Made by a program: the position numbers and the translations under genes. A DNA stretch of 64,000 bases from Actinomycetota bacterium. Lineage in GTDB: Bacteria > Actinomycetota > Thermoleophilia > Gaiellales > Gaiellaceae. The stretch lies in the NCBI GenBank assembly GCA_003132665.1, contig PKYN01000018.1:41022-105021 (forward strand), in the 5' to 3' direction. Below the pieces are notes generated by a model, which saw only the letters and a list, made by a program, of their open reading frames with translations, was not told the origin of the DNA and made no database searches. Below are positions 1 through 64,000 of the stretch, piece after piece. Within the stretch, counting starts at the first letter, position 1. The number at the start of each line of letters is the position of its first letter.

Positions 1-17
1 AGGCGCTCGCCGAGCTG

Positions 18-185
18 ATGGCCCGCCGGCTCGACGACGTGCGGCTCGCGGTCTTGATGCTCGACGGCATCGAGCTCAAGGGGCGCACGAACGTCGTCTG
101 TCTCGGGATCACGACCGAGGGCGTCAAGATCTCGCTCGGGCTCTGGGAGGGATCGAGCGAGAACGCCACGGTCGCGACGTCTACG
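18..185 (+). pseudogene. Truncated IS256-family (mutator-type) transposase fragment
   Basis: The translation LAVLMLDGIELKGRTNVVCLGITTEGVKISLGLWEGSSENATVATS resembles the central conserved block of IS256-family transposases. Similarity ends near 185, after which the frame runs on as read-through antisense to the next gene. The window starts inside this fragment. Confidence 0.45.
56..82. repeat. 27-nt direct repeat, copy 1 (inside the transposase fragment)
   Basis: gatgctcgacggcatcgagctcaaggg recurs at 1098-1124 with 2 mismatches. Confidence 0.7.
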
Positions 186-244
186 AAGCTTTCCGTTACT
201 AACGGACACTCTTTCTCGCACCACGCCCTCGGCTCGCGGCCCGA

Positions 245-835
245 TCACGAGCCCACGTTGGCGACGAAAATCTTGCCGATCGAGAACGCGGGGCCGATTG
301 GTGCGCCCAGCGCGAAGTACTCTGCTGTCGCGTCCCCGAGTGCGAACGCAATTGGGTCGAGCTTGCGGATGTCGACGTTGCCCTCCACATCTAGGCAACT
401 CTCGTCGATCTTGACGTCCTTGATCTCGCCGATGAACTGGGTGTGCAGGCCGAGCTCGTGCACCTGGACGACCGCGCACTCAACGACGAGCGGAAACTCC
501 GCCACGCAGGGCGCATCGACGAACTCGGCCGCCACGGGCGTCAGCCCGGTGGCGGCGAACTTGCCGACGTTGCGGCCCGAGACCAAGCCGAAGTAGTCCG
601 CCTGAGCGGCTTGCTCTCGGCTGGGCAGACTGATGGTGAACGCTTTGCGGGCGATGATGTTGCCATGTGATGCGGTGGCGCTCCGCAGCGACACGGAGAT
701 GCAGGGTGGCTTGGAGCAGGCGATACCGCCCCAGGCCGCCGTCATCACGTTCGGCCGTCCCTCGGCGTCGTAGCTGCCAACGGCGAGGACGGGCGTCGGG
801 TAGAGCAGTGCCTTGGCTCCCAGCGACTTCTTCAC
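245..835 (-). CDS. Flavin reductase-like FMN-binding domain protein
   Basis: 196-aa ORF. The N-terminus LLYPTPVLAVGSYDAEGRPNVMTAAWGG...ISLR is typical of flavin reductase (DIM6/NTAB) family proteins. Confidence 0.8.
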   Translation of the reverse strand: MKKSLGAKALLYPTPVLAVGSYDAEGRPNVMTAAWGGIACSKPPCISVSLRSATASHGNIIARKAFTISLPSREQAAQADYFGLVSGRNVGKFAATGLTPVAAEFVDAPCVAEFPLVVECAVVQVHELGLHTQFIGEIKDVKIDESCLDVEGNVDIRKLDPIAFALGDATAEYFALGAPIGPAFSIGKIFVANVGS

Positions 836-1041
836 GTTGCCTCCTAGGTTCGTACTGTTGGCTGCCGTGTCAGTACGGCGCAGCCCATTATGCGGACGTT
901 GGCGGCGTCGCGGCGACGGACGACTCCTCCGAAGCTCGGCGCGGAATCGAAGTGGGAAACGTAGGCAGAAACCGCGATTTCAGAGGTCGGGGTTTGGACG
1001 TCGCATTTTGGTTGTCCGCGTTCACTCTGGAAAACGGGCTT

Positions 1042-1088
1042 TGGAGCTAGGCGGATTCGAACCGCCGACCTACGGATTATGAGTCCGT
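1042..1088 (-). pseudogene. 3' half of a tRNA-Met(CAU)-like gene (att-like remnant, not a complete tRNA)
   Basis: The minus strand reads acgga-ctcataa-tccgt aggtc ggcgg-ttcgaat-ccgcc tagctcc a. That is anticodon arm (CAU), variable loop, T-arm, acceptor 3' strand and discriminator. No matching 5' acceptor strand (ggagcta) or D-arm lies upstream. Confidence 0.6.
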
Positions 1089-1097
1089 CGCCCGCAC

Positions 1098-1124
1098 GAT
1101 GCCCGACGGAATCGAGCTCAAGGG
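1098..1124. repeat. 27-nt direct repeat, copy 2 (orphan piece of transposase coding sequence next to the tRNA-Met half)
   Basis: gatgcccgacggaatcgagctcaaggg matches 56-82 at 25 of 27 positions. The flanks are unrelated. Confidence 0.7.
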
Positions 1125-1711
1125 CCTTCTGTTAGGTCGCGAAGGCGCGGCAGCGGTGTCCAGAACCGCGTGCGGAGTCCGCTGCGCTGGTCCGAACACG
1201 AGCTTCCGAGCGCGAAGCCGCATCGGTCGCGCCGCGACCCGCCTGTTCTGTCTACCGGCCGTCTACCGGGAGGCGGGAATGCGAGTATTTGAGCACCCCG
1301 GATTTGCCTGCCGCGTACCTTCTGATCCACGCGGAGTGCAATCCTCCCTGCGCGGCGTCCGTTAGCCATTCTGAACATCCGGGCCAGTCTCAGACGGCCC
1401 CGCGGGCGAAATACCCTCCTGTATTGCTCCATGTCGTGATAGTGCTGTGACTCCTCCAGAATGAAGCCCCCGGAGAGGAAACAAGCCCCCCCCCCGTCAA
1501 CCGTCGGGCTTCTCGTGCTTCTGATACCTGAGCGGTTTTCGCTCAGCTCTGCGCCTCGTCTCGGCGAAAACGTCTCTTCTACCCTTATCAAGGGATCTTT
1601 CGTCAGGGGTCGTGTCACGCCGTTAAAACGGCCGATAATACAAGGGACAAGAAAATGGCCGGGGCACCGTTGGTGCGGCCCCCGGCCCGGACACAGGAGG
1701 CAGAAACTCCC

Positions 1712-2029
1712 ATGTCAACGCACCATCTTACGTCCGATCTATGGACGCTCCTCGAATCTCCGCCCGTCGGCTGCGAGGCCGTGGCGGATCTCTGGCACTG
1801 GTCCCTCAACTTCGACACCGGCAGGGGGCCGGCCGCGCTGTTCCTGGACCTAATCGGCTACTACACCGACGAGTTCGGCTGCGACCTGTACCCGCACGAG
1901 AAGGCTGGCTATCCGCTACTCGGCTTCGTCGAGCTGGCGAAACTCGGCGCTGCCCTCACGGCGTACGCGGACGATCCGCACGGCGTGCGTTCATTCGTCG
2001 GCGATCTTCTCGAGGCTGAGACTCGATGA
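1712..2029 (+). CDS. Hypothetical small protein coupled to the serine recombinase
   Basis: ATG at 1712 is preceded by aggagg at 1695-1700. The stop overlaps the recombinase start (ATGA at 2026-2029). I recognise no family. Confidence 0.5.
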   Translation: MSTHHLTSDLWTLLESPPVGCEAVADLWHWSLNFDTGRGPAALFLDLIGYYTDEFGCDLYPHEKAGYPLLGFVELAKLGAALTAYADDPHGVRSFVGDLLEAETR

Positions 2030-2742
2030 CGCGCCGACAGACATCCACGGGAGCGCCTCCAGGCGCTCTCCGCGCGGTCCTGTATGGGCGCGTCAGTGTC
2101 TCGAACGGGTCCGACTCGCTCGAGGCGCAGGCGGAGCAATGCCGCGCTTACGCGGAGTCGATCGGCGCAATCATCGCCGAGGAGTACGTAGACGACGGGA
2201 TCTCGGGGGCGAAGGGCGACGACGCGCGGGACGGACTCTCAGGAGCCCTCTCGGCGATCGTAGACGGACGCGCAAACCTTCTCATCGTCCACAGGCTCGA
2301 TCGCCTCGCGAGGGAGCTTCATCTACAAGAAGCGGTTTTAGGCAGGGTGTGGGCTGCGGGAGGACACGTTCACGAAGCCGTCTTCGGCGAGATCCCGCAG
2401 GACGACCCGAGCGACCCTATGCGGACGTTCTGCCGTCAGGTGATGGGTGCCGCTGCGCAGCTCGAACGAGGACTGATTCGCGCTCGGATGCAGGGAGGAC
2501 GGAAGCGCCGTCGAGCTGCCGGCTACCACATAGGAGGGGATCGCCCCTACGGGTACGCGGTGAGTGGGGACGGACGGCTCGAGCACATCGCAGAGGAGCA
2601 AGTCGTCATCCGGCGCATTGTCGAGCTGCGTTCGCAGGACATGCCTTTCCGCGCCATCGGAGAGATCCTCGAGCGCGAGGGACACGGCGCCTGGCACCCC
2701 ATGCGCGTGCGCCGGGTATGGGAGCGCGAACGTCCCGGATGA
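2026..2742 (+). CDS. Small serine recombinase (resolvase/invertase family) with C-terminal HTH
   Basis: 238 aa. The N-terminal catalytic block AVLYGRVSVSNGSDSLEAQ...YVDDGISGAK...LLIVHRLDRLAREL is typical of serine recombinases. Confidence 0.85.
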   Translation: MTRRQTSTGAPPGALRAVLYGRVSVSNGSDSLEAQAEQCRAYAESIGAIIAEEYVDDGISGAKGDDARDGLSGALSAIVDGRANLLIVHRLDRLARELHLQEAVLGRVWAAGGHVHEAVFGEIPQDDPSDPMRTFCRQVMGAAAQLERGLIRARMQGGRKRRRAAGYHIGGDRPYGYAVSGDGRLEHIAEEQVVIRRIVELRSQDMPFRAIGEILEREGHGAWHPMRVRRVWERERPG

Positions 2743-2755
2743 GACCCGACTTAGC

Positions 2756-3049
2756 GAATCATCCGCTCCATGCCCTGACTCACTGAATCATCTCTACGCA
2801 AAGCCTGTCTACGAGGCCGAATCATCGAGGCGGCGCCTAGAGCACTACTCCTAGAGGCTATGCGCATAGCAGCGATCGCGTAGGTAGCAGTAGAGAATAT
2901 GGTGTTTTTCCTGCTTGATGCCGGTTTTCGAGAGGCCTGAAATACGGCATTTCTAGAGCAGATATAGAGCACGCACGACGCCCGCCGTCGAGACTCACGT
3001 CTCGATGTGAGATTGCCGATATGGCATCCGGAGGCGTGGTAAGATTGCC
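2756..3049. promoter_or_regulatory. Repeat-rich A/T-richer spacer: candidate recombination (res-like) and/or operator sites
   Basis: gaatcatc occurs three times (2756, 2785, 2819). There is a perfect 14-bp palindrome gctatgcgcatagc (2857-2870). An 11-nt direct repeat gt(g/a)agattgcc occurs at 3007-3017 and 3039-3049, just upstream of the XRE start. Confidence 0.3.
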
Positions 3050-3075
3050 ACATCAGCAAAGGAGGGAGGGGAAAG

Positions 3076-3420
3076 ATGGATGAGCAGGAGCTTCGGTCGC
3101 TGGTCGGGCGCAGGATTCGCACCGAGCGCAAGGCTTCAGGCTATAACCGCCTCGAGGACTTCGCGAATCGGATTGGGATGGACCCAAGCAACCTCTCGCG
3201 GATCGAGCAGGGGAAGCGCGGGATAGACAGTGTCACGTTGATGCGAATCGCGGACACGCTCGGCGTTCGCATGGACGCGCTCTTCGATCGCGAGAGGGAC
3301 GAGGTCGTCGCCTTCGCTCGCACTGGGTCGCGCGGCCGCGACGAGGTTGTTGACTGGGCCCTTGGGCTTCTTGCGGACATGGAGTTCGCCGAGGCCGAGG
3401 TTGCTCGGCATGGCTGGTGA
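3076..3420 (+). CDS. XRE-family helix-turn-helix transcriptional regulator
   Basis: LVGRRIRTERKASGYNRLEDFANRIGMDPSNLSRIEQGKRGIDSVTLMRIADTLGV is a canonical Cro/C1-type HTH. RBS-like aaggaggga lies upstream. Confidence 0.85.
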   Translation: MDEQELRSLVGRRIRTERKASGYNRLEDFANRIGMDPSNLSRIEQGKRGIDSVTLMRIADTLGVRMDALFDRERDEVVAFARTGSRGRDEVVDWALGLLADMEFAEAEVARHGW

Positions 3421-4234
3421 GGCCTGGCGCGTCGGTGAGACCGCCGCGAAAGCGTTTCACCACGAGCTGGATCTTGTTACGACGGGGGTCGTAGATCTCA
3501 AGGAAGTGATGCGGCTCGCCGGCATTACGTTCGTCGCGCACGACCTCGGTCCCAAGGCCGGAGACGGCCGCTACGTGAAGAAGGGCGGTCGCGCGATGAT
3601 CGTCATCAACACGCACGTCAGGTCGACGGGCCGCGTGCGCTTCACGATCGCGCACGAGATCGGTCACCACCGCCTGCACACAGAGGGCGCGGAGAATGTC
3701 GCGTTCATCGAGGAGCAGGTCGGAGGTGGAGGCAACAAGCCACGCGAAGAGCGGGAGGCGGACGCGTTCGCCGCCTATTTTCTCGCTCCGTACAGATCGT
3801 TGAAGGCGGACGCGGAGAGGATCGGTGATATCAGCGTCGAGAGCGTCGTCGATCTCATGGTCCGATACGGCCTCTCGTTCCAGGCGACGGTTTTCCGTCT
3901 CCACAACAGCCAGCTGATCAACGCAGCGAAGCGGGACGCACTTCTGCGCGACTCGCAGGGACGCGTTGAGGCCGTGCTGAGGCAGAAGGGGGGCTATGCC
4001 GAAGACGACCAGATCTTGGTCGGGGCGGAGCTGCCAACAAGTTTTCGAGAGAACGCCTTCAAGCTCTTCGCGCACGGGGTCATCGATGAGGAGCGGCTCG
4101 CCGAGATGTTGCGGATGCCCCTATCGAAGGCACGGCGTGTTGCGGCCGAGCGCGGCGTCGCTGCACCGGAAGTGCCGGACATCGATGAGGAAGACCTCGC
4201 AGACCTATTCGATGACGCGGCGCCGGGCAACTAG
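3410..4234 (+). CDS. ImmA/IrrE-family zinc metallopeptidase (COG2856-like)
   Basis: HEIGH zinc-binding motif (FTIAHEIGHHRLH). The start overlaps the XRE stop by 11 nt. The longer ORF-track start at 3347 is rejected because it lies inside the XRE gene. Confidence 0.85.
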   Translation: MAGEAWRVGETAAKAFHHELDLVTTGVVDLKEVMRLAGITFVAHDLGPKAGDGRYVKKGGRAMIVINTHVRSTGRVRFTIAHEIGHHRLHTEGAENVAFIEEQVGGGGNKPREEREADAFAAYFLAPYRSLKADAERIGDISVESVVDLMVRYGLSFQATVFRLHNSQLINAAKRDALLRDSQGRVEAVLRQKGGYAEDDQILVGAELPTSFRENAFKLFAHGVIDEERLAEMLRMPLSKARRVAAERGVAAPEVPDIDEEDLADLFDDAAPGN

Positions 4235-4948
4235 ATGTCGCAGGACCCGCTGCGGACCCAGAAGCACCCGGTTTTCCTCGACGCGACGCCGCTTACCCAC
4301 TTCGCGCGGATCGGCGAGCTCGATCTGCTCGGGACATGGCTTCCTGGGTCGTACACAGCTGCCTACGTGATGAAGGACGAGATCCTTGACTGGGTCAAGG
4401 ACTACCCGAGCAACAAGCAGGTGGGGAACGCGACGTGGCTCACAGCACTCCCGGCAGACACGCTCGCCGACGCGAAGCTGATCGCAAGCCTCTCGATCCG
4501 GTTCCCGGCGGGAGGCACCAAGAGCATCGGCGAGCTTCACGTCATCGCGCTGGCGAAGAGGCTCGGCGGAACGGCGATCATCGAGGACCAGCAGGCGCGG
4601 AAGGCGGCCCGATCCAATGAGGCGAAGGTAAAGAGCGTCTACATGGTCTCCATGATCGGCGCGGCGTCTGCGTGCGGCCTTATTTCGGAAAACGAGGCCT
4701 GGGATCTCCAGAGGCGGCTGGAAGTAAGGCGAGAGCGATCGGTCATCCGCTCGACCGATAACAGAGAATTCCGCGAGATGGTCAGATTCATGAAGGAGCT
4801 GCAGCCGCGGTGGGCCGAGTGGCCCAGGTGCCTTCATAACAACGGCCTCGATCTGATCGCGATTGCGGCGAGGAAGCAGGAGCTCGGGGCGTGGCGCGAC
4901 CGATTCAAGCTTCCGCCGCGAAGTACACCTAAGCCTCGGCCGGGCTGA
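4235..4948 (+). CDS. PIN-like domain protein (DUF3368/DUF4411-like), third gene of the XRE-ImmA module
   Basis: The ATG follows the ImmA stop directly (TAG ATG at 4232-4237). N-terminal VFLDATPLTHFARIGELDLL and later GELHVIALAKRLGGTAIIEDQQARKAA resemble PIN-like nucleic-acid-binding proteins. The family assignment is tentative. Confidence 0.5.
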   Translation: MSQDPLRTQKHPVFLDATPLTHFARIGELDLLGTWLPGSYTAAYVMKDEILDWVKDYPSNKQVGNATWLTALPADTLADAKLIASLSIRFPAGGTKSIGELHVIALAKRLGGTAIIEDQQARKAARSNEAKVKSVYMVSMIGAASACGLISENEAWDLQRRLEVRRERSVIRSTDNREFREMVRFMKELQPRWAEWPRCLHNNGLDLIAIAARKQELGAWRDRFKLPPRSTPKPRPG

Positions 4949-5481
4949 GGTTCCGATTCCCCCTACTCAAACCCACAGCGACGTCTGACCGCGCGGGTCG
5001 GTGATTTGTCCGCGCTCGTACGCTGACCAATCGATAGGTCGGGAGCACTGGCTATGGAACTCCCAGCTCTTGGTAGACGTCGGAAATGCGGGCGGAAAAG
5101 GTTACTTTCGGCGCTCGCTCACGCTCGCGCACGTAGACGTACTCCCTCCTCGAGATCGCCCGAGAAGCACCAGACACCGGAACGTTCTCTGTGGCTTGCT
5201 GGTGGGAGCGCACGTCGCCCCCTTTCGGGGAACGACGCGCTGAACCTTGCTGTATGGGTCCCAGCACCTAGAAATTGATCTCTAGTCTCGGCTCAGTCGT
5301 GCCCAGGTCTGTCGCTGCCACGCCGGCCGAAGGCCGATCGCCGAGAGTCGCCTGGCCCGAAGGCCAACAGGACGGTTCTCAATCTGGGAGTCGCAGCTCG
5401 GAGATTTGTAGAGCGGTCTCAACCGCCTCGACTGCTATAGAGCGGGTGACCTAAGAGCTACCCAGTTCGATCAGAACCGCT

Positions 5482-5548
5482 TGTACTCACAGAGTACACG
5501 ATAATTTCGTAAGGCGTGCTTGACGAATCGTCAGTACCGCTTCAAAAT
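5482..5548 (+). promoter_or_regulatory. Candidate promoter with two perfect palindromic operators upstream of the orphan XRE gene
   Basis: tgtactc-aca-gagtaca (5482-5498). tgacga-a-tcgtca (5521-5533) overlaps a ttgacg -35-like hexamer (5520-5525). A caaaat -10-like hexamer lies 17 nt downstream (5543-5548). Confidence 0.35.
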
Positions 5549-5559
5549 GTGGCGAGGCT

Positions 5560-5949
5560 ATGCCACTCTCGCAAGGAAACATCGCAGCGAACGTCCGCCG
5601 ACTCGCGGGTATGCATCTCGTCAGCATGGACAAACTCGCACAATACCTTGAGATGTCCCGTCCGTCCCTACAGGCGATCGTCGCTGTCGAGCCTCATCAC
5701 CGTTCTCTGCCGAAGGCTGAGACCGCCCTAAAGCTTGCTGAGGCGTTCGGGATCTCTCTGAACGCTCTGTACTCCGAGACGGAAGAGTGTCTACGAGAGG
5801 CGATCGAGAACTTCGAGCACGCGCCTATCCGAGAGGTAGTCGAGGCTCCGACTTCAGATCTAGCGCCTGGCCTGACGATGCTGAACGAGCTTGCAGAGTT
5901 CAAGCGAGCGAAGCGGAAAGCGAGCGAACAGAAGAAGCGAAAGACTTAG
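5560..5949 (+). CDS. XRE-family HTH regulator with a basic C-terminal tail
   Basis: NIAANVRRLAGMHLVSMDKLAQYLEMSRPSLQAIV...ALKLAEAFGISLNALY is a Cro/C1-type HTH. The C-terminus is KRAKRKASEQKKRKT. Confidence 0.75.
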   Translation: MPLSQGNIAANVRRLAGMHLVSMDKLAQYLEMSRPSLQAIVAVEPHHRSLPKAETALKLAEAFGISLNALYSETEECLREAIENFEHAPIREVVEAPTSDLAPGLTMLNELAEFKRAKRKASEQKKRKT

Positions 5950-5986
5950 CAGTGTGTTAGATACCCTAGAACCCGCATCACTGCTT

Positions 5987-6059
5987 GGCGAGGTAGCTCA
6001 GTTGGTAGAGCACACGGCTGAAAACCGTGGTGTCGCCGGTTCAATTCCGGCCCTCGCCA
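5987..6059 (+). tRNA. tRNA-Phe (GAA)
   Basis: 73-nt cloverleaf. Acceptor ggcgagg/cctcgcc, D-arm gctc-agttggta-gagc, anticodon arm cacgg-ctGAAaa-ccgtg, T-arm gccgg-ttcaatt-ccggc, discriminator a. Confidence 0.95.
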
Positions 6060-6060
6060 T

Positions 6061-6194
6061 CTCGCTTTCTCGGGCGGGTCTTCGCCCGAGGGCGAAGACC
6101 CTAGCGCCGCTGGCCGCACGTCACTCTACGGAGCCGTGTAGGCGACACTGTCTCCTCCGGTGCCGCACGGCCAGCGACACTCCGAGAAAGCGAG
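6061..6194. other. 134-nt nested inverted-repeat element directly 3' of tRNA-Phe (structured RNA, MITE-like or att-associated)
   Basis: Perfect 13-bp closing stem (6061-6073 ctcgctttctcgg / 6182-6194 ccgagaaagcgag). Perfect 12-bp hairpin (6076-6087 / 6090-6101). Perfect 9-bp stem (6108-6116 / 6168-6176). Inner 5-bp and 4-bp stems. Confidence 0.5.
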
Positions 6195-6335
6195 AGGCGC
6201 AGGGGTTGGAGATGAGCCCCGTGGCCGGTTTGATGGGCGAGGTGCTGAAGTAGCGGTTGTCCGAGAGCGCGTGATGGCCGCGCCCGCGCTTGTCGGTCGC
6301 GGCGGCGTAGGCAGTCGCGAGATATATGAGTGACG

Positions 6336-6773
6336 CTAGCTTGAGCCGTGGTTCCGAACAGCCTCAACGAAGTTCGGTGCCGATATCTTGAGCGCGTCGA
6401 GGAGTTGCTCCAGGGTGAATGGCGGCGACCTCAGATCATTGGCCTGCTCTTCGACAACTTGTCTCGCGCCCAGCGGGTTCATGTTGAAGAGGATCAGCAG
6501 AAACTCATCCGGCTCAATCGCTTCGACACCGAAGTCGGAGCAGTCGTCGGATGGGAAGTGACGCGTGTTGAAGGTGACAACGACCTCGGCTCCAATCGCC
6601 ACGGCGGCAGCTAAAACGTGGCGATCCTTCTCGTCGTTGCACATGGCCGGCTCGAGCTTGCGGATCTTTCGCTCAGGCACAAGCGAACCATCGAAGGCGA
6701 GGTTCATTTGATCGCGCAAATATGCTGCCTGCTTCGGCGTCGCTCCCGCGTCGTAGACGAGATGGCGAACCAT
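6336..6773 (-). CDS. PIN-domain toxin (VapC-like); the conserved N-terminus continues upstream to 6938 without a canonical start
   Basis: DRHVLAAAVAIGAEVVVTFNTRHFP is typical of this PIN family. The same frame stays open upstream to a TAA at 6939-6941. It encodes IAFRAVIDSCALYPFTLRDTLLRLAELELYEPYWSERILDE, the expected first-Asp region. Confidence 0.7.
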   Translation of the reverse strand: MVRHLVYDAGATPKQAAYLRDQMNLAFDGSLVPERKIRKLEPAMCNDEKDRHVLAAAVAIGAEVVVTFNTRHFPSDDCSDFGVEAIEPDEFLLILFNMNPLGARQVVEEQANDLRSPPFTLEQLLDALKISAPNFVEAVRNHGSS

Positions 6774-6942
6774 CTCATCCAGAATGCGCTCGCTCCAGTA
6801 GGGCTCATAAAGCTCGAGCTCTGCGAGACGAAGCAGCGTGTCGCGCAGCGTGAACGGATAGAGAGCGCAGGAATCGATGACGGCACGGAAAGCGATGGGC
6901 TGAGCATAGGCCGGAACCGCGCGTCGTGCGTATTCTCTTTAC

Positions 6943-7425
6943 CTAACGGTAACCGCCCTCGATCTTCTGAGAGGAGCGCGCGAGTTCTCGCAAGTGCTCT
7001 TTCCTAGTGAGAGCTCGGCGCTCGCGATAGGCAATGAGATCCTCGATCCGGATTCGTCTGTGGCTACCAACGCGCTCGAACGGAAGCTCGCCGGCGTCAC
7101 AGAGCTTGACAACGTGCGGGCGCGAGACGTGCAGCAGATCGGCGGCCTGCTGCGTGGTGAGGTGAAGACCGTAGGGCATCAGAGCGATTGTCTGCCCCTT
7201 CGCCATCGCCTCGGCAACGTTCTTGAGTATCTTGAACACAGACGCGGGTAGCTCGACCGGCTTCTCGTCGGGGTTCGGACCGATTAGGAGAGCCCTACCC
7301 CTCTCATGGTAGATCTCCTCGATCCGCTCGCTTAGGCGCTCCAGGCCTGGAGCCTCTTCACGGGTCGGTTGAACGACGTTGTCAGAGAAAGCAGAGGAAG
7401 AAGGAGTCGCTGGCACGGGAACCAC
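6943..7425 (-). CDS. Excisionase/MerR-like HTH DNA-binding protein (putative antitoxin of the PIN gene)
   Basis: LTTQQAADLLHVSRPHVVKLCDAGELPFERVGSHRRIRIEDLIAY is an excisionase-family HTH. It lies immediately upstream of the PIN frame. Confidence 0.7.
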   Translation of the reverse strand: MVPVPATPSSSAFSDNVVQPTREEAPGLERLSERIEEIYHERGRALLIGPNPDEKPVELPASVFKILKNVAEAMAKGQTIALMPYGLHLTTQQAADLLHVSRPHVVKLCDAGELPFERVGSHRRIRIEDLIAYRERRALTRKEHLRELARSSQKIEGGYR

Positions 7426-7542
7426 CTCCTACGCGCATCCTAGCAGTACTCGAAATAAACGCAACATACGAAACAACCGCAATATCGGCATTTCCGTCCT
7501 AGGCTTTAGTGAAACCGAGCGCGATTGAGCAATCAGTTCTCT

Positions 7543-10697
<3,155 letters not shown>

Positions 10698-10701
<4 letters not shown>

Positions 10702-11350
10702 TCCGCCTCAGGCTCCTCTTTGGGTGCAGCTAACTCTCCGCATAAGCGCTCGCCCATTTCCACATAGGCGTCGTGATCAACCGAATACAGCACTTCGCTC
10801 GCGTAGTAGCTGCTCTCTCCGATATCTAGCATCTCGCACTCGCGATCGATCGCGCGGTCGTACTCGCTATCGGGGTCAGGCAAAGTTGGCGGCGAGTTTT
10901 CGAAAACTGCCTGCGCTAGCCTCTCTCCGGCGTTAGAAACCTCGAAAAGGACCGAGAACACCCACAGAGCGGCTTCTCTGACCAACGCCAAGACGTTTTT
11001 CTCGGGAATACCCTTTTGACCTCCGTGGTATTGCTCGTTTCTATGACCGTGAGCCCAAACGATATGGCTCTTTTCAACCTCCCACGTCAGGCCTCTATTA
11101 ACAAGCTCCGCTTCGAGGAAGTCGAGTTTGGAGTGGTAGTTCGCGAGCCATCGCTCTACATCACTCTTTTGGTACTCGCGGTTTCCGCGTTGGATCGGGT
11201 TCAGCGTTAGATAAGTTGTAATCGCAATTTCAATAGCGTCATCGAAGCTAATAAGCGCGATGCGCCGATCGAAATCTTCGCCGTCGATGAGATGACACTC
11301 GGCGTGAACGAGGAGCTCGAACGGACCATTCGCCCAGGGAGGAAGAGAGT

Positions 11351-11354
<4 letters not shown>
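10698..11354 (-). CDS. Hypothetical protein embedded in the hsd operon; HEPN-like Rx4H motif
   Basis: 218-aa ORF with a GTG start overlapping the hsdS stop (GTGA) and a stop overlapping the hsdR start (ATGA). HGHRNEQYH (R105-H110, nt 11025-11042) fits the HEPN Rx4-6H signature. The C-terminal tail is acidic. Composition is visibly more A/T-rich than the neighbours. Confidence 0.75.
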
Positions 11355-14177
<2,823 letters not shown>

Positions 14178-14319
14178 CTGCTCCTGGCCTCCGGTGGTTG
14201 GTGAGGGGGCGCGTCAGAACGCGTTGCCTAAAGGTTCGCCTTGATTCTGACGTCCTTTGCGGCCAGGTCTCATCCTATGACGCCTTGAGCGAACGCGAAG
14301 AGCGACCGATGACACTGGA

Positions 14320-14952
14320 ATGCCCTACGACGTAGGTAAGCGCCCGGCGGCATGGCTCTCGCGGCAAGTCGCTAGACGGAAATCTCGGATGTTATTGCTT
14401 GCTGCTGCGGGAGCGGCGATGGTCGCGCTGCTAGCGGCTTTGATTCTTCTTCACCAGCAAACCTTCGCTCTCATCGTCTCCATAGCAGTAATCCCGGTTT
14501 CCGTAGCCGTCTGGCACCTACCCGACAAGCTGGGTGATGATCTCGATAACTGGTCACTCGGCGAGAGAGCCGAGCTCTCGATCGGCGAACTCTTGAACGA
14601 GCTTCGCAACGAGGGCTTCATCGTCATGCACGATATCGAGCAAGAATACGAAGGCAACATCGACCACCTCGTCAGTGGCCCGACTGGTGTCTTCATGATC
14701 GAATCCAAGGCGAGAAGGTATCCGGACGAAGCGCCGAAGAAAGCGAAACGGCAGGCCAAGAAGCTCCGTAACGAACTCGTCGCGGAATGGGTTGAACCGT
14801 TGATCTGCATCAGCAACCGCGATGGGAAGCCTTTCATGCACGGAGGGGTTTGGATCGTCCCAAAGCAGCACCTCCTCGAATGGATCCGAGCCCAGCACAG
14901 AGAAACCGTTCCGTTCGAGCGCCTGGCCCGCTTCGCGGACAGCCTGCCTTAG
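14320..14952 (+). CDS. NERD (nuclease-related domain) protein with N-terminal transmembrane segments
   Basis: GERAELSIGELLNELRNEGFIVMHDI...NIDHLVSGPTGVFMIESKA matches the NERD pattern. Hydrophobic N-terminal helices are present. Confidence 0.8.
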   Translation: MPYDVGKRPAAWLSRQVARRKSRMLLLAAAGAAMVALLAALILLHQQTFALIVSIAVIPVSVAVWHLPDKLGDDLDNWSLGERAELSIGELLNELRNEGFIVMHDIEQEYEGNIDHLVSGPTGVFMIESKARRYPDEAPKKAKRQAKKLRNELVAEWVEPLICISNRDGKPFMHGGVWIVPKQHLLEWIRAQHRETVPFERLARFADSLP

Positions 14953-15717
14953 CTAAGAGTCGATACCTCGGCGCTCAAGCTCACGTGGACTCGCAACGAG
15001 AACCTCAACTGCCTCCGGCCAAGCATGCTTGTCGCGCTCCTCTTCGAACAGGTTTTCATCATCAACCACAAGAACAGCGGCGATGAGGCAGTGGCCACGT
15101 TCCACGTGGCGCGCGAGGCGCGTGGCGTCGGCGACGACGGCGTCGACCTTGAGCAGGTGGTCGAAGCGCCAGGTCTTCGAGCACCCAGCGGGAAAGTACT
15201 TACCCTCGAGGAAGAGCTCGTGACGGTGCGTCATGAAGCGCTGTTGCGATGTCTCGTCCTCGACGAAATCGAGCAGGTTCGAGACGACCAAGTCAATACG
15301 CTCCCGCTTGTCGGTTGCCGCGTCGAAATCGGCGAAACTCCAGCGCGCGACCGGCAGTTCGAAGTGAACCTGGTATGGAAACTCGCGCTCAAGTTCAAGG
15401 GCCATTCGAAAGACACAATCACCCTCGGTCCATAAGGTTGGTCCTTTGTAGTTGCGCGGGTCGGAGTAGTCATCCCAGCCGTAGTAGTGATGACCGCCGT
15501 AACGCGCGTAGATCTCCAGAAAACGGCCAAACGCCGCCTCCAAAGAGGTACGAATCGCGCGTGCTTCTACCGTCACGAGAAACCGACCATAGCGCCGCTC
15601 GCGATGCGCGGTACCGTTACCGCGCCTTCTAGCCGTCAGTACCGACCTACCCCCCGCGTAGATTTTCTCGAGGTATCGAGCAGGCCAATGCCAAACCACC
15701 CCGCAACACCCGACCAC
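14953..15717 (-). CDS. Hypothetical protein with a PD-(D/E)xK-like motif arrangement (start uncertain)
   Basis: ALELEREF ... RIDLVVSN ... HELFLEGKYF fits the E / D / ExK pattern. The listed ATG would overlap the aquaporin start. An internal GTG (FL-V-TVEARAIR) is an alternative start. No family recognised. Confidence 0.45.
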   Translation of the reverse strand: MVGCCGVVWHWPARYLEKIYAGGRSVLTARRRGNGTAHRERRYGRFLVTVEARAIRTSLEAAFGRFLEIYARYGGHHYYGWDDYSDPRNYKGPTLWTEGDCVFRMALELEREFPYQVHFELPVARWSFADFDAATDKRERIDLVVSNLLDFVEDETSQQRFMTHRHELFLEGKYFPAGCSKTWRFDHLLKVDAVVADATRLARHVERGHCLIAAVLVVDDENLFEEERDKHAWPEAVEVLVASPRELERRGIDS

Positions 15718-16497
15718 CCCGCCCCTCTCCCCACCCGCCGCTGGACCGCCCTCCTAGCCCTCGAGCCCCCGAGCCTCAAAGGCTTCGACGACCCCCTCGT
15801 CGAGTGGCGCCGCCTGTTCGCAGAACTCTTCGGAACCTTCCTACTCGTGCTCGTCGCCTGTGGCGGCCCCGTCGTCAACGCGCTCAGTCCCGGAAGCATC
15901 AGCCGCCCGGCCGCGGTCGCGGCGCCCGGGCTGATGGTGATGGCGATCATCCTCTTCATGGGCGCCGTCTCGGGCGCGCATCTCAACCCTGCCGTCACGC
16001 TCGCCTTCACGCTGCGCCGCGACTTCCTCTGGCGCCGCGTGCCCGGTTACGTGCTCGCCCAGCTGGCCGGAGCGACGCTGGCCTGCCTCTTTCTCTGGGC
16101 CGTCTACGGCAAGGTCGGCGCGCTCGGCGCGACCGTGCCCGGCGCCGGCATGACCGACTGGCAGGCGATGCTGACCGAGCTCGTGCTCACCCTCGGGCTG
16201 GCCAGCACGATTCTCGGCACGGCCTCGCGCGCCCAGAACGTCGGCCCGCTCTCGGCGCTCGCCGTCGGCGGCTACATCATCCTGGCCGGGCTCTGGGCGA
16301 GCCCGCTCTCGGGCGCCTCGATGAACCCGGCCCGCTCCTTCGGCCCCGACCTCGCGCTCGCAAACTTCAGCCACTTCTGGGTCTACGTCGTCGGGCCGCT
16401 GGCGGGCGCCGTGATCGCGGCCGGCTTCGCCTGGATCCTGCGCGGCCCGGGCGGCGACATCGGCGGCGTCACGGCCGCCCAGGGCAAGCTCGACTAG
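15688..16497 (+). CDS. MIP-family channel (aquaporin/glycerol facilitator)
   Basis: Two NPA boxes (HLNPAVT and SMNPARS) and six hydrophobic segments. The ATG at 15688 is preferred over the longer ORF-track start. Confidence 0.9.
   Translation: MPNHPATPDHPAPLPTRRWTALLALEPPSLKGFDDPLVEWRRLFAELFGTFLLVLVACGGPVVNALSPGSISRPAAVAAPGLMVMAIILFMGAVSGAHLNPAVTLAFTLRRDFLWRRVPGYVLAQLAGATLACLFLWAVYGKVGALGATVPGAGMTDWQAMLTELVLTLGLASTILGTASRAQNVGPLSALAVGGYIILAGLWASPLSGASMNPARSFGPDLALANFSHFWVYVVGPLAGAVIAAGFAWILRGPGGDIGGVTAAQGKLD
16421..16496. repeat. 76-bp direct repeat, copy 1 (authentic 3' end of the MIP gene)
   Basis: ccggcttcgcctggatcctgcgcggcccgggcggcgacatcggcggcgtcacggccgcccagggcaagctcgacta matches 18236-18311 at 73 of 76 positions. 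Confidence 0.85.
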
Positions 16498-16541
16498 CGG
16501 CGCGTTCCGCCCTGAGGTCACAGCTTGTGATCCGACCTCTT

Positions 16542-17312
16542 TCAGGCCCGGCGCCGCTGGTGGCACGAGGCCGGGCGGCTCGAGGGCTCGGGCAGCAGTT
16601 GCACTATGCGATCGGGCTGGAGCCCGTAGTTCTTCAGCCCGCGCTTCCTCAGGCAGCGGTAGATCGATCGGTTGGGGATCAAATGCCGCTTCCCGCCCGA
16701 GTCCATCAGCCAGCGCACGACCGACCCGTCCCAGTCCTTCGACGAGAAGATGACGTCTCTGAAGTCGGGCGGCCACTCCGGTCCCTGGTCGGCGAGATGG
16801 ACGAAGTGACTCGGCCAGTGCGCGCTTCCCCAGGCGATCGTCTGCCTGGTCGTTCGGTCGTAGCCGTAATTGTCGTCGGTAATCGTGATGCCCGAGGAGC
16901 TGACCGACTCCACGTAGGCGACGTGCGTGCTCCACTCCGCGATCGCGCCGACCGCCGGGCGATGGTTGACGCGCCGGCGCGAGACGTGCCTGTACCAGCT
17001 TCCGGCGTTGTCGTACCAGCCCGGGAACTCGAGGCCGTTCTTCCGCAGCCGGTAGGCCGCATACAGGGTGCAGTTGTGCGGCCCGGTCGAGTTGTAGCTG
17101 GCCTGTGTGCCACCGTATCTGGCCCAGGGCCAGCCCGAGCGCCGCGCCGTCTCGTAGCGGTAGCCGCCGCGCGCGCACTCGTAGCCGGTGGAGATGCACT
17201 TCAGCCTGTTGCCCTCGCGCGGGTAGCGACCCGGCATGCTCCCGCTCGCTCCGGTCGAAGTCGGGAAGGCGGCGATGACGACTGCGGCGGCGCAGACCGC
17301 GGTCATAGACAC
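16542..17312 (-). CDS. Secreted CHAP-domain peptidoglycan amidase/peptidase
   Basis: N-terminal signal-like MSMTAVCAAAVVIAAFP. The CHAP Cys (GPHNCTLYAAYRL) and His (STHVAYVESV) regions are present. Confidence 0.8.
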   Translation of the reverse strand: MSMTAVCAAAVVIAAFPTSTGASGSMPGRYPREGNRLKCISTGYECARGGYRYETARRSGWPWARYGGTQASYNSTGPHNCTLYAAYRLRKNGLEFPGWYDNAGSWYRHVSRRRVNHRPAVGAIAEWSTHVAYVESVSSSGITITDDNYGYDRTTRQTIAWGSAHWPSHFVHLADQGPEWPPDFRDVIFSSKDWDGSVVRWLMDSGGKRHLIPNRSIYRCLRKRGLKNYGLQPDRIVQLLPEPSSRPASCHQRRRA

Positions 17313-17539
17313 GAACGTGAGTGGCTTTCGCCGCTCTATTGCCTTCAGCGGTACGACCTGCCTCCGTGTCGGGATCAGGGCCAGGGGGATGCGGCGCGGA
17401 GGTTAGCCGGAGGCTCGGACGTGATTGGGGACGCTCTTTGGGCTGCTCTCCCAGCTGCACCTTTACTCCCGAGCGCCGAAAGCGGTCGCGCGCTAATTGC
17501 CTCTGGACATATCGAGCCCGGCACGGGAGAATTGCCGTC

Positions 17540-18214
17540 ATGCGCGGGATCTCCAACTTCAACGTCACCCTCTACGACCTCTTCGGCTATTTGATGCCGG
17601 GGCTCGTGGCGCTTGGCTCGCTCTCGCTCCTGGCTTGGTCTCTCTTCATCCCGACCCATCCGCTGCACTCGCCGGCGCTCACCAGCGTGGAGTGGCTGAT
17701 CGTGTTCGTGCTCGCCTACTTCCTCGGTCATCTCGTTCAGGCGATCGGCGACCTCGCCTTCTGGTGGGCGCACGAGGAGAAGGTTGCGGACAAGGTCGGC
17801 AAGGATGCCCTCGGCCCGGCGCGAATGAAAGAGCTGCAGAAGGCGGCGAAGCTCGATGACGAGCAAAAGAACTCCCTCTTCGGCTACTGCGACACCTACC
17901 TCGCTCAGCAGGGAAAGACGGCCGACCGCGAGATCTACCAGTACCGCGAGGGCTTCTACCGCGGGCTGACGATCGCCGTCGTTCCCGCCCTGGCGGCGAT
18001 CGTCGCGGAGCTGATCAGGGGCAGTGCCTCGCTGCGCGGCGGCCACAGCGTCCACCAGCTCGGCACGGGCCCGCTCGTCTTCGCGCTCCTGATCGTCCTG
18101 GCCACGATCGGGCTTTCCTTCTGGCGCTACCGGCGCTTCGTCGAGTACCGCGTGCGCGACGCGCTGTTCGGCTTCGCGATCGACAGCGAGAAGCCGCCGA
18201 CCTCAAAAGGCTGA
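17540..18214 (+). CDS. Hypothetical membrane protein
   Basis: ATG at 17540 (MRGISNFNVTLYDLFGYLMPGLVALGSLSLLAW). Several hydrophobic helices. No family recognised. The upstream part of the ORF-track model is Arg-rich and implausible. Confidence 0.55.
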   Translation: MRGISNFNVTLYDLFGYLMPGLVALGSLSLLAWSLFIPTHPLHSPALTSVEWLIVFVLAYFLGHLVQAIGDLAFWWAHEEKVADKVGKDALGPARMKELQKAAKLDDEQKNSLFGYCDTYLAQQGKTADREIYQYREGFYRGLTIAVVPALAAIVAELIRGSASLRGGHSVHQLGTGPLVFALLIVLATIGLSFWRYRRFVEYRVRDALFGFAIDSEKPPTSKG

Positions 18215-18235
18215 AAGCTGGGGCTTCTCGTCCTC

Positions 18236-18311
18236 CCGGCTTCGCCTGGATCCTGCGCGGCCCGGGCGGCGACATCGGCGGCGTGACGGCCTCCCAGGGC
18301 GAGCTCGACTA
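18236..18311. repeat. 76-bp direct repeat, copy 2 (orphan copy of the MIP gene 3' end, including a stop codon)
   Basis: Same 76 nt as 16421-16496 with 3 substitutions, ending in TAA instead of TAG. Flanks are unrelated on both sides. Confidence 0.85.
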
Positions 18312-18352
18312 ACGAACAGTCATAGCTACCGGAAAACGCCGAAGAAACCCGC

Positions 18353-18682
18353 CTATTTCGTCGCGGGCGCGTCGCTGATCCGCCACTCGATCCGCTTTCC
18401 GAGCACGGCCGCGAGCTTCTCTATCGTCGAGAGCTTCGTGTCAACGCTCGCAGACTCGAGACGGGCGACCTGCGACTGGGAGGTGCCCATCGCGGCCGCA
18501 ACCTCGGTCTGCGTGAGACCAGACGCTTCGCGTTCCCTGGCCAGGGCAAGAAGAAGTTCGCGGCGTTCTTCCGCTGCCCTCACGAGCGCGGGAAAGCCGG
18601 GGTTCCTGGCGCTTCGCTCGCGGATCACCTCGGCGAGGAAATCTTGCTCCATCTCGCTCCTATCCTCGCTTACACCATGCAT
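18353..18682 (-). CDS. XRE-family HTH antitoxin (HigA-like)
   Basis: SGLTQTEVAAAMGTSQSQVARLESASVDTKLSTIEKLAAVLG is a Cro/C1 HTH. It lies downstream of a Gp49/RelE-like toxin gene, the reversed order typical of HigBA. Confidence 0.8.
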   Translation of the reverse strand: MHGVSEDRSEMEQDFLAEVIRERSARNPGFPALVRAAEERRELLLALAREREASGLTQTEVAAAMGTSQSQVARLESASVDTKLSTIEKLAAVLGKRIEWRISDAPATK

Positions 18683-18728
18683 CGTATCTCATATATTAGT
18701 TATCAGCAAACACCCACCGCTGCCCCGC

Positions 18729-19103
18729 TCATCGACCACGGCCTCGCCAGTCGTTGAGCCGGCGCTTCGCCAGCTCGATCGTCTCGCGGGGTAGCCGCCC
18801 TTGCTTTTTCGAGAATGCCTCAAGCGCCAAGAGCACCTGATCGTGCTCGCCCTCCCGCGCGAAGAGGATACGAAAGCTCTGCCGATCGCCCTCAGCTTTT
18901 ACTTCGTATATTTCACCCTCAACGTGCTTTGCGACGCGAACGCCCTCCTTCGCCACAACCTTCATCGCCGCGATGACATCGGCAGCGTCCTCGTCGCCCA
19001 GGCTGTCGAGGAACTGCTTCACAGGACGACGGCCTCTCCGAGTGCGGTAATCGCGCCAGCGACGTTTCGATTCAGCGCTCTCCGGTTTCCGTCTCCGCGG
19101 CAC
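18729..19103 (-). CDS. RelE/HigB-like toxin (phage Gp49-like family)
   Basis: WRDYRTRRGRRPVKQFLDSL...EIYEVKAEGDRQSFRILFAREGEHDQVLLALEAFSKK matches the Gp49-like/HigB pattern. Confidence 0.7.
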   Translation of the reverse strand: MPRRRKPESAESKRRWRDYRTRRGRRPVKQFLDSLGDEDAADVIAAMKVVAKEGVRVAKHVEGEIYEVKAEGDRQSFRILFAREGEHDQVLLALEAFSKKQGRLPRETIELAKRRLNDWRGRGR

Positions 19104-19236
19104 CGCTCGAACTTAACCCCTCCGCACGGCCGAGCCGCCCATCGTTTGTAACAAAACCGTACAAGCGAAGAGTGCGAAGCGTTCGGACGCTGACCGCGAA
19201 GGCATTTACGAGACGCGGTGCGACCAGCCCGCCCCC

Positions 19237-20313
19237 CTAAACCGGCGGCGGCTCCCAGCCGCGCACGCTCTCAGCCTCCACGAACACGGCCTCGACCTCG
19301 TGCGGCTTGATCTCGCCCGCCTTGATCTGCTCGGCCCAGTGGCAGGTGACCAGGTGGCCGGGCTCGAGCTCGCGTAGCGGCGGCACATCCTCGCGGCAGC
19401 GTGTCGGCTGCACGAACGGGCAGCGGGTGTGGAAGCGGCAGGCCGGCGGCGGGTTGGCCGGGCTCGGGATGTCGCCGGCGAGCAGGATCGGCTTGCGCGC
19501 GCGCTCGACCTCGGGGTCGGGGATCGGCACCGCCGAGAGCAGCGAGATCGTGTAGGGATGGAGCGGGTTCGCGTACAGCTCGGCGGCCGGCGAGATCTCC
19601 ACGATCGAGCCCAGGTACATCACGGCGATGCGGTCGGAGATGTGCCGCACGACCGCCAGATCGTGCGCGATGAAAAGGTAAGTCAGCGAAAACTCCTTCT
19701 GCAGCTCCTCGAGCAGGTTGATGATCTGCGCCTGAATCGAGACGTCGAGCGCCGACACCGGCTCGTCGAGCACGATGAAGTCGGGGTTCAGCGCGAGCGC
19801 CCGCGCCACGCCGATCCGCTGGCGCTGTCCGCCCGAGAACTCGTGCGGGTAGCGGCTGGCCGCATCGCGCGGCAGGCCGACGATCTCCAGCAGCTCGGCG
19901 GCTCGGCGTGCCGTCGCGCGGCGGCTGGCCAACCGGTGCGCCCGCAGCGGCTCGCCGATGATGCGCGAGACGCTGTGGCGCGGATTGAGCGAGGCGAACG
20001 GGTCCTGGAAGACGATCTGCATCCGCCGGCGCAGGTTGCGCATTCCCTCGGCGCCAAGCTTGCTGATGTCCTGGCCGTCGAAGACGATCTTGCCCGAGGT
20101 CGGCTCATACAGCCGAAGCAGCGCTCGGCCCAGCGTCGACTTGCCGCAGCCCGACTCGCCCACCAGCCCCAGCGTCTCGCCGTGGCGGATCTCGAACGAG
20201 ACGTCGTCCACCGCCTTGATGTCGCCCACGTGGCGGTCGAGCACGATCCCGCTCCTGATCGGGAAGTAGAGCTTGAGCTGCTCGACCTCGACCAGGTTGC
20301 TTGTCGTGCTCAA
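19237..20313 (-). CDS. Oligopeptide/dipeptide ABC transporter ATP-binding protein (OppF/DppF-like)
   Basis: Walker [10 protein letters not shown], signature FSGGQRQR, Walker B FIVLDEP, and the C-terminal oligopeptide-type extension. A TTG start overlaps the upstream stop (TTGA). The 472-aa ORF-track extension is rejected. Confidence 0.9.
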
Positions 20314-21347
20314 CCGATCGCCTCCTTGCGGATGCGCTGCCACTCGTCGGCGGGCACCGGGTTGAAGCAGGCCACGTAATGACCGGGCTCGATCTCGACC
20401 AGATGCGGAACCTCCAGTCGCGACTGCTCGACCTCGAAGCGGCAGCGCGGCTGAAACGGGCAGGCCGTCGGGAAGCTCAGCATGTCGCGCGGCGCGCCCT
20501 TGATCGGCCGTAGCGCCACCCGGCGCGTGTAGTCGAGCCGCGGCACGCTCTCCAGCAGTCCGAGCGTGTAGGGATGCCGCGGTCGCTGGAAGATGTGCTC
20601 GGCCGTGCCCCGCTCCATGAACATCCCGCCGTACATCACGTCGATGCCGGTGCACATCCCCGCGACCACGCCCAGGTCGTGCGTGATCAGGATCAGCGCC
20701 GTTCCGCGCTCGGCCACCAGCTTGCGCAGCACGTCCAGGATCTGCGCCTGGATCGTGACATCCAGCGCCGTGGTCGGCTCGTCCGCGATCAACAGCTTCG
20801 GCTCGCAGGCCAGCGCCATCGCGATCATCGCGCGCTGGCGCATGCCGCCCGAGAACTGGTGCGGGTAATCGTGGATGCGCTCCTTGGCGCCGGGGATGCC
20901 GACCTGCTCGAGCAGCTCGATCGCTCTTCGCATCGCCTGCTTGCGGGCCATCCCGAAGTGCGTCTCGAGCGGCTCGACGATCTGCCGCCCGATCGTCAGC
21001 ACCGGGTTCAGGCTGGTCATCGGGTCCTGGAAGATCATCGCGATCTCCTTGCCCCTGATCCGGCGCATGTCGTGGTCGGAGAGCTTGAGCAGATCCTTCC
21101 CGTCGAAGCGGGCGCTGCCGGCGACCACCCGGCCCGCGCGCGGCAGGATGCCGAGCAGCGCCAGCGCGGTCACGCTCTTGCCGCAGCCCGACTCGCCGAC
21201 GATGCCCATCATCTCGCCCGGCGCGACCTTGAACGAGATGTCGTTGACGGCGTAGATCGTCCCGCGCGAGGTCCAGAACTCGACCCGCAGCCCGTCCACC
21301 TCGAGGATCGGGGCGACGGCGTCAGGAGCTCGCTCAGACACGGCCAC
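20310..21347 (-). CDS. Oligopeptide/dipeptide ABC transporter ATP-binding protein (OppD/DppD-like)
   Basis: Walker [10 protein letters not shown], signature FSGGMRQR, Walker [13 protein letters not shown]. Confidence 0.9.
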
Positions 21348-22245
21348 GCAGCTTCGGGTCGAGGGCCTCGCGCAGTCCGTCGCCGATCAGGTTGAAGCCG
21401 AGCACCGAGAGCACGATCGCCACGCCCGGCGCGATTGCCAGCCAGGGGGCGCTCTGCAGGTACTCGTTCACCTGGGTCAGCATCGTTCCCCACTCGGGCG
21501 TCGCAGGATCCTGCGGCCCCAGCCCCAGGAAGCCCAGTCCCGCGACGTCGATGATCGCGGTCGCCATCGCCAGCGTGCCCTGCACGATCACCGGCGAGAT
21601 CGCGTTCGGCAGGATGTGCGAGAAGAGGATGGCTCGCCTCCTTACGCCTACGGCGCGGGCGGCCAGCACGAAGTCCTGCTCGCGCTGCACCAGCACCGAT
21701 CCGCGCAGCAGCCGCGCGAAGATCGGCACGTTGGTGACCCCGACCGCGACCATGATCTGCCAGAGGCCGGTGCCGAGCATGGCCACGATCCCGATCGCGA
21801 GCAGCAGGCCCGGGATCGCCAGCATGACGTCCATGCAGCGCATCACGATCGTGTCGATGAGGCCGCCCGCGTAGCCGGCGATGGAGCCGAGAACGAGACC
21901 GATCGAGAGCCCCGACAGTGCCGACACGAAGCCGATGAGCAGCGAGAAGCGCGCCCCGAAGATGATTCGGGACAGTTCGTCGCGGCCGTTCAGGTCGATG
22001 CCCAGCCAGTGATGGATCGACGGTCCGGGGCAGCCGCTGGTGGAGCACTGCGAGAAGCCGACGTCCTGGTTTGGGCCGAAGGGCGCGATCCACGGTGCCA
22101 GCAGCGCGACCAGGGCGAAAAAGACGACCAGACAGAAGCCGATAATCGCCACCGGGTTCCGGCGCAGCCGGCTCCAGGCCTCGCGCCAAAGCCCGCTTGG
22201 CGCATCGCGCTGAACGTCGGCCCCCTCGAGCTCGGCGATGCTCAT
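21334..22245 (-). CDS. Oligopeptide/dipeptide ABC transporter permease (OppC/DppC-like)
   Basis: 303 aa and multi-pass. N-terminal LRRNPVAIIGFCLV and the binding-protein-dependent transport EAA-like region (AARAVGV...ILPNA). Confidence 0.9.
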   Translation of the reverse strand: MSIAELEGADVQRDAPSGLWREAWSRLRRNPVAIIGFCLVVFFALVALLAPWIAPFGPNQDVGFSQCSTSGCPGPSIHHWLGIDLNGRDELSRIIFGARFSLLIGFVSALSGLSIGLVLGSIAGYAGGLIDTIVMRCMDVMLAIPGLLLAIGIVAMLGTGLWQIMVAVGVTNVPIFARLLRGSVLVQREQDFVLAARAVGVRRRAILFSHILPNAISPVIVQGTLAMATAIIDVAGLGFLGLGPQDPATPEWGTMLTQVNEYLQSAPWLAIAPGVAIVLSVLGFNLIGDGLREALDPKLRGRV

Positions 22246-23246
22246 GAGAGCCTGATCCGTGGGTTGATGATCGCGTAGGAGATGTCCACGACCAGGTTGA
22301 CGAGCACGAACACGATCGCCACGAACAGGATTCCGCCCTGCAGCACGGGGTAGTCGCGGCTGGCAATCGCAGAGGTGAGCCAGCTACCGACACCCGGCCA
22401 GGCAAACACCTTCTCGGTCAGCACGGCGCCCGAGAGCAGCAGGCCGGTCTGCAGCCCGATGATTGTCGAGATCGGCAGCAGGGCGTTTCGCAGCACGTGG
22501 CGCCGGTCGACCTCGTTCGGTGGCAGGCCCTTGGCGCGAGCGGTGCGCACGTAGTCCTCGTGCTGAACGTCGAGCACCGAGGCGCGGGTGATGCGCGTGA
22601 CGATCGCCAGTGGAATCGAGCCCAGCGCGATCGAGGGCAGTATCAGGTGGCGGATCGCGTCCCAGAGCCCGCCCGGGTCGAGCCCGATGATCGCGTCGAG
22701 AACGTAGAAGTTCGTCGGGTGGGCGCGCGTCGCCAGAATGTCCTCGCGGCCGATCGAAGGCAGCCAGTGCAGGCGCACGGCGAAGATGTATTTCAGGATC
22801 AGCCCGAGGAAGAAGATCGGAATCGAGATCCCGATCAACGAGCCGACCAGGCTGGACTGATCGAAAAACGAGCCGTACTTCTTGGCGGCGAAGAAGCCGA
22901 GCGGAATCCCGACGCCGATCGCGAAGATCATCGCGCCGAGAGCGAGCTCGACCGTGGCCGGGAAGCGGTGCTGGAGCTCATAGGTGACCGGGCGGTAGGT
23001 CGTGATGCTCGTGCCGAGGTTGCCGCTCGAGACGGTCTTCAGATAGTCCCAGTACTGGATCGGCAGCGGCTTGTCGAGGCCGTACTGGTGCCGGACCTGC
23101 AGGATCAGTTGCGGCGTCGCGCGCTCGCCCAGCAGCGTCTGCGCGGGCGACCCGGGCAGCGCCCTGATCCAGCCGAAGACGAGAATCGAGAGCCCGAGCA
23201 GAATCGGAACTAAAAGCAGCAGCCGGCGGACGATGAAGCGAAGCAT
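22242..23246 (-). CDS. Oligopeptide/dipeptide ABC transporter permease (OppB/DppB-like)
   Basis: MLRFIVRRLLLLVPILLGLSILVF is a typical N-terminus. EDYVRTARAKGL motif present. Confidence 0.9.
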   Translation of the reverse strand: MLRFIVRRLLLLVPILLGLSILVFGWIRALPGSPAQTLLGERATPQLILQVRHQYGLDKPLPIQYWDYLKTVSSGNLGTSITTYRPVTYELQHRFPATVELALGAMIFAIGVGIPLGFFAAKKYGSFFDQSSLVGSLIGISIPIFFLGLILKYIFAVRLHWLPSIGREDILATRAHPTNFYVLDAIIGLDPGGLWDAIRHLILPSIALGSIPLAIVTRITRASVLDVQHEDYVRTARAKGLPPNEVDRRHVLRNALLPISTIIGLQTGLLLSGAVLTEKVFAWPGVGSWLTSAIASRDYPVLQGGILFVAIVFVLVNLVVDISYAIINPRIRLS

Positions 23247-23274
23247 TTCTCGTCCGCCGGCCGGCTGTCATTCC

Positions 23275-24939
23275 TTACTTGGCGTAGTGCAGAGCAGCCC
23301 AGGGCTCGTTGACCGGTCCGATCGGGCCGGGCACGTAGCCGAGGACGTTCTTGTTCAGTGCCAGCGCGGAGCTACCCCACGCGTACGGCACCATCGGCAG
23401 GAACTTCATCACTTCGATGCTGGCCTGCTGGTAGTCCGCGGTGCGCAGAGCCGGGTCGGGCTCGGCGTCCGCCTTGGCGAGCATCGCGAACAGCTTCGGA
23501 TTGTCGAAGCCGAACAGTGGTGTCTTCGATCCAAAGTGCACGTTCAGGAAGTCCTGCGGGTCGTAGTAGTCGGCGATCCAACCGAGCATGTAGACCTGAT
23601 ACTTGCCCGATTGCGTCCCGCCGAGGTAGTCCGGGCGCCACGGTGCCGAATGCGGCACGACCTTGAAGCCCGAATTGTTCAGCGTCGACTGGAAGGCCTG
23701 GAAGATCCGTTGCGGATCTGGCATGTACGAGCGCGAGACGTCCGTTGGATACCAGAAGTCGATCGTCACCGGCAAGGTCAGGCCGGCCTGCTTCAGCAGC
23801 GCCTTCGACTGCGCGGGATCGTACGCGTAGTCCGGGACGCCGCTCTTGGCGTAGCCGAACAGCGAGGGCGGCAGGAACTGGTTCGCCACCTCGCCCGTCT
23901 GGCCGTAGATCGCCTTGATGACTGCCGCCTTGTCGATCGCGTGGGCCATGGCCTGGCGAACGAGCAGTTTGTCCATCGGCGGCTTGGCCTGGTTCAGGCC
24001 GATGTAGCCGATCGAAGAGACCGGCCGCTTGAGCAGCTGCAGCTTCGAGTCCTTCGTGACGGTCGAGTAGTCCTGGGGCGCTACGTAGTCGATGCCCTGT
24101 ACCTCGCCGCTTTGCAGCGCCTGCAAGCGGGCGGCGTTGTCCGCGATCGCGCGGTAGACGACCTTGGATATCGCTGGCTTAGGCCCCGAGTAGTTCGGGT
24201 TGGCAACGAGCACCAGCTTCACGGCCGGCTCCCACGACTGGAGCATGTACGGGCCCGTTCCCACCGGGTTCCGCGTCGCGAATGTGCCGGTCGGATGGAA
24301 GACGCCGGTCGAGTCGACCGTGCCCGCGTCGGCTTTGTACTTCTTCAGCGCCGTCGGGCTTGCGATACCGAAGTTCGGCAGTCCGATGGCCGAGATGAAA
24401 GATGACGAGCGCCGGGTCAGATTGAGCGTGACCTCGCTGTCGCCGTTTGCCGTGCAGCTCTTGTAGAGGCTCTTGTCCGGCCCTGCACCACCGCTCGCCG
24501 GATGCGCGAAGCCCACGAACACGGTGTTCCAGTAGTAGCTGACGGCCGGGTTTTGGAGCGCCGCCGGGAAGTTGAACCAACGGTCGTAGTTGAAGCAAAC
24601 GGCCGCGGCGTTGAACGGTGTGCCGTCCGAGAACTTCACCCCCGTCTTCAGCGTGAACGTCCACGACAGAGCATTGGCGCTTGGCTTCCAGCTCGTCGCC
24701 AGCTGGGGTACGACCTCCGAGCCGCCCGGCTTGAAGCCGACGAGGCTCTGGAAGATCTGGTTGGTGATCCGAAGCGACTCACCGTCCGATACGAGCGCCG
24801 GGTCGAGCAGCACCGGGTCGGCCGAGCTGGCAAACACGAACGAGGTGCTTTTCGAGCTTTTCTTGCTCGAGCCACAGCCCACCAACGCTACGGCGACCGC
24901 GATCGCGAGCAAGGCAAAGAGCACAACCTTTTTCCTCAC
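23275..24939 (-). CDS. ABC transporter substrate-binding lipoprotein, family 5 (peptide/nickel)
   Basis: GTG start at 24939 preceded by aaggaggg. Lipobox LVGCGS. Family-5 SBP length and motifs. Confidence 0.9.
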   Translation of the reverse strand: MRKKVVLFALLAIAVAVALVGCGSSKKSSKSTSFVFASSADPVLLDPALVSDGESLRITNQIFQSLVGFKPGGSEVVPQLATSWKPSANALSWTFTLKTGVKFSDGTPFNAAAVCFNYDRWFNFPAALQNPAVSYYWNTVFVGFAHPASGGAGPDKSLYKSCTANGDSEVTLNLTRRSSSFISAIGLPNFGIASPTALKKYKADAGTVDSTGVFHPTGTFATRNPVGTGPYMLQSWEPAVKLVLVANPNYSGPKPAISKVVYRAIADNAARLQALQSGEVQGIDYVAPQDYSTVTKDSKLQLLKRPVSSIGYIGLNQAKPPMDKLLVRQAMAHAIDKAAVIKAIYGQTGEVANQFLPPSLFGYAKSGVPDYAYDPAQSKALLKQAGLTLPVTIDFWYPTDVSRSYMPDPQRIFQAFQSTLNNSGFKVVPHSAPWRPDYLGGTQSGKYQVYMLGWIADYYDPQDFLNVHFGSKTPLFGFDNPKLFAMLAKADAEPDPALRTADYQQASIEVMKFLPMVPYAWGSSALALNKNVLGYVPGPIGPVNEPWAALHYAK

Positions 24940-25039
24940 GTTCCCTCCTTTCGCTTCGGATGAGTATCTCAGACCAGGGCCGAGAATCGTTAGTGCAAAA
25001 AAAAGATCTTCGCCCCTGAACAAGGCCCTGCAGCGCCTC

Positions 25040-25130
25040 GCTGCAGCAGTAATACTCAGGGAGCTCGACTCGTCATCCGCGACTCCGTCGCTTTGGAAGG
25101 CGACTCGGTTGAACGGAAAAGGAGATAGGG
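25040..25130 (+). promoter_or_regulatory. Conserved 5' leader, copy A (duplicated with the downstream gene)
   Basis: gctgcagc..aatactcagggagctcgactcgtcatccgcgactcc.tcgct..ggaaggcgac... recurs almost unchanged at 25639-25732. Confidence 0.45.
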
Positions 25131-25574
25131 ATGACAGGAAAGGCCGACTTCACGGAAGAGGAGTGGGAGCTCATTTCGGAGGGGCCGCCGAGCGCCGGCT
25201 TGATCGTGGTCACGGCGCAACGAGGAGGAGTTTTCCGCGAGACGCTCGCGATCCCGGCCGCATACGTCGAGGCGCGTCAGCTATACGGCGGGAGCGAGTT
25301 GCTCGACGAGATCGTCACAGCGAGGCCCGAGCGCGAGCATACGCACTTCCGCTCGTTTGAGGAGCTGAAGGAGCACGGCTTACAGCGTCTGCGCGACGCG
25401 ATCGCCCTGCTCGAGCAAAAGGCGACGGAAGAGGAGGTCGGCGGCTACAAGAACTTCGTCCTCGCGGTCGCCGACAAGGTTGCGAACGCGCACCGCGAAG
25501 GGGACACCACCGTCAGCGATGCCGAGCAGGCCGCGATCGGCGAGATCGCCACGGCCCTCGGCGACGCGGACTAG
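25131..25574 (+). CDS. Hypothetical 147-aa protein, tandem paralog A (possibly TerB-like fold)
   Basis: RBS ggag precedes the ATG. It is co-linear over its full length with the next gene. The C-terminal SDAEQAAIGEIATALG is reminiscent of TerB-like proteins, a weak similarity. Confidence 0.7.
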   Translation: MTGKADFTEEEWELISEGPPSAGLIVVTAQRGGVFRETLAIPAAYVEARQLYGGSELLDEIVTARPEREHTHFRSFEELKEHGLQRLRDAIALLEQKATEEEVGGYKNFVLAVADKVANAHREGDTTVSDAEQAAIGEIATALGDAD

Positions 25575-25638
25575 TCGATCCGAAGCACGCCGAAGCGTCG
25601 AGTGGTGTAGCGACAAATGGACGCGCCATCACGCGCCC

Positions 25639-25732
25639 GCTGCAGCGATAATACTCAGGGAGCTCGAACTCGTCATCCGCGACTCCATCGCTACGGAAGG
25701 CGACCGGTGGTCGAACGGGAAAGGGGAAATGG
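25639..25732 (+). promoter_or_regulatory. Conserved 5' leader, copy B
   Basis: See copy A. Only a few substitutions and small indels separate the two copies. Confidence 0.45.
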
Positions 25733-26176
25733 ATGACAGGAAAGACCGATTTCACACTGGAGGAGTGGGAGCTCGTTTTGGTTGGGCCGCCGAGCGCCGG
25801 CCTGATCGTGGTCACGGCGCAACGCGGCGGAGTTTTCAGCGAGACGTTCGCCATCGGCAAGGCCTATACCGAGGCTCGCCGGCTATACGGCCAGAGCCAG
25901 CTGCTCGACGAGATCGTCGGCGCCAGGTACGACCGCCGCCACACGCGCTATAGCTCGGCCGCGAAAATGAAGCGCGGCGGCCTGCAGCACCTGCGCGAAG
26001 CGGTCGCCCTGCTCGAGCAGAAGGCGACTCCCGAGGAGCTCGCCGCCTACAAGCGCTTCGTGCTCACGGTCGCTGACAGGGTCGCGACCGCGCACCGCGA
26101 GGGCGACACCGAAGTCAGCGATGCGGAGAAGGCCGCGATCGACGAGATCGCCGCGGCCCTCGGTGTCGAGGGCTAG
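25733..26176 (+). CDS. Hypothetical 147-aa protein, tandem paralog B
   Basis: Same length and co-linear with 25131-25574 (MTGK.DFT.EEWEL...GPPSAGLIVVTAQRGGVF...AHREGDT.VSDAE.AAI.EIA.ALG). Confidence 0.7.
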   Translation: MTGKTDFTLEEWELVLVGPPSAGLIVVTAQRGGVFSETFAIGKAYTEARRLYGQSQLLDEIVGARYDRRHTRYSSAAKMKRGGLQHLREAVALLEQKATPEELAAYKRFVLTVADRVATAHREGDTEVSDAEKAAIDEIAAALGVEG

Positions 26177-27186
26177 GTCCGCTCCATCTCGGCCGTATAA
26201 GCACCGGAGCGCGCCGCTCCGTTCATCCTTGCGCGATGGTAGTAGGCGCGCTGGGCCGCTTCGACATTCTCGGGCTTGCCGCGCCACGCGCTCAGCACCG
26301 GAGCCTGCAAAGCGCGCCCGAACGAGAAGGAAAGCTGCCAGGGATGCGGCCTTCGCACGTTCATTGCATTGAGATTGGTCGTGGCGTCTTCGTCGGATTG
26401 ACCGCCCGACAGGAAAACCATTCCCGGTACCGCGGCCGGCACGTGCTTGTAAAGGCAGGCGAGCGTGCGTTCGGCGACCTCGCCCGGGCCGGCGCGATCG
26501 GCGGCGTCGTATCCCGAAAGCACCATGTTCGGCTTGAGCAGGGTTCCCTCGACGTCGACTCGCTGGTCGGAAAGCTCGACGTACACCGCGGCCAGCACAC
26601 GTGAGCTGACGTGGAAGCTGCGCTCGATCGTATGCGTTCCTTCCTGCAACACTTCGGGCTCGACGATCGGGACAATTCCCGCTTCCTGGCAGAGCGCGGC
26701 GTAGCGCGCAAGGGCATGCGCGTTCGTCCAGATGCAGTCGTCGCTTGGCAGGACGTCGCTGATCGAGTAGGTCGCGCGCCATTTCGCGAAGCGCGCCCCG
26801 AGGCTGCGATATTCCTCGAGCCGCTCGCGCAGACCGTCCAGCCCCTCGGTGATCGTCTCGCCCTGGGCGAGCGCCAGCGGCTTCGTCCCCTTGTCCACCT
26901 TGATGCCGGGAATGATCCCCTTCGACTCGAGCAACTCGGGGAAGGGCGTTCCGTCGAGCGCGCTCTGGCGAATCGTCTCGTCGAAAAGGATCACGCCGCT
27001 GATGAACTCTTCCGCCCCGGGCGTCGTAAAGAGCAGCTCTCGGTAGTTTCGGCGGTTCTCCTCGGTCGACTCCACTCCGATTGAGTCGAACCGCTTCTTT
27101 ATCGTCCCGTCACTCTCATCGGCGGCGAGGATGCCCTTTCCCTCGGCAACGAGAGCTCGTGCGGTCTCGTGCAGATCGTGCGCCAT
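26173..27186 (-). CDS. Class I fructose-bisphosphate aldolase
   Basis: 337 aa. GKGILAADESDGTIKKRFDSIGVESTEENRRNYRELLFTTPG and IPGIKVDKG are class I FBA hallmarks. Confidence 0.9.
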   Translation of the reverse strand: MAHDLHETARALVAEGKGILAADESDGTIKKRFDSIGVESTEENRRNYRELLFTTPGAEEFISGVILFDETIRQSALDGTPFPELLESKGIIPGIKVDKGTKPLALAQGETITEGLDGLRERLEEYRSLGARFAKWRATYSISDVLPSDDCIWTNAHALARYAALCQEAGIVPIVEPEVLQEGTHTIERSFHVSSRVLAAVYVELSDQRVDVEGTLLKPNMVLSGYDAADRAGPGEVAERTLACLYKHVPAAVPGMVFLSGGQSDEDATTNLNAMNVRRPHPWQLSFSFGRALQAPVLSAWRGKPENVEAAQRAYYHRARMNGAARSGAYTAEMERT

Positions 27187-27266
27187 GCGCTTCTCCTCCC
27201 TCCGTAGCGTCGACTTACCAACGTCGAGCTGACGGACAAAGTATCCCTCTCTCCGCCGACTAAGAG

Positions 27267-27512
27267 TTATTCGGGCCAGCAGTCGCAGAGCGCCAGCGCC
27301 TCGCCGCAGCGCGGGCAGGTCTCCTGGTCGCAGCCGACGTGGTGCAGGCCGCCCGGATCCACTCCGCAGTCGGCGCAGTGCTCGTCGGTCGGCTCGCCTT
27401 CCAGGGCGCCCCAGCGAATACGCTCGTAGCGCCCGTCCACCAGCTCGCAGAAGCGCTCGGTGCAGCTGGAGGCGGTCAGCATCTCCTGACCGCAGACGGC
27501 GCAGACAGCCAT
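27267..27512 (-). CDS. Small Cys-rich (zinc-ribbon-like) hypothetical protein
   Basis: 81 aa with 12 Cys, arranged CAVC, C-x4-C, CADC, C-x5-CPRC, CDC. Confidence 0.55.
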   Translation of the reverse strand: MAVCAVCGQEMLTASSCTERFCELVDGRYERIRWGALEGEPTDEHCADCGVDPGGLHHVGCDQETCPRCGEALALCDCWPE

Positions 27513-27563
27513 ACCGGGATCGTAGTTCCTGGAATGGCCGCCGCGTCCGTCTCGGTTTCTCGC

Positions 27564-27932
27564 TCAGACACTCTTCGCGTAGTTGCTCGCGCCGAACCAG
27601 TCAACCAGGACGACCGGCTCGTCGCCGATGACCCAGGCGTCGTGACCGCTCGGTAGCGAGGTGATGTCTCCCGCTTCGGCGACCATCTCCGTTCCGTCGT
27701 CCATCCTGATCCCCAGGCGCCCGCTGACGTGGTACTGGAAGTGCTGTGCCTCGCAGCTTTCGGTGCCGGCGATCGGTTTCACGTCGTTCGACCAGCGCCA
27801 GCCCGGCTCGAGGGTGAGCCGTCCCACGTCGCTTCCGCCGAAGTTGAGAATCTCGACTCGGCCGTTCGGGAACTCGCGTACCTCCTCTGACGTCTTGAAG
27901 CTCTTGTGCTCGGTTTGCTGTGCCACAGCCAT
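27564..27932 (-). CDS. Cupin-domain protein
   Basis: ATG at 27932 preceded by ggagg. The sequence GRLTLEPGWRWS...HFQYHVSGRLGIRMDDGTEMVAEAGDITSLPSGHDAWV has a cupin-like beta-barrel pattern. Confidence 0.7.
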   Translation of the reverse strand: MAVAQQTEHKSFKTSEEVREFPNGRVEILNFGGSDVGRLTLEPGWRWSNDVKPIAGTESCEAQHFQYHVSGRLGIRMDDGTEMVAEAGDITSLPSGHDAWVIGDEPVVLVDWFGASNYAKSV

Positions 27933-28110
27933 GGCCTTCTCGCCTCCATCTCTCGAAACAAGATTGGTGACAATAGGTTCTTGACCGAGCAGTGAAAAGA
28001 AAACGCCTCGGCGCGCCGGACGGCCTCCAATGGCCGCGCAGAGATCGCTGTCCCTGAAGAGCGATCGCCGCGCCCATTCCCCAGAACAGGCGCGGCGATC
28101 TTCCAAACGG

Positions 28111-29448
28111 CTAGACGACGCTCGGGGTGCGCTCCTCGGCTTTCGTGAGCTCCGGCTCGAGCGGGCGGAACAAGATCGCGCCCTCGCCGTGCGTGTAGGC
28201 CTCTTCGCCGTGCTGGCTGACGTCCAGACCCTGGCCCTCGTCCGCCTCGTGTACGCGGATCCGGCCGACCAGGCTCATCAACTTCAGCAACACGAACGTT
28301 CCGGCGAACGCGTACACCGGCGCCGCTCCCGCCGCGAGCGCCTGGCGCCCGAGCTGAATCGGGTTTCCGAACAAAAGCCCGTTACCGGTCAGGTTCCAGC
28401 TCGCCTGGGCGAACAGGCCGATGAACAGGATCCCCGTGAAGCCGGCCAGCCCGTGCGCCGCGAGCACGTCCAGAGTCTCGTCGAGCCGCGTGCGCGGACG
28501 CCAGACGATCAGCGCGTAGGCCGGCAGGGCCGCCAGAGCGCCGAGCAGGATGGCGCTCATCGGGCTGACGAAGCCGGCCGCCGGAGTGATTCCCACGGCG
28601 CCGACGACGATTGCCGTCGCCGCCCCGATCGCGGTCGCCTTGCGGCCGCGCAGGTAGTCGATCAGCATCCAGACCGAAAGCGTCGCCGCCGGAGCAAGCA
28701 GCGTGTTGATGAAGGCGAGCGGCGCCTGGCCACCGGTGGTGAACGCACTGCCGGCGTTGAAGCCGAACCAGCCGAACCAGAGCAGGCTCGCGCCCAAGAG
28801 CGCGTAGACACCGTTGTGCGGCAGAACCGCCTGCCGCCCGAAGTCCTTGCGCGCACCCACCACGACCGCCGCCGCCAGCGCCGAGAAGCCCGAGGCCATC
28901 TCCACCGGCACGCCGCCGGCGAAGTCCATCACGTGCCGGTTGGCCAGCCAGCCGTCGCTCGACCAGACCCAGTGCGCCATCGGCGCGTACACGAGGCAGG
29001 CCCAGAGCGGCACGAAGGCCAAAAACGCGCCGAAGCGCATCCGCTCGACCACGGCGCCGGAGATCAAAGCGGCGGTGATGATGCAAAACGAAGCCTGGAA
29101 GGAGACGAAGACGAGCTCGGGGATGTGCAGGCCGGCCCGCGGTCCGTTCGTCACGTTCCTGAGGAAGACGTTGTGCAGATCGCCGATGAAACCGTTGCCC
29201 TTGTCGAAGGCCAACGAGTAGCCGATGACGACCCAGGTGATGCTGGCGACGGCCATCGCCCCCAGGCTCATCATGAAGGTGTTGAGCGCGTTTTTCGCCC
29301 GCACCAGGCCGGCGTAGAAGAGCCCGAGCGCGGGCGTCATCATCAGGACCATCGCCGTCGCGACCAGCATCCAGGCGGTGGCGCCGCTGTCGATGCCGTC
29401 CTTTGTGACCGCGGCAAGCAGCCCGGAGAAAGAGATGAGATCTTGCAT
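28111..29448 (-). CDS. amt: Ammonium transporter (Amt family)
   Basis: 445 aa and about 11 TM. DFAGGVPVEMASGFSALAAAVVVGAR and GITPAAGFV are Amt signatures. Confidence 0.95.
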   Translation of the reverse strand: MQDLISFSGLLAAVTKDGIDSGATAWMLVATAMVLMMTPALGLFYAGLVRAKNALNTFMMSLGAMAVASITWVVIGYSLAFDKGNGFIGDLHNVFLRNVTNGPRAGLHIPELVFVSFQASFCIITAALISGAVVERMRFGAFLAFVPLWACLVYAPMAHWVWSSDGWLANRHVMDFAGGVPVEMASGFSALAAAVVVGARKDFGRQAVLPHNGVYALLGASLLWFGWFGFNAGSAFTTGGQAPLAFINTLLAPAATLSVWMLIDYLRGRKATAIGAATAIVVGAVGITPAAGFVSPMSAILLGALAALPAYALIVWRPRTRLDETLDVLAAHGLAGFTGILFIGLFAQASWNLTGNGLLFGNPIQLGRQALAAGAAPVYAFAGTFVLLKLMSLVGRIRVHEADEGQGLDVSQHGEEAYTHGEGAILFRPLEPELTKAEERTPSVV

Positions 29449-29454
29449 GTCTCG

Positions 29455-29811
29455 TTACCGCTCGAGCACGGGTGTGACCGCGGCGGTGTCCTCCTCTCCA
29501 GTGCGAATGCGAACGACCTTCTCGACCGGCACGACGAAGATCTTTCCGTCGCCGACCTCGCCCGTTTGCGCAGCCTTCGCGATCGCGTCCACGGTCGGCT
29601 GCACGAAGTTGTCGGACACGCCAACCTCGAAGCGAATCTTGTCGGCCAACTCCACTTTCACCGTCGTTCCGCGGTAGGTCTCGACGGAGTCCGTCTCCCC
29701 ACCGTGGCCGCGAATCCGGCTCATCGAGAGGCCACGCACCTTGGCGCGATAGAGCGCCTCGAGCACATCATTCGCCTTCTCGGGGCGAACGATCCCGATA
29801 ACTAGCTTCAT
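29455..29811 (-). CDS. glnK: P-II nitrogen regulatory protein
   Basis: 118 aa. MKLVIGIVRPEKANDVLEAL...GEVGDGKIFVVPVEKVVRIRTGE is the P-II fold signature. It lies directly upstream of amt. Confidence 0.9.
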   Translation of the reverse strand: MKLVIGIVRPEKANDVLEALYRAKVRGLSMSRIRGHGGETDSVETYRGTTVKVELADKIRFEVGVSDNFVQPTVDAIAKAAQTGEVGDGKIFVVPVEKVVRIRTGEEDTAAVTPVLER

Positions 29812-30045
29812 TTTCTCTACTCCTCTGAGTACGGCACGAACCTGAGCGAAATACCCCCAGACGAGCGGAGTGAACAACTCCGATGAGCGAGCCCCTTGCG
29901 ACCGGGCTCGAGCAACCCTCGAACCGGCTCCCCGAAGGGGCGCGTCACGATACCAAGCGCGCCCACCGCGCGTGCCGGTTCCCGTCCCATGCGGGCGGTG
30001 CATGACAGGCCAACTACGCCGGCCAAGGACCGAGCTGGTCGCGCC

Positions 30046-30471
30046 CTAGCGGCAGATCGCCGTTTGCGACGTCTCGATCGGCGCGGACGGCCCTTGTTGA
30101 GCCGCGTACCAGGCGCCGTCTCGTATCTGGATGCAGTAGCCGCTCGAGCTCGCGGCGGTGATCTGGAGCGTTCCCCTCGTCGTGTTGTCGAAGCGAGCGC
30201 CGTAATCCCGTTCCAGGGCGGAGGCGGTCATCCCCGTGAAGCCCGCGTTGTCGAGGCCGTAGGCGGCGACGACGGGATCGAGAATCCTGATTTCGGCGGC
30301 GGCGGCGTCTTGACGCGCGCTCTGCATCGCGGCGCGCGCATGCCCGACCGCGATTCCGGCGATGATCAGCGCGAATACCAGGATGCCCGCCATCTCGGCG
30401 GCCGCGAGTGGAGAACTGGGAGTCACTCGCCAGGTGCGAGGCGCCGCTATCGATTGAGGAGCCGCAGTCAC
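30046..30471 (-). CDS. Hypothetical membrane-anchored protein (pilin-like topology, no prepilin motif seen)
   Basis: A single N-terminal hydrophobic helix (MAGILVFALIIAGIAVG) followed by a soluble domain with 2 Cys. The start is uncertain. Confidence 0.4.
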   Translation of the reverse strand: MTAAPQSIAAPRTWRVTPSSPLAAAEMAGILVFALIIAGIAVGHARAAMQSARQDAAAAEIRILDPVVAAYGLDNAGFTGMTASALERDYGARFDNTTRGTLQITAASSSGYCIQIRDGAWYAAQQGPSAPIETSQTAICR

Positions 30472-30556
30472 GCCGCTGTGATCGGCTGCGAGGCCGAGCG
30501 AGTGATACGCGGAAACGGGCTAGTTGTCTCCCCCAGCGGGGTGAGCGGCCCGGAGC

Positions 30557-31042
30557 TCAGTGCACGTGCTTGCGCTCGCCGGTCGCCAGGAAGTGATTGA
30601 TCGCTTCCTCCCAGTCGCGCAGATCGTGCTCGAAGATCAGCTCGAGCGCCTCCTTGTTCAGCGAGTTGCCGCGATCGGTGAGACCGAGGAAGGTGTACGC
30701 GATCTCGGCCCGCGTCTTCTCGCCGTCAGCAGTCGCCTCGCAGACGACCTCGATCCAGTGCACCCGCTCGTGCGCGAAAACCGTGTACTCGATGAAGCTG
30801 TCTCCGAGCGAGTAGGTCGAGACGATCCAGACGTCGTCGGGCTCCTCCTGGCCGAAGTGTGACTGTGTGGTGAAGACCATCCGCTCCTGGACGATCTCGC
30901 TCGTCGGATCGATCAACTCCGGGTCCCAACCCTCCGCCCAGTCCTTCTCTCTGACCGGGCCGAACAGCGCGAACGCCTCGTTGAGCGGGGCGTTGACCGT
31001 GATCGTCGCGCTGCGGCTGATGCGTTTCGGCTGAAAGCTCAT
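30557..31042 (-). CDS. SRPBCC-superfamily (START/polyketide-cyclase-like) protein
   Basis: ATG at 31042. ISRSATITVNAPLNEAFALFGPVREKDWAEGW is a typical SRPBCC N-terminus. Confidence 0.6.
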   Translation of the reverse strand: MSFQPKRISRSATITVNAPLNEAFALFGPVREKDWAEGWDPELIDPTSEIVQERMVFTTQSHFGQEEPDDVWIVSTYSLGDSFIEYTVFAHERVHWIEVVCEATADGEKTRAEIAYTFLGLTDRGNSLNKEALELIFEHDLRDWEEAINHFLATGERKHVH

Positions 31043-31170
31043 CCCCCGGACCTCCTGCGAAGCTGTCTCGCGGAGGATATGCCCTCTAGCGCCGATCCCT
31101 AGCGGCCCGACGAGCCGGATCGCCGTGGACTCACCGTGGAAGAACCGGCATTCAATCGGCACACTCGCTC

Positions 31171-31209
31171 CTTGACAGCGAACGCCTCTTCTGAGCGGTG
31201 TCTGACACC
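31171..31209. repeat. 39-nt intergenic direct repeat, copy 1, containing a ggtgtc-t-gacacc palindrome
   Basis: ttgacagcgaacgcctcttctgagcggtgtctgacacca is identical at 31264-31302. Confidence 0.8.
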
Positions 31210-31263
31210 AGGGGACGGCGAGGCTTCCGCGAGCGAATTGTCACGCATTCGGCACTAAACCCA

Positions 31264-31302
31264 TTTGACAGCGAACGCCTCTTCTGAGCGGTGTCTGACA
31301 CC
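31264..31302. repeat. 39-nt intergenic direct repeat, copy 2
   Basis: Identical 39-mer located 93 nt from copy 1. The following G-rich nucleotides are also similar. Confidence 0.8.
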
Positions 31303-31355
31303 AAGGGGCCGAGGGGCCGGTACGAGGGCTGACACGACTACCGCGAAGTATCCGG

Positions 31356-32045
31356 TTACTTCGCCTTCGGATCCTTGCCGCCCCAGGCGCCGATCGAGAC
31401 GAGGCGCTCGCGAAAGCCGGTCTCGTCCATGATCGCCTGCATCTCTTCGACCGCCTGCTCGGACGGATACATGTCGCCGAGCCCCAGCTCCTCGCGAATA
31501 TCGTCGCGGTTGGCGATGAATTCCTTCCACTTCGGGCCGAAGGCCTCCGACATGTCGGCGAAGAAGACGCCCGGCGTACCGCCCATGCCCTTGTCGTAGA
31601 ACTGTTCGCCCCAGGCCGCGAACATCTCGACGTGCTTGATGCCGTAGCCCTGCTCGACCTGAATCGAGCGGATGATCTGGTTGATGCAGGCGACCGAGTT
31701 GCCGCGCGGGCAGCGGGCCTGGCAGGTGTAGCAGGAGAAGCAGTACCAGAGCACGTCGTCCGTGAGCAGCGTCGGGTCGCCCTCCAGGGCGCGGCGGGCG
31801 ATCTCACGCGGCGAGTACTCGGTGAAGCGGGCGGCCGGGCAGCCCGAGGTGCAGATACCGCACTGGATGCAGGAGAGGAAGCCCTCCTTATGGTCGTGCA
31901 TGCGCGGGTCGTTGGCGATGCGGTCGACCAGCTCCTGGCGAGACGTGGGGCGCTCGCTGAACGAGTTGTCGGCGATGACCGAGTAGGGGTTCGGCTTTTT
32001 CTCGCTGTTCGTCTTCTTCTTCTCGTCAGTCATCGGCTTCTCCAT
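31356..32045 (-). CDS. HdrC-like iron-sulfur protein (two 4Fe-4S motifs)
   Basis: CIQCGICTSGCP and CFSCYTCQARCP (CxxCxxCxxxCP twice), with HdrC-like spacing. Confidence 0.8.
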   Translation of the reverse strand: MEKPMTDEKKKTNSEKKPNPYSVIADNSFSERPTSRQELVDRIANDPRMHDHKEGFLSCIQCGICTSGCPAARFTEYSPREIARRALEGDPTLLTDDVLWYCFSCYTCQARCPRGNSVACINQIIRSIQVEQGYGIKHVEMFAAWGEQFYDKGMGGTPGVFFADMSEAFGPKWKEFIANRDDIREELGLGDMYPSEQAVEEMQAIMDETGFRERLVSIGAWGGKDPKAK

Positions 32046-33186
32046 CGGCAGTGGTCGCGGCCGGCGCAGCGGCCTGGAAGAACTCGGGCCAGTAATAGAC
32101 GTGAACCTTCGCCTTGGCGCCGCGCACGGCCGAGCGCACGTTGTCGCGGCAGAGCAGGCAGGGCGTGACGATCGGCGCCTCGTTCTCCGCGGCGAAGGCG
32201 ATCAGGTTGCCGACCGCCTCGGTCGGCCCGCGGAACATGGCGCCCAGGGCGCCGCAGCAGCCCGCGTGCAGGCCGGGGTAGGAGGTCACCATCTCGGCTC
32301 CGGCGAGCTCGGCCGCGCCGGCCAGCGACTCGAGCGCCGTCTCGCGATCGGTCAGGCAGCCGACGTAGGGAACGAAACGCGGCGCGGCGGCCACCAGCTT
32401 GCGATCCTCGCGGCGAGCGTGCTCGACCAGCGCCTGCCAGACGGGCACGGTCTCGATCTCGACTTCCTGCAAGCTGTAGTCGCAGGCCGGGCAAACGGTG
32501 AAGACCGCGCTGTCGGTCTCGAGCTTGGCCGGGATTTTCCCGCGCGAGCCGTGCCCGCAGCAGCCGGCGCCCTCCTGCTCGGCGAGCGGGAAGCCGAGCT
32601 CGCGCGCCACACGAGCGGTGGCGTGGAAGGCCTCCTTGTCTTGCTGCAGCGAGCAACCGGCGTAGAACGGCTTCGGCTCCGTGCCTTCGACGGTCAGGCG
32701 CGGCGTGCGGCGCACCTTGCCGCTCGCCATCTTGACGCCCATCGTCGCGGTCGCGACGAGGTCGCTGGGGATGAAGCCGCGCGACACCATCGCCGTGCCG
32801 AAGAGCATGTTGTCGATCTTTCCTTTGCGCGAAAGGCGCTTGGTCGCGATCTCGGCCACCTTGCGCTCGGGACAGCGAACGCCGCCGTACTCCATCTGCA
32901 GACGGCGCACCGCGCCCATCATCCCGGCCACGTCGACCTCCATCGGGCAGGCCTCGGTGCAGGCCTGGCACTCGCTGCAGCGCCAGACGTCCTCGCACTC
33001 GAGCAGCTTCTCGACGTCCTGCGAGAGGATCAATCGCACCACCCGGCGCGGGCCGAGAGCGAGCTCGAAGCCGTTCGGACAGGCGCCGATGCATTGGCCG
33101 CACTGCAGGCACTGTCGGCAAGCGACCTCGAGCTCGCGGACGGCTGCGCGCGCCTGTTCAGGCACCTGCGTGGACACAGCCCTCAC
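32026..33186 (-). CDS. HdrC/HdrB fusion protein (2x 4Fe-4S plus two CCG cysteine-rich domains)
   Basis: N-terminal CLQCGQCIGACP and CSECQACTEACP. C-terminal CCG motifs GAGCCGHG and HAGCCGALG. Confidence 0.8.
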   Translation of the reverse strand: MRAVSTQVPEQARAAVRELEVACRQCLQCGQCIGACPNGFELALGPRRVVRLILSQDVEKLLECEDVWRCSECQACTEACPMEVDVAGMMGAVRRLQMEYGGVRCPERKVAEIATKRLSRKGKIDNMLFGTAMVSRGFIPSDLVATATMGVKMASGKVRRTPRLTVEGTEPKPFYAGCSLQQDKEAFHATARVARELGFPLAEQEGAGCCGHGSRGKIPAKLETDSAVFTVCPACDYSLQEVEIETVPVWQALVEHARREDRKLVAAAPRFVPYVGCLTDRETALESLAGAAELAGAEMVTSYPGLHAGCCGALGAMFRGPTEAVGNLIAFAAENEAPIVTPCLLCRDNVRSAVRGAKAKVHVYYWPEFFQAAAPAATTADGEADD

Positions 33187-35575
33187 CTCCCGCGCAGGGA
33201 ACGCTTCCCGCCCGCTTCAGCTCGAGGCTGGCCCGGTAGGCCTCTTCGTTTCCCTCGGAGCGGGCGCAGAAAAGGCGAATCCGCCGGCCGACCGTGTGCC
33301 GGTCGACGGCGCAGAGATGCCACAGCTCGAGCGGAATCGGCGTTTCGGCCTCTTCCAGCAGCTCGCGCGCCAGCTCGATCTGCTCCGCGGCCGAGAGGTC
33401 GCCCTTGCGGTACTGGCAGCGATCCTCCGCGCAGCCGGCCAGGAAGACGCCCGCCGCGCCGAGTCGCGCCGCTTCGACGATGTGCAGGGCGCTGATCCTG
33501 CCCAAGCAGGGCAGCTCGATCAGGCGCACGTTGTCGGGATAGCGATCGTGGCGCAGCCCGCTCAGGCTGATCGCGGCGCCGGCGCACTCCTTGCAGTAGA
33601 AGCCGACGACGGGCCGCTCGACGCCAGCCGTCATCGTGCGCAGGCGGCCGAACAGCGCCTCGTCCGAAAGATTGTGCGTGATCGCCAGCTCGGGGCACTT
33701 GGCCGCGCAGATTCCACAGCCGCGGCAGGCCTCCTCGTCGATCACGGCCAGCTTGCCGTCGTCGCGCACCTCGAGCGGGCGGGCGGCGCCGGCAGGGCGA
33801 TCGATCAGGCTGATCGCGCCGAACGGGCAGGCGGCCTGGCAGGTGTCGCAGCCGACGCAGCTGGCCGCATCCACGACCGAGGCCGGCACGGCCTTGCGCC
33901 CGGCCGAGGCGAGGAAGTTGTGGATCTCGCTGGCCACCGCCGAGGCCTCGGTGTTGCACTCCACCAGCGCCTTCGGCCCGGCCGCCGAGCCGCAGACGAA
34001 GACGCCCTCGGCGCTCGTCTCGGTGGCCCGGTTCTTGCGGTCGAGAATCGCGATGAAGCCGTCCTCGTCGAGATCGACGCCGAGCACGCCGGCGATGCGC
34101 CCGGTATCGGGCACCGGCACCATCCCGACCGAGAGCACGACCAGGTCGGGGCGCAGGATCTTCTTCTCGGCCGCGGTCACGTCCTCGACCTCGATCACCG
34201 GCTTACCCTCGGCGTCGAACTGCACCTGCGACGGCGTCCCGCGCAGAAACTCGACTCCCGCGCGGCGCGCGGCGAGGAACCAGTTCTCGTAGCCCACCCC
34301 GGCGGCTCGCATCTCCAGGTAGCAGATCGTCACCTTCATCTCCGGGAAGAGCGTGCGCATGCGAATCGCGTGCTTGAGCGCGATCATGCAGCAGATGCGC
34401 GAGCAGTAGGGCAGGCGGCGCCGGTCGCGCGAGCCCGCGCACTGAATCATCACGACCTCCTTGACCGGCTGGCGACCGAGCCAGGCGGCCTCCTCCCACT
34501 CGTCCATCAGCTCGGCGAGGTCGGTCTGGGTGACGACGCCTTCATGCCCGTGCCCTAGGTGCTCGACCAGGTGCGCGGGCGCCGGCTCGCAGCCGACCGC
34601 GGTCAGGATCGCGCCCGCGTTCACGGTCACGAGCTCGGGCGACTGGCTGAAGTCGATCGCGTCCGTCGGGCAGGCCTCGGCGCAGGCGCCGCAGAAGGTG
34701 CAGGCCTCCAGGTCGACCGTGCGCTGAACCCGGCCGTCGTAGAACTCGCTGAAGATCGCCTTGCCGCCGGCCTCTTCGCTGGCGACCTGGCAGACCTCCT
34801 CGCAGACGCCGCAGTTGACGCAGTCCTGCGTGACGATATTCGGCAGCTGGCGCAGCGAGACCTGGTAGTCGCCGGGGCGGCCCGCGACCGATTCGACGCT
34901 GGTTCGGCGCCAGATGTTCATGTTCGGGTTGTCGATCGCGACGTTTCTGTGGAAGCACTTCCGCACGCCCGCCTGGGCGTCGGTCGTCGGCAGGCACTGG
35001 CCGCAGTCGTTGGTGGGAAAGACGGTGCCGATGCGCGCCGCGCGACCGCCCAGGAAGGGACGGCGCTCGACCAGCTCGACGCGGTGACCCATCTGCGCCA
35101 GCTCGGCTGCGGCCTGGGTGCCCGAGACGCCGCCGCCGATCACCAGCACCGAGTCGACTTTGCGCTCGCGCACCAGCTTGTCGTCGTGCGCGCCGGGAAA
35201 CTCGATCGCCGCCTCGACGATGCGCCTCGCCTTGTCGGTCACGGCTTGGCCGTCGCCGTCGTGAACCCAGGAGCAGCCTTCGCGGATGTCGGCCACCTCC
35301 AGCCGCAACCCGCGCTCGAACAGGCGGTGGAAGCGGCGGTTGGCGAAATCCTGCGAGCAGCCTGCGAAGACGAGCGGGCGATCCCCGTCCGACTCCATCA
35401 GCTCGAGCAGACGCGCCTGACCCTGGCGGTTGCACCAGACGGGCGAGCGCTCGATCTCGGCCGCGCCGGCGAAAGCCTCCTCGAGCCGCGCGAAATCGAT
35501 GTTCTCGGCCATCGTTCCGGCGCACTCGCAAAGAAGAACGCGCGGCGTCGTCCCGTTGACTGTGGGCTCGCTCAT
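33158..35575 (-). CDS. HdrA-like FAD/FeS oxidoreductase fused to a C-terminal MvhD-like domain
   Basis: Start MSEPTVNGTTPRVLLCECAG (ATGA overlap with the upstream ferredoxin). VLVIGGGVSGTQAAAELAQMGHRVELVERRPFLGGR dinucleotide fold and FPTNDCGQC. Several CxxCxxCxxxCP motifs. C-terminal VVGFYCKECAGAA...LPCLGRISALHIVEA...AGCAEDRCQYRKG is MvhD-like. Confidence 0.85.
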   Translation of the reverse strand: MSEPTVNGTTPRVLLCECAGTMAENIDFARLEEAFAGAAEIERSPVWCNRQGQARLLELMESDGDRPLVFAGCSQDFANRRFHRLFERGLRLEVADIREGCSWVHDGDGQAVTDKARRIVEAAIEFPGAHDDKLVRERKVDSVLVIGGGVSGTQAAAELAQMGHRVELVERRPFLGGRAARIGTVFPTNDCGQCLPTTDAQAGVRKCFHRNVAIDNPNMNIWRRTSVESVAGRPGDYQVSLRQLPNIVTQDCVNCGVCEEVCQVASEEAGGKAIFSEFYDGRVQRTVDLEACTFCGACAEACPTDAIDFSQSPELVTVNAGAILTAVGCEPAPAHLVEHLGHGHEGVVTQTDLAELMDEWEEAAWLGRQPVKEVVMIQCAGSRDRRRLPYCSRICCMIALKHAIRMRTLFPEMKVTICYLEMRAAGVGYENWFLAARRAGVEFLRGTPSQVQFDAEGKPVIEVEDVTAAEKKILRPDLVVLSVGMVPVPDTGRIAGVLGVDLDEDGFIAILDRKNRATETSAEGVFVCGSAAGPKALVECNTEASAVASEIHNFLASAGRKAVPASVVDAASCVGCDTCQAACPFGAISLIDRPAGAARPLEVRDDGKLAVIDEEACRGCGICAAKCPELAITHNLSDEALFGRLRTMTAGVERPVVGFYCKECAGAAISLSGLRHDRYPDNVRLIELPCLGRISALHIVEAARLGAAGVFLAGCAEDRCQYRKGDLSAAEQIELARELLEEAETPIPLELWHLCAVDRHTVGRRIRLFCARSEGNEEAYRASLELKRAGSVPCAGGEGCVHAGA

Positions 35576-36018
35576 GCCACGGCCTCCCCTCGGCGAGCGC
35601 GGGCGTCTGCCGCGATCTCCTCGGCCGAGACCGGCAGCGCCTCGACGGCCCCGGTCGGACAGATTCGGGCGCAGGCGCCGCAACCGATGCACTTCTCGGC
35701 GTCGTAGACGATCGAGCGGAAGGAGCTGACCCGCGCCGGTACCTCGATCGGCTGCGAAGGCTGATGGCGCGCGATCTTGCGCAGCGCCGAGCCGAGCGCG
35801 CCGCGGCGGCTGTCCGGCGGCGCCGCAAAGAGCTGCATCGGGTCGAACAGGCCGCCCGCCCGGGTCGCGCCGGTCGGGCAGGCCGACGCGCAGCGGGCGC
35901 AGCCGATGCAAAGCTCCTCGTGCCGGACGATCTCGCAGCCGATCGAGCCCGTGCTGGCGCGCGGCGCCGCGGCCGGGAGCCGGTCGAAGATCGCTTCGCC
36001 TCTGGCGGTCAGTGGCAC
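35572..36018 (-). CDS. 4Fe-4S dicluster ferredoxin-domain protein
   Basis: CIGCARCASACP and CIGCGACARICP. GTG start preceded by ggagg. It lies in a different frame from the rejected N-terminal extension of the 961-aa ORF. Confidence 0.7.
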   Translation of the reverse strand: MPLTARGEAIFDRLPAAAPRASTGSIGCEIVRHEELCIGCARCASACPTGATRAGGLFDPMQLFAAPPDSRRGALGSALRKIARHQPSQPIEVPARVSSFRSIVYDAEKCIGCGACARICPTGAVEALPVSAEEIAADARARRGEAVA

Positions 36019-36190
36019 CGCGGGCGACCTCCGTCGTGAGCACGGTCTTGCTCTGCCGAGCGAAAATCGAGCAGGCCTAGGACGCAGGGAGCATTCGTAT
36101 CGAAGGAGATACGGATGCGACTGAGGACAACCGCATGCGAAGGTTTGCAGCCGGTCGAGCTGATCGTGTTTGCGACGGAGGTCACGACCA

Positions 36191-36625
36191 TCACTTCCGT
36201 TGCAGTGGTGGCAGGTTGGAGATCGTCTCGTGCATCTTTCGCGCCGCTTCGACGAACTTGGGCGAGTCGGCGGCGCTCATCGTGAACATCCGCACGCGCT
36301 CGGGCTCGACGCCCACCGACTCGAGCAGCGCGCGGGCGAACTCGATCCGGTCGAGCGCGTACAGGTTGCCCTCGCGGTAGTGGCACTGGCCAACCAGGCA
36401 GCCGGCGATGTAGACGCCGTCGGCGCCGTCGGCGAGAGCTTTGAGCAGGTGGAGCGGGCTGACCCTTCCCGTGCAGGGCACCAGCACGCTGCGGATCGTG
36501 GGCGGCAGCGAGACGCGGGCGTTGCCCGTTGCGTCGGCGGCGGCGTAGGCGCACTCGCGGCAGAAGAAGCCGACGATCTTGCGCTCGGCGCCCTCCGCCT
36601 CGGGCAGCTCGATCCGCTCTTCCAT
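36191..36625 (-). CDS. MvhD-like (methyl-viologen-reducing hydrogenase delta subunit family) protein
   Basis: KIVGFFCRECAYAAADA...VPCTGRVSPLHLLKALADGADGVYIAGCLVGQCHYREGN. An alternative GTG start at 36640 overlaps the upstream stop (GTGA). Confidence 0.8.
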   Translation of the reverse strand: MEERIELPEAEGAERKIVGFFCRECAYAAADATGNARVSLPPTIRSVLVPCTGRVSPLHLLKALADGADGVYIAGCLVGQCHYREGNLYALDRIEFARALLESVGVEPERVRMFTMSAADSPKFVEAARKMHETISNLPPLQRK

Positions 36626-36636
36626 GACGGTGTCTG

Positions 36637-39600
36637 TCACACCATCACCTCGGCCAGGATCTCCTCGTCGGAGAAGCCGCCCAGCGTCATCGCGCCGGAG
36701 GGACATTCGGCGGCGCAGATGCCGCAACCGCGACAGGAGTTGGCGTCGACGACGGCGTGCGGCGAATCGCCGGCGGTCAGCGCGACGGCGCTCTGCGGAC
36801 AGATTTCCTCACAGATACCGCAGCCGATGCACTGCTCGACGTCGGAGGAGGCGACCTGAGCCGGAGTCAGCACGTAGCCGGCCGAGAGCATCGAGACGAC
36901 CCGTGACGCCGCGGCCTTGGCCTGGGCGATCGTGTCGGGAATCGATTTTGGCCCCTGCGCCGTACCGGCGACGAAGATTCCGGCCCGCTGGGTGTCGACC
37001 GGGCGCAGCTTGGGGTGGTACTCCTTGATGAAGCCGGCCGAGCCTTGCTGCAGGCCCGCGACATGCGCGATCTCGGTCGTCCCGCTCGAGGCCTCGAGGC
37101 CCGCCGCGAGCACGACCAGGTCGAACAGCTCCTCGTTCTTGCGCCGGGTGATGGTGTCCTCGAAGCGAACGAGCAGGCTCTTGTCGGGCTCTTCCAGGAT
37201 CTCGCCGGCGCGGCTGCGCACGTAGCGCACGCCGCGCTCCTGAACGAGCCGGTAGTACTCCTCGTGGGACTTGCCCGGCGCGCGCAGGTCGGTGTAGCCG
37301 ATCGTGACGTCGGCGTCGGGGTAGTGCTGCTTGATCAGCGAGGCGTGCAGCGTCGCAAAGAGGCAGCAGATGGCCGAGCAGTGCTCGTTGCCCGAGGAGG
37401 TGCAGTCGCGCGAGCCGACGCACTGGAGCATGAAGATCTTCTTCGGGACGGCGCCGTCGGAGGGACGCTTCAGCTCGCCGGCGGTCGGGCCCGAGGGGGC
37501 GAGCAGGCGCGCCAGCTGGCTGTGCGTTACGACGTTGTCGAAGCGGCCGAAGCCGAGCGGTCGCTTGCGCCGCGCATCGAACTCCTTGTGCCCGGTGGCG
37601 ACGATGATCGCGCCGACGGCCAGCTCTTCGATCGTCTCGACCTGGTCGAGCTCGATCGCGCCGGCCGGACAGGCCCGCACGCACGACTCGCACCCCGAGC
37701 AGACGGCGCAGTTGAGGCAGCGGTTCGCCTCGGCGATCGCCTGCTCTTCGCTGTACGCGCCGACGACCTCTTCCCAGGAGCCGCGGCGCTCGGCGCCGGA
37801 GCGAAGCGGAACTGCAGTGCGCTGCCCGACCTCGGCGGCGGCCAGCTCATCGGCGTCGGGACGAGCCTCGACATCCTTCGCCGGCCAGACCTCGAGCAGC
37901 GCCTCGGCGCGCAGGAAGTTGTGAATCGAGCGGGCAGCACGACTTCCGGCCGCCACCGCCTCGATCGCCGTCCAGCCTCCGGTCGCCGCCGCGTCGCCGC
38001 CGGCGAACACTCCGGTCTTCTTCGTCATCAGCGTGTCCGGATCGATCTGGATCTGGCTCCCCGCGATCTCCACGCCCTCGCAGCCCTGGAGGAAGTCGGC
38101 GACGATGTCCTGGCCGATCGCGAAGACGACGTTGTCGGCCTCCAGCTCGCTGAAGTCGCCGTCGATCGGGACGGGACGACGCCGGCCCGACGAGTCGGGC
38201 TCGCCCAGCTCGCAGCGCTGCAACTTGAGCGCCGAGAGGCGTCCCTCCTTACCGACGATCTCCAGCGGCGCAACCAAAAACTCAACTTTCAAGCCTTCCT
38301 CGATCGCCTGCTCGATCTCCTCGTCGAGCGCCGGCATCTCCTCGCGCGTCCTGCGATAGGCGAGCGTGACGTCGGGCTCGCGACCCGAGCTCTTCTGTAA
38401 CCGGATGGCGCTGCGAGCCGCGTCAAGCGCCACGTCCCCGCCGCCGATGACCACGACGCGGTCGCCGACCTGAACCTGCTCGCCCAGGTTGAGCCGGCGC
38501 AGGAACTCGACCGCGCGCAGCGTTCCCTCGAGCTCCGCGCCCGGAATCTCGACCTCGCTCGATTTCTGCAGGCCGACGGCCAGGAAGGCAGCGCCGTAGC
38601 CGTCGGCGAGTAGTCCGTCGATCGTGAAGTCCTTGCCGGCCCGCTGACCGGTCTCGATCTCCACGCCGAGCGCGGCGATCTGATCGATCTCGCGCCCCAG
38701 CACGTCCTTCGGCAGCCGGTAGTCGGGGATGCCCGTCTTGAGCATGCCGCCGGCGACCGGCAGCGCCTCGAAGACGGTGGTCTGGTAGCCGAGCTTGGCC
38801 AGGTCGCGGGCGCAGGTGAGCCCGGCCGGACCGGCGCCGACGATCGCCACCTTCTCGGAATGGACGAGCGGCGCCTTCTCGACGACCGTCTCGGGACCGA
38901 CGCGGTCGGCGACGAAGCGCTTCAGCGCGGCGATCGCGATCGGCTCGTCAACCTCGCCGCGGACGCAGGCGCTTTCGCAGGGATGCGTGCAGATTCGGCC
39001 GCAAACAGAGGGGAAGGGATTGGGCTCCGAGGCGACGCGATAGGCCTCGTCGAAGCGAGCTTCGGCGACGAGCGCCACGTAGCCGCTCGCCGATGTCCCG
39101 GCCGGACAAGCCGACTTGCAGGGCGCTTGTCCGCGCTTGTCGATCGCGTAGAGCGAGGGCACCGCGTTGGCGAACGGGCGCGAGATCGCCTTGCGCTTGG
39201 CAACGCCCAGCTCGAACTCACTCGAGACCGAAACCGGGCAGGCGGGAGTGCAGTCGTCGCAACCGACACAGGCCTCGCTGACGAAGCGCGGCCGCTGGCG
39301 CAGCTTGACCCGGAACTCGCCGGGCGGGCCCGAGATCTCGGTCACGTCGGTGAGCGTGCGAATGTGGATGCGCGGCTCGAGCGCGGCGCCCGTGAGCTGT
39401 GGCGCCAGCGAGCACATTGCGCAGTCCTCGGTCGGGAAGGTCTTGGAGAGCCGGGCCATGTAGCCGCCGAGTGACTGCTCGCGCTCGACCAGGTGCACGT
39501 CGATTCCGGCTCCCGCCAGCTCCTCGGCGGCGGTGATGCCGGCGATGCCGCCGCCCACGACCAGCGCCGAACGATGCAGGAAGGTGCGGCCGCGCGGCAG

Positions 39601-39993
39601 GTCCGACTGGAAGCCGGCCCGGGCAACCGCCGCAGCGACGATCTTCTCGGCCTTGCGCTGAGCCTTGGCCGGCTCGTCGCGGTGGATGAACGAGCAGCCC
39701 TCGCGCAGGTTGGCAAAGGCGACCGCGTTCTCGCCCAGCCTCAGCTCACGCGCGATGCGCTCGAAGGTCGGGCCCTGGAAGCGGCGTGAGCAAGCGCCGA
39801 TGACGATGCGATCGAGCCCGCGATCCTCGACCGCCTGCTCGATCAGGCGGCGCCCTTCGGTGCCGCACATGAACTGGTTGCGCGAGATCGAGACGACACC
39901 GCCCGAGCCCCTGGTCGCGTCGGCCAGCGAGTCGAGGTCGAGTACGCCCGAAATGTTGCCTCCGCACTCGCACAGGAAGACTCCGCAGCGCAT
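36637..39993 (-). CDS. Large HdrA-like protein with an inserted GltD/NfnB-like NAD(P)H-binding module (HdrL-like architecture)
   Basis: Start MRCGVFLCECGG. HdrA blocks: VVGGGIAGITAAEELAGAGIDVHLVE, FPTEDCAMC, FMLQCVGSRD. Internal GltD-like blocks: NPFPSVCGRICTHPCESAC and VAIVGAGPAGLTCARDLAKLGYQTTVFEALPVAGGMLKTGIPDYRLP. Two C-terminal 4Fe-4S motifs. Confidence 0.85.
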   Translation of the reverse strand: MRCGVFLCECGGNISGVLDLDSLADATRGSGGVVSISRNQFMCGTEGRRLIEQAVEDRGLDRIVIGACSRRFQGPTFERIARELRLGENAVAFANLREGCSFIHRDEPAKAQRKAEKIVAAAVARAGFQSDLPRGRTFLHRSALVVGGGIAGITAAEELAGAGIDVHLVEREQSLGGYMARLSKTFPTEDCAMCSLAPQLTGAALEPRIHIRTLTDVTEISGPPGEFRVKLRQRPRFVSEACVGCDDCTPACPVSVSSEFELGVAKRKAISRPFANAVPSLYAIDKRGQAPCKSACPAGTSASGYVALVAEARFDEAYRVASEPNPFPSVCGRICTHPCESACVRGEVDEPIAIAALKRFVADRVGPETVVEKAPLVHSEKVAIVGAGPAGLTCARDLAKLGYQTTVFEALPVAGGMLKTGIPDYRLPKDVLGREIDQIAALGVEIETGQRAGKDFTIDGLLADGYGAAFLAVGLQKSSEVEIPGAELEGTLRAVEFLRRLNLGEQVQVGDRVVVIGGGDVALDAARSAIRLQKSSGREPDVTLAYRRTREEMPALDEEIEQAIEEGLKVEFLVAPLEIVGKEGRLSALKLQRCELGEPDSSGRRRPVPIDGDFSELEADNVVFAIGQDIVADFLQGCEGVEIAGSQIQIDPDTLMTKKTGVFAGGDAAATGGWTAIEAVAAGSRAARSIHNFLRAEALLEVWPAKDVEARPDADELAAAEVGQRTAVPLRSGAERRGSWEEVVGAYSEEQAIAEANRCLNCAVCSGCESCVRACPAGAIELDQVETIEELAVGAIIVATGHKEFDARRKRPLGFGRFDNVVTHSQLARLLAPSGPTAGELKRPSDGAVPKKIFMLQCVGSRDCTSSGNEHCSAICCLFATLHASLIKQHYPDADVTIGYTDLRAPGKSHEEYYRLVQERGVRYVRSRAGEILEEPDKSLLVRFEDTITRRKNEELFDLVVLAAGLEASSGTTEIAHVAGLQQGSAGFIKEYHPKLRPVDTQRAGIFVAGTAQGPKSIPDTIAQAKAAASRVVSMLSAGYVLTPAQVASSDVEQCIGCGICEEICPQSAVALTAGDSPHAVVDANSCRGCGICAAECPSGAMTLGGFSDEEILAEVMV

Positions 39994-40946
39994 CAGACAG
40001 CCGCCCTTTCCCTGGCACCGATTCGCTGCAGAAGCGGTTCGACGTCCTGGGAGTGCGCCTTGACGCCGCAGACCGTGTCGGGGTCGGCGCCGAGCGCGAG
40101 CGCCACCAGCTGCTGCGTGTGCAGGTGAACGAACGGGTACTCCTCGCCGGCGCTCTGCTCGATGATCGAGTGGTGGCGGTCGAACTGGAGGGCGCAGTTC
40201 GGGCACATGTGCACGCAGACGTCGATCTTCTCCTCGGCGAGCCGCCGCAGCTTCTGGCGCGTCACCGCAACCGAGATGGAGGGATTGACGAAGCGCTGAC
40301 GGAAGCCGGCGCCGCAATGCGTCGTCTTCTCGTTGTAGCTACCGGTCTTGATCACGCCGGTGGGCTCCAGTAGATCCTCGGGGATCATGAAGTTCTCGGC
40401 GTCGCCCACAACCTCGTCCGGAAAGACCTTGCAGTAGTGACAGGCGGGGTGAGTGGCGACCTTGATCCCGTCCAGGCGACGCTTGACCAGCTTGGGGATG
40501 GAGTGATGGCGGCTCCAGAGAATCTCGAGCGTGTGCATGTGCTTGATCTGACCGGCCACCGCATCGGTGTACTCGCGCCCGATCTTGGCCAGCGCCTTGT
40601 TCGTCTGCTTGCGGAACTCCGGCACCTCGAGCACGTTGCGCGACTTCTTGTTGATCGCGTAACAGGTCGAGCAGAGATAGCTCTGAATCGGATGTCCCGC
40701 CTCGACCGCGACGCAGGCGTTACGCGCCGCGACGCCGAGCGTGGTCGGAAAGGGGAGAAGATCGGAGTAGTAACCGAGCCCCGTACAGCAGGTCTGGTCG
40801 GGGTTGACGGTGTACTCGACGTCGAAGCGGTCGAACAGCCATTTCGACGCCGACTCGACGCCCGGATACTCGGTCGTGACCAAACAACTTCGAAAGAGTT
40901 GGACGCCGCCGGTTACGGGCGGGATGTCCGGAGTGCTGGGTGCCAT
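39993..40946 (-). CDS. HdrB-like protein (CCG cysteine-rich domains)
   Basis: LFRSCLVTTEYPG...DQTCCTGLG, with a second Cys-rich half (HPACHYCK...THCGAGF...CPNC). Confidence 0.75.
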   Translation of the reverse strand: MAPSTPDIPPVTGGVQLFRSCLVTTEYPGVESASKWLFDRFDVEYTVNPDQTCCTGLGYYSDLLPFPTTLGVAARNACVAVEAGHPIQSYLCSTCYAINKKSRNVLEVPEFRKQTNKALAKIGREYTDAVAGQIKHMHTLEILWSRHHSIPKLVKRRLDGIKVATHPACHYCKVFPDEVVGDAENFMIPEDLLEPTGVIKTGSYNEKTTHCGAGFRQRFVNPSISVAVTRQKLRRLAEEKIDVCVHMCPNCALQFDRHHSIIEQSAGEEYPFVHLHTQQLVALALGADPDTVCGVKAHSQDVEPLLQRIGARERAAV

Positions 40947-41079
40947 CGATTGCCTCTCTGCGCGCGGGTACCGAGGGGATTATCGATAGCGTTCGCTTGT
41001 AAGTCAAATAAGTACGGCTTATTCCGGCGGCTTTCATCGGCGGCCAGACGAGCGAGCTGTAGAACGCGGAGCGGCCGGC

Positions 41080-42243
41080 TTAGGGAATCCGTGTTCCGAG
41101 CGCCGCCGCCAAAGCCTCGCGAATCGGCTCGCGATCGATCCGGTCGAGCGCCTCGGCGAAGAAGCCGCGCACGATCAGGCGCTCCGCTTCGCTCGCGCTC
41201 ATGCCGCGGCTCATCAGGTAGAAGAGCTGATCGCGGTCGACCTGGCCGACCGTGGCGCCGTGGCTGCAGCGAACGTCGTTGGCTAGGATCTCCAGCCCGG
41301 GCACCGAGTTGGCGTGTGCCTGGCGCGAGAGCAGCAGGTTGCGATTCTCCTGGTAAGCGTCGGTGCCCTGCGCCTCGGGCTCGACCCGGATCATGCCGCG
41401 CCAGACCGCCGTCGCCTCGTCGCGCAGCGCACCGCGGAAGAGGAAGTCGGAGTTCGTGTGCGGCGCCGCGTGCTCCTGGTAGGTGTCGTAATCGAGGTGT
41501 TGCGAGCCGTCGGCGAAGTAAATGCCGGTGACGCGCGAAGTCGCTCCCGCCTCGGCGAGGTCGTTGAAGATCCGGGTCTTACCCTTGCGCGAGCCGAGCC
41601 CGATGCAGACCCAGTCGAGCTGCGAGTCGCGCCCCAGACGGGCGCGCTGATCGGAGAAGTGCCAGGTCTCGCGCGAGAGCCGCTGCGCCGTGACTAGTTC
41701 CAGCTTCGCACCGGCGCCGACCTCCACCTCGACTGCGCAGTTGGTGAAAGCGTCGAGATCTTCCGCCGCCGAGACGTGCTCCTCGATCAGCGTGAAGCGG
41801 CTGTTCTCCCCGGCGACTACGAGCAAGCGGGTGGGCAGCGCGGCGCCGGCGACGGTGCTCTCGATGCGCACGTGTAGCGGCGCGGCCAGCTCGACTCCCG
41901 CGGGCACCTCGACCAGCAGACCGTGGCGCCAGTGCGCCGCGTTGTCGGCGCCGATCTTGTCCTTCACCGCGACCAGTGTCCCGATGCGCTTGTCCTTCTG
42001 GCCGAGCGGCGCGAAGACGGCGCCGTCGGGCGCCGCGAGAATCTCGACACCGCTCTCGTCGATGCGGGCGCTCCCGGCGAGCTCCAACTCGAACAGCGGC
42101 GCGATCTCGGCCGGCCGGGCTACCGCGGCGAGCTCGTAGGCGCCGGGGTCGAAGCCGGTCAGATCAGTGAAGCGCCAGCCCTCGTCGGAGCTCGTCGGCA
42201 AGGGAAGCTCGCGGTAAGCCTTCTCTGCGCGGGCTCTACTCAT
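41080..42243 (-). CDS. sufD: Fe-S cluster assembly protein SufD
   Basis: 387 aa. N-terminal EGWRFTDL, with the C-terminal [37 protein letters not shown] block. Confidence 0.9.
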   Translation of the reverse strand: MSRARAEKAYRELPLPTSSDEGWRFTDLTGFDPGAYELAAVARPAEIAPLFELELAGSARIDESGVEILAAPDGAVFAPLGQKDKRIGTLVAVKDKIGADNAAHWRHGLLVEVPAGVELAAPLHVRIESTVAGAALPTRLLVVAGENSRFTLIEEHVSAAEDLDAFTNCAVEVEVGAGAKLELVTAQRLSRETWHFSDQRARLGRDSQLDWVCIGLGSRKGKTRIFNDLAEAGATSRVTGIYFADGSQHLDYDTYQEHAAPHTNSDFLFRGALRDEATAVWRGMIRVEPEAQGTDAYQENRNLLLSRQAHANSVPGLEILANDVRCSHGATVGQVDRDQLFYLMSRGMSASEAERLIVRGFFAEALDRIDREPIREALAAALGTRIP

Positions 42244-42598
42244 ACGGCGCGTAGCGGCGGTGCAGCATCAGGTCGTTACCGTCGGGGTCGGTGAAGAAGG
42301 CCATCTTGCAGACGCCCGTGTCGAATGCCTCGCCGGCGAACTCGACACCCTTCGCCTCGAGCTCCGCACGAGCCTGCTCGACGTCGGCGACGCGAAGCGC
42401 GAGATGCCCGTTCTTTTGAGCCTGGAACGGAGCGCCGAACTTCTCCGGCTCCCAGATTGCGACGCAGGTATCGCCGGCCCAGAACTCGTACTTCCCGCGC
42501 TCGTCAGCGCGAAGACCGAGCACTTCGCCGTAGAAACGGCGCGAGCGCTCCGCGTCGCGCGAAGGAATGGCTACGAAGTCGACACGTTCGATCTCCAT
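42236..42598 (-). CDS. VOC/glyoxalase-family protein inserted between sufB and sufD
   Basis: MEIERVDFVAIPSRDAERSRRFYGEVLGL...FFTDPDGNDLML is the typical VOC fold pattern. Its stop overlaps the sufD start. Confidence 0.8.
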   Translation of the reverse strand: MEIERVDFVAIPSRDAERSRRFYGEVLGLRADERGKYEFWAGDTCVAIWEPEKFGAPFQAQKNGHLALRVADVEQARAELEAKGVEFAGEAFDTGVCKMAFFTDPDGNDLMLHRRYAPYE

Positions 42599-42600
42599 GG

Positions 42601-44010
42601 CTAGCCCACGCTCCCTTCCATCTGCAGCTGAATCAAGCGGTTCATCTCGACGGCGTACTCGAGCGGCAGCTCTTTGGTGATCGGCTCGACGAAGCCCGAG
42701 ACAATCATCGAAGAGGCCTCCGACTCGGTCAGGCCGCGGCTCATCAGGTAAAAGAGCTGCTCCTCGCCGATCTTGGAGACCGTCGCCTCGTGCTCGATGT
42801 TGGCGTCGGCCTCGTGTACGCGGATGGTCGGATAGGTGTCCGAGCGCGACTCCTCGTCGAGGATCAGCGCGTCGCATACGACCTTCGACTTCGCCCCGCG
42901 CGCGCCGCTGGCCACGTTGACCAGACCGCGGTAGCCGGCCCGTCCGCCGCCGCGCGAGATCGACTTGGCGGTAATCACGCTGGTGGTGTTCGGCGCCGCG
43001 TGCACGGCCTTGGCGCCTGTGTCCTGGTGCTGCCCCGGCCCGGCAAACGCGATCGAAAGCACCTCGCCGTGCGCTCCCTCGCCGGTCAGCCAGATGGCCG
43101 GATATTTCATCGTCAGCTTCGAGCCGAGGTTTCCGTCAACCCACTCGATGGTCGCGTTCTCCTGCGCCACGGCGCGCTTGGTGACCAGGTTGTAGACGTT
43201 GGTCGACCAGTTCTGGATCGTCGTATAGCGGCAGCGCCCGCCCGGCTTGACGATGATCTCCACCACCGCGGCATGCAGCGAGTCGGAGGAGTAGATCGGC
43301 GCCGTGCAGCCTTCCACGTAGTGCACGAAGGCGCCCTCGTCGACGACGATCAGGGTGCGCTCGAACTGGCCCATGTTCTCCGCGTTGATGCGGAAGTAGG
43401 CCTGCAGCGGCATCTCGACCTTGACGCCCGGCGGCACGTAGATGAAGGAGCCGCCCGACCAGACCGCGGTGTTCAGCGCCGAGAACTTGTTGTCGCGGAA
43501 GGGAACGATCTTGCCGAAGTGCTCGCGCACGATCTCCTCGTGATCGCGCAGCCCGACGTCCATGCCGAGGAAGACGACGCCCTGGCGCACCAGCTCTTCC
43601 TGCAGCTTGTGGTAGACGACCTCCGACTCGTACTGGGCGCCCACCCCGGCCAGGTACTTCTTCTCGGCCTCGGGGATGCCGAGCCGGTCCCAGGTGTTTT
43701 TGATGTCGGGCGGCAGCTCCTCCCACGAGGCGGCCTCGCTCTCGGTCGGCTTGACGTAGTAGAAGATCGAGTCGAAGTCGATCGTCGAAAGGTCGCCGCC
43801 CCAATCCGGAATTGGGCGCGTGAGGAAGTGCTCGTAGGCCTCGAGCCGGCGTTCGAGCATCCAGGCCGGCTCGCTCTTCTGGGCCGAGATCGTCTCCACG
43901 ACCTCGCGTGTGAGGCCGCGACCGGTGCTGAACTTCGGCTCGTCGGTGGTGTGGAAGCCGTACTTGTAGTCGCGCCCGATCTGCGAGACGTCTGACTCGG
44001 GCTCGCTCAC
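42601..44010 (-). CDS. sufB: Fe-S cluster assembly protein SufB
   Basis: 469 aa. YKYGFHT, the conserved middle region, and the C-terminal [35 protein letters not shown]. Confidence 0.95.
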
Positions 44011-44789
44011 TAGCTCGCTCCGCTCGGCGCCTCGGGCAGGTAGGCGTCGTAGCCTTCGGATTCCAGCTGTTCGGCCAGCTCGGGGCCGCCCTCGGCGACG
44101 AAGCGGCCGCCGGCGAAGACGTGAACGTAGTCGGGGCGGATGTAGTTGAGGATGCGCTGGTAGTGAGTGATGACCACCGCGCCCATCTCGGGCCCGACCA
44201 GGTCGCTGACGCCGCCGGCGATGGTCTTCAGGGCGTCGATGTCGAGCCCGGAGTCGGTCTCGTCGAGCACCGCGAGCCGGGGATGGAGCAGCGCCAGCTG
44301 GAGAATCTCGATCCGCTTTTTCTCTCCGCCCGAGAAGCCGTCGTTCAGATAGCGGCCGAGCAGTTCGCGTGGCACCTTCAGCCGCTCGGTCGCCGCCGCC
44401 AGCTGCTTGCGGAACTCGGGAATCGGAATCGGGTCGTCCTCGCCGCCGGCGCGCGCCTTGCGCAGCGCATTCATCGCCGAGCGCAAAAAGCTCGTCACGG
44501 TCACGCCCGGGATGGCGTAGGGATACTGAAACGCCAGGAAGAGGCCCTTCTGGGCGCGCTCGTCAGGCCCGAGCGCGAGCAGGCTGGTGCCGTCCAAGAG
44601 CACGTCGCCGGAACTGATCCGGTAGGCGGGATGCCCCATCAGCGCTTGCGCTAGCGTCGACTTGCCCGAACCGTTCGGGCCCATGATCGCGTGCACCTCG
44701 CCGCTTTCGACCTTGAGGTCGATGCCCTTGACGATCTCGCTGCCGTCGTTCAGCGCGATGCGAAGATCTTTTATCTCGAGTAGTGCCAT
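44010..44789 (-). CDS. sufC: Fe-S cluster assembly ATPase SufC
   Basis: LEIKDL..., Walker [10 protein letters not shown], signature FSGGEKKR, Walker [13 protein letters not shown]. Confidence 0.95.
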
Positions 44790-45085
44790 TTCTTATAGCG
44801 CCTTCTGCTCAGGAAACTCGCTATTTAAGCCTGCGCCAGCCTTTTCACTCTAGCGGTCCAGCTTCGTCCTTCTGCCCAGGCTTCGCTGCCCTTCATCACC
44901 GAAGCCCCGACTCGGCCCGAAGAGAGAATCGCTCTCGCTTTCTCGGGGCGCCGCTGGCGGTGCGAGTCCGGAGAGCACAGTGTGGACACACGGGCTCGGA
45001 GAGGATCGTGCCGCCAGCGGCGCCAGGCGGCCCAGAAGGCCGGCCGCGCCCGGCCGTACGGGCCGCCGGCCGAGGAAGCGAGGGG

Positions 45086-46309
45086 TCAAGCGGCTAGGAA
45101 GAAGCTCTCGCGCTCCTGCATCACGGCGCAGAACGCGTCGACGACGAGCGGGTCGAACTGACTGCCGGCGTGTCGGCGTAGCTCTGTCCTGGCGTCGTCC
45201 ACGCTCATCGCCTTGCGATAGGGCCGCTTCGAGATCATCGCGTCGAAGGCGTCGCAGACGCCGATGATGCGCGCGCCCAGCGGGATGTCGGTGCCGCTCA
45301 GATGATCGGGATAGCCGCTTCCGTCGTAGCTTTCGTGCGTCCAGCGGATGATCCGCGCGACCTTGTGCAAGGCCGGGGCGGCGTGCAAGATGCGCTCGCC
45401 GATCATCGAGTGGCGCTCGACGAACTTCCGCTCCTCCCGATCGAGCGGGAAGCTCTTCTGCAGGATCGTGGTCGGCAGCGCCGTCTTGCCGACGTCGTGT
45501 AGCTCGGCCGCCATCCTGATCTGCTCCAGCTCCTCGAAGCCGACGCCGAGCTTGGCCGCCACGGCCTCCACGATCTCGGCCAGCCCGTGTAGGTGGTCGC
45601 CGCAGTCGGGGCCGCGCTTGGCGAGTGCTTCCATCAACACCTCGTTGGACTGAAGCGCTCCGGCCGACGGGCGCAGCGAGTACTTGAGTGCGTACATCCG
45701 CTCGTTCGCCACCCGCAGCGCATCCGAGGCCGTTTTCCCTTCGAAGGGAAGCAGCGCCGTTCCGTAGCAGGGCGCGACGGCGAATCCGTCCCCCTCTTCG
45801 ACCAGCGCCGCCGCGGCTCGGTCGGCGAGCTGACCGACGTCACCGTCGACCATGAGCAAGGCGGCGAATTCGTCGCCGTCGAGGCGGTATGCACTGCCTC
45901 GCGTCGCCGCAACACGCGAGAGCTTGCCTGCCAGGCGCTTGAGCAAGGCGTCGCCGGCCGGATAGCCGAAGGTGTCGTTGTACTCCTTGAAGCCGATCAG
46001 ATCGAGCAGAACGAGCAGGGTGGGACTGTCGGAAGTGGCGCTGCCGAGCGCTTGATTCAAGTCTGCGAGAAGCCGGCTGCGACCGGGCAAGCCCGTCATA
46101 TCCTCGCCCTCGAGCAGCCTTTGCGGAGAGTAGCGGCGAAGCAGCTCGGCCCCTGTCAGCGCGCAGCTCGCCGCGATCAGCGCCACGATCGTCTGCAACA
46201 GCTGGGTCGTGTTGTGGGAAGTCGACAACCCGTATCCGGTCGCGCCAAGCGAGAGCGCTGTGACTACGTAAAGCGCCAACAAGGTCGTACCAAACAGCCT
46301 TCGGCTCAT
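45086..46309 (-). CDS. Membrane-anchored GGDEF (degenerate GDEF) plus HD-GYP domain protein (c-di-GMP signalling)
   Basis: N-terminal TM helices. LLDLIGFKEYNDTFGYPAGDALL...RLDGDEFAALL. HD-GYP region: ELHDVGKTA...HESYDGSGYP. Confidence 0.85.
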   Translation of the reverse strand: MSRRLFGTTLLALYVVTALSLGATGYGLSTSHNTTQLLQTIVALIAASCALTGAELLRRYSPQRLLEGEDMTGLPGRSRLLADLNQALGSATSDSPTLLVLLDLIGFKEYNDTFGYPAGDALLKRLAGKLSRVAATRGSAYRLDGDEFAALLMVDGDVGQLADRAAAALVEEGDGFAVAPCYGTALLPFEGKTASDALRVANERMYALKYSLRPSAGALQSNEVLMEALAKRGPDCGDHLHGLAEIVEAVAAKLGVGFEELEQIRMAAELHDVGKTALPTTILQKSFPLDREERKFVERHSMIGERILHAAPALHKVARIIRWTHESYDGSGYPDHLSGTDIPLGARIIGVCDAFDAMISKRPYRKAMSVDDARTELRRHAGSQFDPLVVDAFCAVMQERESFFLAA

Positions 46310-46363
46310 ATTGCGAACATCGGCTGCCGCCTCGCGCGCATAAGGTGATTAGGCTTCCCCGTA

Positions 46364-47365
46364 ATGCGTGTACTCGTCACCGGCGGCGCCGGCTTCATCG
46401 GCTCCCACTTCGCCAAGCGCCTCGAGCGGGCCGGCGAAGACGTCGTCGTGCTCGACAAGCTCACCTATTCCGGCAACCCGGCCAACCTCGACGGGACAGG
46501 GATCGAGCTCGTCGTCGGCGACATCTGCGACTCACAGGCGGTGGAGCGAGCCACGGAGGGGTGCGAGGCGATCGTCAACTTCGCCGCCGATACGCATGTC
46601 GATCGCTCGATTCTCGGCGCCACCGACTTCGGGCGCACCGAGTTCGTCGGTACGCAGACGCTGCTCGAGCTGGTGCGTAAGACGGGGATGCGCTACGTCC
46701 AGGTCTCCACCGACGAGGTCTACGGCGACCTCGAGACGGGCGGCTCCTCGCGCGAGACCGATCCGCTCTGCCCTTCCAGCCCCTACAGCGTCGCCAAGGC
46801 GGCCGGCGATCTGCACATTCCCGCCTACGTCCGCACCTTCGGCGTTCAAGCCTGCATCACGCGCGGCTCGAACACCTACGGGCCGAACCAGTATCCCGAG
46901 AAGCTGATTCCGCTCTTCACCACCAACGCGCTCGACGCTGAGCCGCTTCCGCTTTACGGCGACGGCCGGCAAGTTCGCGACTGGCTCTACGTCGAGGACC
47001 ACTGCGCCGGCATCGAGGCGGTGCTTCGCCGCGGGCGGGCGGGCGAGATCTACAACATCGGCGGCGGCCACGAGGTCGAGAACATCGAGGTCGCCAAGGG
47101 AATCGTCGAGCTGACCGGCGCCGACCCTACGCTGCTTCAGCATGTCGAAGACCGGCCCGGCCACGATCGCCGTTACTCGCTCAGCTGCGAGAAGGCGAAG
47201 CAGGAGCTCGACTGGGAGCCGGTCGTCTCCTTCGCGGACGGACTGGCCCAGACCGTAGCCTGGTACCGCGAGAACCGTCCCTGGTGGGACTCGATCAAGT
47301 CGGGCGAGCACTACCGCGCCTACTACGAACGGCAGTACGCCGAGCGGCTCGAGAACGCCGAGTAG
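46364..47365 (+). CDS. rfbB: dTDP-glucose 4,6-dehydratase
   Basis: MRVLVTGGAGFIGSHF, YSGNPANL, the SPYSVAKAAGD (YxxxK) active site, and the C-terminal HDRRYSL. Confidence 0.9.
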   Translation: MRVLVTGGAGFIGSHFAKRLERAGEDVVVLDKLTYSGNPANLDGTGIELVVGDICDSQAVERATEGCEAIVNFAADTHVDRSILGATDFGRTEFVGTQTLLELVRKTGMRYVQVSTDEVYGDLETGGSSRETDPLCPSSPYSVAKAAGDLHIPAYVRTFGVQACITRGSNTYGPNQYPEKLIPLFTTNALDAEPLPLYGDGRQVRDWLYVEDHCAGIEAVLRRGRAGEIYNIGGGHEVENIEVAKGIVELTGADPTLLQHVEDRPGHDRRYSLSCEKAKQELDWEPVVSFADGLAQTVAWYRENRPWWDSIKSGEHYRAYYERQYAERLENAE

Positions 47366-47497
47366 GTCTCGGCGCCCGCGCGGCGAAGTCGTCTCGGAGC
47401 TACTCAAGACGTCTCGGGCGCGATCTCTCCTCGTGCGCCGAGCCGCGCATGCGGCCGCCGACTCGAAACGGTTTCGCTAGCCTCGAAGCTCGACCTG

Positions 47498-48901
47498 ATG
47501 ACTCATCGCGCTCAAGTTGCACTCGTCGCTGGTATCGCCGGACTTGTCCTCGCGCTGCTTCCTCTAAGCGCGGTCGCCGGTTCCGAGCGTGCTCGCGCCT
47601 CCTCGTCGCTGGTCTGGTCACCCGCGACACTGGTTTTCTCGGGACACGGCTGGGGACATGGAGTGGGGCTCAGCCAGTACGGCGCCTACGGCTACGCGAA
47701 CCACGGCTACACCTACGACCAGATGATCGCCCACTACTACCCGGGCACCGATCTGCAGCCCGGCGTCTCCAAGACAATCAGGGTCCTGCTCGCAGGCGGA
47801 GCCTCGAGCCTCACGATCTCCTCGGCGGCCCCCTTCTCGGTCACCGACTCTGCCGGATCGAAATCGCAGCTGCCGCAGCTGTCGCTCAAGCTGACCTCCT
47901 CGCTCGAGATCGACCTCGGCGACGGGAACGGCGCGGCGGCTCTCTCGGGACCGCTCACGTTCACGGCCACCAGCTCGCCGCTGGTCTACGCCGGGCGCAA
48001 GTACGGCGGTACCTTCCGCGTTTTCGTCGACGGAAACAAGCTGAGCCTCGTCAACAGCGTCGGTCTCGAGCGCTACGTGTACGGCGTCGTGCCCTGTGAG
48101 TCGCCGCACGACTGGCCGGCCGAGGCGCTCAAGGCGCAGGCCGTCGTCGCGCGTACCTACGCGCTCGCCTCCGCCAAGGCGGGCTCGAACTTCGACGTCT
48201 ACGCGGACACGCGCAGTCAGGTCTACTACGGCATCTCCGGCGAGTACCCGCAATCGACCGCGGCGGTCAAGGACACCGCCGGCGAGGTCGTCTACTACAA
48301 CGGCGTGGTGGCGCGGACGTTCTTCTTCTCGACCTCCGGCGGCCGAACTTCTTCGATCACCGATGCCTGGCCCAAGGCCCAGCCCGAGCCGTACCTGGTC
48401 TCGGTGAACGACCCCTACGACGACGCCTCGCCCTACCACAACTGGGGCCCGGTGACGTTCTCGCCGCAGAAGCTCGCCAAGGTCCTTCACGTCAGCGAGC
48501 CGATCTCCGACCTGACCACGAAGAGGAACGGTTCGATGCGGGTGGCGACGGTCACGATCACCGGCGCCGCCGCCCAGATCACGCAGACCAGCGGCGACAG
48601 CGTCAAGCTGGCGCTCGGGTTGCGCTCGAGCTGGTTCACGGCAACCGTGCTCGCGCTGCAGTATCCGCGCACGGCCGTCGCCGCCGGAAGCAAATTGAAG
48701 ATCGCGGGGCGGGCCAGGAACGCCAAGTCGCCGGCGCTCGAAATGCGCGCAACGGGCGGCGCCTGGCAGAAGCTGCGCGACGTCAATCCCGGCTCTTCCG
48801 GGCTGTTCAAGTTGACGCTCAGGCCGAGCGCAACGGCTTTCTACCGCCTCGTCGCCGAAGGCGCGGTCGGGGCGCCGGTGCGGATCAAGGTCTCCGGCTG
48901 A
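47498..48901 (+). CDS. SpoIID/LytB-domain protein (secreted)
   Basis: Signal peptide present. GHGWGHGVGLSQYGAYGYA, YVYGVVPCESP..WPAEALKAQAVVARTYAL, and FFSTSGGRT. Confidence 0.85.
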   Translation: MTHRAQVALVAGIAGLVLALLPLSAVAGSERARASSSLVWSPATLVFSGHGWGHGVGLSQYGAYGYANHGYTYDQMIAHYYPGTDLQPGVSKTIRVLLAGGASSLTISSAAPFSVTDSAGSKSQLPQLSLKLTSSLEIDLGDGNGAAALSGPLTFTATSSPLVYAGRKYGGTFRVFVDGNKLSLVNSVGLERYVYGVVPCESPHDWPAEALKAQAVVARTYALASAKAGSNFDVYADTRSQVYYGISGEYPQSTAAVKDTAGEVVYYNGVVARTFFFSTSGGRTSSITDAWPKAQPEPYLVSVNDPYDDASPYHNWGPVTFSPQKLAKVLHVSEPISDLTTKRNGSMRVATVTITGAAAQITQTSGDSVKLALGLRSSWFTATVLALQYPRTAVAAGSKLKIAGRARNAKSPALEMRATGGAWQKLRDVNPGSSGLFKLTLRPSATAFYRLVAEGAVGAPVRIKVSG

Positions 48902-49092
48902 GCGAAGCAGTCCACGGCCTCCCCGATCGGACGATGCGCCGCGGCGGCGGGCTAATTACGCTTTAGCGCATCAAGCGCCTCTGGATTATTCCGCTCCTGC
49001 TGCTCGCAGGTGCGACAGGGGGAGCGGGCGCTCGAACGACTGCTTCCCTGCCGCCGCTTCCGAAAGCGTGGCCGCACACGCTTCAGTTCGGG

Positions 49093-50214
49093 ATGGCCAG
49101 CGAGCCCGGCGACGCGAAGAAGATGCGCGGCACGGCTCGCTTCGGCTTCCGCTACCAGTACCTCGCCGGCGGAGTTAACACCGGCAAGGGCTGGGCGACC
49201 TGGAACGAGAACGGCTCGTTCGTAACTCGCTACATCCACGAGTCCGTCGCGCGCAAGATGATTCCGGTCTTCCCCTACTACATGCTGCTGCAGTCGAATC
49301 CGGCCGGCGGCGACGAAAAGCAGACCGATCTTGCGCATGTCAACAGCATCGAGGTGATGCGCGCCTACTACGCCGACCTGAAGCTCTTCTTCCAGCGGGC
49401 GCGCCAGGCCACGAAGAGCGCGGTCGTGCTTCACGTCGAGCCCGACTTCTGGGGCTACGTCGAGCAGGCCGCGAAGAGCGACGATGCCTCGACGGTGCCG
49501 GCCGCCGTCGCCTCCAGCGGACTACCCGAGCTCGCCGCGCTTCCGAACACGGTGGCCGGCTTCGCCCAGGCCATCGTGCTGCTGCGCGACAAGCTGGCGC
49601 CGAACGTCATCCTCGCCTACCACATGAGCGGCTGGGGAACGATGCACGACATCGTCTACGAGAAGCCTTCGAATGCGGTCGTGCGCGCCTACGCGACGCG
49701 CTCGGCGAAGTTCGAGCGCTCGCTCGGAGCGAAGTTCGACATCTCCTTCGAGGACTTCTCCGACCGCGACGCCGGCTTCTACCAGGTCGTCCAGGGTAAC
49801 TCCAAGACCTGGTTCAAGCCCGCCGACTTCCGCCGTCACCTGCTCTACGCCAAGACGTTCGTGGCGCAGACGCGCCTGCGCATGGTCGCCTGGCAGATCC
49901 CCTACGGCAACACGATCATGCGCGCCGAGAACAACACCTGGAACCACTACCAGGACAACCGAGCGCAGTGGCTGCTCGGTGCCTCCGGGCGGGCGCATCT
50001 GCGCACCTACGCCAAGGCCGGTGTTGTCGCCTTCTTCTTCGGCCGCGGCGCCGACGGGCCCACCTGCGCCTGCGACGCCGCCGGTGACGGAATCACCAAT
50101 CCGGCGCCGATCAACGGCAACACGGGCCTTTCCTACTCCGCCGACGACGATGGCGGCTACTTCCGCGTGCGGGCCAAGGCCTACTACAAGAAGCCGCTGA
50201 AGATTCCGGGCTAG
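49093..50214 (+). CDS. Hypothetical, probably secreted glycoside-hydrolase-like protein; the N-terminus probably extends upstream (see findings)
   Basis: 373-aa ORF from the first ATG. Blocks such as VLHVEPDFWGY and AYHMSGWG are reminiscent of TIM-barrel glycosidases, which is weak evidence. The in-frame upstream 42 codons look like a signal peptide. Confidence 0.6.
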   Translation: MASEPGDAKKMRGTARFGFRYQYLAGGVNTGKGWATWNENGSFVTRYIHESVARKMIPVFPYYMLLQSNPAGGDEKQTDLAHVNSIEVMRAYYADLKLFFQRARQATKSAVVLHVEPDFWGYVEQAAKSDDASTVPAAVASSGLPELAALPNTVAGFAQAIVLLRDKLAPNVILAYHMSGWGTMHDIVYEKPSNAVVRAYATRSAKFERSLGAKFDISFEDFSDRDAGFYQVVQGNSKTWFKPADFRRHLLYAKTFVAQTRLRMVAWQIPYGNTIMRAENNTWNHYQDNRAQWLLGASGRAHLRTYAKAGVVAFFFGRGADGPTCACDAAGDGITNPAPINGNTGLSYSADDDGGYFRVRAKAYYKKPLKIPG

Positions 50215-50226
50215 CGACGATCGTCG

Positions 50227-50886
50227 CTACTGGTTCTCGAACAGCTCTTCGGCCGGCACGTCGCGTAGCTTCCGAGCCGGATTTCCAACCACGACGGTGC
50301 GCGGCGGAACGTCCTTGGTGACCACGGCTCCGGCTCCGACGAAGGCTTCCTCGCCGATCTCGACGCCCGGGCAGAGAACCGAGCCGCCGCCGACGCGGGC
50401 GCGGCGACGAATGGTCGGGCCTTTCATCAGCGCCAATCGCTTCTCGGTGCGGCCCATGAAGTTGTCGTTGGTCGTGTGCACACAGGGCGCGATGAAGACG
50501 TCTTCCTCGATCGTCACATAGGCCGTGATGTAGGCGTTGGCCTGAACGCGGGTGCGATCGCCGATAGTGGTGTCGTTCTCGACCAGCGAGCCGCGGCCGA
50601 CCACCGTGTTCGTGCCCAGGGTGACGCGCTCGCGGATGCAGGCCTGGTCGCCGACGATGGCGTCCGGGCCGATCGTGGCGCCCGCGAAGACGATCGCGCC
50701 GGTGGAGATGGTCGCCCCGGCGCCGATGACGGCGGGCGGAAGTGGTTCCTTCTTGGCGGTCGACTTCTTACCGAGCGACGGCTGCTTACCGACGACGGCG
50801 TTGTCGAGAATCTTGCAGCCCTCACCCAGCACTGTGCCGGGATAGACGATGGCGCTGGCGGCGATCTCGCAGTTCTCGGCGCTCAT
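50227..50886 (-). CDS. Left-handed beta-helix (hexapeptide-repeat) acetyltransferase, WbpD-like
   Basis: Repeated [LIV]G-x4 hexapeptides run throughout (IGEGCKILDNAVVG, IGPDAIVGDQACI, VGGGSVLCPGVEIG). Confidence 0.85.
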   Translation of the reverse strand: MSAENCEIAASAIVYPGTVLGEGCKILDNAVVGKQPSLGKKSTAKKEPLPPAVIGAGATISTGAIVFAGATIGPDAIVGDQACIRERVTLGTNTVVGRGSLVENDTTIGDRTRVQANAYITAYVTIEEDVFIAPCVHTTNDNFMGRTEKRLALMKGPTIRRRARVGGGSVLCPGVEIGEEAFVGAGAVVTKDVPPRTVVVGNPARKLRDVPAEELFENQ

Positions 50887-51884
50887 TACTTACTCTCGGC
50901 TACGAGCGACTGCTGCAGCTGGTCAAGCGTGCGCGAGACCGCAAGTCCGTTCTGGGCGATGGCGCGAGCGTCGCCCTTACCCTCGAGCAGATCGAGGAAG
51001 GTCTTGCACTCCAGGCGCAGCGGCTCGTCGTTCGGGATCTTTGGCGAGTACTTGTCGCCGGTGCGCGTCTGCCACTCGCCGTAGGTGTCGGTGGGCTGCT
51101 CGGGCGCCTTGTCGAAGACGGTGATCTTGTGGTCGAGCTCCATGTCGTCGAAGACGACCATCTTCTCGCGCCCGACGACGGTCATCTTGCGCATCTTCTG
51201 CGGATCGAGCCAGGAGAGCTGCATATGCGCGACCTTGCCGGAGGGGAAGCGCAGGTAGCAGAACACGACATCCTGCACGCCTTCGGTGAGGAAGGACTGA
51301 CCGTGCGCCCAGGCCTCGCTCGGCTCCTCGCCGATCAGGTACAGGATCACCGAGAGATCGTGCACGCCGAGCGACCAGAGAGCATTTTCGTCGCGGCGGA
51401 TCTTGCCCAGATTCTGGCGGTTCCCGTACAGGTAGAGAACCTCGCCCAGGTCGCCGGAGTCGACGATCTGCTTGAGCATCAGCACGCCGGGGTGGTAGAG
51501 CAGCAGGTGGCCGGGCATCAGCACGAGGCCGCGCTCCTCGGCCAGCGCCGTCATCGCCTCGGCGTCGGCCGCGTTCATCGCCATCGGCTTCTCGACGAAG
51601 ACGTTCTTGCCGGCTTCGAGCGCCTGCTTGGCCAGCAGCGCATGGGTGGGAACCGGCGTCGCGATCACGACGGCGTCCAGCTCCGGATCCTCGAGCATGT
51701 CCTCGAAGCGGGCGGTCGCGCGAGCATTCGGATAGCGCTTGGCCTGCTTCTCGAGCAGCTCGGGCGAGGAGTCGCAGATCCAACGCAGATCGGCGAGAAG
51801 ATCGAAGTTTCGGGCCAGATTCGGGCCCCAGTAGCCGAGACCGGTGACGCCTACTTTTTTACGGTCGGGCATCAGAGTTTCCAT
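50886..51884 (-). CDS. Gfo/Idh/MocA-family oxidoreductase, WbpB-like
   Basis: VGVTGLGYWGPNLARN Rossmann N-terminus and Gfo/Idh/MocA length. An alternative ATG at 51872 overlaps the upstream stop (TGATG). Confidence 0.85.
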   Translation of the reverse strand: METLMPDRKKVGVTGLGYWGPNLARNFDLLADLRWICDSSPELLEKQAKRYPNARATARFEDMLEDPELDAVVIATPVPTHALLAKQALEAGKNVFVEKPMAMNAADAEAMTALAEERGLVLMPGHLLLYHPGVLMLKQIVDSGDLGEVLYLYGNRQNLGKIRRDENALWSLGVHDLSVILYLIGEEPSEAWAHGQSFLTEGVQDVVFCYLRFPSGKVAHMQLSWLDPQKMRKMTVVGREKMVVFDDMELDHKITVFDKAPEQPTDTYGEWQTRTGDKYSPKIPNDEPLRLECKTFLDLLEGKGDARAIAQNGLAVSRTLDQLQQSLVAESK

Positions 51885-53134
51885 ACCTTTCCTTCGCGCG
51901 GCGCCTGGGCCTTGGTCACGTTACGAAAGTCGACGACCAGTTGGGCGCGGGCAACGACGTCTTCGTAGTCGATCACGGAGTGATCGGTGACGACGGTGAC
52001 GCAGTCGTAATCCTCGGGCTTCAGCTCAACCGACTTCAACTCGAACTCGGGCAGCTCGGCCACGAACGGGTCGTGGTAGGAGACGATCGCGCCCAGCTGA
52101 ATCAGGAGCTTGATCACCTTCAGCGCGGGCGACTCGCGCATGTCGGAGATGTCCTTCTTGTAGGCCACCCCGAGCACGAGGATCTTCGAGCCGCGGATCG
52201 GCTTGGACTGCGAGTTGAGCGCCCGCATGATCTTGCCGCGGCAGAAGTAGGGCATGCTCTCGTTGATCTTGCCGGCCAGCTCGATGAACTCGGTCGAGAA
52301 GTTGTGCTCGCGCGCCTTCCAGGTGAGGTAGAAGGGATCGATCGGGATGCAGTGACCGCCGAGGCCGGGCCCGGGCGCAAACTTCATGAAGCCGAACGGC
52401 TTGCTCGCCGCGGCCTCGATGATCTCCCAAACGTCCAGCCCCATCCGGTCGCAGAGCTGAGCGAGCTCGTTGACCAGCGCGATGTTCACCGAGCGGAAGA
52501 TGTTCTCGAGCAGCTTCGTCATCTCCGCCGACTCGGGCGAAGAGACCTCGATCACAGTGTCGATCGCCGTGCGGTAGAGCTCGGCGATCTTCTTGGTCGA
52601 CGCCTCGTCCAGGCCGCCGACGACCTTCGGCGTCGTCTTGGTGGTGAAGTCCTCGCGGCCGGGATCGACGCGCTCGGGCGAGAAGCCGAGGAAGAAGTCC
52701 TTGCCGACCGTAAGCCCGCTTCCCTCCTCCAGCACGGGGCGCAACTTGTCGCGCGTGGTGCCCGGATAGGTGGTCGATTCCAGCACCACCATCTGGCCCG
52801 GCTGCAGACGGCTCGCGATCTGCTCCACCGCGGACATCACGATCGTCAGATCGGGCTCGCGCTGTTTCGAGAGCGGCGTCGGCAGGGCGACCAGAATCGC
52901 TTCGTAGTTCTTCAGCTCGTCGTAGTCGGTGCTTGCCTGCAGGCGCCCGGACTCGATCAGCGCCTTCAGAGCCGGGGAAGGAACGTCTTCGATATAGCTG
53001 TCGCCCTTGTTGATGCGCGCCACGCGCTCGAGACTGATATCCACGAGCAGCACGTCGTTGCCGGCCTCGGAAAAGACCTGGGCCAGCGGGACGCCGACAT
53101 AGCCGGCGCCGACAATTGCGACCTTTCTAGGCAT
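51872..53134 (-). CDS. UDP-N-acetyl-D-hexosamine 6-dehydrogenase (nucleotide-sugar dehydrogenase, WbpA/WecC-like)
   Basis: Start MPRKVAIVGAGYVGVPLA. PGPGLGGHCIPIDP catalytic Cys region. The ORF-track N-terminal extension is rejected. Confidence 0.9.
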   Translation of the reverse strand: MPRKVAIVGAGYVGVPLAQVFSEAGNDVLLVDISLERVARINKGDSYIEDVPSPALKALIESGRLQASTDYDELKNYEAILVALPTPLSKQREPDLTIVMSAVEQIASRLQPGQMVVLESTTYPGTTRDKLRPVLEEGSGLTVGKDFFLGFSPERVDPGREDFTTKTTPKVVGGLDEASTKKIAELYRTAIDTVIEVSSPESAEMTKLLENIFRSVNIALVNELAQLCDRMGLDVWEIIEAAASKPFGFMKFAPGPGLGGHCIPIDPFYLTWKAREHNFSTEFIELAGKINESMPYFCRGKIMRALNSQSKPIRGSKILVLGVAYKKDISDMRESPALKVIKLLIQLGAIVSYHDPFVAELPEFELKSVELKPEDYDCVTVVTDHSVIDYEDVVARAQLVVDFRNVTKAQAPREGKVWKL

Positions 53135-53199
53135 GCGCGCGCCATACCCTACCGGCCCGCAGGCGGCGCCAGACGATCGAAACGCACTAGGTACGAGCT

Positions 53200-54255
53200 C
53201 TAGCGAGCTTTGAGTGCCGCCGCGATCTTTTCGGAGGCGTGCCCGTCGCCGTACAGCACGGGCAGGCTCGCCGGTATACGCGCCTCGGCGACGGCGCGTG
53301 CGATCTTCGCCGGATCGTCGTCCACCAACACGTTCGCGCCCTCTTCGACGGTGTCCACCCACTCCGTGGAGGGGCGCATCGTCACGCAGGGCACTCCGTA
53401 CCAGTAGGCCTCTTTCTGCAACCCGCCCGAGTCGGTCGCGATCACCCGAGCCTGTGAGGCAAGCGCGGTCAGGTCAAGATAGCCGAGTGGCTCGGTCAGC
53501 TCGATCTGCGGGCCCGGAACCAGTTTCTCGCGCGCGAGCGCGGCGCGCGTGCGCGGATGAATCGGAAAGACGACCCGATCGGCGAGCGCGTTCAGGCCCT
53601 CGATGATGTGGCCGAGCCGCGGTTGAACCACGTTCGCTTCCCGGTGGACGGTGGCGAGAACGTAGTTGCCGGGCTCCAGCGAGAAGCGACCGAGCACATC
53701 CGAGCGCTCGCGCGCGAGCGGACCGAACAGCCTCGCCGCATCGGCCATCACGTCACCAACCACCAGCGCCTCGCCGCCAACACCCTCTTGGGCAAGCGTC
53801 CGAGCCGAGCGCTCGTCGGGGCAGAACAGGAGTTGCGCCAGGCGATCGACCTCCACCCGGTTTCGCTCTTCGGGCATCGACCAGTCGCCCGAGCGCAACC
53901 CGGCCTCGATGTGCGCTACCGGAACGCTTGCGTCGTGCGCCACGCGCGCTCCGGCCAGGGTCGAGTTCGTGTCGCCGTAGACGATCACCCAGTCGGAGTG
54001 CTCGGTTTCGATCGCCGCCAGGATTCCCGGCCGCATGCGCTCGATCATCTCGTCGTGCGGCAGCGAACCGGCCTCGAGCCTGTAGGTCGGCTCGCCAAGT
54101 CCGAGCTCCTCGAAGAAGAGCTGCGAGAGCTCGTGGTCGTAGTGCTGCCCGGTGTGGAGCAGCACCTCGTCGATCCCGGCCGCCTCGAGCGCGGCGGAAA
54201 GCGGCGCCGACTTGATGAACTGCGGCCTGTTGCCTACGACGGAGAGAACCCGCAA
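53200..54255 (-). CDS. UDP-N-acetylglucosamine 2-epimerase (non-hydrolysing, WecB/WbpI-like)
   Basis: MRVLSVVGNRPQFIKSAPL, HTGQHYD, YGDTNSTLAGA, HIEAGLRS, and PEERNR. Confidence 0.9.
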   Translation of the reverse strand: MRVLSVVGNRPQFIKSAPLSAALEAAGIDEVLLHTGQHYDHELSQLFFEELGLGEPTYRLEAGSLPHDEMIERMRPGILAAIETEHSDWVIVYGDTNSTLAGARVAHDASVPVAHIEAGLRSGDWSMPEERNRVEVDRLAQLLFCPDERSARTLAQEGVGGEALVVGDVMADAARLFGPLARERSDVLGRFSLEPGNYVLATVHREANVVQPRLGHIIEGLNALADRVVFPIHPRTRAALAREKLVPGPQIELTEPLGYLDLTALASQARVIATDSGGLQKEAYWYGVPCVTMRPSTEWVDTVEEGANVLVDDDPAKIARAVAEARIPASLPVLYGDGHASEKIAAALKAR

Positions 54256-54312
54256 AGATCGACTCCTTGTTCGGGAAGCATGCAGCGGTCAGGCGCTACA
54301 GTACTCATCCGC

Positions 54313-54385
54313 GGGCCGTTAGCTCAGTTGGTAGAGCAGGGGACTCTTAATCCCAAGGTCGAAGGTTCGAATCCTTCACGGCCCA
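54313..54385 (+). tRNA. tRNA-Lys (CUU)
   Basis: 73-nt cloverleaf. Acceptor gggccgt/acggccc, D-arm gctc-agttggta-gagc, anticodon loop ctCTTaa, T-arm gaagg-ttcgaat-ccttc, discriminator a. Confidence 0.95.
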
Positions 54386-54399
54386 CTCTCGGAAGTACC

Positions 54400-55239
54400 T
54401 GCTGGCTGCAAAGCAACCGGCTCCACGCCAGCGAGCTTCACGGATGCCACAACATCACACCGCTTGGAGAGCGCACCGGAAGCAGGTGTATCTGGGAGGT
54501 CGCGCGGCCGCGCGGAGTCATCGTCCTCTTCGGCGACTCCAACGCGGGTCACTTCACCGAGCCTGTCACTCGCGCGGGAAACCGTGCCGGATACAACGTC
54601 GATGTCGTCACCGCTTCTTTCTGCCCCTACCTCGGACTGCGCGTAGCTTCGACGGAAGTCGGCGAAGTGAGCGGCTGTCCACGCTTCGGGTCGGAGTCTC
54701 TAGCTTTTCTCATCCGCCATAAGCCAAGCCTCGTCATCCTTGCCACGCGAACGGATGCGTATCTCCAGGGCTCGGACTTCTCGCTCGGCAAGCCTGGCTC
54801 CGCCGCGCTGACCAACGATACTCAGACCAAGGTTCGACTCTGGCAGTCGGCGCTGACGTCTGTGCTTCGCCGCCTGAACGGAGCCGGGATTCCGGCTCTC
54901 CTGGTTCATCCCGTCCCGGTATTGCCCAACGCCCCTGACGGCTGCGCAGTGGGGAGAATCCTCATGGGCGATTGCGCAAACACGGTCTCGCGGCGATCGG
55001 TCGACAGCTGGTTGGCGCTTTCGCGCCGGGTGGAAGACGCGAGCGTCGCGCGCGCACCGCCGACTTGGGCGCTCGATTTCGAGAATCAGATCTGCAGCAA
55101 GAGCACCTGCTCGACTGTGCGCAACGGCGTCGTCCAGTACCGCGATTTCAGACACCTCACTGTCGCCAAAGCGCTCACGCTGACCGACAGCTTCTACCGA
55201 AACATCGTCGCCCACGCCGTCCCGCGCCAGCGAAGTTAA
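54400..55239 (+). pseudogene. Remnant: C-terminal SGNH-hydrolase domain of an AT3-type acyltransferase, lacking the membrane domain and any start codon
   Basis: VIVLFGDSNAGHF (GDS block), SLVILATRTD, and the C-terminal YRDFRHLT resemble the SGNH domain of OafA-like acyltransferases. There is no ATG/GTG/TTG between the tRNA and the GDS block. The frame only stays open by reading through the tRNA. Confidence 0.5.
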
Positions 55240-55711
55240 TTGGCCAGAGTTTTCGCCGCCTCATCGTCGCCCCGCGCTCCGGGGCGAGGAACGCGTCGGC
55301 GACCGTATGAAGACCGGCGACAGCCAGGGGCGTCTTCGTGGTAAATCGCCGCGGCGCGGCCGTTTCACCAAACAGCGAGCGAGGGAAGAAACGTTGCATG
55401 ACCCCCCATCTAGTCTCTTGCGCCCCTGCCGAGGACATGTCGCAAGAGCATGTTCCTCTACGGACGTGGTGGCAGGACGGGCTGTTCTCGCCGTCACGAA
55501 CGGACTTCGCCGAGCCCAGCTCCCCCGATGATCCGACGGGCAGCTTTGTCCACGAAAAGTGGTGGCTCGAAGACGCGGCCAAGTGCGCAGCGCCCGCCAA
55601 GTAGGCGATCCAGGGGGCCGCCACATAGCCGCTGTGCTCTGCCTGAATCGATCCACTATCGCGTTCGGGCTGACCGTCTCGCCCTTTCTACGAGCACGCT
55701 AGGATTGCCTC

Positions 55712-56353
55712 GTGCTAACCCCTCCCGCCCGAGCCGTCGAAGTCGAAGGGTGGATGCTGCCGAGCGAACTGGGGTTTCTCTATCAGACAGCCCTCGCGAT
55801 GCCACAAAACGCCCGTGTGGTCGAGCTCGGGAGCTGGAAGGGTCGCAGCACGGTCGCGCTTTGCGAGGGCCTGAGTGAGAAGGCGCCCGAGTTTTGGGCG
55901 GTCGATACGTTCCGAGGCGATTCCTTCATCGGCACCGTCGAGGTCAGCGATGTTTTGCCGGAGTTCGAGCGAAATGTCAGTCCCTACCCGTTTGTTCAGA
56001 CGATCGTCAGCGACACCGTCGCGGCGAGTGAGGGATTCGAGGACGGCAGCCTCGATTGGCTGTTCGTCGACGCCGACCACACTTACGAAGGCGTGACGTC
56101 CGACATCGTGGCCTGGTGGCCGAAGCTGAAGCCCGGCGGCCTCATCTCCGGGCACGACTACTGCTTTTTCAGCGTTGCGATGGCCGTCAACCGCTTGCTC
56201 CCCAAGATCGACGTTTTCGAGACGATCTGGCACACGAGACAGCCGATGCGAAACCGTGTGCCCGGGAAACGCGAGACCGTTGTGCGAAAAGCGATACCGT
56301 TCGCGCGCTACCGAGTCGTCAATCACCTGAACCATCGCTCTCCAAGCGCCTAG
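55712..56353 (+). CDS. Class I SAM-dependent methyltransferase (Methyltransf_24-like)
   Basis: GTG start. VVELGSWKGRSTVAL (motif I), LDWLFVDADHTYEGV, and WPKLKPGGLISGHDY. Confidence 0.75.
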   Translation: MLTPPARAVEVEGWMLPSELGFLYQTALAMPQNARVVELGSWKGRSTVALCEGLSEKAPEFWAVDTFRGDSFIGTVEVSDVLPEFERNVSPYPFVQTIVSDTVAASEGFEDGSLDWLFVDADHTYEGVTSDIVAWWPKLKPGGLISGHDYCFFSVAMAVNRLLPKIDVFETIWHTRQPMRNRVPGKRETVVRKAIPFARYRVVNHLNHRSPSA

Positions 56354-56393
56354 GACCAATCGAGAGCGCCGGCGACTGACCCGGCGCCTGCAG

Positions 56394-57077
56394 CTACGTC
56401 GTCGCCCGAGGCGGCTTGTGCGAGGCGTCCGTGAACTCCTCGAACCGGCCCCGCACGAGGTAGGCGGCCTGCTCGCCGATGTCCACCGCGTGGTCGCCGA
56501 TTCGCTCCAGGCAACGCGAGGCGAGCATCATCCTCATCGCCCATTCGCGCTGAGACTCATCCGGGCCGAGGGCGATCAGGCGATCGATCAGCTTCCGGTT
56601 GGCCCGGTCGATCGGCCTGTCCATTTCGACCAGCGCCTGCGAGTCGGTGAAGTCGCGGGCGTAGAAGTACTCGAGCCCGGTGCCGAGCATCTCGCGGCAG
56701 CGCTCTCCCATCTCCTCCAGCGCCTCGAGCACAGCCCGGTCACGAGGAAGTCCGTGCGCCAGCTTGGCCAGCTTGGCGACCGTCACGCAGTAGTCGGCGA
56801 TCCGCTCCAGGTGGAGGTTGATATAGAGAATCGCCAGCACCAGCCGCAGCTCGCCGGCCACCGGCGTCTGGCGTGCAAGCAGCGAAGGAATCCTCTGCTC
56901 GATCGTGAGATAGCGGCGGTCGATCTCGTCGTCGAAGGCGATCAGCTCGTCGGCCAGCTCGAGGTCGTCGCGCTCGAGCACGTTGAGCGCGCCGCGGATC
57001 GCCCGGTCGACGAGCTTCCCCTCCTCCCTGAGCAGGCTCTCGAGCTCTTCCAATTCAGTCGTGTACAGCTCTCTCAT
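56394..57077 (-). CDS. phoU: Phosphate signalling complex protein PhoU
   Basis: Two PhoU repeats with the ERIADY.. and ERIGDHAV motifs. Confidence 0.9.
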
Positions 57078-57913
57078 CCGAACCGCCCCGTGACGTAGCC
57101 CTCCGTACGTTTGTCGGAGGGGTTGGTAAAGATCTTCTCGGTCTCGTCGTACTCGACCAGCACGCCCTGGCGGTTCCCGTCCGGGCTGACGTCCAGCCCG
57201 AAGAAGGCGGTCATGTCGGCGACGCGAGCCGCCTGCTGCATGTTGTGGGTGACGATCACGAGCGTGTAGTCGCGCTTCAGCTCGTGCATCAGATCCTCGA
57301 TCGCCGAGGTGGCGATCGGGTCGAGCGCCGAGGCGGGCTCGTCGAGCAAGATGACCTCCGGCTCGACGGCGATGGCCCGCGCGATGCAGAGCCGCTGCTG
57401 CTGGCCGCCGGAAAGGCCGAGTGCGCTGTCTTTCAGCCGATCCTTGACCTCGTCCCAGAGCGCGGCCGCGCGCAGAGCCTTCTCGACCCGCTCGCCGAGA
57501 TCTTTCTTCATGCCGAGAATGCGCAGCCCGTAAGCGACGTTGTCGTAGATCGACTTGGGAAACGGGTTCGGCTTCTGGAAGACCATCCCGATGCGGCGGC
57601 GCACCTCGACCGCGTCGACCCTGGGCCCGTAGAGGTCGATGCCGCGGTAGCGCAGCTCGCCGGTGAGCCGAGCGGAAGGGACGAGATCGGTCATCCTGTT
57701 CAGCGTGCGGATGAAGGTGCTCTTGCCGCAGCCCGAGGGACCGATGATCGCGGTGATCAGCCGCCGGTAGATATCGATGTTGACGTTGTCGATCGCGCGC
57801 TGGTCGCCGTAGAAGACGGAGACGCCGCGCGCCTCGAACACGGCCTCGCGATCGCCCTCCGCGGGCAACCGGCCCTGGCGGGTGAGATCGATCTTGGTTT
57901 TGATCGCTTCCAC
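57074..57913 (-). CDS. pstB: Phosphate ABC transporter ATP-binding protein PstB
   Basis: Walker [36 protein letters not shown], and TGRFG at the C-terminus. Confidence 0.95.
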
Positions 57914-57917
57914 GCGC

Positions 57918-58796
57918 CTATCCTCCCAGTTTCTTCCGGTAGCGGGCCATGGCCAGCTTCGCAGCCAGGCTGGTGGCCAGAACGAAGCACATCAGGGTGA
58001 AGGCGGCCGCCCAGGCCTTGGCCTGGAACGCGGGGTCGGCCTGGTCGGAGTAGGTGAAGATCGCGAACGTCATCGACTGCAGCGGATGAAACGGATTCGC
58101 GTCGGCGTAGCTGGTCGTGCCGAGCGCGGTAAGGAAGAGCAGCGGCGCCGTCTCCCCGGCTGCGCGCGCGATCGCGAGAGTCGTTCCCGTGAGGATTCCC
58201 CCCAGCGCCGAGGGGACAACGACGCTGAAGGTCGTTCGCCAGCGGCTGACACCCAGCGCCAGGCTGGCCTCGCGCTGCGCGGGCGGGACGAGCAGGAGAA
58301 CCTCCTCGGTCGCCCTGGCGATCAGCGGAACCATGATGATCGCCAACGCTACCGATCCCGCAAGGGCGCTCTGGTGCGCGGCGACGATCGTGAAGACGAA
58401 GATCCCGATCACGATTGTCGGGATGCCGTTGGTGATGTCGAGCGCGAGGCGTGCAACACGTGCCAGCCGCGGCGGCGCCAGCTCGCTGACGTAGATCGCG
58501 ACCAGCACACCGAGCGGCAGCGCGATCAGGGTCGCGATGCCGACGATCACGGCGCTGCCGACGATCGCAAAGAGAATGCCACCGCCGGCGGGTTGGAAGC
58601 CCTGCGGCTGGCTTTTCGTGAAGAAGTCGATGCTCAGCGCACTCGCACCCTTGCTGGCGACCGAGATCACCACGATCGCGAGCGCCGCAACCGCGAGCAG
58701 CGCGGCGGCGAAGGCGAGAGCGCCCATCATCCGGCTGACGAGCTGGCGGCGGCGGAGGCGACCGCTCGTGCGTAGCGAGAAGACCGGCTCGGCCAT
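57918..58796 (-). CDS. pstA: Phosphate ABC transporter permease PstA
   Basis: 292 aa and multi-pass. [13 protein letters not shown] is the EAA-type motif. Positioned between pstC and pstB. Confidence 0.9.
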
Positions 58797-59812
58797 CAGT
58801 CTGCGCTCATTCCCTGCGTCTCCAGCGCCCGGTCGAGGGCGATCCGCTGCCGGCGCGGACGCCGGTCGATTGGACGGATGAGCAGTTGGGCGCCGATGTT
58901 CACGGCCAGCGAGATCACGAGCAAGATCGTCGCCAGATAGACGAGTGACGAGGTCTGCAGGTTCGTCGAGGCGCCGTTGTATTGCCCGGCAATACGGGCG
59001 GCGAGCGTATCGCTGTGGCCGAACAGTGAGAGGTGTATCCCGATCTGCGAGCCGATCACCATCAGGACCGCCATCGCCTCGCCCACGGCACGACCGAAGC
59101 CAAGTGCCACGGCTGCGAGGATTCCCGGGCGCGCGGCAGGAAGCAAGACGCCACGCACCATCTCCCAGCGCGTCGCGCCGAGCGCCAGCGCTCCTTCGCG
59201 CAGCTCCGGCGGAACGGTCATGAAGAGCTCACGGGTCACGCTGGCGACGATCGGCACCACCATGATTGTCAGAACGAGAGTCGCCGTCAGGATGCCGGTG
59301 GGCGAAGTCTGTCCGCGGAAGAATGGAAGGAAGCCAAGCGTCGAGCCCAGAAACGGCTCGAGCTGGTTCTGGACGAACGGTCCGAGAATGAGGATGCCCC
59401 AGAGACCCAGAATGACGCTCGGGATCGCCGCCAGCATCTCGACTAGCGCACCGAGAAGCGCACGTACGGGCTTCGGCGCCAGCTCGGTCAGGAAGAGCGC
59501 GATGGCGACGGCGAGCGGCGCCGCTATCACGATCGCCAGAATGGCGGTGATGGCCGTTCCGAAGATCAGCGAGAGAGCGCCGAACTGGTTGTGAATCGTG
59601 TCCCAGGTCTGCGAGGTCAGGAAGCCGAAGCCGAAACGGTGAAAGGCGAGCCGAGATCCCTTTATCAGCTCGTAGGTGATCTGAACGAGCGCGGTGACCG
59701 CGAGGGCCGCCGCGACGAACGTGATCGCCTTCAGCGCCGGATCGCCGAGCCGGTCGAGCCTGCTGCGGGTCCGCTCGAATGCCGAGCTCTCGTCTCCGTG
59801 TGAAGTCTCCAC
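58796..59812 (-). CDS. pstC: Phosphate ABC transporter permease PstC
   Basis: 338 aa. EGALALGATRWEMV EAA-type motif and PstC-like N-terminus. Confidence 0.9.
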   Translation of the reverse strand: METSHGDESSAFERTRSRLDRLGDPALKAITFVAAALAVTALVQITYELIKGSRLAFHRFGFGFLTSQTWDTIHNQFGALSLIFGTAITAILAIVIAAPLAVAIALFLTELAPKPVRALLGALVEMLAAIPSVILGLWGILILGPFVQNQLEPFLGSTLGFLPFFRGQTSPTGILTATLVLTIMVVPIVASVTRELFMTVPPELREGALALGATRWEMVRGVLLPAARPGILAAVALGFGRAVGEAMAVLMVIGSQIGIHLSLFGHSDTLAARIAGQYNGASTNLQTSSLVYLATILLVISLAVNIGAQLLIRPIDRRPRRQRIALDRALETQGMSAD

Positions 59813-59855
59813 CGCGAGATCAGCCTAGATGCGCACGATGACGCTCGGAACCTCG

Positions 59856-59888
59856 GTTCACCACGTTGTAACCAGATCGCCACCACCT
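59856..59888. promoter_or_regulatory. Candidate PHO box: three 11-nt direct repeats in the divergent pstC/pstS intergenic region
   Basis: gttcaccacgt / tgtaaccagat / cgccaccacct. The ACC falls at the same position in each unit. The first unit matches the actinobacterial GTTCACC core. Confidence 0.4.
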
Positions 59889-59964
59889 TCTTGCCCACGA
59901 GCGGGGCAGGCGCAGGCAGGCTCGCCTCGATGAACTCTGAATCGAATCAAGGAGACACAAACAG

Positions 59965-61116
59965 ATGACCCGACGTGGGTTTCTCATCAGCACTATCGCC
60001 ATCGTGGCAGCGCTTGCAACCGGCATCAGCGCAGCGCAGGCCTCGGTGCAGCGAAGCACGGCTTCAACCCTGACCGGCGCCGGAAGCTCTTTCGTCTTCC
60101 CGCTCGTTTCGACCTGGGAGCCGGCATTCAAAAGCGCTACCGGAAACACGGTCAACTACCAGGCGATCGGGAGCGGCGCCGGAATCGCCGCCGTAACCAA
60201 TCGCTCGGTCGACTTCGGCGCCAGTGACGCGCCGCTGACCCCCGACCAGGAGACGGCCTGTAACAACTGCATGACGATCCCGTGGGCCTTCTCGGCGACC
60301 TCGATCGCGTACCGAGGCACCGGGCTCCCGGCCAATCTACACATCACCGGTTCCGTCCTGGCCCAGATCTATCTCGGCACGATCAAGAACTGGTCGGATC
60401 CCGCGCTCAAGAAGCTGAACCCGGGCGCCAGCCTACCGGACAAGTCGATCACGCCTATCTACCGTAGCGACGCGAGCGGTACGAGCTACAACTTCACCCA
60501 GTACCTCGCGGAGCTCGACTCGGAGTTTGCGCACAAGATCGGTGTCGGCACGCAGCCGAGCTTCCCGACCGGTGTCGGCGGCAACAAGAGCTCCGGAGTC
60601 TCGGCCGTCCTGGCCAAGACCGATGGCGGCATCTGCTACGTGGACGTCGCCTACGCGACGACGAACCACTTCCAGGTGTTCGCGATCCAGAACCGCGCCG
60701 GCAAGTTCGTGACGCCGACGCCCGGACCGATCACAGCCACCGCCAACCTGATCACCAAGGCCAAGGCAGCCGGCGACTCACTCGTCATCGACGTCGTCGA
60801 CCCGCCGAAGCCGTCGCTGCCAAAGTTCAAGCCCATCAAGACGAAGAGCCCGACGCTCAAGGCCAAGATCCTCAAGCAGCAGAGAAAGCAGCTTGCGGCG
60901 GCCAAGGCAAAGAACAAGAAGCTCGTCATCGCCTACCCGATCTGCACGTTCACCTACGTGATCGCGCCGAAGGCGGCGAAGCAGGGAGCCGCGCTGAAGC
61001 AGTTCCTTACCTGGGCGCTAAAAAGCGGGCAGACCTACGGTGCGTCGCTCTACTTCGTACCGATCCCGAAGGTCGTTCAGCAAGAGTCGCTCAAGTTGGT
61101 CGGGAGAATCCAGTAG
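59965..61116 (+). CDS. pstS: Phosphate-binding protein PstS (with a Lys-rich insertion)
   Basis: Signal peptide, then TLTGAGSSFVFPL, YQAIGSGAGI, FGASDAP, and YRSDASGTSYNFT. RBS aaggag upstream. Confidence 0.9.
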   Translation: MTRRGFLISTIAIVAALATGISAAQASVQRSTASTLTGAGSSFVFPLVSTWEPAFKSATGNTVNYQAIGSGAGIAAVTNRSVDFGASDAPLTPDQETACNNCMTIPWAFSATSIAYRGTGLPANLHITGSVLAQIYLGTIKNWSDPALKKLNPGASLPDKSITPIYRSDASGTSYNFTQYLAELDSEFAHKIGVGTQPSFPTGVGGNKSSGVSAVLAKTDGGICYVDVAYATTNHFQVFAIQNRAGKFVTPTPGPITATANLITKAKAAGDSLVIDVVDPPKPSLPKFKPIKTKSPTLKAKILKQQRKQLAAAKAKNKKLVIAYPICTFTYVIAPKAAKQGAALKQFLTWALKSGQTYGASLYFVPIPKVVQQESLKLVGRIQ

Positions 61117-61135
61117 GAGTAACTTCGCTTGCCAG

Positions 61136-61170
61136 AAAACGGGCGTCGGCCTTACGCCGGCGCCCGTTTT
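61136..61170. terminator. Bidirectional rho-independent terminator between convergent pstS and the sensor kinase gene
   Basis: aaaa-cgggcgtcggc-cttac-gccggcgcccg-tttt. This is an 11-bp G+C-rich stem (one G-U pair) flanked by an A-tract and a T-tract. Confidence 0.8.
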
Positions 61171-61174
61171 CGTT

Positions 61175-62131
61175 CTACTCAGGAAAGGTGCAGCGTACGG
61201 TCAAGCCTTCGCCTGGTGCACCGCTCGCGCTGACGTTTCCTCCAGCCGCCACGATCACGTGCTTGACGATTGCCAGGCCGAGGCCGCTACCCTTGCTCGC
61301 GCGTGCCTTGTCGGCGCGGTAGAAGCGCTCGAACAGCCGGGGAAGGTGCTCAGCGCCGGCGCCGGCGCCGTTGTCGCTAACGGTCAGCTCGAGCTCGCCG
61401 GAGCTCGATATACCCACCGAGAGCTTGCAGCTCGCGCCCACGCCCGCGTAACGAATCGCGTTCGTGGCCAGATTGCGCACAACGATTGCAAGCATGCGAG
61501 GACGCAGCGGAAGCTCGAGCGACGGGTCGCCCTCGACGCTCAGCGATACACCGGCGAGGTCGGCGCGGGCATTCAACTCGGCCGCGATTTGCTCGAGAAC
61601 CGGAACGGCCGGTGCGCTGCCGAATGAAACGACCTCACGTCCACTCTCGAGCTCGCTCAGGAAGAGGACGTCGTTCAGCAGCTCGTCCATCTGCTCAACC
61701 TCTCGTTGCGCCTGGAGCGCGATCTGGACGGCCTCGTTCGGCTTGCGCTCGATCGCCTCGAGCAGCATGAGCAAGCGGGCCAGCGGCGTGCGCAGCTCGT
61801 GCGAGACGGCGGCTGTGAAGCCTATGCGCAGCTCCTCGTAAGCCTCCTGATCGACGAGGGGTGCGACGATCAAAGTCCTCCGCTCATCGCCCTGCCAGTA
61901 ACGAACACGGCGGGCGTTAGCCAGCTCGACGGTCTCGGGAAGCTCGCGACCGGGCTCGAGCCCTGCGAACAACTCGCGGGCGCGGCTGCTGGCCTCCACC
62001 AGCTTCTTCTCGCCGTCGAGCACGAAGGCGACCAGCTCTCCGTACTCGAGCAGCGCCTGCGCCATGTCGATCTCCCGCCCTTTTTCGCGAGCGCCATCCG
62101 TGCTTCGGTTTCTACGCGGGAGCGGCATCAC
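61175..62131 (-). CDS. Soluble sensor histidine kinase (PhoR/SenX3-like, no TM segment seen)
   Basis: HisKA H-box FTAAVSHELRTPL. HATPase_c N/G boxes (VVRNLATNAIRYA, DNGAGAGAEHLPRLFERFYR, GSGLGLAIVK). Confidence 0.85.
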   Translation of the reverse strand: MMPLPRRNRSTDGAREKGREIDMAQALLEYGELVAFVLDGEKKLVEASSRARELFAGLEPGRELPETVELANARRVRYWQGDERRTLIVAPLVDQEAYEELRIGFTAAVSHELRTPLARLLMLLEAIERKPNEAVQIALQAQREVEQMDELLNDVLFLSELESGREVVSFGSAPAVPVLEQIAAELNARADLAGVSLSVEGDPSLELPLRPRMLAIVVRNLATNAIRYAGVGASCKLSVGISSSGELELTVSDNGAGAGAEHLPRLFERFYRADKARASKGSGLGLAIVKHVIVAAGGNVSASGAPGEGLTVRCTFPE

Positions 62132-62173
62132 GGTGAGCGTAGCGAGTGAGGATCGCTCCAGGACGGAACGTGA

Positions 62174-62195
62174 ATGTAACCAAGCTGGTACCCAC
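62174..62195. promoter_or_regulatory. PHO-box-like pair of 11-nt direct repeats upstream of the mini-ORFs
   Basis: tgtaaccaagc / tggtacccacg, with the same tg.(t)acc core as the pst intergenic repeats. Confidence 0.3.
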
Positions 62196-62225
62196 GACTC
62201 GCCGCGACCAGGCTAGGTTCAGGTC

Positions 62226-62387
62226 ATGAACGAAAAACTGAAGAGACAAAGCGTCTTTCCGAGACGCGAGCACGATCGGGTCTGCGCCGTTTGCGGATAT
62301 GGGATCGCTGCAAGTAAGTCGCCCGGGCGTTGCCCTATGTGCGGGACGAATCGCTGGATGGCCTCTCCGCTCAGGAGAGCCGCATGA
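62226..62387 (+). CDS. 53-aa zinc-ribbon mini-protein (below the ORF-track cutoff)
   Basis: MNEKLKRQSVFPRREHDRVCAVCGYGIAASKSPGRCPMCGTNRWMASPLRRAA. CxxC-x14-CxxC arrangement. The stop overlaps the next start (ATGA at 62384-62387). Confidence 0.45.
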   Translation: MNEKLKRQSVFPRREHDRVCAVCGYGIAASKSPGRCPMCGTNRWMASPLRRAA

Positions 62388-62533
62388 ACATCTGGTGCCT
62401 TCCCCTCAGAGATCCTCAGAGAACGCGGTGCGAGATCTGCGGGCGCGAGGTCGAGCAACTCGCTCGCTCGGGCCGGCTCACGCGGATCTGCCGCTCGTGC
62501 CTCACTCGCACGCTCGAGAAGCGGGCGGCCTGA
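62384..62533 (+). CDS. 49-aa zinc-ribbon mini-protein
   Basis: MNIWCLPLRDPQRTRCEICGREVEQLARSGRLTRICRSCLTRTLEKRAA. CxxC-x15-CxxC arrangement. It is an internal start within ORF 62330-62533 and is translationally coupled to the previous mini-ORF. Confidence 0.45.
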   Translation: MNIWCLPLRDPQRTRCEICGREVEQLARSGRLTRICRSCLTRTLEKRAA

Positions 62534-62717
62534 TCGCCATCCGGCTCCGCACAGCGAGCCTGGATACTGCCGCCGGCTCCAGCCTTCGATCGGCGGCAGT
62601 TCGGCCGGCGGTTACGGTCACTATCACCCTGCTCCGTTCGCTCCGACATCGATCGTTCACCAGATCGTTACAGCCGCTCAACCCCAAACTCACTCGCCGA
62701 TCAGTACCGTTTGGAAT

Positions 62718-63470
62718 ATGACGAAGGTCCTGATCGTCGAGGACGACGAGCTTTTGGGCCGTGGAATGGCCGAGGCGCTCACCGAAAACGGTTTCGATCC
62801 GATTCTGGTGACTAAGGGCGACGTCGCGCTGGCTCGCCTGCGCTACGGCGCGCCTGACGTGTGCGTGCTCGACCTGATGCTTCCCGGACTAGACGGCTGG
62901 CGCCTGATCGAGCTGGCGCGAGCCGAAGGAATAGGAACGCCGATCGTCGTCGCCAGCGCCCGCGGCAGCGAGCACGACCGCATCCACGCGCTGGAGATCG
63001 GAGCCGACGACTACCTGGTCAAGCCCATCTCGATGAAAGAGCTGGTGGCCCGCGTTCGCGCCGCCGCCCGTCGCGGGCACAGCGCCTTGCCGCGTCAGGA
63101 CGGAGAGGCGCTCGAGATCGAGGAGCTGCGCATCGACCCCCGCGAAGTTCAGGCCTACGTGGACGGAGTCAACGCCGAGCTCACTCCCACCGAGTTCAAG
63201 CTGCTGTACGCGCTCGCCCTCGACGCCGGGCGAGTCGTTACCCGCGACGAGCTGCTGCAGAAGATCTGGGGTCGCCGCCGCTCCTTCCGCGATCGAACAG
63301 TCGACGTCTGCGTGAAGCGCTTGCGCGACAAGATCGACAGGCGCGCCTCCCGCCACACCTTCATTCAGACGCGCTTCGGAGTCGGCTACAAGCTCGACCC
63401 GATAGACAAGGACTCCGTCGCCGAGCCAGGCCAGCTCACGCGTGGAGACGCGAGCGAACCCGAGAGCTAG
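62718..63470 (+). CDS. OmpR/PhoB-family response regulator (PhoP/RegX3-like)
   Basis: Receiver domain: KVLIVEDDE, VCVLDLMLPGLDG, ADDYLVKP. Winged-helix domain: LTPTEFKLLYAL, RTVDVCVKRLRDKI, and GVGYKL. Confidence 0.9.
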   Translation: MTKVLIVEDDELLGRGMAEALTENGFDPILVTKGDVALARLRYGAPDVCVLDLMLPGLDGWRLIELARAEGIGTPIVVASARGSEHDRIHALEIGADDYLVKPISMKELVARVRAAARRGHSALPRQDGEALEIEELRIDPREVQAYVDGVNAELTPTEFKLLYALALDAGRVVTRDELLQKIWGRRRSFRDRTVDVCVKRLRDKIDRRASRHTFIQTRFGVGYKLDPIDKDSVAEPGQLTRGDASEPES

Positions 63471-63741
63471 AGAGGCGTTTCGTCGTCCGAGACGGCCGGG
63501 CGCGGCCCCGCTTTCATCAACAGCGGTCCCGCGGAGAGCCGGTGCTCAACTCGAGCGCAGAACACCGCGTTGCGCCGTTCTCGCGCATGAAAGCGCTGGT
63601 AATCGACTTTTCTGTGGGCGTCGCCGGAATATCGGCGCCTGTCGATAACTCGTGCACGAAGCTGGGTACGAAGCTGTGGATTCTGTGGATCAACTCGCGC
63701 CGAGACGGCCACGGCCCGCGAGGCTCGGATCCATCAATTCG

Positions 63742-64000
63742 TCAGGAGGCAAAGACGCCGTGCGATCGGAAGCGATCGCGGCGATCGCGGCGGAGATCCT
63801 TGCCGCTCATCTTCTTCAGCTCGTCCAGTGTCGCGCGGAGCGACGAGCCGAGCAGTTTCGCCGCCTCGTCATAATCGCTGTGCGCGCCGTTTATCGGCTC
63901 GGGAATGATGCTGTCGATCACGCCTAGCTCGAGGCAGTGAACCGCGTCGGGCCTGAAGGCGGCCGCGGCCTTGCGCGCCTGGCCGGCATCGCGCCAGAGA
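63742..64000 (-). CDS. accA: Acetyl-CoA carboxylase carboxyltransferase alpha subunit, C-terminal part (runs off the window)
   Basis: The minus-strand translation LWRDAGQARKAAAAFRPDAVHCLELGVIDSIIPEPINGAHSDYDEAAKLL...FRSHGVFAS* matches the AccA C-terminal pattern (GiiD.iipEP.GGAH). Confidence 0.7.
   Translation of the reverse strand, partial: LWRDAGQARKAAAAFRPDAVHCLELGVIDSIIPEPINGAHSDYDEAAKLLGSSLRATLDELKKMSGKDLRRDRRDRFRSHGVFAS

Follow-up and report, generated by a model that had tools for sequence, protein, structure and literature searches.

Organization of the three-gene cassette

The 64,000-nucleotide stretch of DNA analyzed here (the window) carries three genes on the forward (+) strand with no intergenic space between them. 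These encode an XRE-family repressor (3076–3420; ATG at 3076, TGA at 3418–3420, 114 amino acids), an ImmA/IrrE/CapP-like M78 zinc metallopeptidase (3410–4234; 274 amino acids, termed ImmA below) and a PIN-like nuclease (4235–4948; 237 amino acids, termed gene 3). The XRE and ImmA genes overlap by 11 nt and the ImmA TAG stop codon (4232–4234) is followed directly by the gene 3 ATG at 4235. A first-pass annotation of this DNA had described three packed same-strand genes joined in this manner, and its coordinates, the overlap and the abutting codons were all reproduced. Earlier in-frame starts exist for the ImmA reading frame, the first being TTG at 3347, and it is the ATG at 3410 that yields the 11-nt overlap. 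An identical overlap was present in 7 of the 11 cassettes with a readable junction (the window and loci L007, L012, L017, L021, L028 and L030), and genes also overlapped or abutted in 12 further diverged cassettes with junctions ranging from a 23-nt overlap to a 6-nt gap. ImmA and the PIN gene are translationally coupled in every cassette. Downstream, a terminator-like hairpin with a T-rich tail (4985–5011, + strand), recognized by consensus match only and situated 37 nt past the gene 3 stop codon, likely marks the end of the operon.

Immediately upstream of the genes an 11-nt direct repeat had been noted as a possible operator. This repeat, GT[G/A]AGATTGCC, occurs on the + strand at 3007–3017 (GTGAGATTGCC) and 3039–3049 (GTAAGATTGCC), these being the sole exact matches in 64 kb where we estimate approximately 0.06 to be expected, but the two copies are better read as the left halves of two palindromic operators. 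The 3′ end of the first copy forms the left half-site of candidate operator O1 (TTGCCGATATGGCAT, 3013–3027, no strand assigned), an imperfect 15-bp TTGC-N7-GCAA inverted repeat lying approximately 50–60 nt 5′ of the XRE start and covering the presumed −35 region. The second copy includes TAAGAT (3040–3045), which from its fit to TANNNT may be a −10-like element and which is replaced by TAACCT at locus L007. Candidate operator O2 (TTGCCACATCAGCAA, 3045–3059, likewise unstranded) is a perfect 15-bp TTGC-N7-GCAA palindrome overlapping the −10/transcription start region and abutting the Shine–Dalgarno sequence AAGGAGG (3059–3065). Both sites are conserved at L007, where the O1 counterpart is the perfect TTGCCGATTTAGCAA at the same position and the O2 counterpart, TTGCGAGAACAGCAA, retains the half-sites with a different spacer; the DNA similarity between the window and L007 starts exactly at O1 (3013). 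At L012 a perfect CTTGC-N7-GCAAG palindrome is located 46 nt 5′ of the XRE gene. When one mismatch was allowed the operator motif was not enriched across the window (20 found, 19 expected) and the case for these candidate operators is therefore one of position and conservation only.

Features of the XRE and ImmA proteins

The XRE protein matched HTH_3 at 1.4e-10, placing the helix–turn–helix (HTH) at approximately residues 10–72, and also matched the PADLOC models for capH (4.3e-7), the RmrA N-terminus (2e-6) and PDC-M69A (1e-6). Among PDB chains the nearest to it is 7t8i, a deposition labelled as an Xre-family (ICEBs1-type) regulator. Alignment of homologues revealed a conserved [FYHL]-A-R-x-G motif (F80–G84, nt 3313–3327) and a conserved Trp in the C-terminal part of the protein. 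The DdrO repressor is cleaved between Leu and Arg. The hydrophobic-A-R-x-G sequence at residues 80–84 agrees with this site and with that of CapH, which is cut at F82|R83 (bioRxiv 10.64898/2026.05.16.725639), and by analogy A81|R82 is a candidate cleavage site in the XRE protein.

ImmA matched Peptidase_M78 at 3.1e-22. The HEIGH motif noticed at the outset is intact at residues 82–86 (nt 3653–3667), and E114, which lines up with the corresponding ligand of CapP, is the third zinc ligand. Further matches were to capP (5.3e-26), PDC-M69B (5.4e-16) and RmrA (up to 7.6e-17), some of the RmrA matches spanning residues 10–255. The nearest solved structure is that of CapP (7t5t, 3.5e-8), with a sequence match spanning the peptidase domain only (residues 63–163). 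The C-terminal region shares homology with its counterpart in RmrA, and an alignment of 13 homologues showed a conserved acidic tail, PExPD-[FYI]D...LL, at residues 253–267 (nt 4166–4210). There is no cysteine among the 274 residues of ImmA and it therefore has no cysteine switch.

Gene 3 encodes a predicted PIN-type nuclease

Searches of Pfam, NCBIfam and the PDB with the single gene 3 sequence returned nothing significant, and the fold was resolved with profiles and structure. The final AlphaFold model, built on 54 sequences, had a pLDDT of 94.9 and a pTM of 0.90; an earlier model from 8 sequences was poor (pLDDT 65). The leading Foldseek matches in the PDB were VapC-type and other PIN-domain proteins, with TM scores per target of 0.60–0.68 and a probability of 1.00. 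The PIN domain occupies approximately residues 12–150 and conservation identifies an acidic tetrad on the + strand composed of D16 (4280–4282), E49 (4379–4381), E100 (4532–4534) and D118 (4586–4588). Among the 54 sequences, which range down to 23% identity, E100 never varies and conservation of D16, E49 and D118 is at least 90% at each position. The gene 3 profile aligns with the PIN protein AF0591 (1o4w) at the D, E, G-D and T-N-D acidic motifs, the third acidic residue in gene 3 being Glu in a G-E motif rather than Asp. The initial assignment of gene 3 to the PIN class had been made by eye and is borne out by structure prediction and fold search, with both the fold and the tetrad found within 4235–4948. 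Gene 3 is thus a PIN-type protein with an intact acidic site and a putative nuclease.

Beyond the PIN domain, a C-terminal extension of approximately 75 residues (approximately residues 150–225) forms four helices, carries a conserved WPxCLHNNGLD sequence and gave no match in the databases searched. Gene 3 itself matched PADLOC PDC-S70 at 1e-8 and its relatives did so at up to 1.9e-17. A precomputed Pfam column assigned PF11848 (DUF3368, equivalent to COG2405) to all gene 3 homologues. By hmmscan the window gene 3 had no PF11848 match at E≤0.1, and 7 of the 54 family members matched at E≤1 (best 1.2e-5); in our scan gene 3 fell below the Pfam thresholds for both DUF3368 and PIN, matches to the Pfam PIN models being weak. 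The family is rare, with 151 cluster representatives in 1.84 billion.

Linkage of the three genes and genomic context

Approximately 24 independent loci were recovered, with PIN identities down to approximately 30% and differing flanks. A first genome scan using close-family motifs found no loci; a second, using a sister-clade alignment, found five in actinobacterial metagenome-assembled genomes (MAGs). The possibility that L004 shows a different upstream context was rejected, since this entry is one of these loci on a shorter contig. In all 13 loci with enough upstream DNA the genes occur in the order XRE, ImmA, PIN, and in all five truncated loci ImmA lies directly 5′ of the PIN gene. Six further distant relatives (the 169–191 amino acid class) are all encoded directly behind an M78 peptidase, which is fused to an HTH in four cases (the partners of P0038, P0052, P0059 and P0070, matching RmrA HMMs at 1e-20 to 1e-27) and split in the other two (P0079, 187 amino acids; P0009, 191 amino acids). 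The existence of split partners for these two shorter proteins led us to reject a strict association of the PIN extension with separate XRE and ImmA genes. COG2405/DUF3368 proteins usually pair with a UPF0175/COG2886 antitoxin or with an HTH-DUF955 protein. Here an M78 (DUF955) peptidase accompanied by an HTH was the partner in every case, and no UPF0175 antitoxin was seen in this position; the figure of 100% M78 linkage refers to the loci sampled from a family of 151 representatives. Linkage of gene 3 homologues to an M78 peptidase with a separate or fused XRE HTH in every locus examined supports the earlier proposal of a single functional unit made up of the three genes.

DNA similarity between the window and L007 is confined to 3013–4927, the interval bounded by the operator and the end of gene 3, with unrelated sequence on either side. 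The module had also been described as lying next to a serine recombinase; such a gene does adjoin it (2026–2742, + strand, Resolvase 2.5e-27, 333 nt upstream of XRE) but falls outside the conserved cassette as delimited by the L007 comparison. Other neighbours in the window include a type I restriction–modification (R-M) system and a VapC-like pair. Elsewhere, neighbours of the cassette include HipBA and AbiEii, an IS1595 transposase gene adjoining the L007 copy, a divergent BilABCD operon and an integrase gene at L012, and a type ISP R-M system with a Panacea-domain protein. A tRNA-Phe gene and a tRNA-like remnant flank the region. No relatives were found in annotated phage or plasmid records or on IMG/VR contigs, and a BFVD fold search with gene 3 gave only generic PIN matches, so a phage or plasmid origin is not supported. 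The cassette region was not found in metatranscriptome contigs of the same peat study. Type II toxin–antitoxin (TA) operons are typically small and autoregulated, with overlapping genes, a toxin and a patchy, mobile distribution. The cassette fits this pattern in its overlapping genes, the palindromic candidate operators at its promoter, its unrelated flanks and its location in defence islands, and it is presumably autoregulated.

Relationship to known systems

Three-component TA systems combining an HTH, a COG2856/DUF955 peptidase and a PIN domain were predicted by Makarova, Wolf & Koonin 2009 (PMC2701414) and Matelska 2017 (PMC5499597). The module type described here is therefore not new, overlapping also with RosmerTA and CapH/CapP, relatives that have been studied by experiment, and the cassette is a rare actinobacterial member of an already predicted class. 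The predicted HTH-DUF955-PIN systems (COG2405, DUF4411, PIN_14/20/26) resemble it in uniting these three functions within an operon and in their proposed logic, by which a protease cleaves the Xre repressor or antitoxin and thereby activates the PIN toxin. They are mostly fused HTH-peptidases (PMC2701414, PMC5499597), whereas the window cassette has a separate HTH gene, although standalone HTH variants are explicitly mentioned by Matelska 2017 (PMC5499597). In addition, the window PIN protein belongs to a divergent, rare branch and bears the helical extension of approximately 75 residues, and the systems described in those two papers are purely predictions.

RosmerTA defends against phage (bioRxiv 10.1101/2022.05.11.491447, Millman 2022; PMC10440598, Ernits 2023). 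Both window regulators match RmrA HMMs, relatives of gene 3 lie behind true fused RmrA-like proteins, NetFlax pairs ImmA-domain antitoxins with PIN-like toxins, and a defence-island context is common to both systems. However, RmrA is a single HTH-peptidase polypeptide whereas the window has two genes (114 and 274 amino acids), and the characterized RmrT toxins are unrelated to gene 3, the Kita RmrT depolarizing the membrane. PADLOC RmrT models did not match gene 3 or five of its relatives, for which PDC-S70 was the only match.

CapH/CapP pairs regulate CBASS and other immune operons (Lau 2022, bioRxiv 10.1101/2022.04.27.489752; Calloji 2026, bioRxiv 10.64898/2026.05.16.725639) and provide the best sequence matches for both window regulators (capP 5.3e-26, capH 4.3e-7, PDB 7t5t). 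The XRE protein is similar in size to CapH and its hydrophobic-Arg motif lies as far from the HTH as does F82|R83 in CapH. CapH/CapP are normally upstream of and divergent from the immune operon they control, an arrangement shared by the L012 cassette with respect to its Bil operon, whereas the window effector is downstream, co-directional and coupled within the same operon. The gene upstream of the window cassette (the resolvase) is on the same strand, and among the copies only L012 has a divergent Bil operon. A cysteine-switch loop occurs in roughly a third of CapP proteins, whereas ImmA has no cysteine. In CapP, a central HTH-like domain and a C-terminal GAF domain form a groove for single-stranded DNA (ssDNA), which stimulates cleavage. 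The ImmA match to CapP covers the peptidase domain only.

ImmR/ImmA of ICEBs1 and DdrO/IrrE (PprI) of Deinococcus likewise comprise an XRE protein paired with a COG2856/M78 peptidase bearing HExxH and follow a damage-induced cleavage logic, but these control genes for excision or transfer of the element that carries them (ImmR/ImmA) or a DNA-repair regulon, whereas the invariant partner here is a PIN nuclease in unrelated contexts. PADLOC treats PDC-S70, described as a PIN nuclease candidate (PMC12988326), and PDC-M69 (HTH plus peptidase) as separate unvalidated candidates, the former a single gene, whereas here they constitute one co-inherited operon; current defence finders thus divide the operon in two and miss the link to RosmerTA.

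The combination of HTH, COG2856 and PIN has been a prediction since 2009 and we found no experimental dissection of such a system with a PIN effector in the literature. Within approximately 2 kb, the cassette offers a compact example in which repressor and protease are encoded separately, candidate operators and a candidate cleavage site can be recognized, and the nuclease site is intact. Such a cassette could be a tractable model for toxin gating by M78 peptidases, for the relative contributions of transcriptional and post-translational control, and for the signal sensed in Actinomycetota. Beyond this value as a model system, it is an ordinary component of defence islands.

Proposed mechanism and alternative interpretations

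We consider the region from about 3013 to 5011 to be an autonomous, horizontally mobile three-gene stress or defence cassette in which a split RosmerTA- or CapH/CapP-like switch governs a PIN effector, XRE cleavage raising PIN levels, and we assign this reading a probability of approximately 0.6. XRE dimers would bind the two TTGC-N7-GCAA operators at a single promoter and hold expression of the whole coupled operon low. The M78 peptidase, a relative of CapP, IrrE and ImmA without a cysteine switch, would be activated by a stress or infection cue, which by analogy with CapP and PprI/IrrE may be ssDNA arising from DNA damage or phage replication. Cleavage of XRE partners by ImmA, IrrE and CapP is established (PMC2701414, PMC5499597, bioRxiv 10.1101/2022.04.27.489752), and the active peptidase would here cut XRE in its C-terminal dimerization part, probably at A81|R82. 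Loss of repression would then increase the amount of PIN protein, whose D-E-E-D site would cleave RNA, leading to growth arrest or aborted infection.

Because gene 3 shares a transcript with the genes for its repressor and protease, a basal level of PIN protein would be made without an obvious neutralizer, which purely transcriptional control does not explain well. The tight coupling of ImmA to the PIN gene and the conserved acidic ImmA tail hint at direct protein contact. A possible alternative, if a clearly less probable one, is a protein-level TA system in the RosmerTA sense, in which ImmA (possibly via its acidic tail) or XRE binds and neutralizes the PIN protein, a trigger frees it by proteolysis or dissociation, and autoregulation is secondary. 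In addition to the translational coupling found in every cassette and the conserved PExPD-[FYI]D...LL tail, this is favoured by the homology between the C-terminal regions of ImmA and RmrA, the latter acting like an antitoxin in that a ΔrmrA construct could not be transformed (bioRxiv 10.1101/2022.05.11.491447; PMC10440598), and by the occurrence of gene 3 relatives directly behind fused RmrA-like proteins. Against it, no complex was predicted by AlphaFold for the Kita RosmerTA pair and neutralization in that pair is incomplete (PMC10440598), and the operator pair and CapH-like cleavage motif of XRE favour a transcriptional layer. The transcriptional switch and the protein-level system are compatible and not mutually exclusive.

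A broader interpretation, which we regard as doubtful, is that the cassette acts at once as sensor, antitoxin and island-level regulator, with the M78 peptidase restraining the PIN protein via the acidic tail or processing its extension and XRE/ImmA perhaps co-regulating an adjacent immune operon such as Bil at L012. If true, a single protease would both free the nuclease and derepress adjacent defences.

It is unlikely that the peptidase instead activates a zymogen by removing the PIN C-terminal helical extension (approximately residues 150–237), leaving XRE as a transcription factor only. The extension has a high-confidence predicted fold, a conserved sequence and no match to any known domain, and protease sensors that activate effectors of the same operon are a growing class according to work cited in the discussion of bioRxiv 10.64898/2026.05.16.725639. 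However, relatives of 187–191 amino acids also occur behind split or fused M78 peptidases and, since they lack most of the extension, it is not required for the peptidase partnership. Moreover, for every M78/COG2856 relative that has been studied the substrate is its HTH partner, and the PIN linker has no evident motif resembling [hydrophobic]-A-R-x-G.

Marginally less credible again is an immunity switch of a mobile element of the ImmR/ImmA type, the target being neighbouring serine recombinase or excision genes with the PIN gene as a passenger. In ICEBs1, immR, immA and int lie in one operon. The resolvase gene 333 nt upstream, the integrase and IS1595 transposase genes at L012 and L007 respectively, and the tRNA-Phe gene and tRNA-like remnant would fit such a role, but the conserved unit consists only of the operator and the three genes, recombinases differ between copies in their type, side and strand, with several loci having none, and every sampled locus has the PIN protein as third partner, with no sign of its loss from many otherwise complete cassettes. 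Least probable of all is a gene 3 product that has no catalytic activity and serves as a PIN-like regulator or nucleic-acid binder rather than as a toxin. This might be argued from the loss of active-site residues in some COG2405 members (Matelska 2017, PMC5499597), the Glu in its G-E motif and the weak Pfam PIN matches, but each residue of the acidic tetrad is at least 90% conserved across 54 sequences with identities as low as 23%, and the four align with the canonical AF0591 PIN motifs.

Organization and conservation of the XRE-ImmA-PIN cassette

Three forward-strand genes encode an XRE-type HTH protein of 114 aa (3076-3420), an M78/ImmA-type peptidase of 274 aa (3410-4234) and the 237 aa PIN protein, gene 3 (4235-4948). 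As described in the first-pass annotation, these are tightly packed, with the ImmA ATG overlapping the XRE stop by 11 nt and the gene 3 ATG directly following the ImmA TAG. The mechanical ORF for ImmA has an earlier start, a TTG at 3347; however, the 11-nt overlap is repeated in six diverged cassettes from other loci (L007, L012, L017, L021, L028 and L030) and this supports the ATG at 3410 as the start. The small serine recombinase noted beside the module is present upstream (2026-2742), and a terminator-like hairpin lies 3' of gene 3 (4985-5001).

Co-occurrence of the three families was surveyed by tblastn in every homologous locus that could be fetched, and linkage was found in all loci examined. 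Where the available sequence reached far enough upstream, all 13 loci showed the order XRE-ImmA-PIN, and ImmA was directly upstream of PIN in all five truncated loci, with cassette gene junctions always tight (23-nt overlap to 6-nt gap). At six loci with distant gene 3 relatives (P0052, P0059, P0070, P0038, P0079 and P0009) an M78 peptidase precedes the PIN relative without exception; in four this is an HTH fusion of 374-398 aa matching PADLOC RmrA models at 1e-20 to 1e-27, and in two the HTH and peptidase genes are split. The module is intact in the L007 copy (78% PIN identity), which adjoins HipBA, IS1595 and AbiEii, and in the L012 copy (56% PIN identity), which adjoins a divergent BilABCD operon and an integrase. 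Sister-clade copies at 30-35% PIN identity were found in actinobacterial MAGs (Gaiellales, Solirubrobacterales and 'Actinomycetes') and metagenome contigs. Nucleotide similarity between the window and L007 is confined to 3013-4927: it starts at the first putative operator and stops at the end of gene 3, and the sequences on either side are unrelated. Together with the survey of loci this indicates that the three genes form a mobile cassette, of which the serine recombinase is a neighbour and not a part. In one Solirubrobacterales MAG (L018, 4183-4918) ImmA is apparently two overlapping ORFs of 134 and 155 aa with XRE and PIN intact, reflecting a frameshift or else a misassembly.

Gene 3 encodes a predicted PIN-domain protein

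Single-sequence searches with gene 3 gave only a sub-threshold PIN-TPR-GreABC match in Pfam and no match in NCBIfam or the PDB; precomputed Pfam matches of the sequence collection suggest membership in COG2405/DUF3368, an assignment for which our own scans gave no above-threshold match. Among PADLOC models it matched PDC-S70 at 1e-8; this single-gene candidate has been described as a PIN nuclease (PMC12988326). The family is rare: a word-indexed search recovered eight close relatives only, and 1.84 billion cluster representatives, searched exhaustively with a profile, yielded 151 at E<=1e-3, with 44 of them reaching E<=1e-10.

An AlphaFold model built from a 54-sequence alignment (pLDDT 94.9, pTM 0.90) gave VapC-type PIN toxins and other PIN proteins as best Foldseek PDB matches, with TM 0.60-0.68 per target and probability 1.00. 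Among the 54 sequences, whose identity falls as low as 23%, G99-E100 does not vary, and D16, E49 and D118 each show conservation of 90% or more; a profile search of the PDB aligned these positions with the motifs D, E, G-D and T-N-D of AF0591, a PIN protein. The predicted fold and the conserved D16/E49/E100/D118 tetrad thus bear out a PIN-like call originally made by eye, and on this modelling gene 3 is a PIN-domain protein. Residues ~150-225 form four extra, confidently predicted helices carrying a conserved WPxCLHNNGLD motif, and this C-terminal region matched nothing known.

The XRE and ImmA regulators

ImmA contains the intact HEIGH motif already recognized, at residues 82-86, and its nearest solved relative is CapP (7t5t, 3.5e-8), in which the third zinc ligand is the residue aligned with E114. 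ImmA has no cysteine and therefore lacks the CapP cysteine switch. Residues 10-255 match RmrA models and the full length matches the candidate PDC-M69B, so that by sequence ImmA looks like RmrA minus its HTH. An acidic C-terminal tail, PExPD-[FYI]D...LL, is common to 13 ImmA homologues.

The nearest solved chain to XRE is 7t8i, deposited as an Xre-family (ICEBs1-type) regulator. Alignment of ten homologues identified a conserved [F/Y/H/L]-A-R-x-G motif at XRE residues 80-84 followed by a conserved Trp. DdrO is cleaved at L106|R107. The CapH cleavage site is F82|R83 (Calloji 2026, bioRxiv 10.64898/2026.05.16.725639). Given these two sites and the conserved motif, A81|R82 is a reasonable candidate for the scissile bond of XRE.

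Putative operators upstream of XRE

The 11-nt direct repeat GT[G/A]AGATTGCC, suggested as a possible operator, is present at both 3007 and 3039 with no other zero-mismatch match in the window, but its copies are actually the left halves of two 15-bp inverted repeats, the putative operators O1 (3013-3027, TTGCCGATATGGCAT) and O2 (3045-3059, TTGCCACATCAGCAA). In L007 both positions hold perfect TTGC-N7-GCAA palindromes with other spacer bases, and L012 carries the palindrome CTTGC-N7-GCAAG 46 nt before its XRE gene. O2 overlaps a -10-like TAAGAT (TAACCT in L007) and abuts the Shine-Dalgarno AAGGAGG, a placement that would be typical of autorepression. The one-mismatch motif showed no enrichment across the whole window, so the case for the operators comes from where they lie and from their conservation between loci. 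Further one-mismatch TTGC-N7-GCAA matches, at 5560-5574 exactly on the start codon of an orphan HTH gene (ATGCCACTCTCGCAA) and at 3117-3131 inside the XRE coding region, are probably due to chance since the window-wide count equals expectation.

At L012 (1922-4853) the cassette is divergent from the BilABCD (ubiquitin-like conjugation) defence operon, and the 136-nt intergenic region they share holds the palindrome. This layout is the one reported for operons under CapH/CapP regulation.

Proposed mode of action and relation to known systems

The best-supported reading of these analyses is a protease-gated switch, in which XRE would repress the operon until a stress or infection cue, possibly single-stranded DNA by analogy with CapP and PprI, activates ImmA to cut XRE, whereupon the PIN level would rise and RNA would be cleaved by PIN. 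The main rival is neutralization of PIN at the protein level by ImmA or XRE, as thought for RosmerTA antitoxins, and is favoured by the tight gene coupling and by an operon structure that would place PIN on one transcript with its regulators. The protease switch and protein-level neutralization may well operate together. Less likely are activation of PIN by cleavage of its C-terminal extension, a role of the cassette in mobile-element immunity, or an inert PIN.

Modules of this kind have been described before. COG2856-Xre proteins were found to be strongly linked with PIN and RelE toxins and a three-component TA was proposed (Makarova 2009, PMC2701414), and COG2405, DUF4411 and PIN_14/20/26 proteins were reported to be co-transcribed with HTH and DUF955, including standalone HTH variants, with a proposed logic matching that of the first-pass annotation (Matelska 2017, PMC5499597). 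The HTH-peptidase plus toxin configuration was named RosmerTA and shown to act in defence (Millman 2022, bioRxiv 10.1101/2022.05.11.491447), PIN-like toxins were found to occur in pairs with ImmA-domain antitoxins (Ernits 2023, PMC10440598), and CapH/CapP has been worked out by Lau 2022 (bioRxiv 10.1101/2022.04.27.489752) and Calloji 2026. The cassette falls outside the strict definition of RosmerTA because its RmrA counterpart is split and no RmrT model matches, and outside that of CapH/CapP because it lacks a cysteine switch and carries its effector within the operon itself. It is clearly predicted to work like both, and it falls within the three-component class that was predicted in 2009 and again in 2017. 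The initial interpretation was correct in outline, as to PIN fold and three-gene linkage. The kind of system had already been described, and the cassette is a rare new member of it in which the genes are split and the PIN protein has a distinctive extension. It offers a clean system in which to test the gating of a nuclease by M78 protease switches.

Genomic setting

The window sequence was found in peat metagenomes and its relatives in Actinomycetota MAGs. Cassette relatives were not found in phage, plasmid and viral-contig records, nor were transcripts of the region in metatranscriptome contigs from the same peat study. The cassette lies inside a lower-GC island (~1040-15000) with a VapC50-like pair, a type I R-M system and a NERD protein. 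Near the left edge a weak tRNA-like match (1042-1103, reverse strand; 29.8 bits, just above the gathering score, with no ARAGORN call) resembles the anticodon arm (CAT), T-arm and CCA end of a tRNA lacking a proper 5' half, and may be an attachment-site remnant. A 124-aa ORF (1655-2029, forward strand) with no Pfam match overlaps the serine recombinase start by 4 nt (2026-2029) and is also present in other contigs of the same locus.

Between gene 3 and the orphan HTH gene (5560-5949), ~600 nt before a tRNA-Phe gene, is a full-length match to the Rfam EGFOA RNA (5285-5393, reverse strand; 58.3 bits against a gathering score of 37.7), which is missing from the L007 and L012 copies and so does not belong to the conserved cassette. 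The tRNA-Phe (GAA) gene (5986-6061, forward strand) is mid-island, with the cassette on one side and the VapC-like pair and R-M genes on the other. The second PIN module (6336-7425, reverse strand) is unrelated to the cassette and consists of an HTH_17/excisionase-type DNA-binding protein gene (6943-7425) preceding that of a PIN_3/VapC50-like protein (6336-6773; RSP_2648-family PIN, 6.9e-17). At 7543-14952 lie a reverse-strand type I restriction-modification operon, comprising hsdR (7543-10701), hsdS (11351-12631) and hsdM (12615-14177), with an unannotated gene for 218 aa (10698-11354) inserted between the first two, and after it a forward-strand NERD-domain gene (14320-14952).

What the first reader, a model, noticed from the sequence alone, without database searches (positions are those of the whole stretch)
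10698..11354. HEPN-like gene wired into a type I R-M operon (hsdM-hsdS-X-hsdR)
Directly seen: X is a 218-aa ORF between hsdS and hsdR, joined to both by 4-nt start/stop overlaps (GTGA at 11351-11354, ATGA at 10698-10701), so it is almost certainly co-translated with the restriction complex. It is visibly more A/T-rich than hsdM and hsdR. It contains HGH-RNEQYH (R105-H110, nt 11025-11042), which fits the HEPN ribonuclease signature Rx4-6H with the usual polar residue after the Arg. The motif sits at the start of what looks like the last helix of a helical N-terminal domain of about 150 aa, followed by an acidic tail of about 70 aa. Established knowledge: the anticodon nuclease PrrC is embedded in a type Ic hsd locus and held latent by the R-M complex, RloC is similar, and HEPN domains are recurrent partners of R-M systems. 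Inference: X may be an R-M-guarded RNase or abortive-infection effector that fires when phage anti-restriction proteins hit the Hsd complex. I do not recognise its sequence as PrrC or RloC: it has no NTPase domain and is much smaller. It could therefore be an undescribed minimal version of that logic.
Basis: partly seen in the sequence, partly recalled or inferred. Interest (0 to 1): 0.78.

Follow-up and report, generated by a model that had tools for sequence, protein, structure and literature searches.

The report
HEPN-like accessory gene in type I restriction operon
A small, widespread but unnamed gene sits just upstream of the cutting subunit of a type I restriction system; it most likely encodes an RNA-cutting "backup" defence enzyme, a design already predicted for many related families, so it is a solid new member of a known kind.

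Summary
The core observation holds. X (10698-11354, minus strand, 218 aa) lies between hsdS and hsdR with 4-nt overlaps on both sides and has lower GC (0.54 against 0.65).

X belongs to a large family annotated only as hypothetical (690 clusters, 769 representatives). It has no Pfam, NCBIfam, PADLOC or PDB sequence match.

- **N-terminal domain (1-152):** the model is confident (pLDDT 96) and all-helical. Every Foldseek hit with probability above 0.6 is a HEPN protein, but TM is only 0.5-0.6 and no E-value is significant. H102, R105, N106, Y109 and H110 are invariant or nearly so.
- **C-terminal part:** this is not a loose tail. Residues 160-207 form a conserved, acidic, folded mini-domain. 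In my sample it occurs only in copies directly upstream of hsdR.
- **Fusions in relatives:** the N-domain is fused to a canonical RNxxxH HEPN domain, to HsdR-like SWI2/SNF2 motors, or to an N-terminal domain shared with AbiJ.
- **X is optional cargo:** operons whose HsdR is 84-88% identical carry AbiJ plus PDC-S01, or DUF4357 plus HipA, in the same slot.

Best reading (0.55): a HEPN RNase effector coupled to HsdR, analogous to PrrC. RNase activity, docking and trigger are all inferred. HEPN genes embedded in R-M operons were described in 2013, so this is a new member of a known kind.

The parts
12615..14177 (-). hsdM, type I methyltransferase subunit (520 aa)
   Evidence: Pfam N6_Mtase 1.6e-108 and HsdM_N 2e-27. 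JGI gene call on the source contig.
11351..12631 (-). hsdS, specificity subunit (426 aa from TTG; JGI aa)
   Evidence: Pfam Methylase_S 7.8e-15. The stop TGA at 11351-11353 overlaps the X start.
10698..11354 (-). X, the whole ORF (218 aa plus stop): HEPN-like N-domain, small acidic C-domain and a variable tail
   Evidence: 690 homolog clusters, all 'hypothetical' with no Pfam domain. No Pfam, NCBIfam, PADLOC or PDB sequence hits.
10899..11354 (-). X N-terminal domain, residues 1-152: all-helical and HEPN-like
   Evidence: AF2 pLDDT 95.9, pTM 0.91. All Foldseek hits with probability above 0.6 are HEPN proteins: 4nqf, 2hsb, 1ufb, 5yjc Csm6, 8xeh, 1wol (8yuf sits at 0.60). The domain occurs as a mobile module in other architectures.
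11025..11042 (-). R105-N106-E-Q-Y109-H110, the candidate catalytic Rx4H motif (H102 lies just upstream at 11049-11051)
   Evidence: Counts among 150 representatives: R105 139/139, N106 136/139, Y109 138/138, H110 138/138, H102 140/140. R105, Y109, H110 and H102 are also invariant in A2 (124 sequences).
10734..10877 (-). X C-terminal mini-domain, residues 160-207 (helix, beta-hairpin, two helices; 15 D/E against 3 K/R); proposed Hsd-docking module
   Evidence: Conserved block I169, D170, S186, D193, Y197, G201, L204. pLDDT is about 90. In the loci sampled it is present only in copies directly upstream of hsdR. Charge counts.
10701..10733 (-). Variable acidic tail, residues 208-218
   Evidence: Not conserved in A1. 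pLDDT below 50 for residues 210-218.
7543..10701 (-). hsdR, restriction/translocase subunit (1052 aa); its ATG at 10699-10701 overlaps the X stop
   Evidence: Pfam HSDR_N, SWI2_SNF2, T1R_D3-like, T1RH-like_C. Only distantly related to EcoR124I HsdR (3.5e-30, motor region only).

Best explanation
X is an accessory fourth gene of a type I R-M cassette.

Its N-terminal 152 residues form a divergent HEPN-superfamily domain. I predict this domain is a metal-independent endoribonuclease that uses R105, N106 and H110, helped by H102 and Y109.

Its small acidic C-terminal domain (160-207) is proposed to tether the protein to the restriction subunit HsdR or to the assembled Hsd complex.

By analogy with PrrC/EcoprrI, the RNase would be held inactive while the restriction complex is intact. 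It would be released as a second-line, growth-arresting response when restriction is blocked or overwhelmed.

Shown here:
- gene structure;
- family-wide invariance of the motif;
- the helical fold, whose nearest structural neighbours are HEPN proteins;
- strict placement immediately 5' of hsdR across many phyla;
- modular fusions of the N-domain to HEPN domains and to HsdR-type motors;
- the optional, swappable nature of X.

Inferred only: RNase activity, the substrate, physical binding to HsdR, and the trigger.
For: (1) Motif. H102, R105, Y109, H110 and P117 are invariant, and N106 is 98% conserved, among cluster representatives at 50% identity or less. An upstream acidic/basic stripe is also conserved: D27-x3-R31, D38, N39 and E42. 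This matches the HEPN definition in PMC3710099: Rx4-6H, a polar N/D/H after the R, and an upstream conserved acidic residue.

(2) Fold. The N-domain model has pLDDT 95.9. Every PDB hit with probability above 0.6 is a HEPN-superfamily protein:
- 4nqf, probability 0.92;
- 2hsb, 0.87, TM 0.54, rmsd 5 A;
- 5yjc Csm6, 0.85, TMq 0.63;
- 1ufb, 0.82;
- 8xeh and 1wol, 0.66 each (8yuf, another HEPN toxin, sits at 0.60).
The full-length model gave the same trend.

(3) Architecture.
- In relatives the N-domain is followed by a canonical HEPN domain (RNxhhHG). That second domain gives weak Pfam hits to HEPN_Apea, HEPN_Swt1 and HEPN_RiboL-PSP.
- hhalign places RNxxYH on RNxxxH.
- P0127 carries X behind an N-terminal domain that is 42% identical (E = 3e-14) to that of an AbiJ (HEPN) protein.

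(4) Link to HsdR.
- 22 of 31 genome loci, from Acidobacteriota, Planctomycetota, Chloroflexota, Deltaproteobacteria, Bacteroidales, Actinomycetes and a Methanotrichaceae archaeon among others, have an hsdR match downstream of X.
- In 19 of them X lies immediately 5' of hsdR, mostly with an ATGA or GTGA overlap. This holds even where 1.6-3.6 kb of other defence genes separate hsdS from X (L003, L005, L018, L029).
- Three metagenome cassettes, one of them the window's own contig, have the same layout.
- The N-domain is fused to HsdR-type SWI2/SNF2 motors in 31 of 124 representatives and to HSDR_N-containing HsdR in 2.
- The C-domain is present in all copies adjacent to hsdR and absent from all copies elsewhere in this sample.

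(5) Precedent. prrC sits inside an hsdMSR (type Ic) neighbourhood and is held latent by EcoprrI. HEPN fusions to R-M helicases and nucleases, but not to methylases, are documented (PMC3710099).
Against: - No sequence or profile similarity to any Pfam HEPN family, even with family consensus sequences. There are no PDB profile hits for the N-domain.
- All Foldseek E-values are above 0.2, and TM is only about 0.5-0.6.
- The hhalign match to the neighbouring HEPN domain covers only 23 columns (probability 4%).
- The domain has many more invariant polar residues (H17, H21, D27, D29, D38, E42, R56) than a minimal HEPN, so its chemistry could differ.
- X is dispensable for this R-M lineage. HsdR proteins 84-88% identical to the window's have other cargo in the same slot. 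There, a different gene also overlaps the hsdR start, so tight coupling to hsdR is not specific to X.
- The one fusion directly to HSDR_N that lacks the C-domain (P0144) comes from a sequence with an obviously frameshifted C-terminus.
- The C-domain-less 'long class' relatives are solitary genes with no hsdMS nearby, so the N-domain itself does not need an R-M partner.
Confidence: 0.55

Rival explanations
1. X is an autonomous abortive-infection or toxin-type HEPN gene. It merely rides in the hsdS-hsdR cargo slot ('selfish embedding', co-transfer with the R-M system) and has its own sensing mechanism. It makes no physical or regulatory connection to the Hsd proteins.
For: - The slot is demonstrably swappable. 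Sister operons hold AbiJ plus PDC-S01, or DUF4357 plus HipA. Other X-bearing operons also contain RhuM, a KwaB-like gene, AAA plus Peptidase_S8, Schlafen/AlbA_2, YhcG and an ABC ATPase.
- X has a foreign GC content. Its closest homolog is 75% identical, against 90% for HsdR.
- N-domain relatives work in non-R-M contexts.
- Embedding as a general, partly selfish phenomenon is described in bioRxiv 10.1101/2024.01.29.577857.
Against: - In 19 of the 22 genome loci with hsdR downstream, X is the gene next to hsdR and other cargo is inserted on its hsdS side. The exceptions are L007 (RhuM), L019 (an 866-aa gene) and L023 (66-nt gap).
- The C-domain correlates perfectly with hsdR adjacency in this sample.
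- The N-domain is repeatedly fused to HsdR-type motors.
- No antitoxin-like partner gene accompanies X in the four-gene cassettes.
Confidence: 0.27
2. X is a non-toxic accessory or regulatory subunit of the restriction enzyme. A HEPN-fold nucleic-acid-binding or ligand-binding domain would modulate HsdR assembly, translocation, cleavage or restriction alleviation, rather than cleave RNA.
For: - Translational coupling to hsdR and the conserved order.
- Some HEPN domains are non-catalytic binders (MtlR, KNTase_C; PMC3710099).
- MtlR/YggD structures appear among the weaker Foldseek hits.
- The acidic C-domain could occupy a DNA-binding surface.
Against: - Complete conservation of R, N and H in the motif is the signature of catalytically active HEPN domains. 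Inactive ones lose it.
- Within this family, the second HEPN domain does lose its R/H in motor fusions while the N-domain never does.
- Close HsdR relatives function without X.
Confidence: 0.1
3. The N-domain is not an RNase but a different enzyme, for example a metal-dependent nuclease acting on DNA. It would use the extra invariant His/Asp/Glu residues. In the motor fusions that lack HSDR_N, it would serve as the nuclease head.
For: - Extra invariant H17, H21, D27, D29, D38, E42 and H102 lie on the same helix faces.
- In the 610-650-aa class the domain sits at the N-terminus of a SWI2/SNF2 plus T1R_D3 motor that has no PD-(D/E)xK domain.
- There is no profile link to known HEPN families.
Against: - The structural neighbours are HEPN proteins, not HD, DinB or other metal-binding helical bundles.
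- The RNxxYH motif is textbook HEPN.
- X coexists with an intact HSDR_N nuclease in the window operon.
Confidence: 0.08

Closest known systems
PrrC anticodon nuclease embedded in the EcoprrI (type Ic) hsd locus
   Same: X is an accessory gene inside an hsdMSR operon, as prrC is (PMC3710099). By my recollection prrC also lies between hsdS and hsdR; this was not checked here. Its predicted effector is a HEPN-type domain with an essential R...H motif. It is an optional add-on to an otherwise complete type I system.
   Different: X has no ABC/Rad50-like NTPase domain and is 218 aa, against about 400 aa for PrrC (size from my own knowledge). It shows no sequence similarity and no PADLOC or Pfam hit. 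It carries a dedicated 48-aa acidic C-domain instead. The host HsdR belongs to the T1RH-like_C (HindI-like) class and is only distantly related to type IC EcoR124I. Latency and the trigger are untested.
Solo HEPN proteins embedded in R-M operons (AbiJ solos, AbiU2, Abi2/AbiD/F, ApeA, EC042_2821, DUF4145) as catalogued by Anantharaman et al. 2013
   Same: The concept and genomic logic are the same. AbiJ occupies the identical hsdS-hsdR slot in an operon whose HsdR is 86% identical to the window's. P0127 shares the N-terminal domain of that AbiJ protein.
   Different: X matches none of the Pfam, PADLOC or NCBIfam models for these families. Its motif context is distinctive (H-x2-R-N-x2-Y-H-x-G-x4-P) and it has many extra invariant residues. 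It also has the hsdR-linked C-domain.
HEPN domains fused to SWI2/SNF2 or EcoEI-like R-M helicases (for example the 'WQE_15321' architecture listed in PMC3710099)
   Same: The N-domain of X is fused to HsdR-like SWI2/SNF2 motors in 31 of 124 family representatives.
   Different: In the window the two are separate, translationally coupled genes.
HEPN toxins of HEPN-MNT toxin-antitoxin modules (SO_3166 type; PDB 8xdj, 8xeh, 8yuf, 7ae6)
   Same: These are among the nearest structural neighbours, and they share the Rx4H motif.
   Different: No MNT antitoxin gene lies next to X. TM is only about 0.45, and X is larger (152 aa against about 130 aa) with extra helices.

Membership tests
HEPN superfamily | Conserved Rx4-6H motif with a polar (N/D/H) residue right after the R | tested here: met
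   R105 139/139, N106 136/139 and H110 138/138 among representatives. R105 and H110 are invariant in A1, A2 and A3. Definition from PMC3710099.
HEPN superfamily | Second conserved acidic residue upstream, typically within E-x3-[KR] | tested here: met
   D27-x3-R31 (94% each), invariant D38 and E42. Structural equivalence to the canonical position was not verified.
HEPN superfamily | Four-helix up-down bundle fold superimposable on solved HEPN structures | tested here: inconclusive
   The model has pLDDT 95.9. All hits with probability above 0.6 are HEPN proteins (4nqf 0.92, 2hsb 0.87, Csm6 5yjc 0.85 with TMq 0.63, 1ufb 0.82). But TM is 0.47-0.63, rmsd is 5-9 A and no E-value is below 0.2. Residue-level superposition of the motif was not available.
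HEPN superfamily | Sequence or profile similarity to an established HEPN family | tested here: not met
   No Pfam HEPN hit for X, for 124 members' N-domains or for consensus sequences. No PDB profile hit. hhalign to the adjacent canonical HEPN domain aligns only the motif (23 columns, probability 4%).
HEPN superfamily | Metal-independent endoRNase activity | not testable with these tools
   Requires biochemistry.
PrrC/RloC anticodon nucleases | N-terminal ABC (Rad50/SbcC-like) NTPase domain | tested here: not met
   X is 218 aa with no P-loop domain and no Pfam, PADLOC or NCBIfam hit.
PrrC/RloC anticodon nucleases | Embedded in a type I hsd locus (PrrC) | tested here: met
   Window, 22 of 31 genome loci and three metagenome cassettes, one of them the window's own contig.
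PrrC/RloC anticodon nucleases | Held latent by the Hsd complex and activated by an anti-restriction factor (Stp) or dTTP | not testable with these tools
   Needs genetics and biochemistry.
AbiJ / Abi_C HEPN | Match to Pfam Abi_C or the PADLOC AbiJ model | tested here: not met
   No hit for X. The positive control L048:3511-4326 hits Abi_C at 1.6e-18 and AbiJ at 1.4e-19.
DUF4145 (R-M-associated HEPN) | Match to Pfam PF13643 | tested here: not met
   No hit at E up to 1 for X, or up to 10 for family consensus sequences.
Type I restriction-modification system (the host operon) | hsdM (N6_Mtase), hsdS (Methylase_S) and hsdR (HSDR_N nuclease plus SF2 motor) in one operon | tested here: met
   JGI gene calls.

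The most novel reading that the evidence does not exclude
X may be a true stoichiometric partner of HsdR. Its acidic, DNA-mimic-like C-domain would sit on a DNA-binding surface of the restriction complex. Displacement by phage DNA mimics (Ocr/ArdA), or by the engaged or stalled state of the motor, would then free two HEPN domains to dimerise and cleave RNA. That would give a minimal, NTPase-free way of converting the state of a DNA translocase into an RNase signal. A related possibility is that the N-domain is a nuclease head of new chemistry. It would replace the PD-(D/E)xK domain in the solitary HEPN-like/SWI2-SNF2 proteins of Xanthomonas and Pseudomonas.
Probability: 0.12. Interest if true: 0.75.

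Novelty: new member of a known kind. Interest (0 to 1): 0.45.

Why it matters
The family is large: at least 690 clusters at 90% identity. It spans many bacterial phyla and at least one archaeon. It is annotated only as 'hypothetical protein' and is absent from the copies of Pfam, NCBIfam and PADLOC v2 searched here.

Defining it would close an annotation gap in type I R-M loci. It would also add a compact, testable example to the PrrC paradigm of R-M systems backed up by an RNase.

The clean split between a mobile catalytic N-domain and a C-domain found only next to hsdR offers a simple handle for asking how an embedded effector is wired to its host system.

The sister operons carry AbiJ or HipA in the same slot. 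They provide a natural swap experiment.

It does not change the conceptual picture, which has been in the literature since 2013.

Tried and rejected
- **Pfam, NCBIfam and PADLOC scans of X:** nothing apart from a chance YccJ hit at E = 0.09.
- **PDB sequence searches:** phmmer and a family profile gave no hit to the N-domain. The only hits were coiled-coil noise against linker columns.
- **Consensus sequences of five subfamilies against Pfam at E up to 10:** no HEPN hit. I first thought the HEPN_Apea, HEPN_Swt1 and HEPN_RiboL-PSP hits seen for family members fell on the N-domain. They map to a second, downstream domain instead.
- **hhalign of the N-domain against that second domain:** only the motif aligns.
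- **Foldseek against BFVD:** nothing significant.
- **Plasmid search (tblastn):** only distant relatives annotated as hypothetical, in Leptospira and Methanomethylovorans.
- **Viral contig scan:** one real hit in 2.9 million contigs, so X is not a phage gene.
- **Supplement of PMC3710099:** it does not hold the WQE_15321 sequence, so identity with that published architecture could not be checked.
- **'X is an obligatory fourth subunit of a distinct type I subtype':** rejected, because the closest HsdR relatives lack X.
- **'Zincin-like HExxH' reading of H17-A-E-x-H21:** rejected, because the spacing is H-x-E-x-H and no metalloprotease-like structural neighbours appear.
- **P0144 (N-domain fused directly to HSDR_N):** treated as weak evidence only, because its C-terminus is visibly frameshifted.
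Full report
**1. The observation**

On the minus strand the window carries four genes in order: hsdM (12615-14177), hsdS (11351-12631), X (10698-11354) and hsdR (7543-10701).
- Pfam confirms the three Hsd subunits. hsdR has HSDR_N, SWI2_SNF2, T1R_D3-like and T1RH-like_C.
- The X start (GTG) overlaps the hsdS stop as GTGA at 11351-11354. The X stop overlaps the hsdR start as ATGA at 10698-10701.
- X has GC 0.54 and GC3 0.61, against 0.65/0.88 for hsdR and 0.64/0.87 for hsdM.
- The peptide HGHRNEQYH is present, with R105-H110 at nt 11025-11042.
- X is a real gene. Differences from homologous DNA are concentrated at third codon positions. Homologs keep the same length and the same N-terminus.

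An Rx4-6H string is not remarkable in itself. It occurs in 74% of shuffles of X, and a second, non-conserved one sits at R68-H74. The motif becomes meaningful only through conservation.

**2. The family**

X has no match in Pfam, NCBIfam, PADLOC or among PDB sequences. Yet it has 690 homologous clusters in the 5.8-billion-protein collection. The top 120 are 215-237 aa long (nearly all 215-224) and 60-75% identical to X (plus one identical sequence), and all are 'hypothetical'. An exhaustive profile search found 769 cluster representatives.

Among the 150 best representatives, the following are invariant or nearly so: W7, H17, H21, D27, D29, R31, D38, N39, E42, R56, H102, R105 (139/139), N106 (136/139), Y109, H110 (138/138) and P117. 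The family signature is H-x2-R-N-x2-Y-H-x-G-x4-P.

**3. Two domains, not a domain plus a tail**

- The full-length AlphaFold model (pLDDT 86) shows a helical N-domain. It also shows a C-terminal unit at residues 160-207 made of a helix, a beta-hairpin and two helices, modelled at pLDDT about 90.
- That unit carries its own conserved residues: I169, D170, S186, D193, Y197, G201 and L204.
- It is very acidic, with 15 D/E against 3 K/R.
- Only the last 11 residues are variable.
- Modelled alone with a more diverse alignment, the N-domain (1-152) reaches pLDDT 95.9 and pTM 0.91. Its helices are 6-24, 27-50, 73-87, 95-110, 119-137 and 142-151.
- The motif lies at the end of helix 95-110, not at the start of the last helix.

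**4. Is the N-domain HEPN?**

For:
- The motif fits the published definition in PMC3710099: Rx4-6H, N after R, and an upstream conserved acidic residue.
- In the Foldseek search of the PDB, every hit with probability above 0.6 is a HEPN-superfamily protein: 4nqf, 2hsb, 1ufb, Csm6 5yjc, the HEPN-MNT toxin 8xeh and 1wol (8yuf sits at 0.60). TM-scores are 0.47-0.63. The full-length model gave the same trend.

Against:
- No Foldseek E-value is below 0.2.
- No Pfam HEPN model is hit, even by family consensus sequences.
- A family profile finds no HEPN chain in the PDB.

I therefore rate HEPN-superfamily membership as probable (about 0.75) but not demonstrated.

**5. Architectures of relatives support the assignment**

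- The N-domain is a mobile module.
- In shorter relatives it is followed by a second domain of about 100 aa with a textbook RNxhhHG motif. That second domain gives weak hits to HEPN_Apea, HEPN_Swt1 and HEPN_RiboL-PSP. The result is a tandem arrangement reminiscent of other HEPN dyads.
- hhalign places the N-domain's RNxxYH on that RNxxxH, but over only 23 columns.
- In a 610-650-aa class, which supplies most of the 31 of 124 representatives with SWI2_SNF2 (8 also have T1R_D3-like), the second domain has usually lost its R/H. The N-domain never has.
- Two representatives are fused to HSDR_N-containing HsdR. One of these, P0144, is visibly frameshifted at its end.
- P0127 carries a complete X behind an N-terminal domain of about 80 aa. 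That domain is 42% identical (E = 3e-14) to the N-terminus of an AbiJ protein. The same head domain is therefore attached either to a recognised HEPN effector or to X.

**6. Genomic context**

- A scan of one genome per GTDB species gave 31 loci. They come from Deltaproteobacteria, Acidobacteriota, Planctomycetota, Chloroflexota, Bacteroidales, Actinomycetes, Polyangium, WOR-3, Fermentibacteraceae, Desulfobulbus and a Methanotrichaceae archaeon, among others.
- In 22 of them tblastn finds hsdR downstream of X, usually with hsdM and hsdS upstream.
- The X-hsdR junction is an ATGA or GTGA overlap, or a gap within a few bases of that, in 19 of these genome loci and in the five further hsd-embedded loci fetched later (one viral contig, four metagenome places). 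This holds even where 1.6-3.6 kb of other defence genes lie between hsdS and X: a KwaB-like gene in L003, an ABC ATPase in L005, and AAA plus Peptidase_S8 in L018 and L029.
- Exceptions are RhuM in L007, an 866-aa gene in L019 and a 66-nt gap in L023.
- Independent metagenome contigs reproduce the four-gene cassette with 4-nt overlaps on both sides.
- In this sample every copy with the C-domain is next to hsdR, and every copy without it is not. That is the basis for proposing the C-domain as the Hsd-coupling module.

**7. X is optional cargo**

- The closest HsdR homologs are 83-90% identical to the window's. The closest X homolog is only 75% identical.
- Three operons with HsdR 84-88% identical lack X. 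One of them (L048) has the same downstream HTH_17 and PIN genes as the window.
- Their hsdS-hsdR slot holds AbiJ (Abi_C, motif RNKMSDGH) plus the PADLOC candidate PDC-S01 (AAA_14/DUF4143), or DUF4357 plus HipA/HTH.
- In L048 and L050 the PDC-S01 gene overlaps the hsdR start by 16 nt. Tight packing with hsdR is therefore a property of the slot and not proof of a special X-HsdR relationship.
- Together with the low GC of X, this points to recent cassette exchange.

**8. Other contexts of the N-domain**

- The motor-fused long class occurs as solitary genes in variable regions of Xanthomonas and Pseudomonas aeruginosa, without hsdMS.
- A class of about 220 aa pairs with a conserved 866-aa protein of unknown function, in WOR-3 and in Polynucleobacter.
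- In Chloroflexota it is fused to, or adjacent to, TPR repeats.
- Leptospira and Methanomethylovorans plasmids carry relatives annotated as hypothetical, near Shedu, HNH and type III R-M genes.
- The family is almost absent from viral contigs.

**9. Mechanism**

Best-supported reading (confidence 0.55): X is a HEPN RNase effector tethered through its acidic C-domain to HsdR or to the Hsd complex, acting as a PrrC-like second line of defence.

Shown: gene structure, conservation, fold trend, hsdR adjacency, fusions and optionality. Inferred: RNase activity, substrate, binding and trigger.

Rivals:
- an autonomous Abi-type HEPN gene that is only a passenger in a cargo slot (0.27);
- a non-catalytic regulator of HsdR (0.10);
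- a nuclease of different chemistry, using the extra invariant His/Asp/Glu residues (0.08).

**10. Comparison with what is known, and novelty**

- PrrC is embedded in an hsdMSR locus and uses a HEPN nuclease, but it needs an ABC ATPase domain that X lacks.
- Anantharaman et al. 2013 reported at least 16 HEPN clades embedded in R-M operons. They also reported repeated HEPN fusions to SWI2/SNF2 and EcoEI-like helicases, and they proposed PrrC-like latency for them.
- Payne et al. 2024 showed that type I R-M systems commonly carry embedded defence genes.

X is therefore a new, unannotated member of a known kind and not a new principle. Its distinguishing points are the divergent N-domain, with an unusually rich set of invariant residues, and the small C-domain linked to hsdR. 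Interest: 0.45.

Noticed in passing
window 5986-7425 and 14320-14952: The hsd cassette sits in a small island next to tRNA-Phe (5986-6061, +). It is flanked by a VapC/PIN toxin gene (6336-6773, -), an HTH_17 excisionase-like gene (6943-7425, -) and a NERD nuclease gene (14320-14952, +). The same HTH_17 and PIN genes follow hsdR in a sister contig (L048).
   Followed up: partly
L048 3511-6016; L050 3815-6016; L049 2973-5641: Operons with HsdR 84-88% identical to the window's carry AbiJ (Abi_C, RNKMSDGH) plus PDC-S01 (AAA_14/DUF4143), or DUF4357 plus HipA/HTH, in the hsdS-hsdR slot instead of X. The slot is a swappable cargo site.
   Followed up: yes
P0127 residues 1-80; L048 3511-4326: An unannotated N-terminal domain of about 80 aa (42% identity, E = 3e-14) is shared between an AbiJ protein and a 338-aa protein that otherwise is a complete X. 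It has no Pfam match.
   Followed up: partly
L019 7983-11214; L030 7920-11211: An X-like protein without the C-domain (213-234 aa) is followed, with overlapping stop and start, by a conserved protein of about 866 aa with no Pfam or PADLOC hit. The two copies are 37% identical. The WOR-3 copy lies inside an hsd operon and the Polynucleobacter copy has no hsd genes. This may be an undescribed two-gene module.
   Followed up: partly
L028 1533-3359; L038-L041 (P0271-P0274): In Xanthomonas spp. and Pseudomonas aeruginosa, solitary 608-611-aa genes encode the X N-domain, a degenerate second HEPN domain and an HsdR-like SWI2/SNF2 motor, with no PD-(D/E)xK nuclease domain. No hsdM or hsdS lies nearby and the neighbourhoods vary.
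   Followed up: partly
L017 8001-8614: In one Acidobacteriota genome the X homolog is split into two frames (residues 1-115 and 114-205). This is either a frameshifted pseudogene or an assembly error.
   Followed up: no
L001, L003, L005, L007, L008, L018, L029 (between the hsd genes): X-bearing hsd operons also hold other embedded defence-type genes: YhcG/DUF1016, a KwaB-like gene, a 923-aa ABC ATPase (AAA_21/SMC_N), RhuM, Schlafen AlbA_2 plus HATPase_c_4, and AAA plus Peptidase_S8.
   Followed up: partly
window 15804-17594 (+) and 15841-17568 (-): Two almost fully overlapping long ORFs (596 and 575 aa) lie on opposite strands in a stretch of GC 0.69. Neither has a Pfam hit, and which one is real was not resolved.
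   Followed up: no
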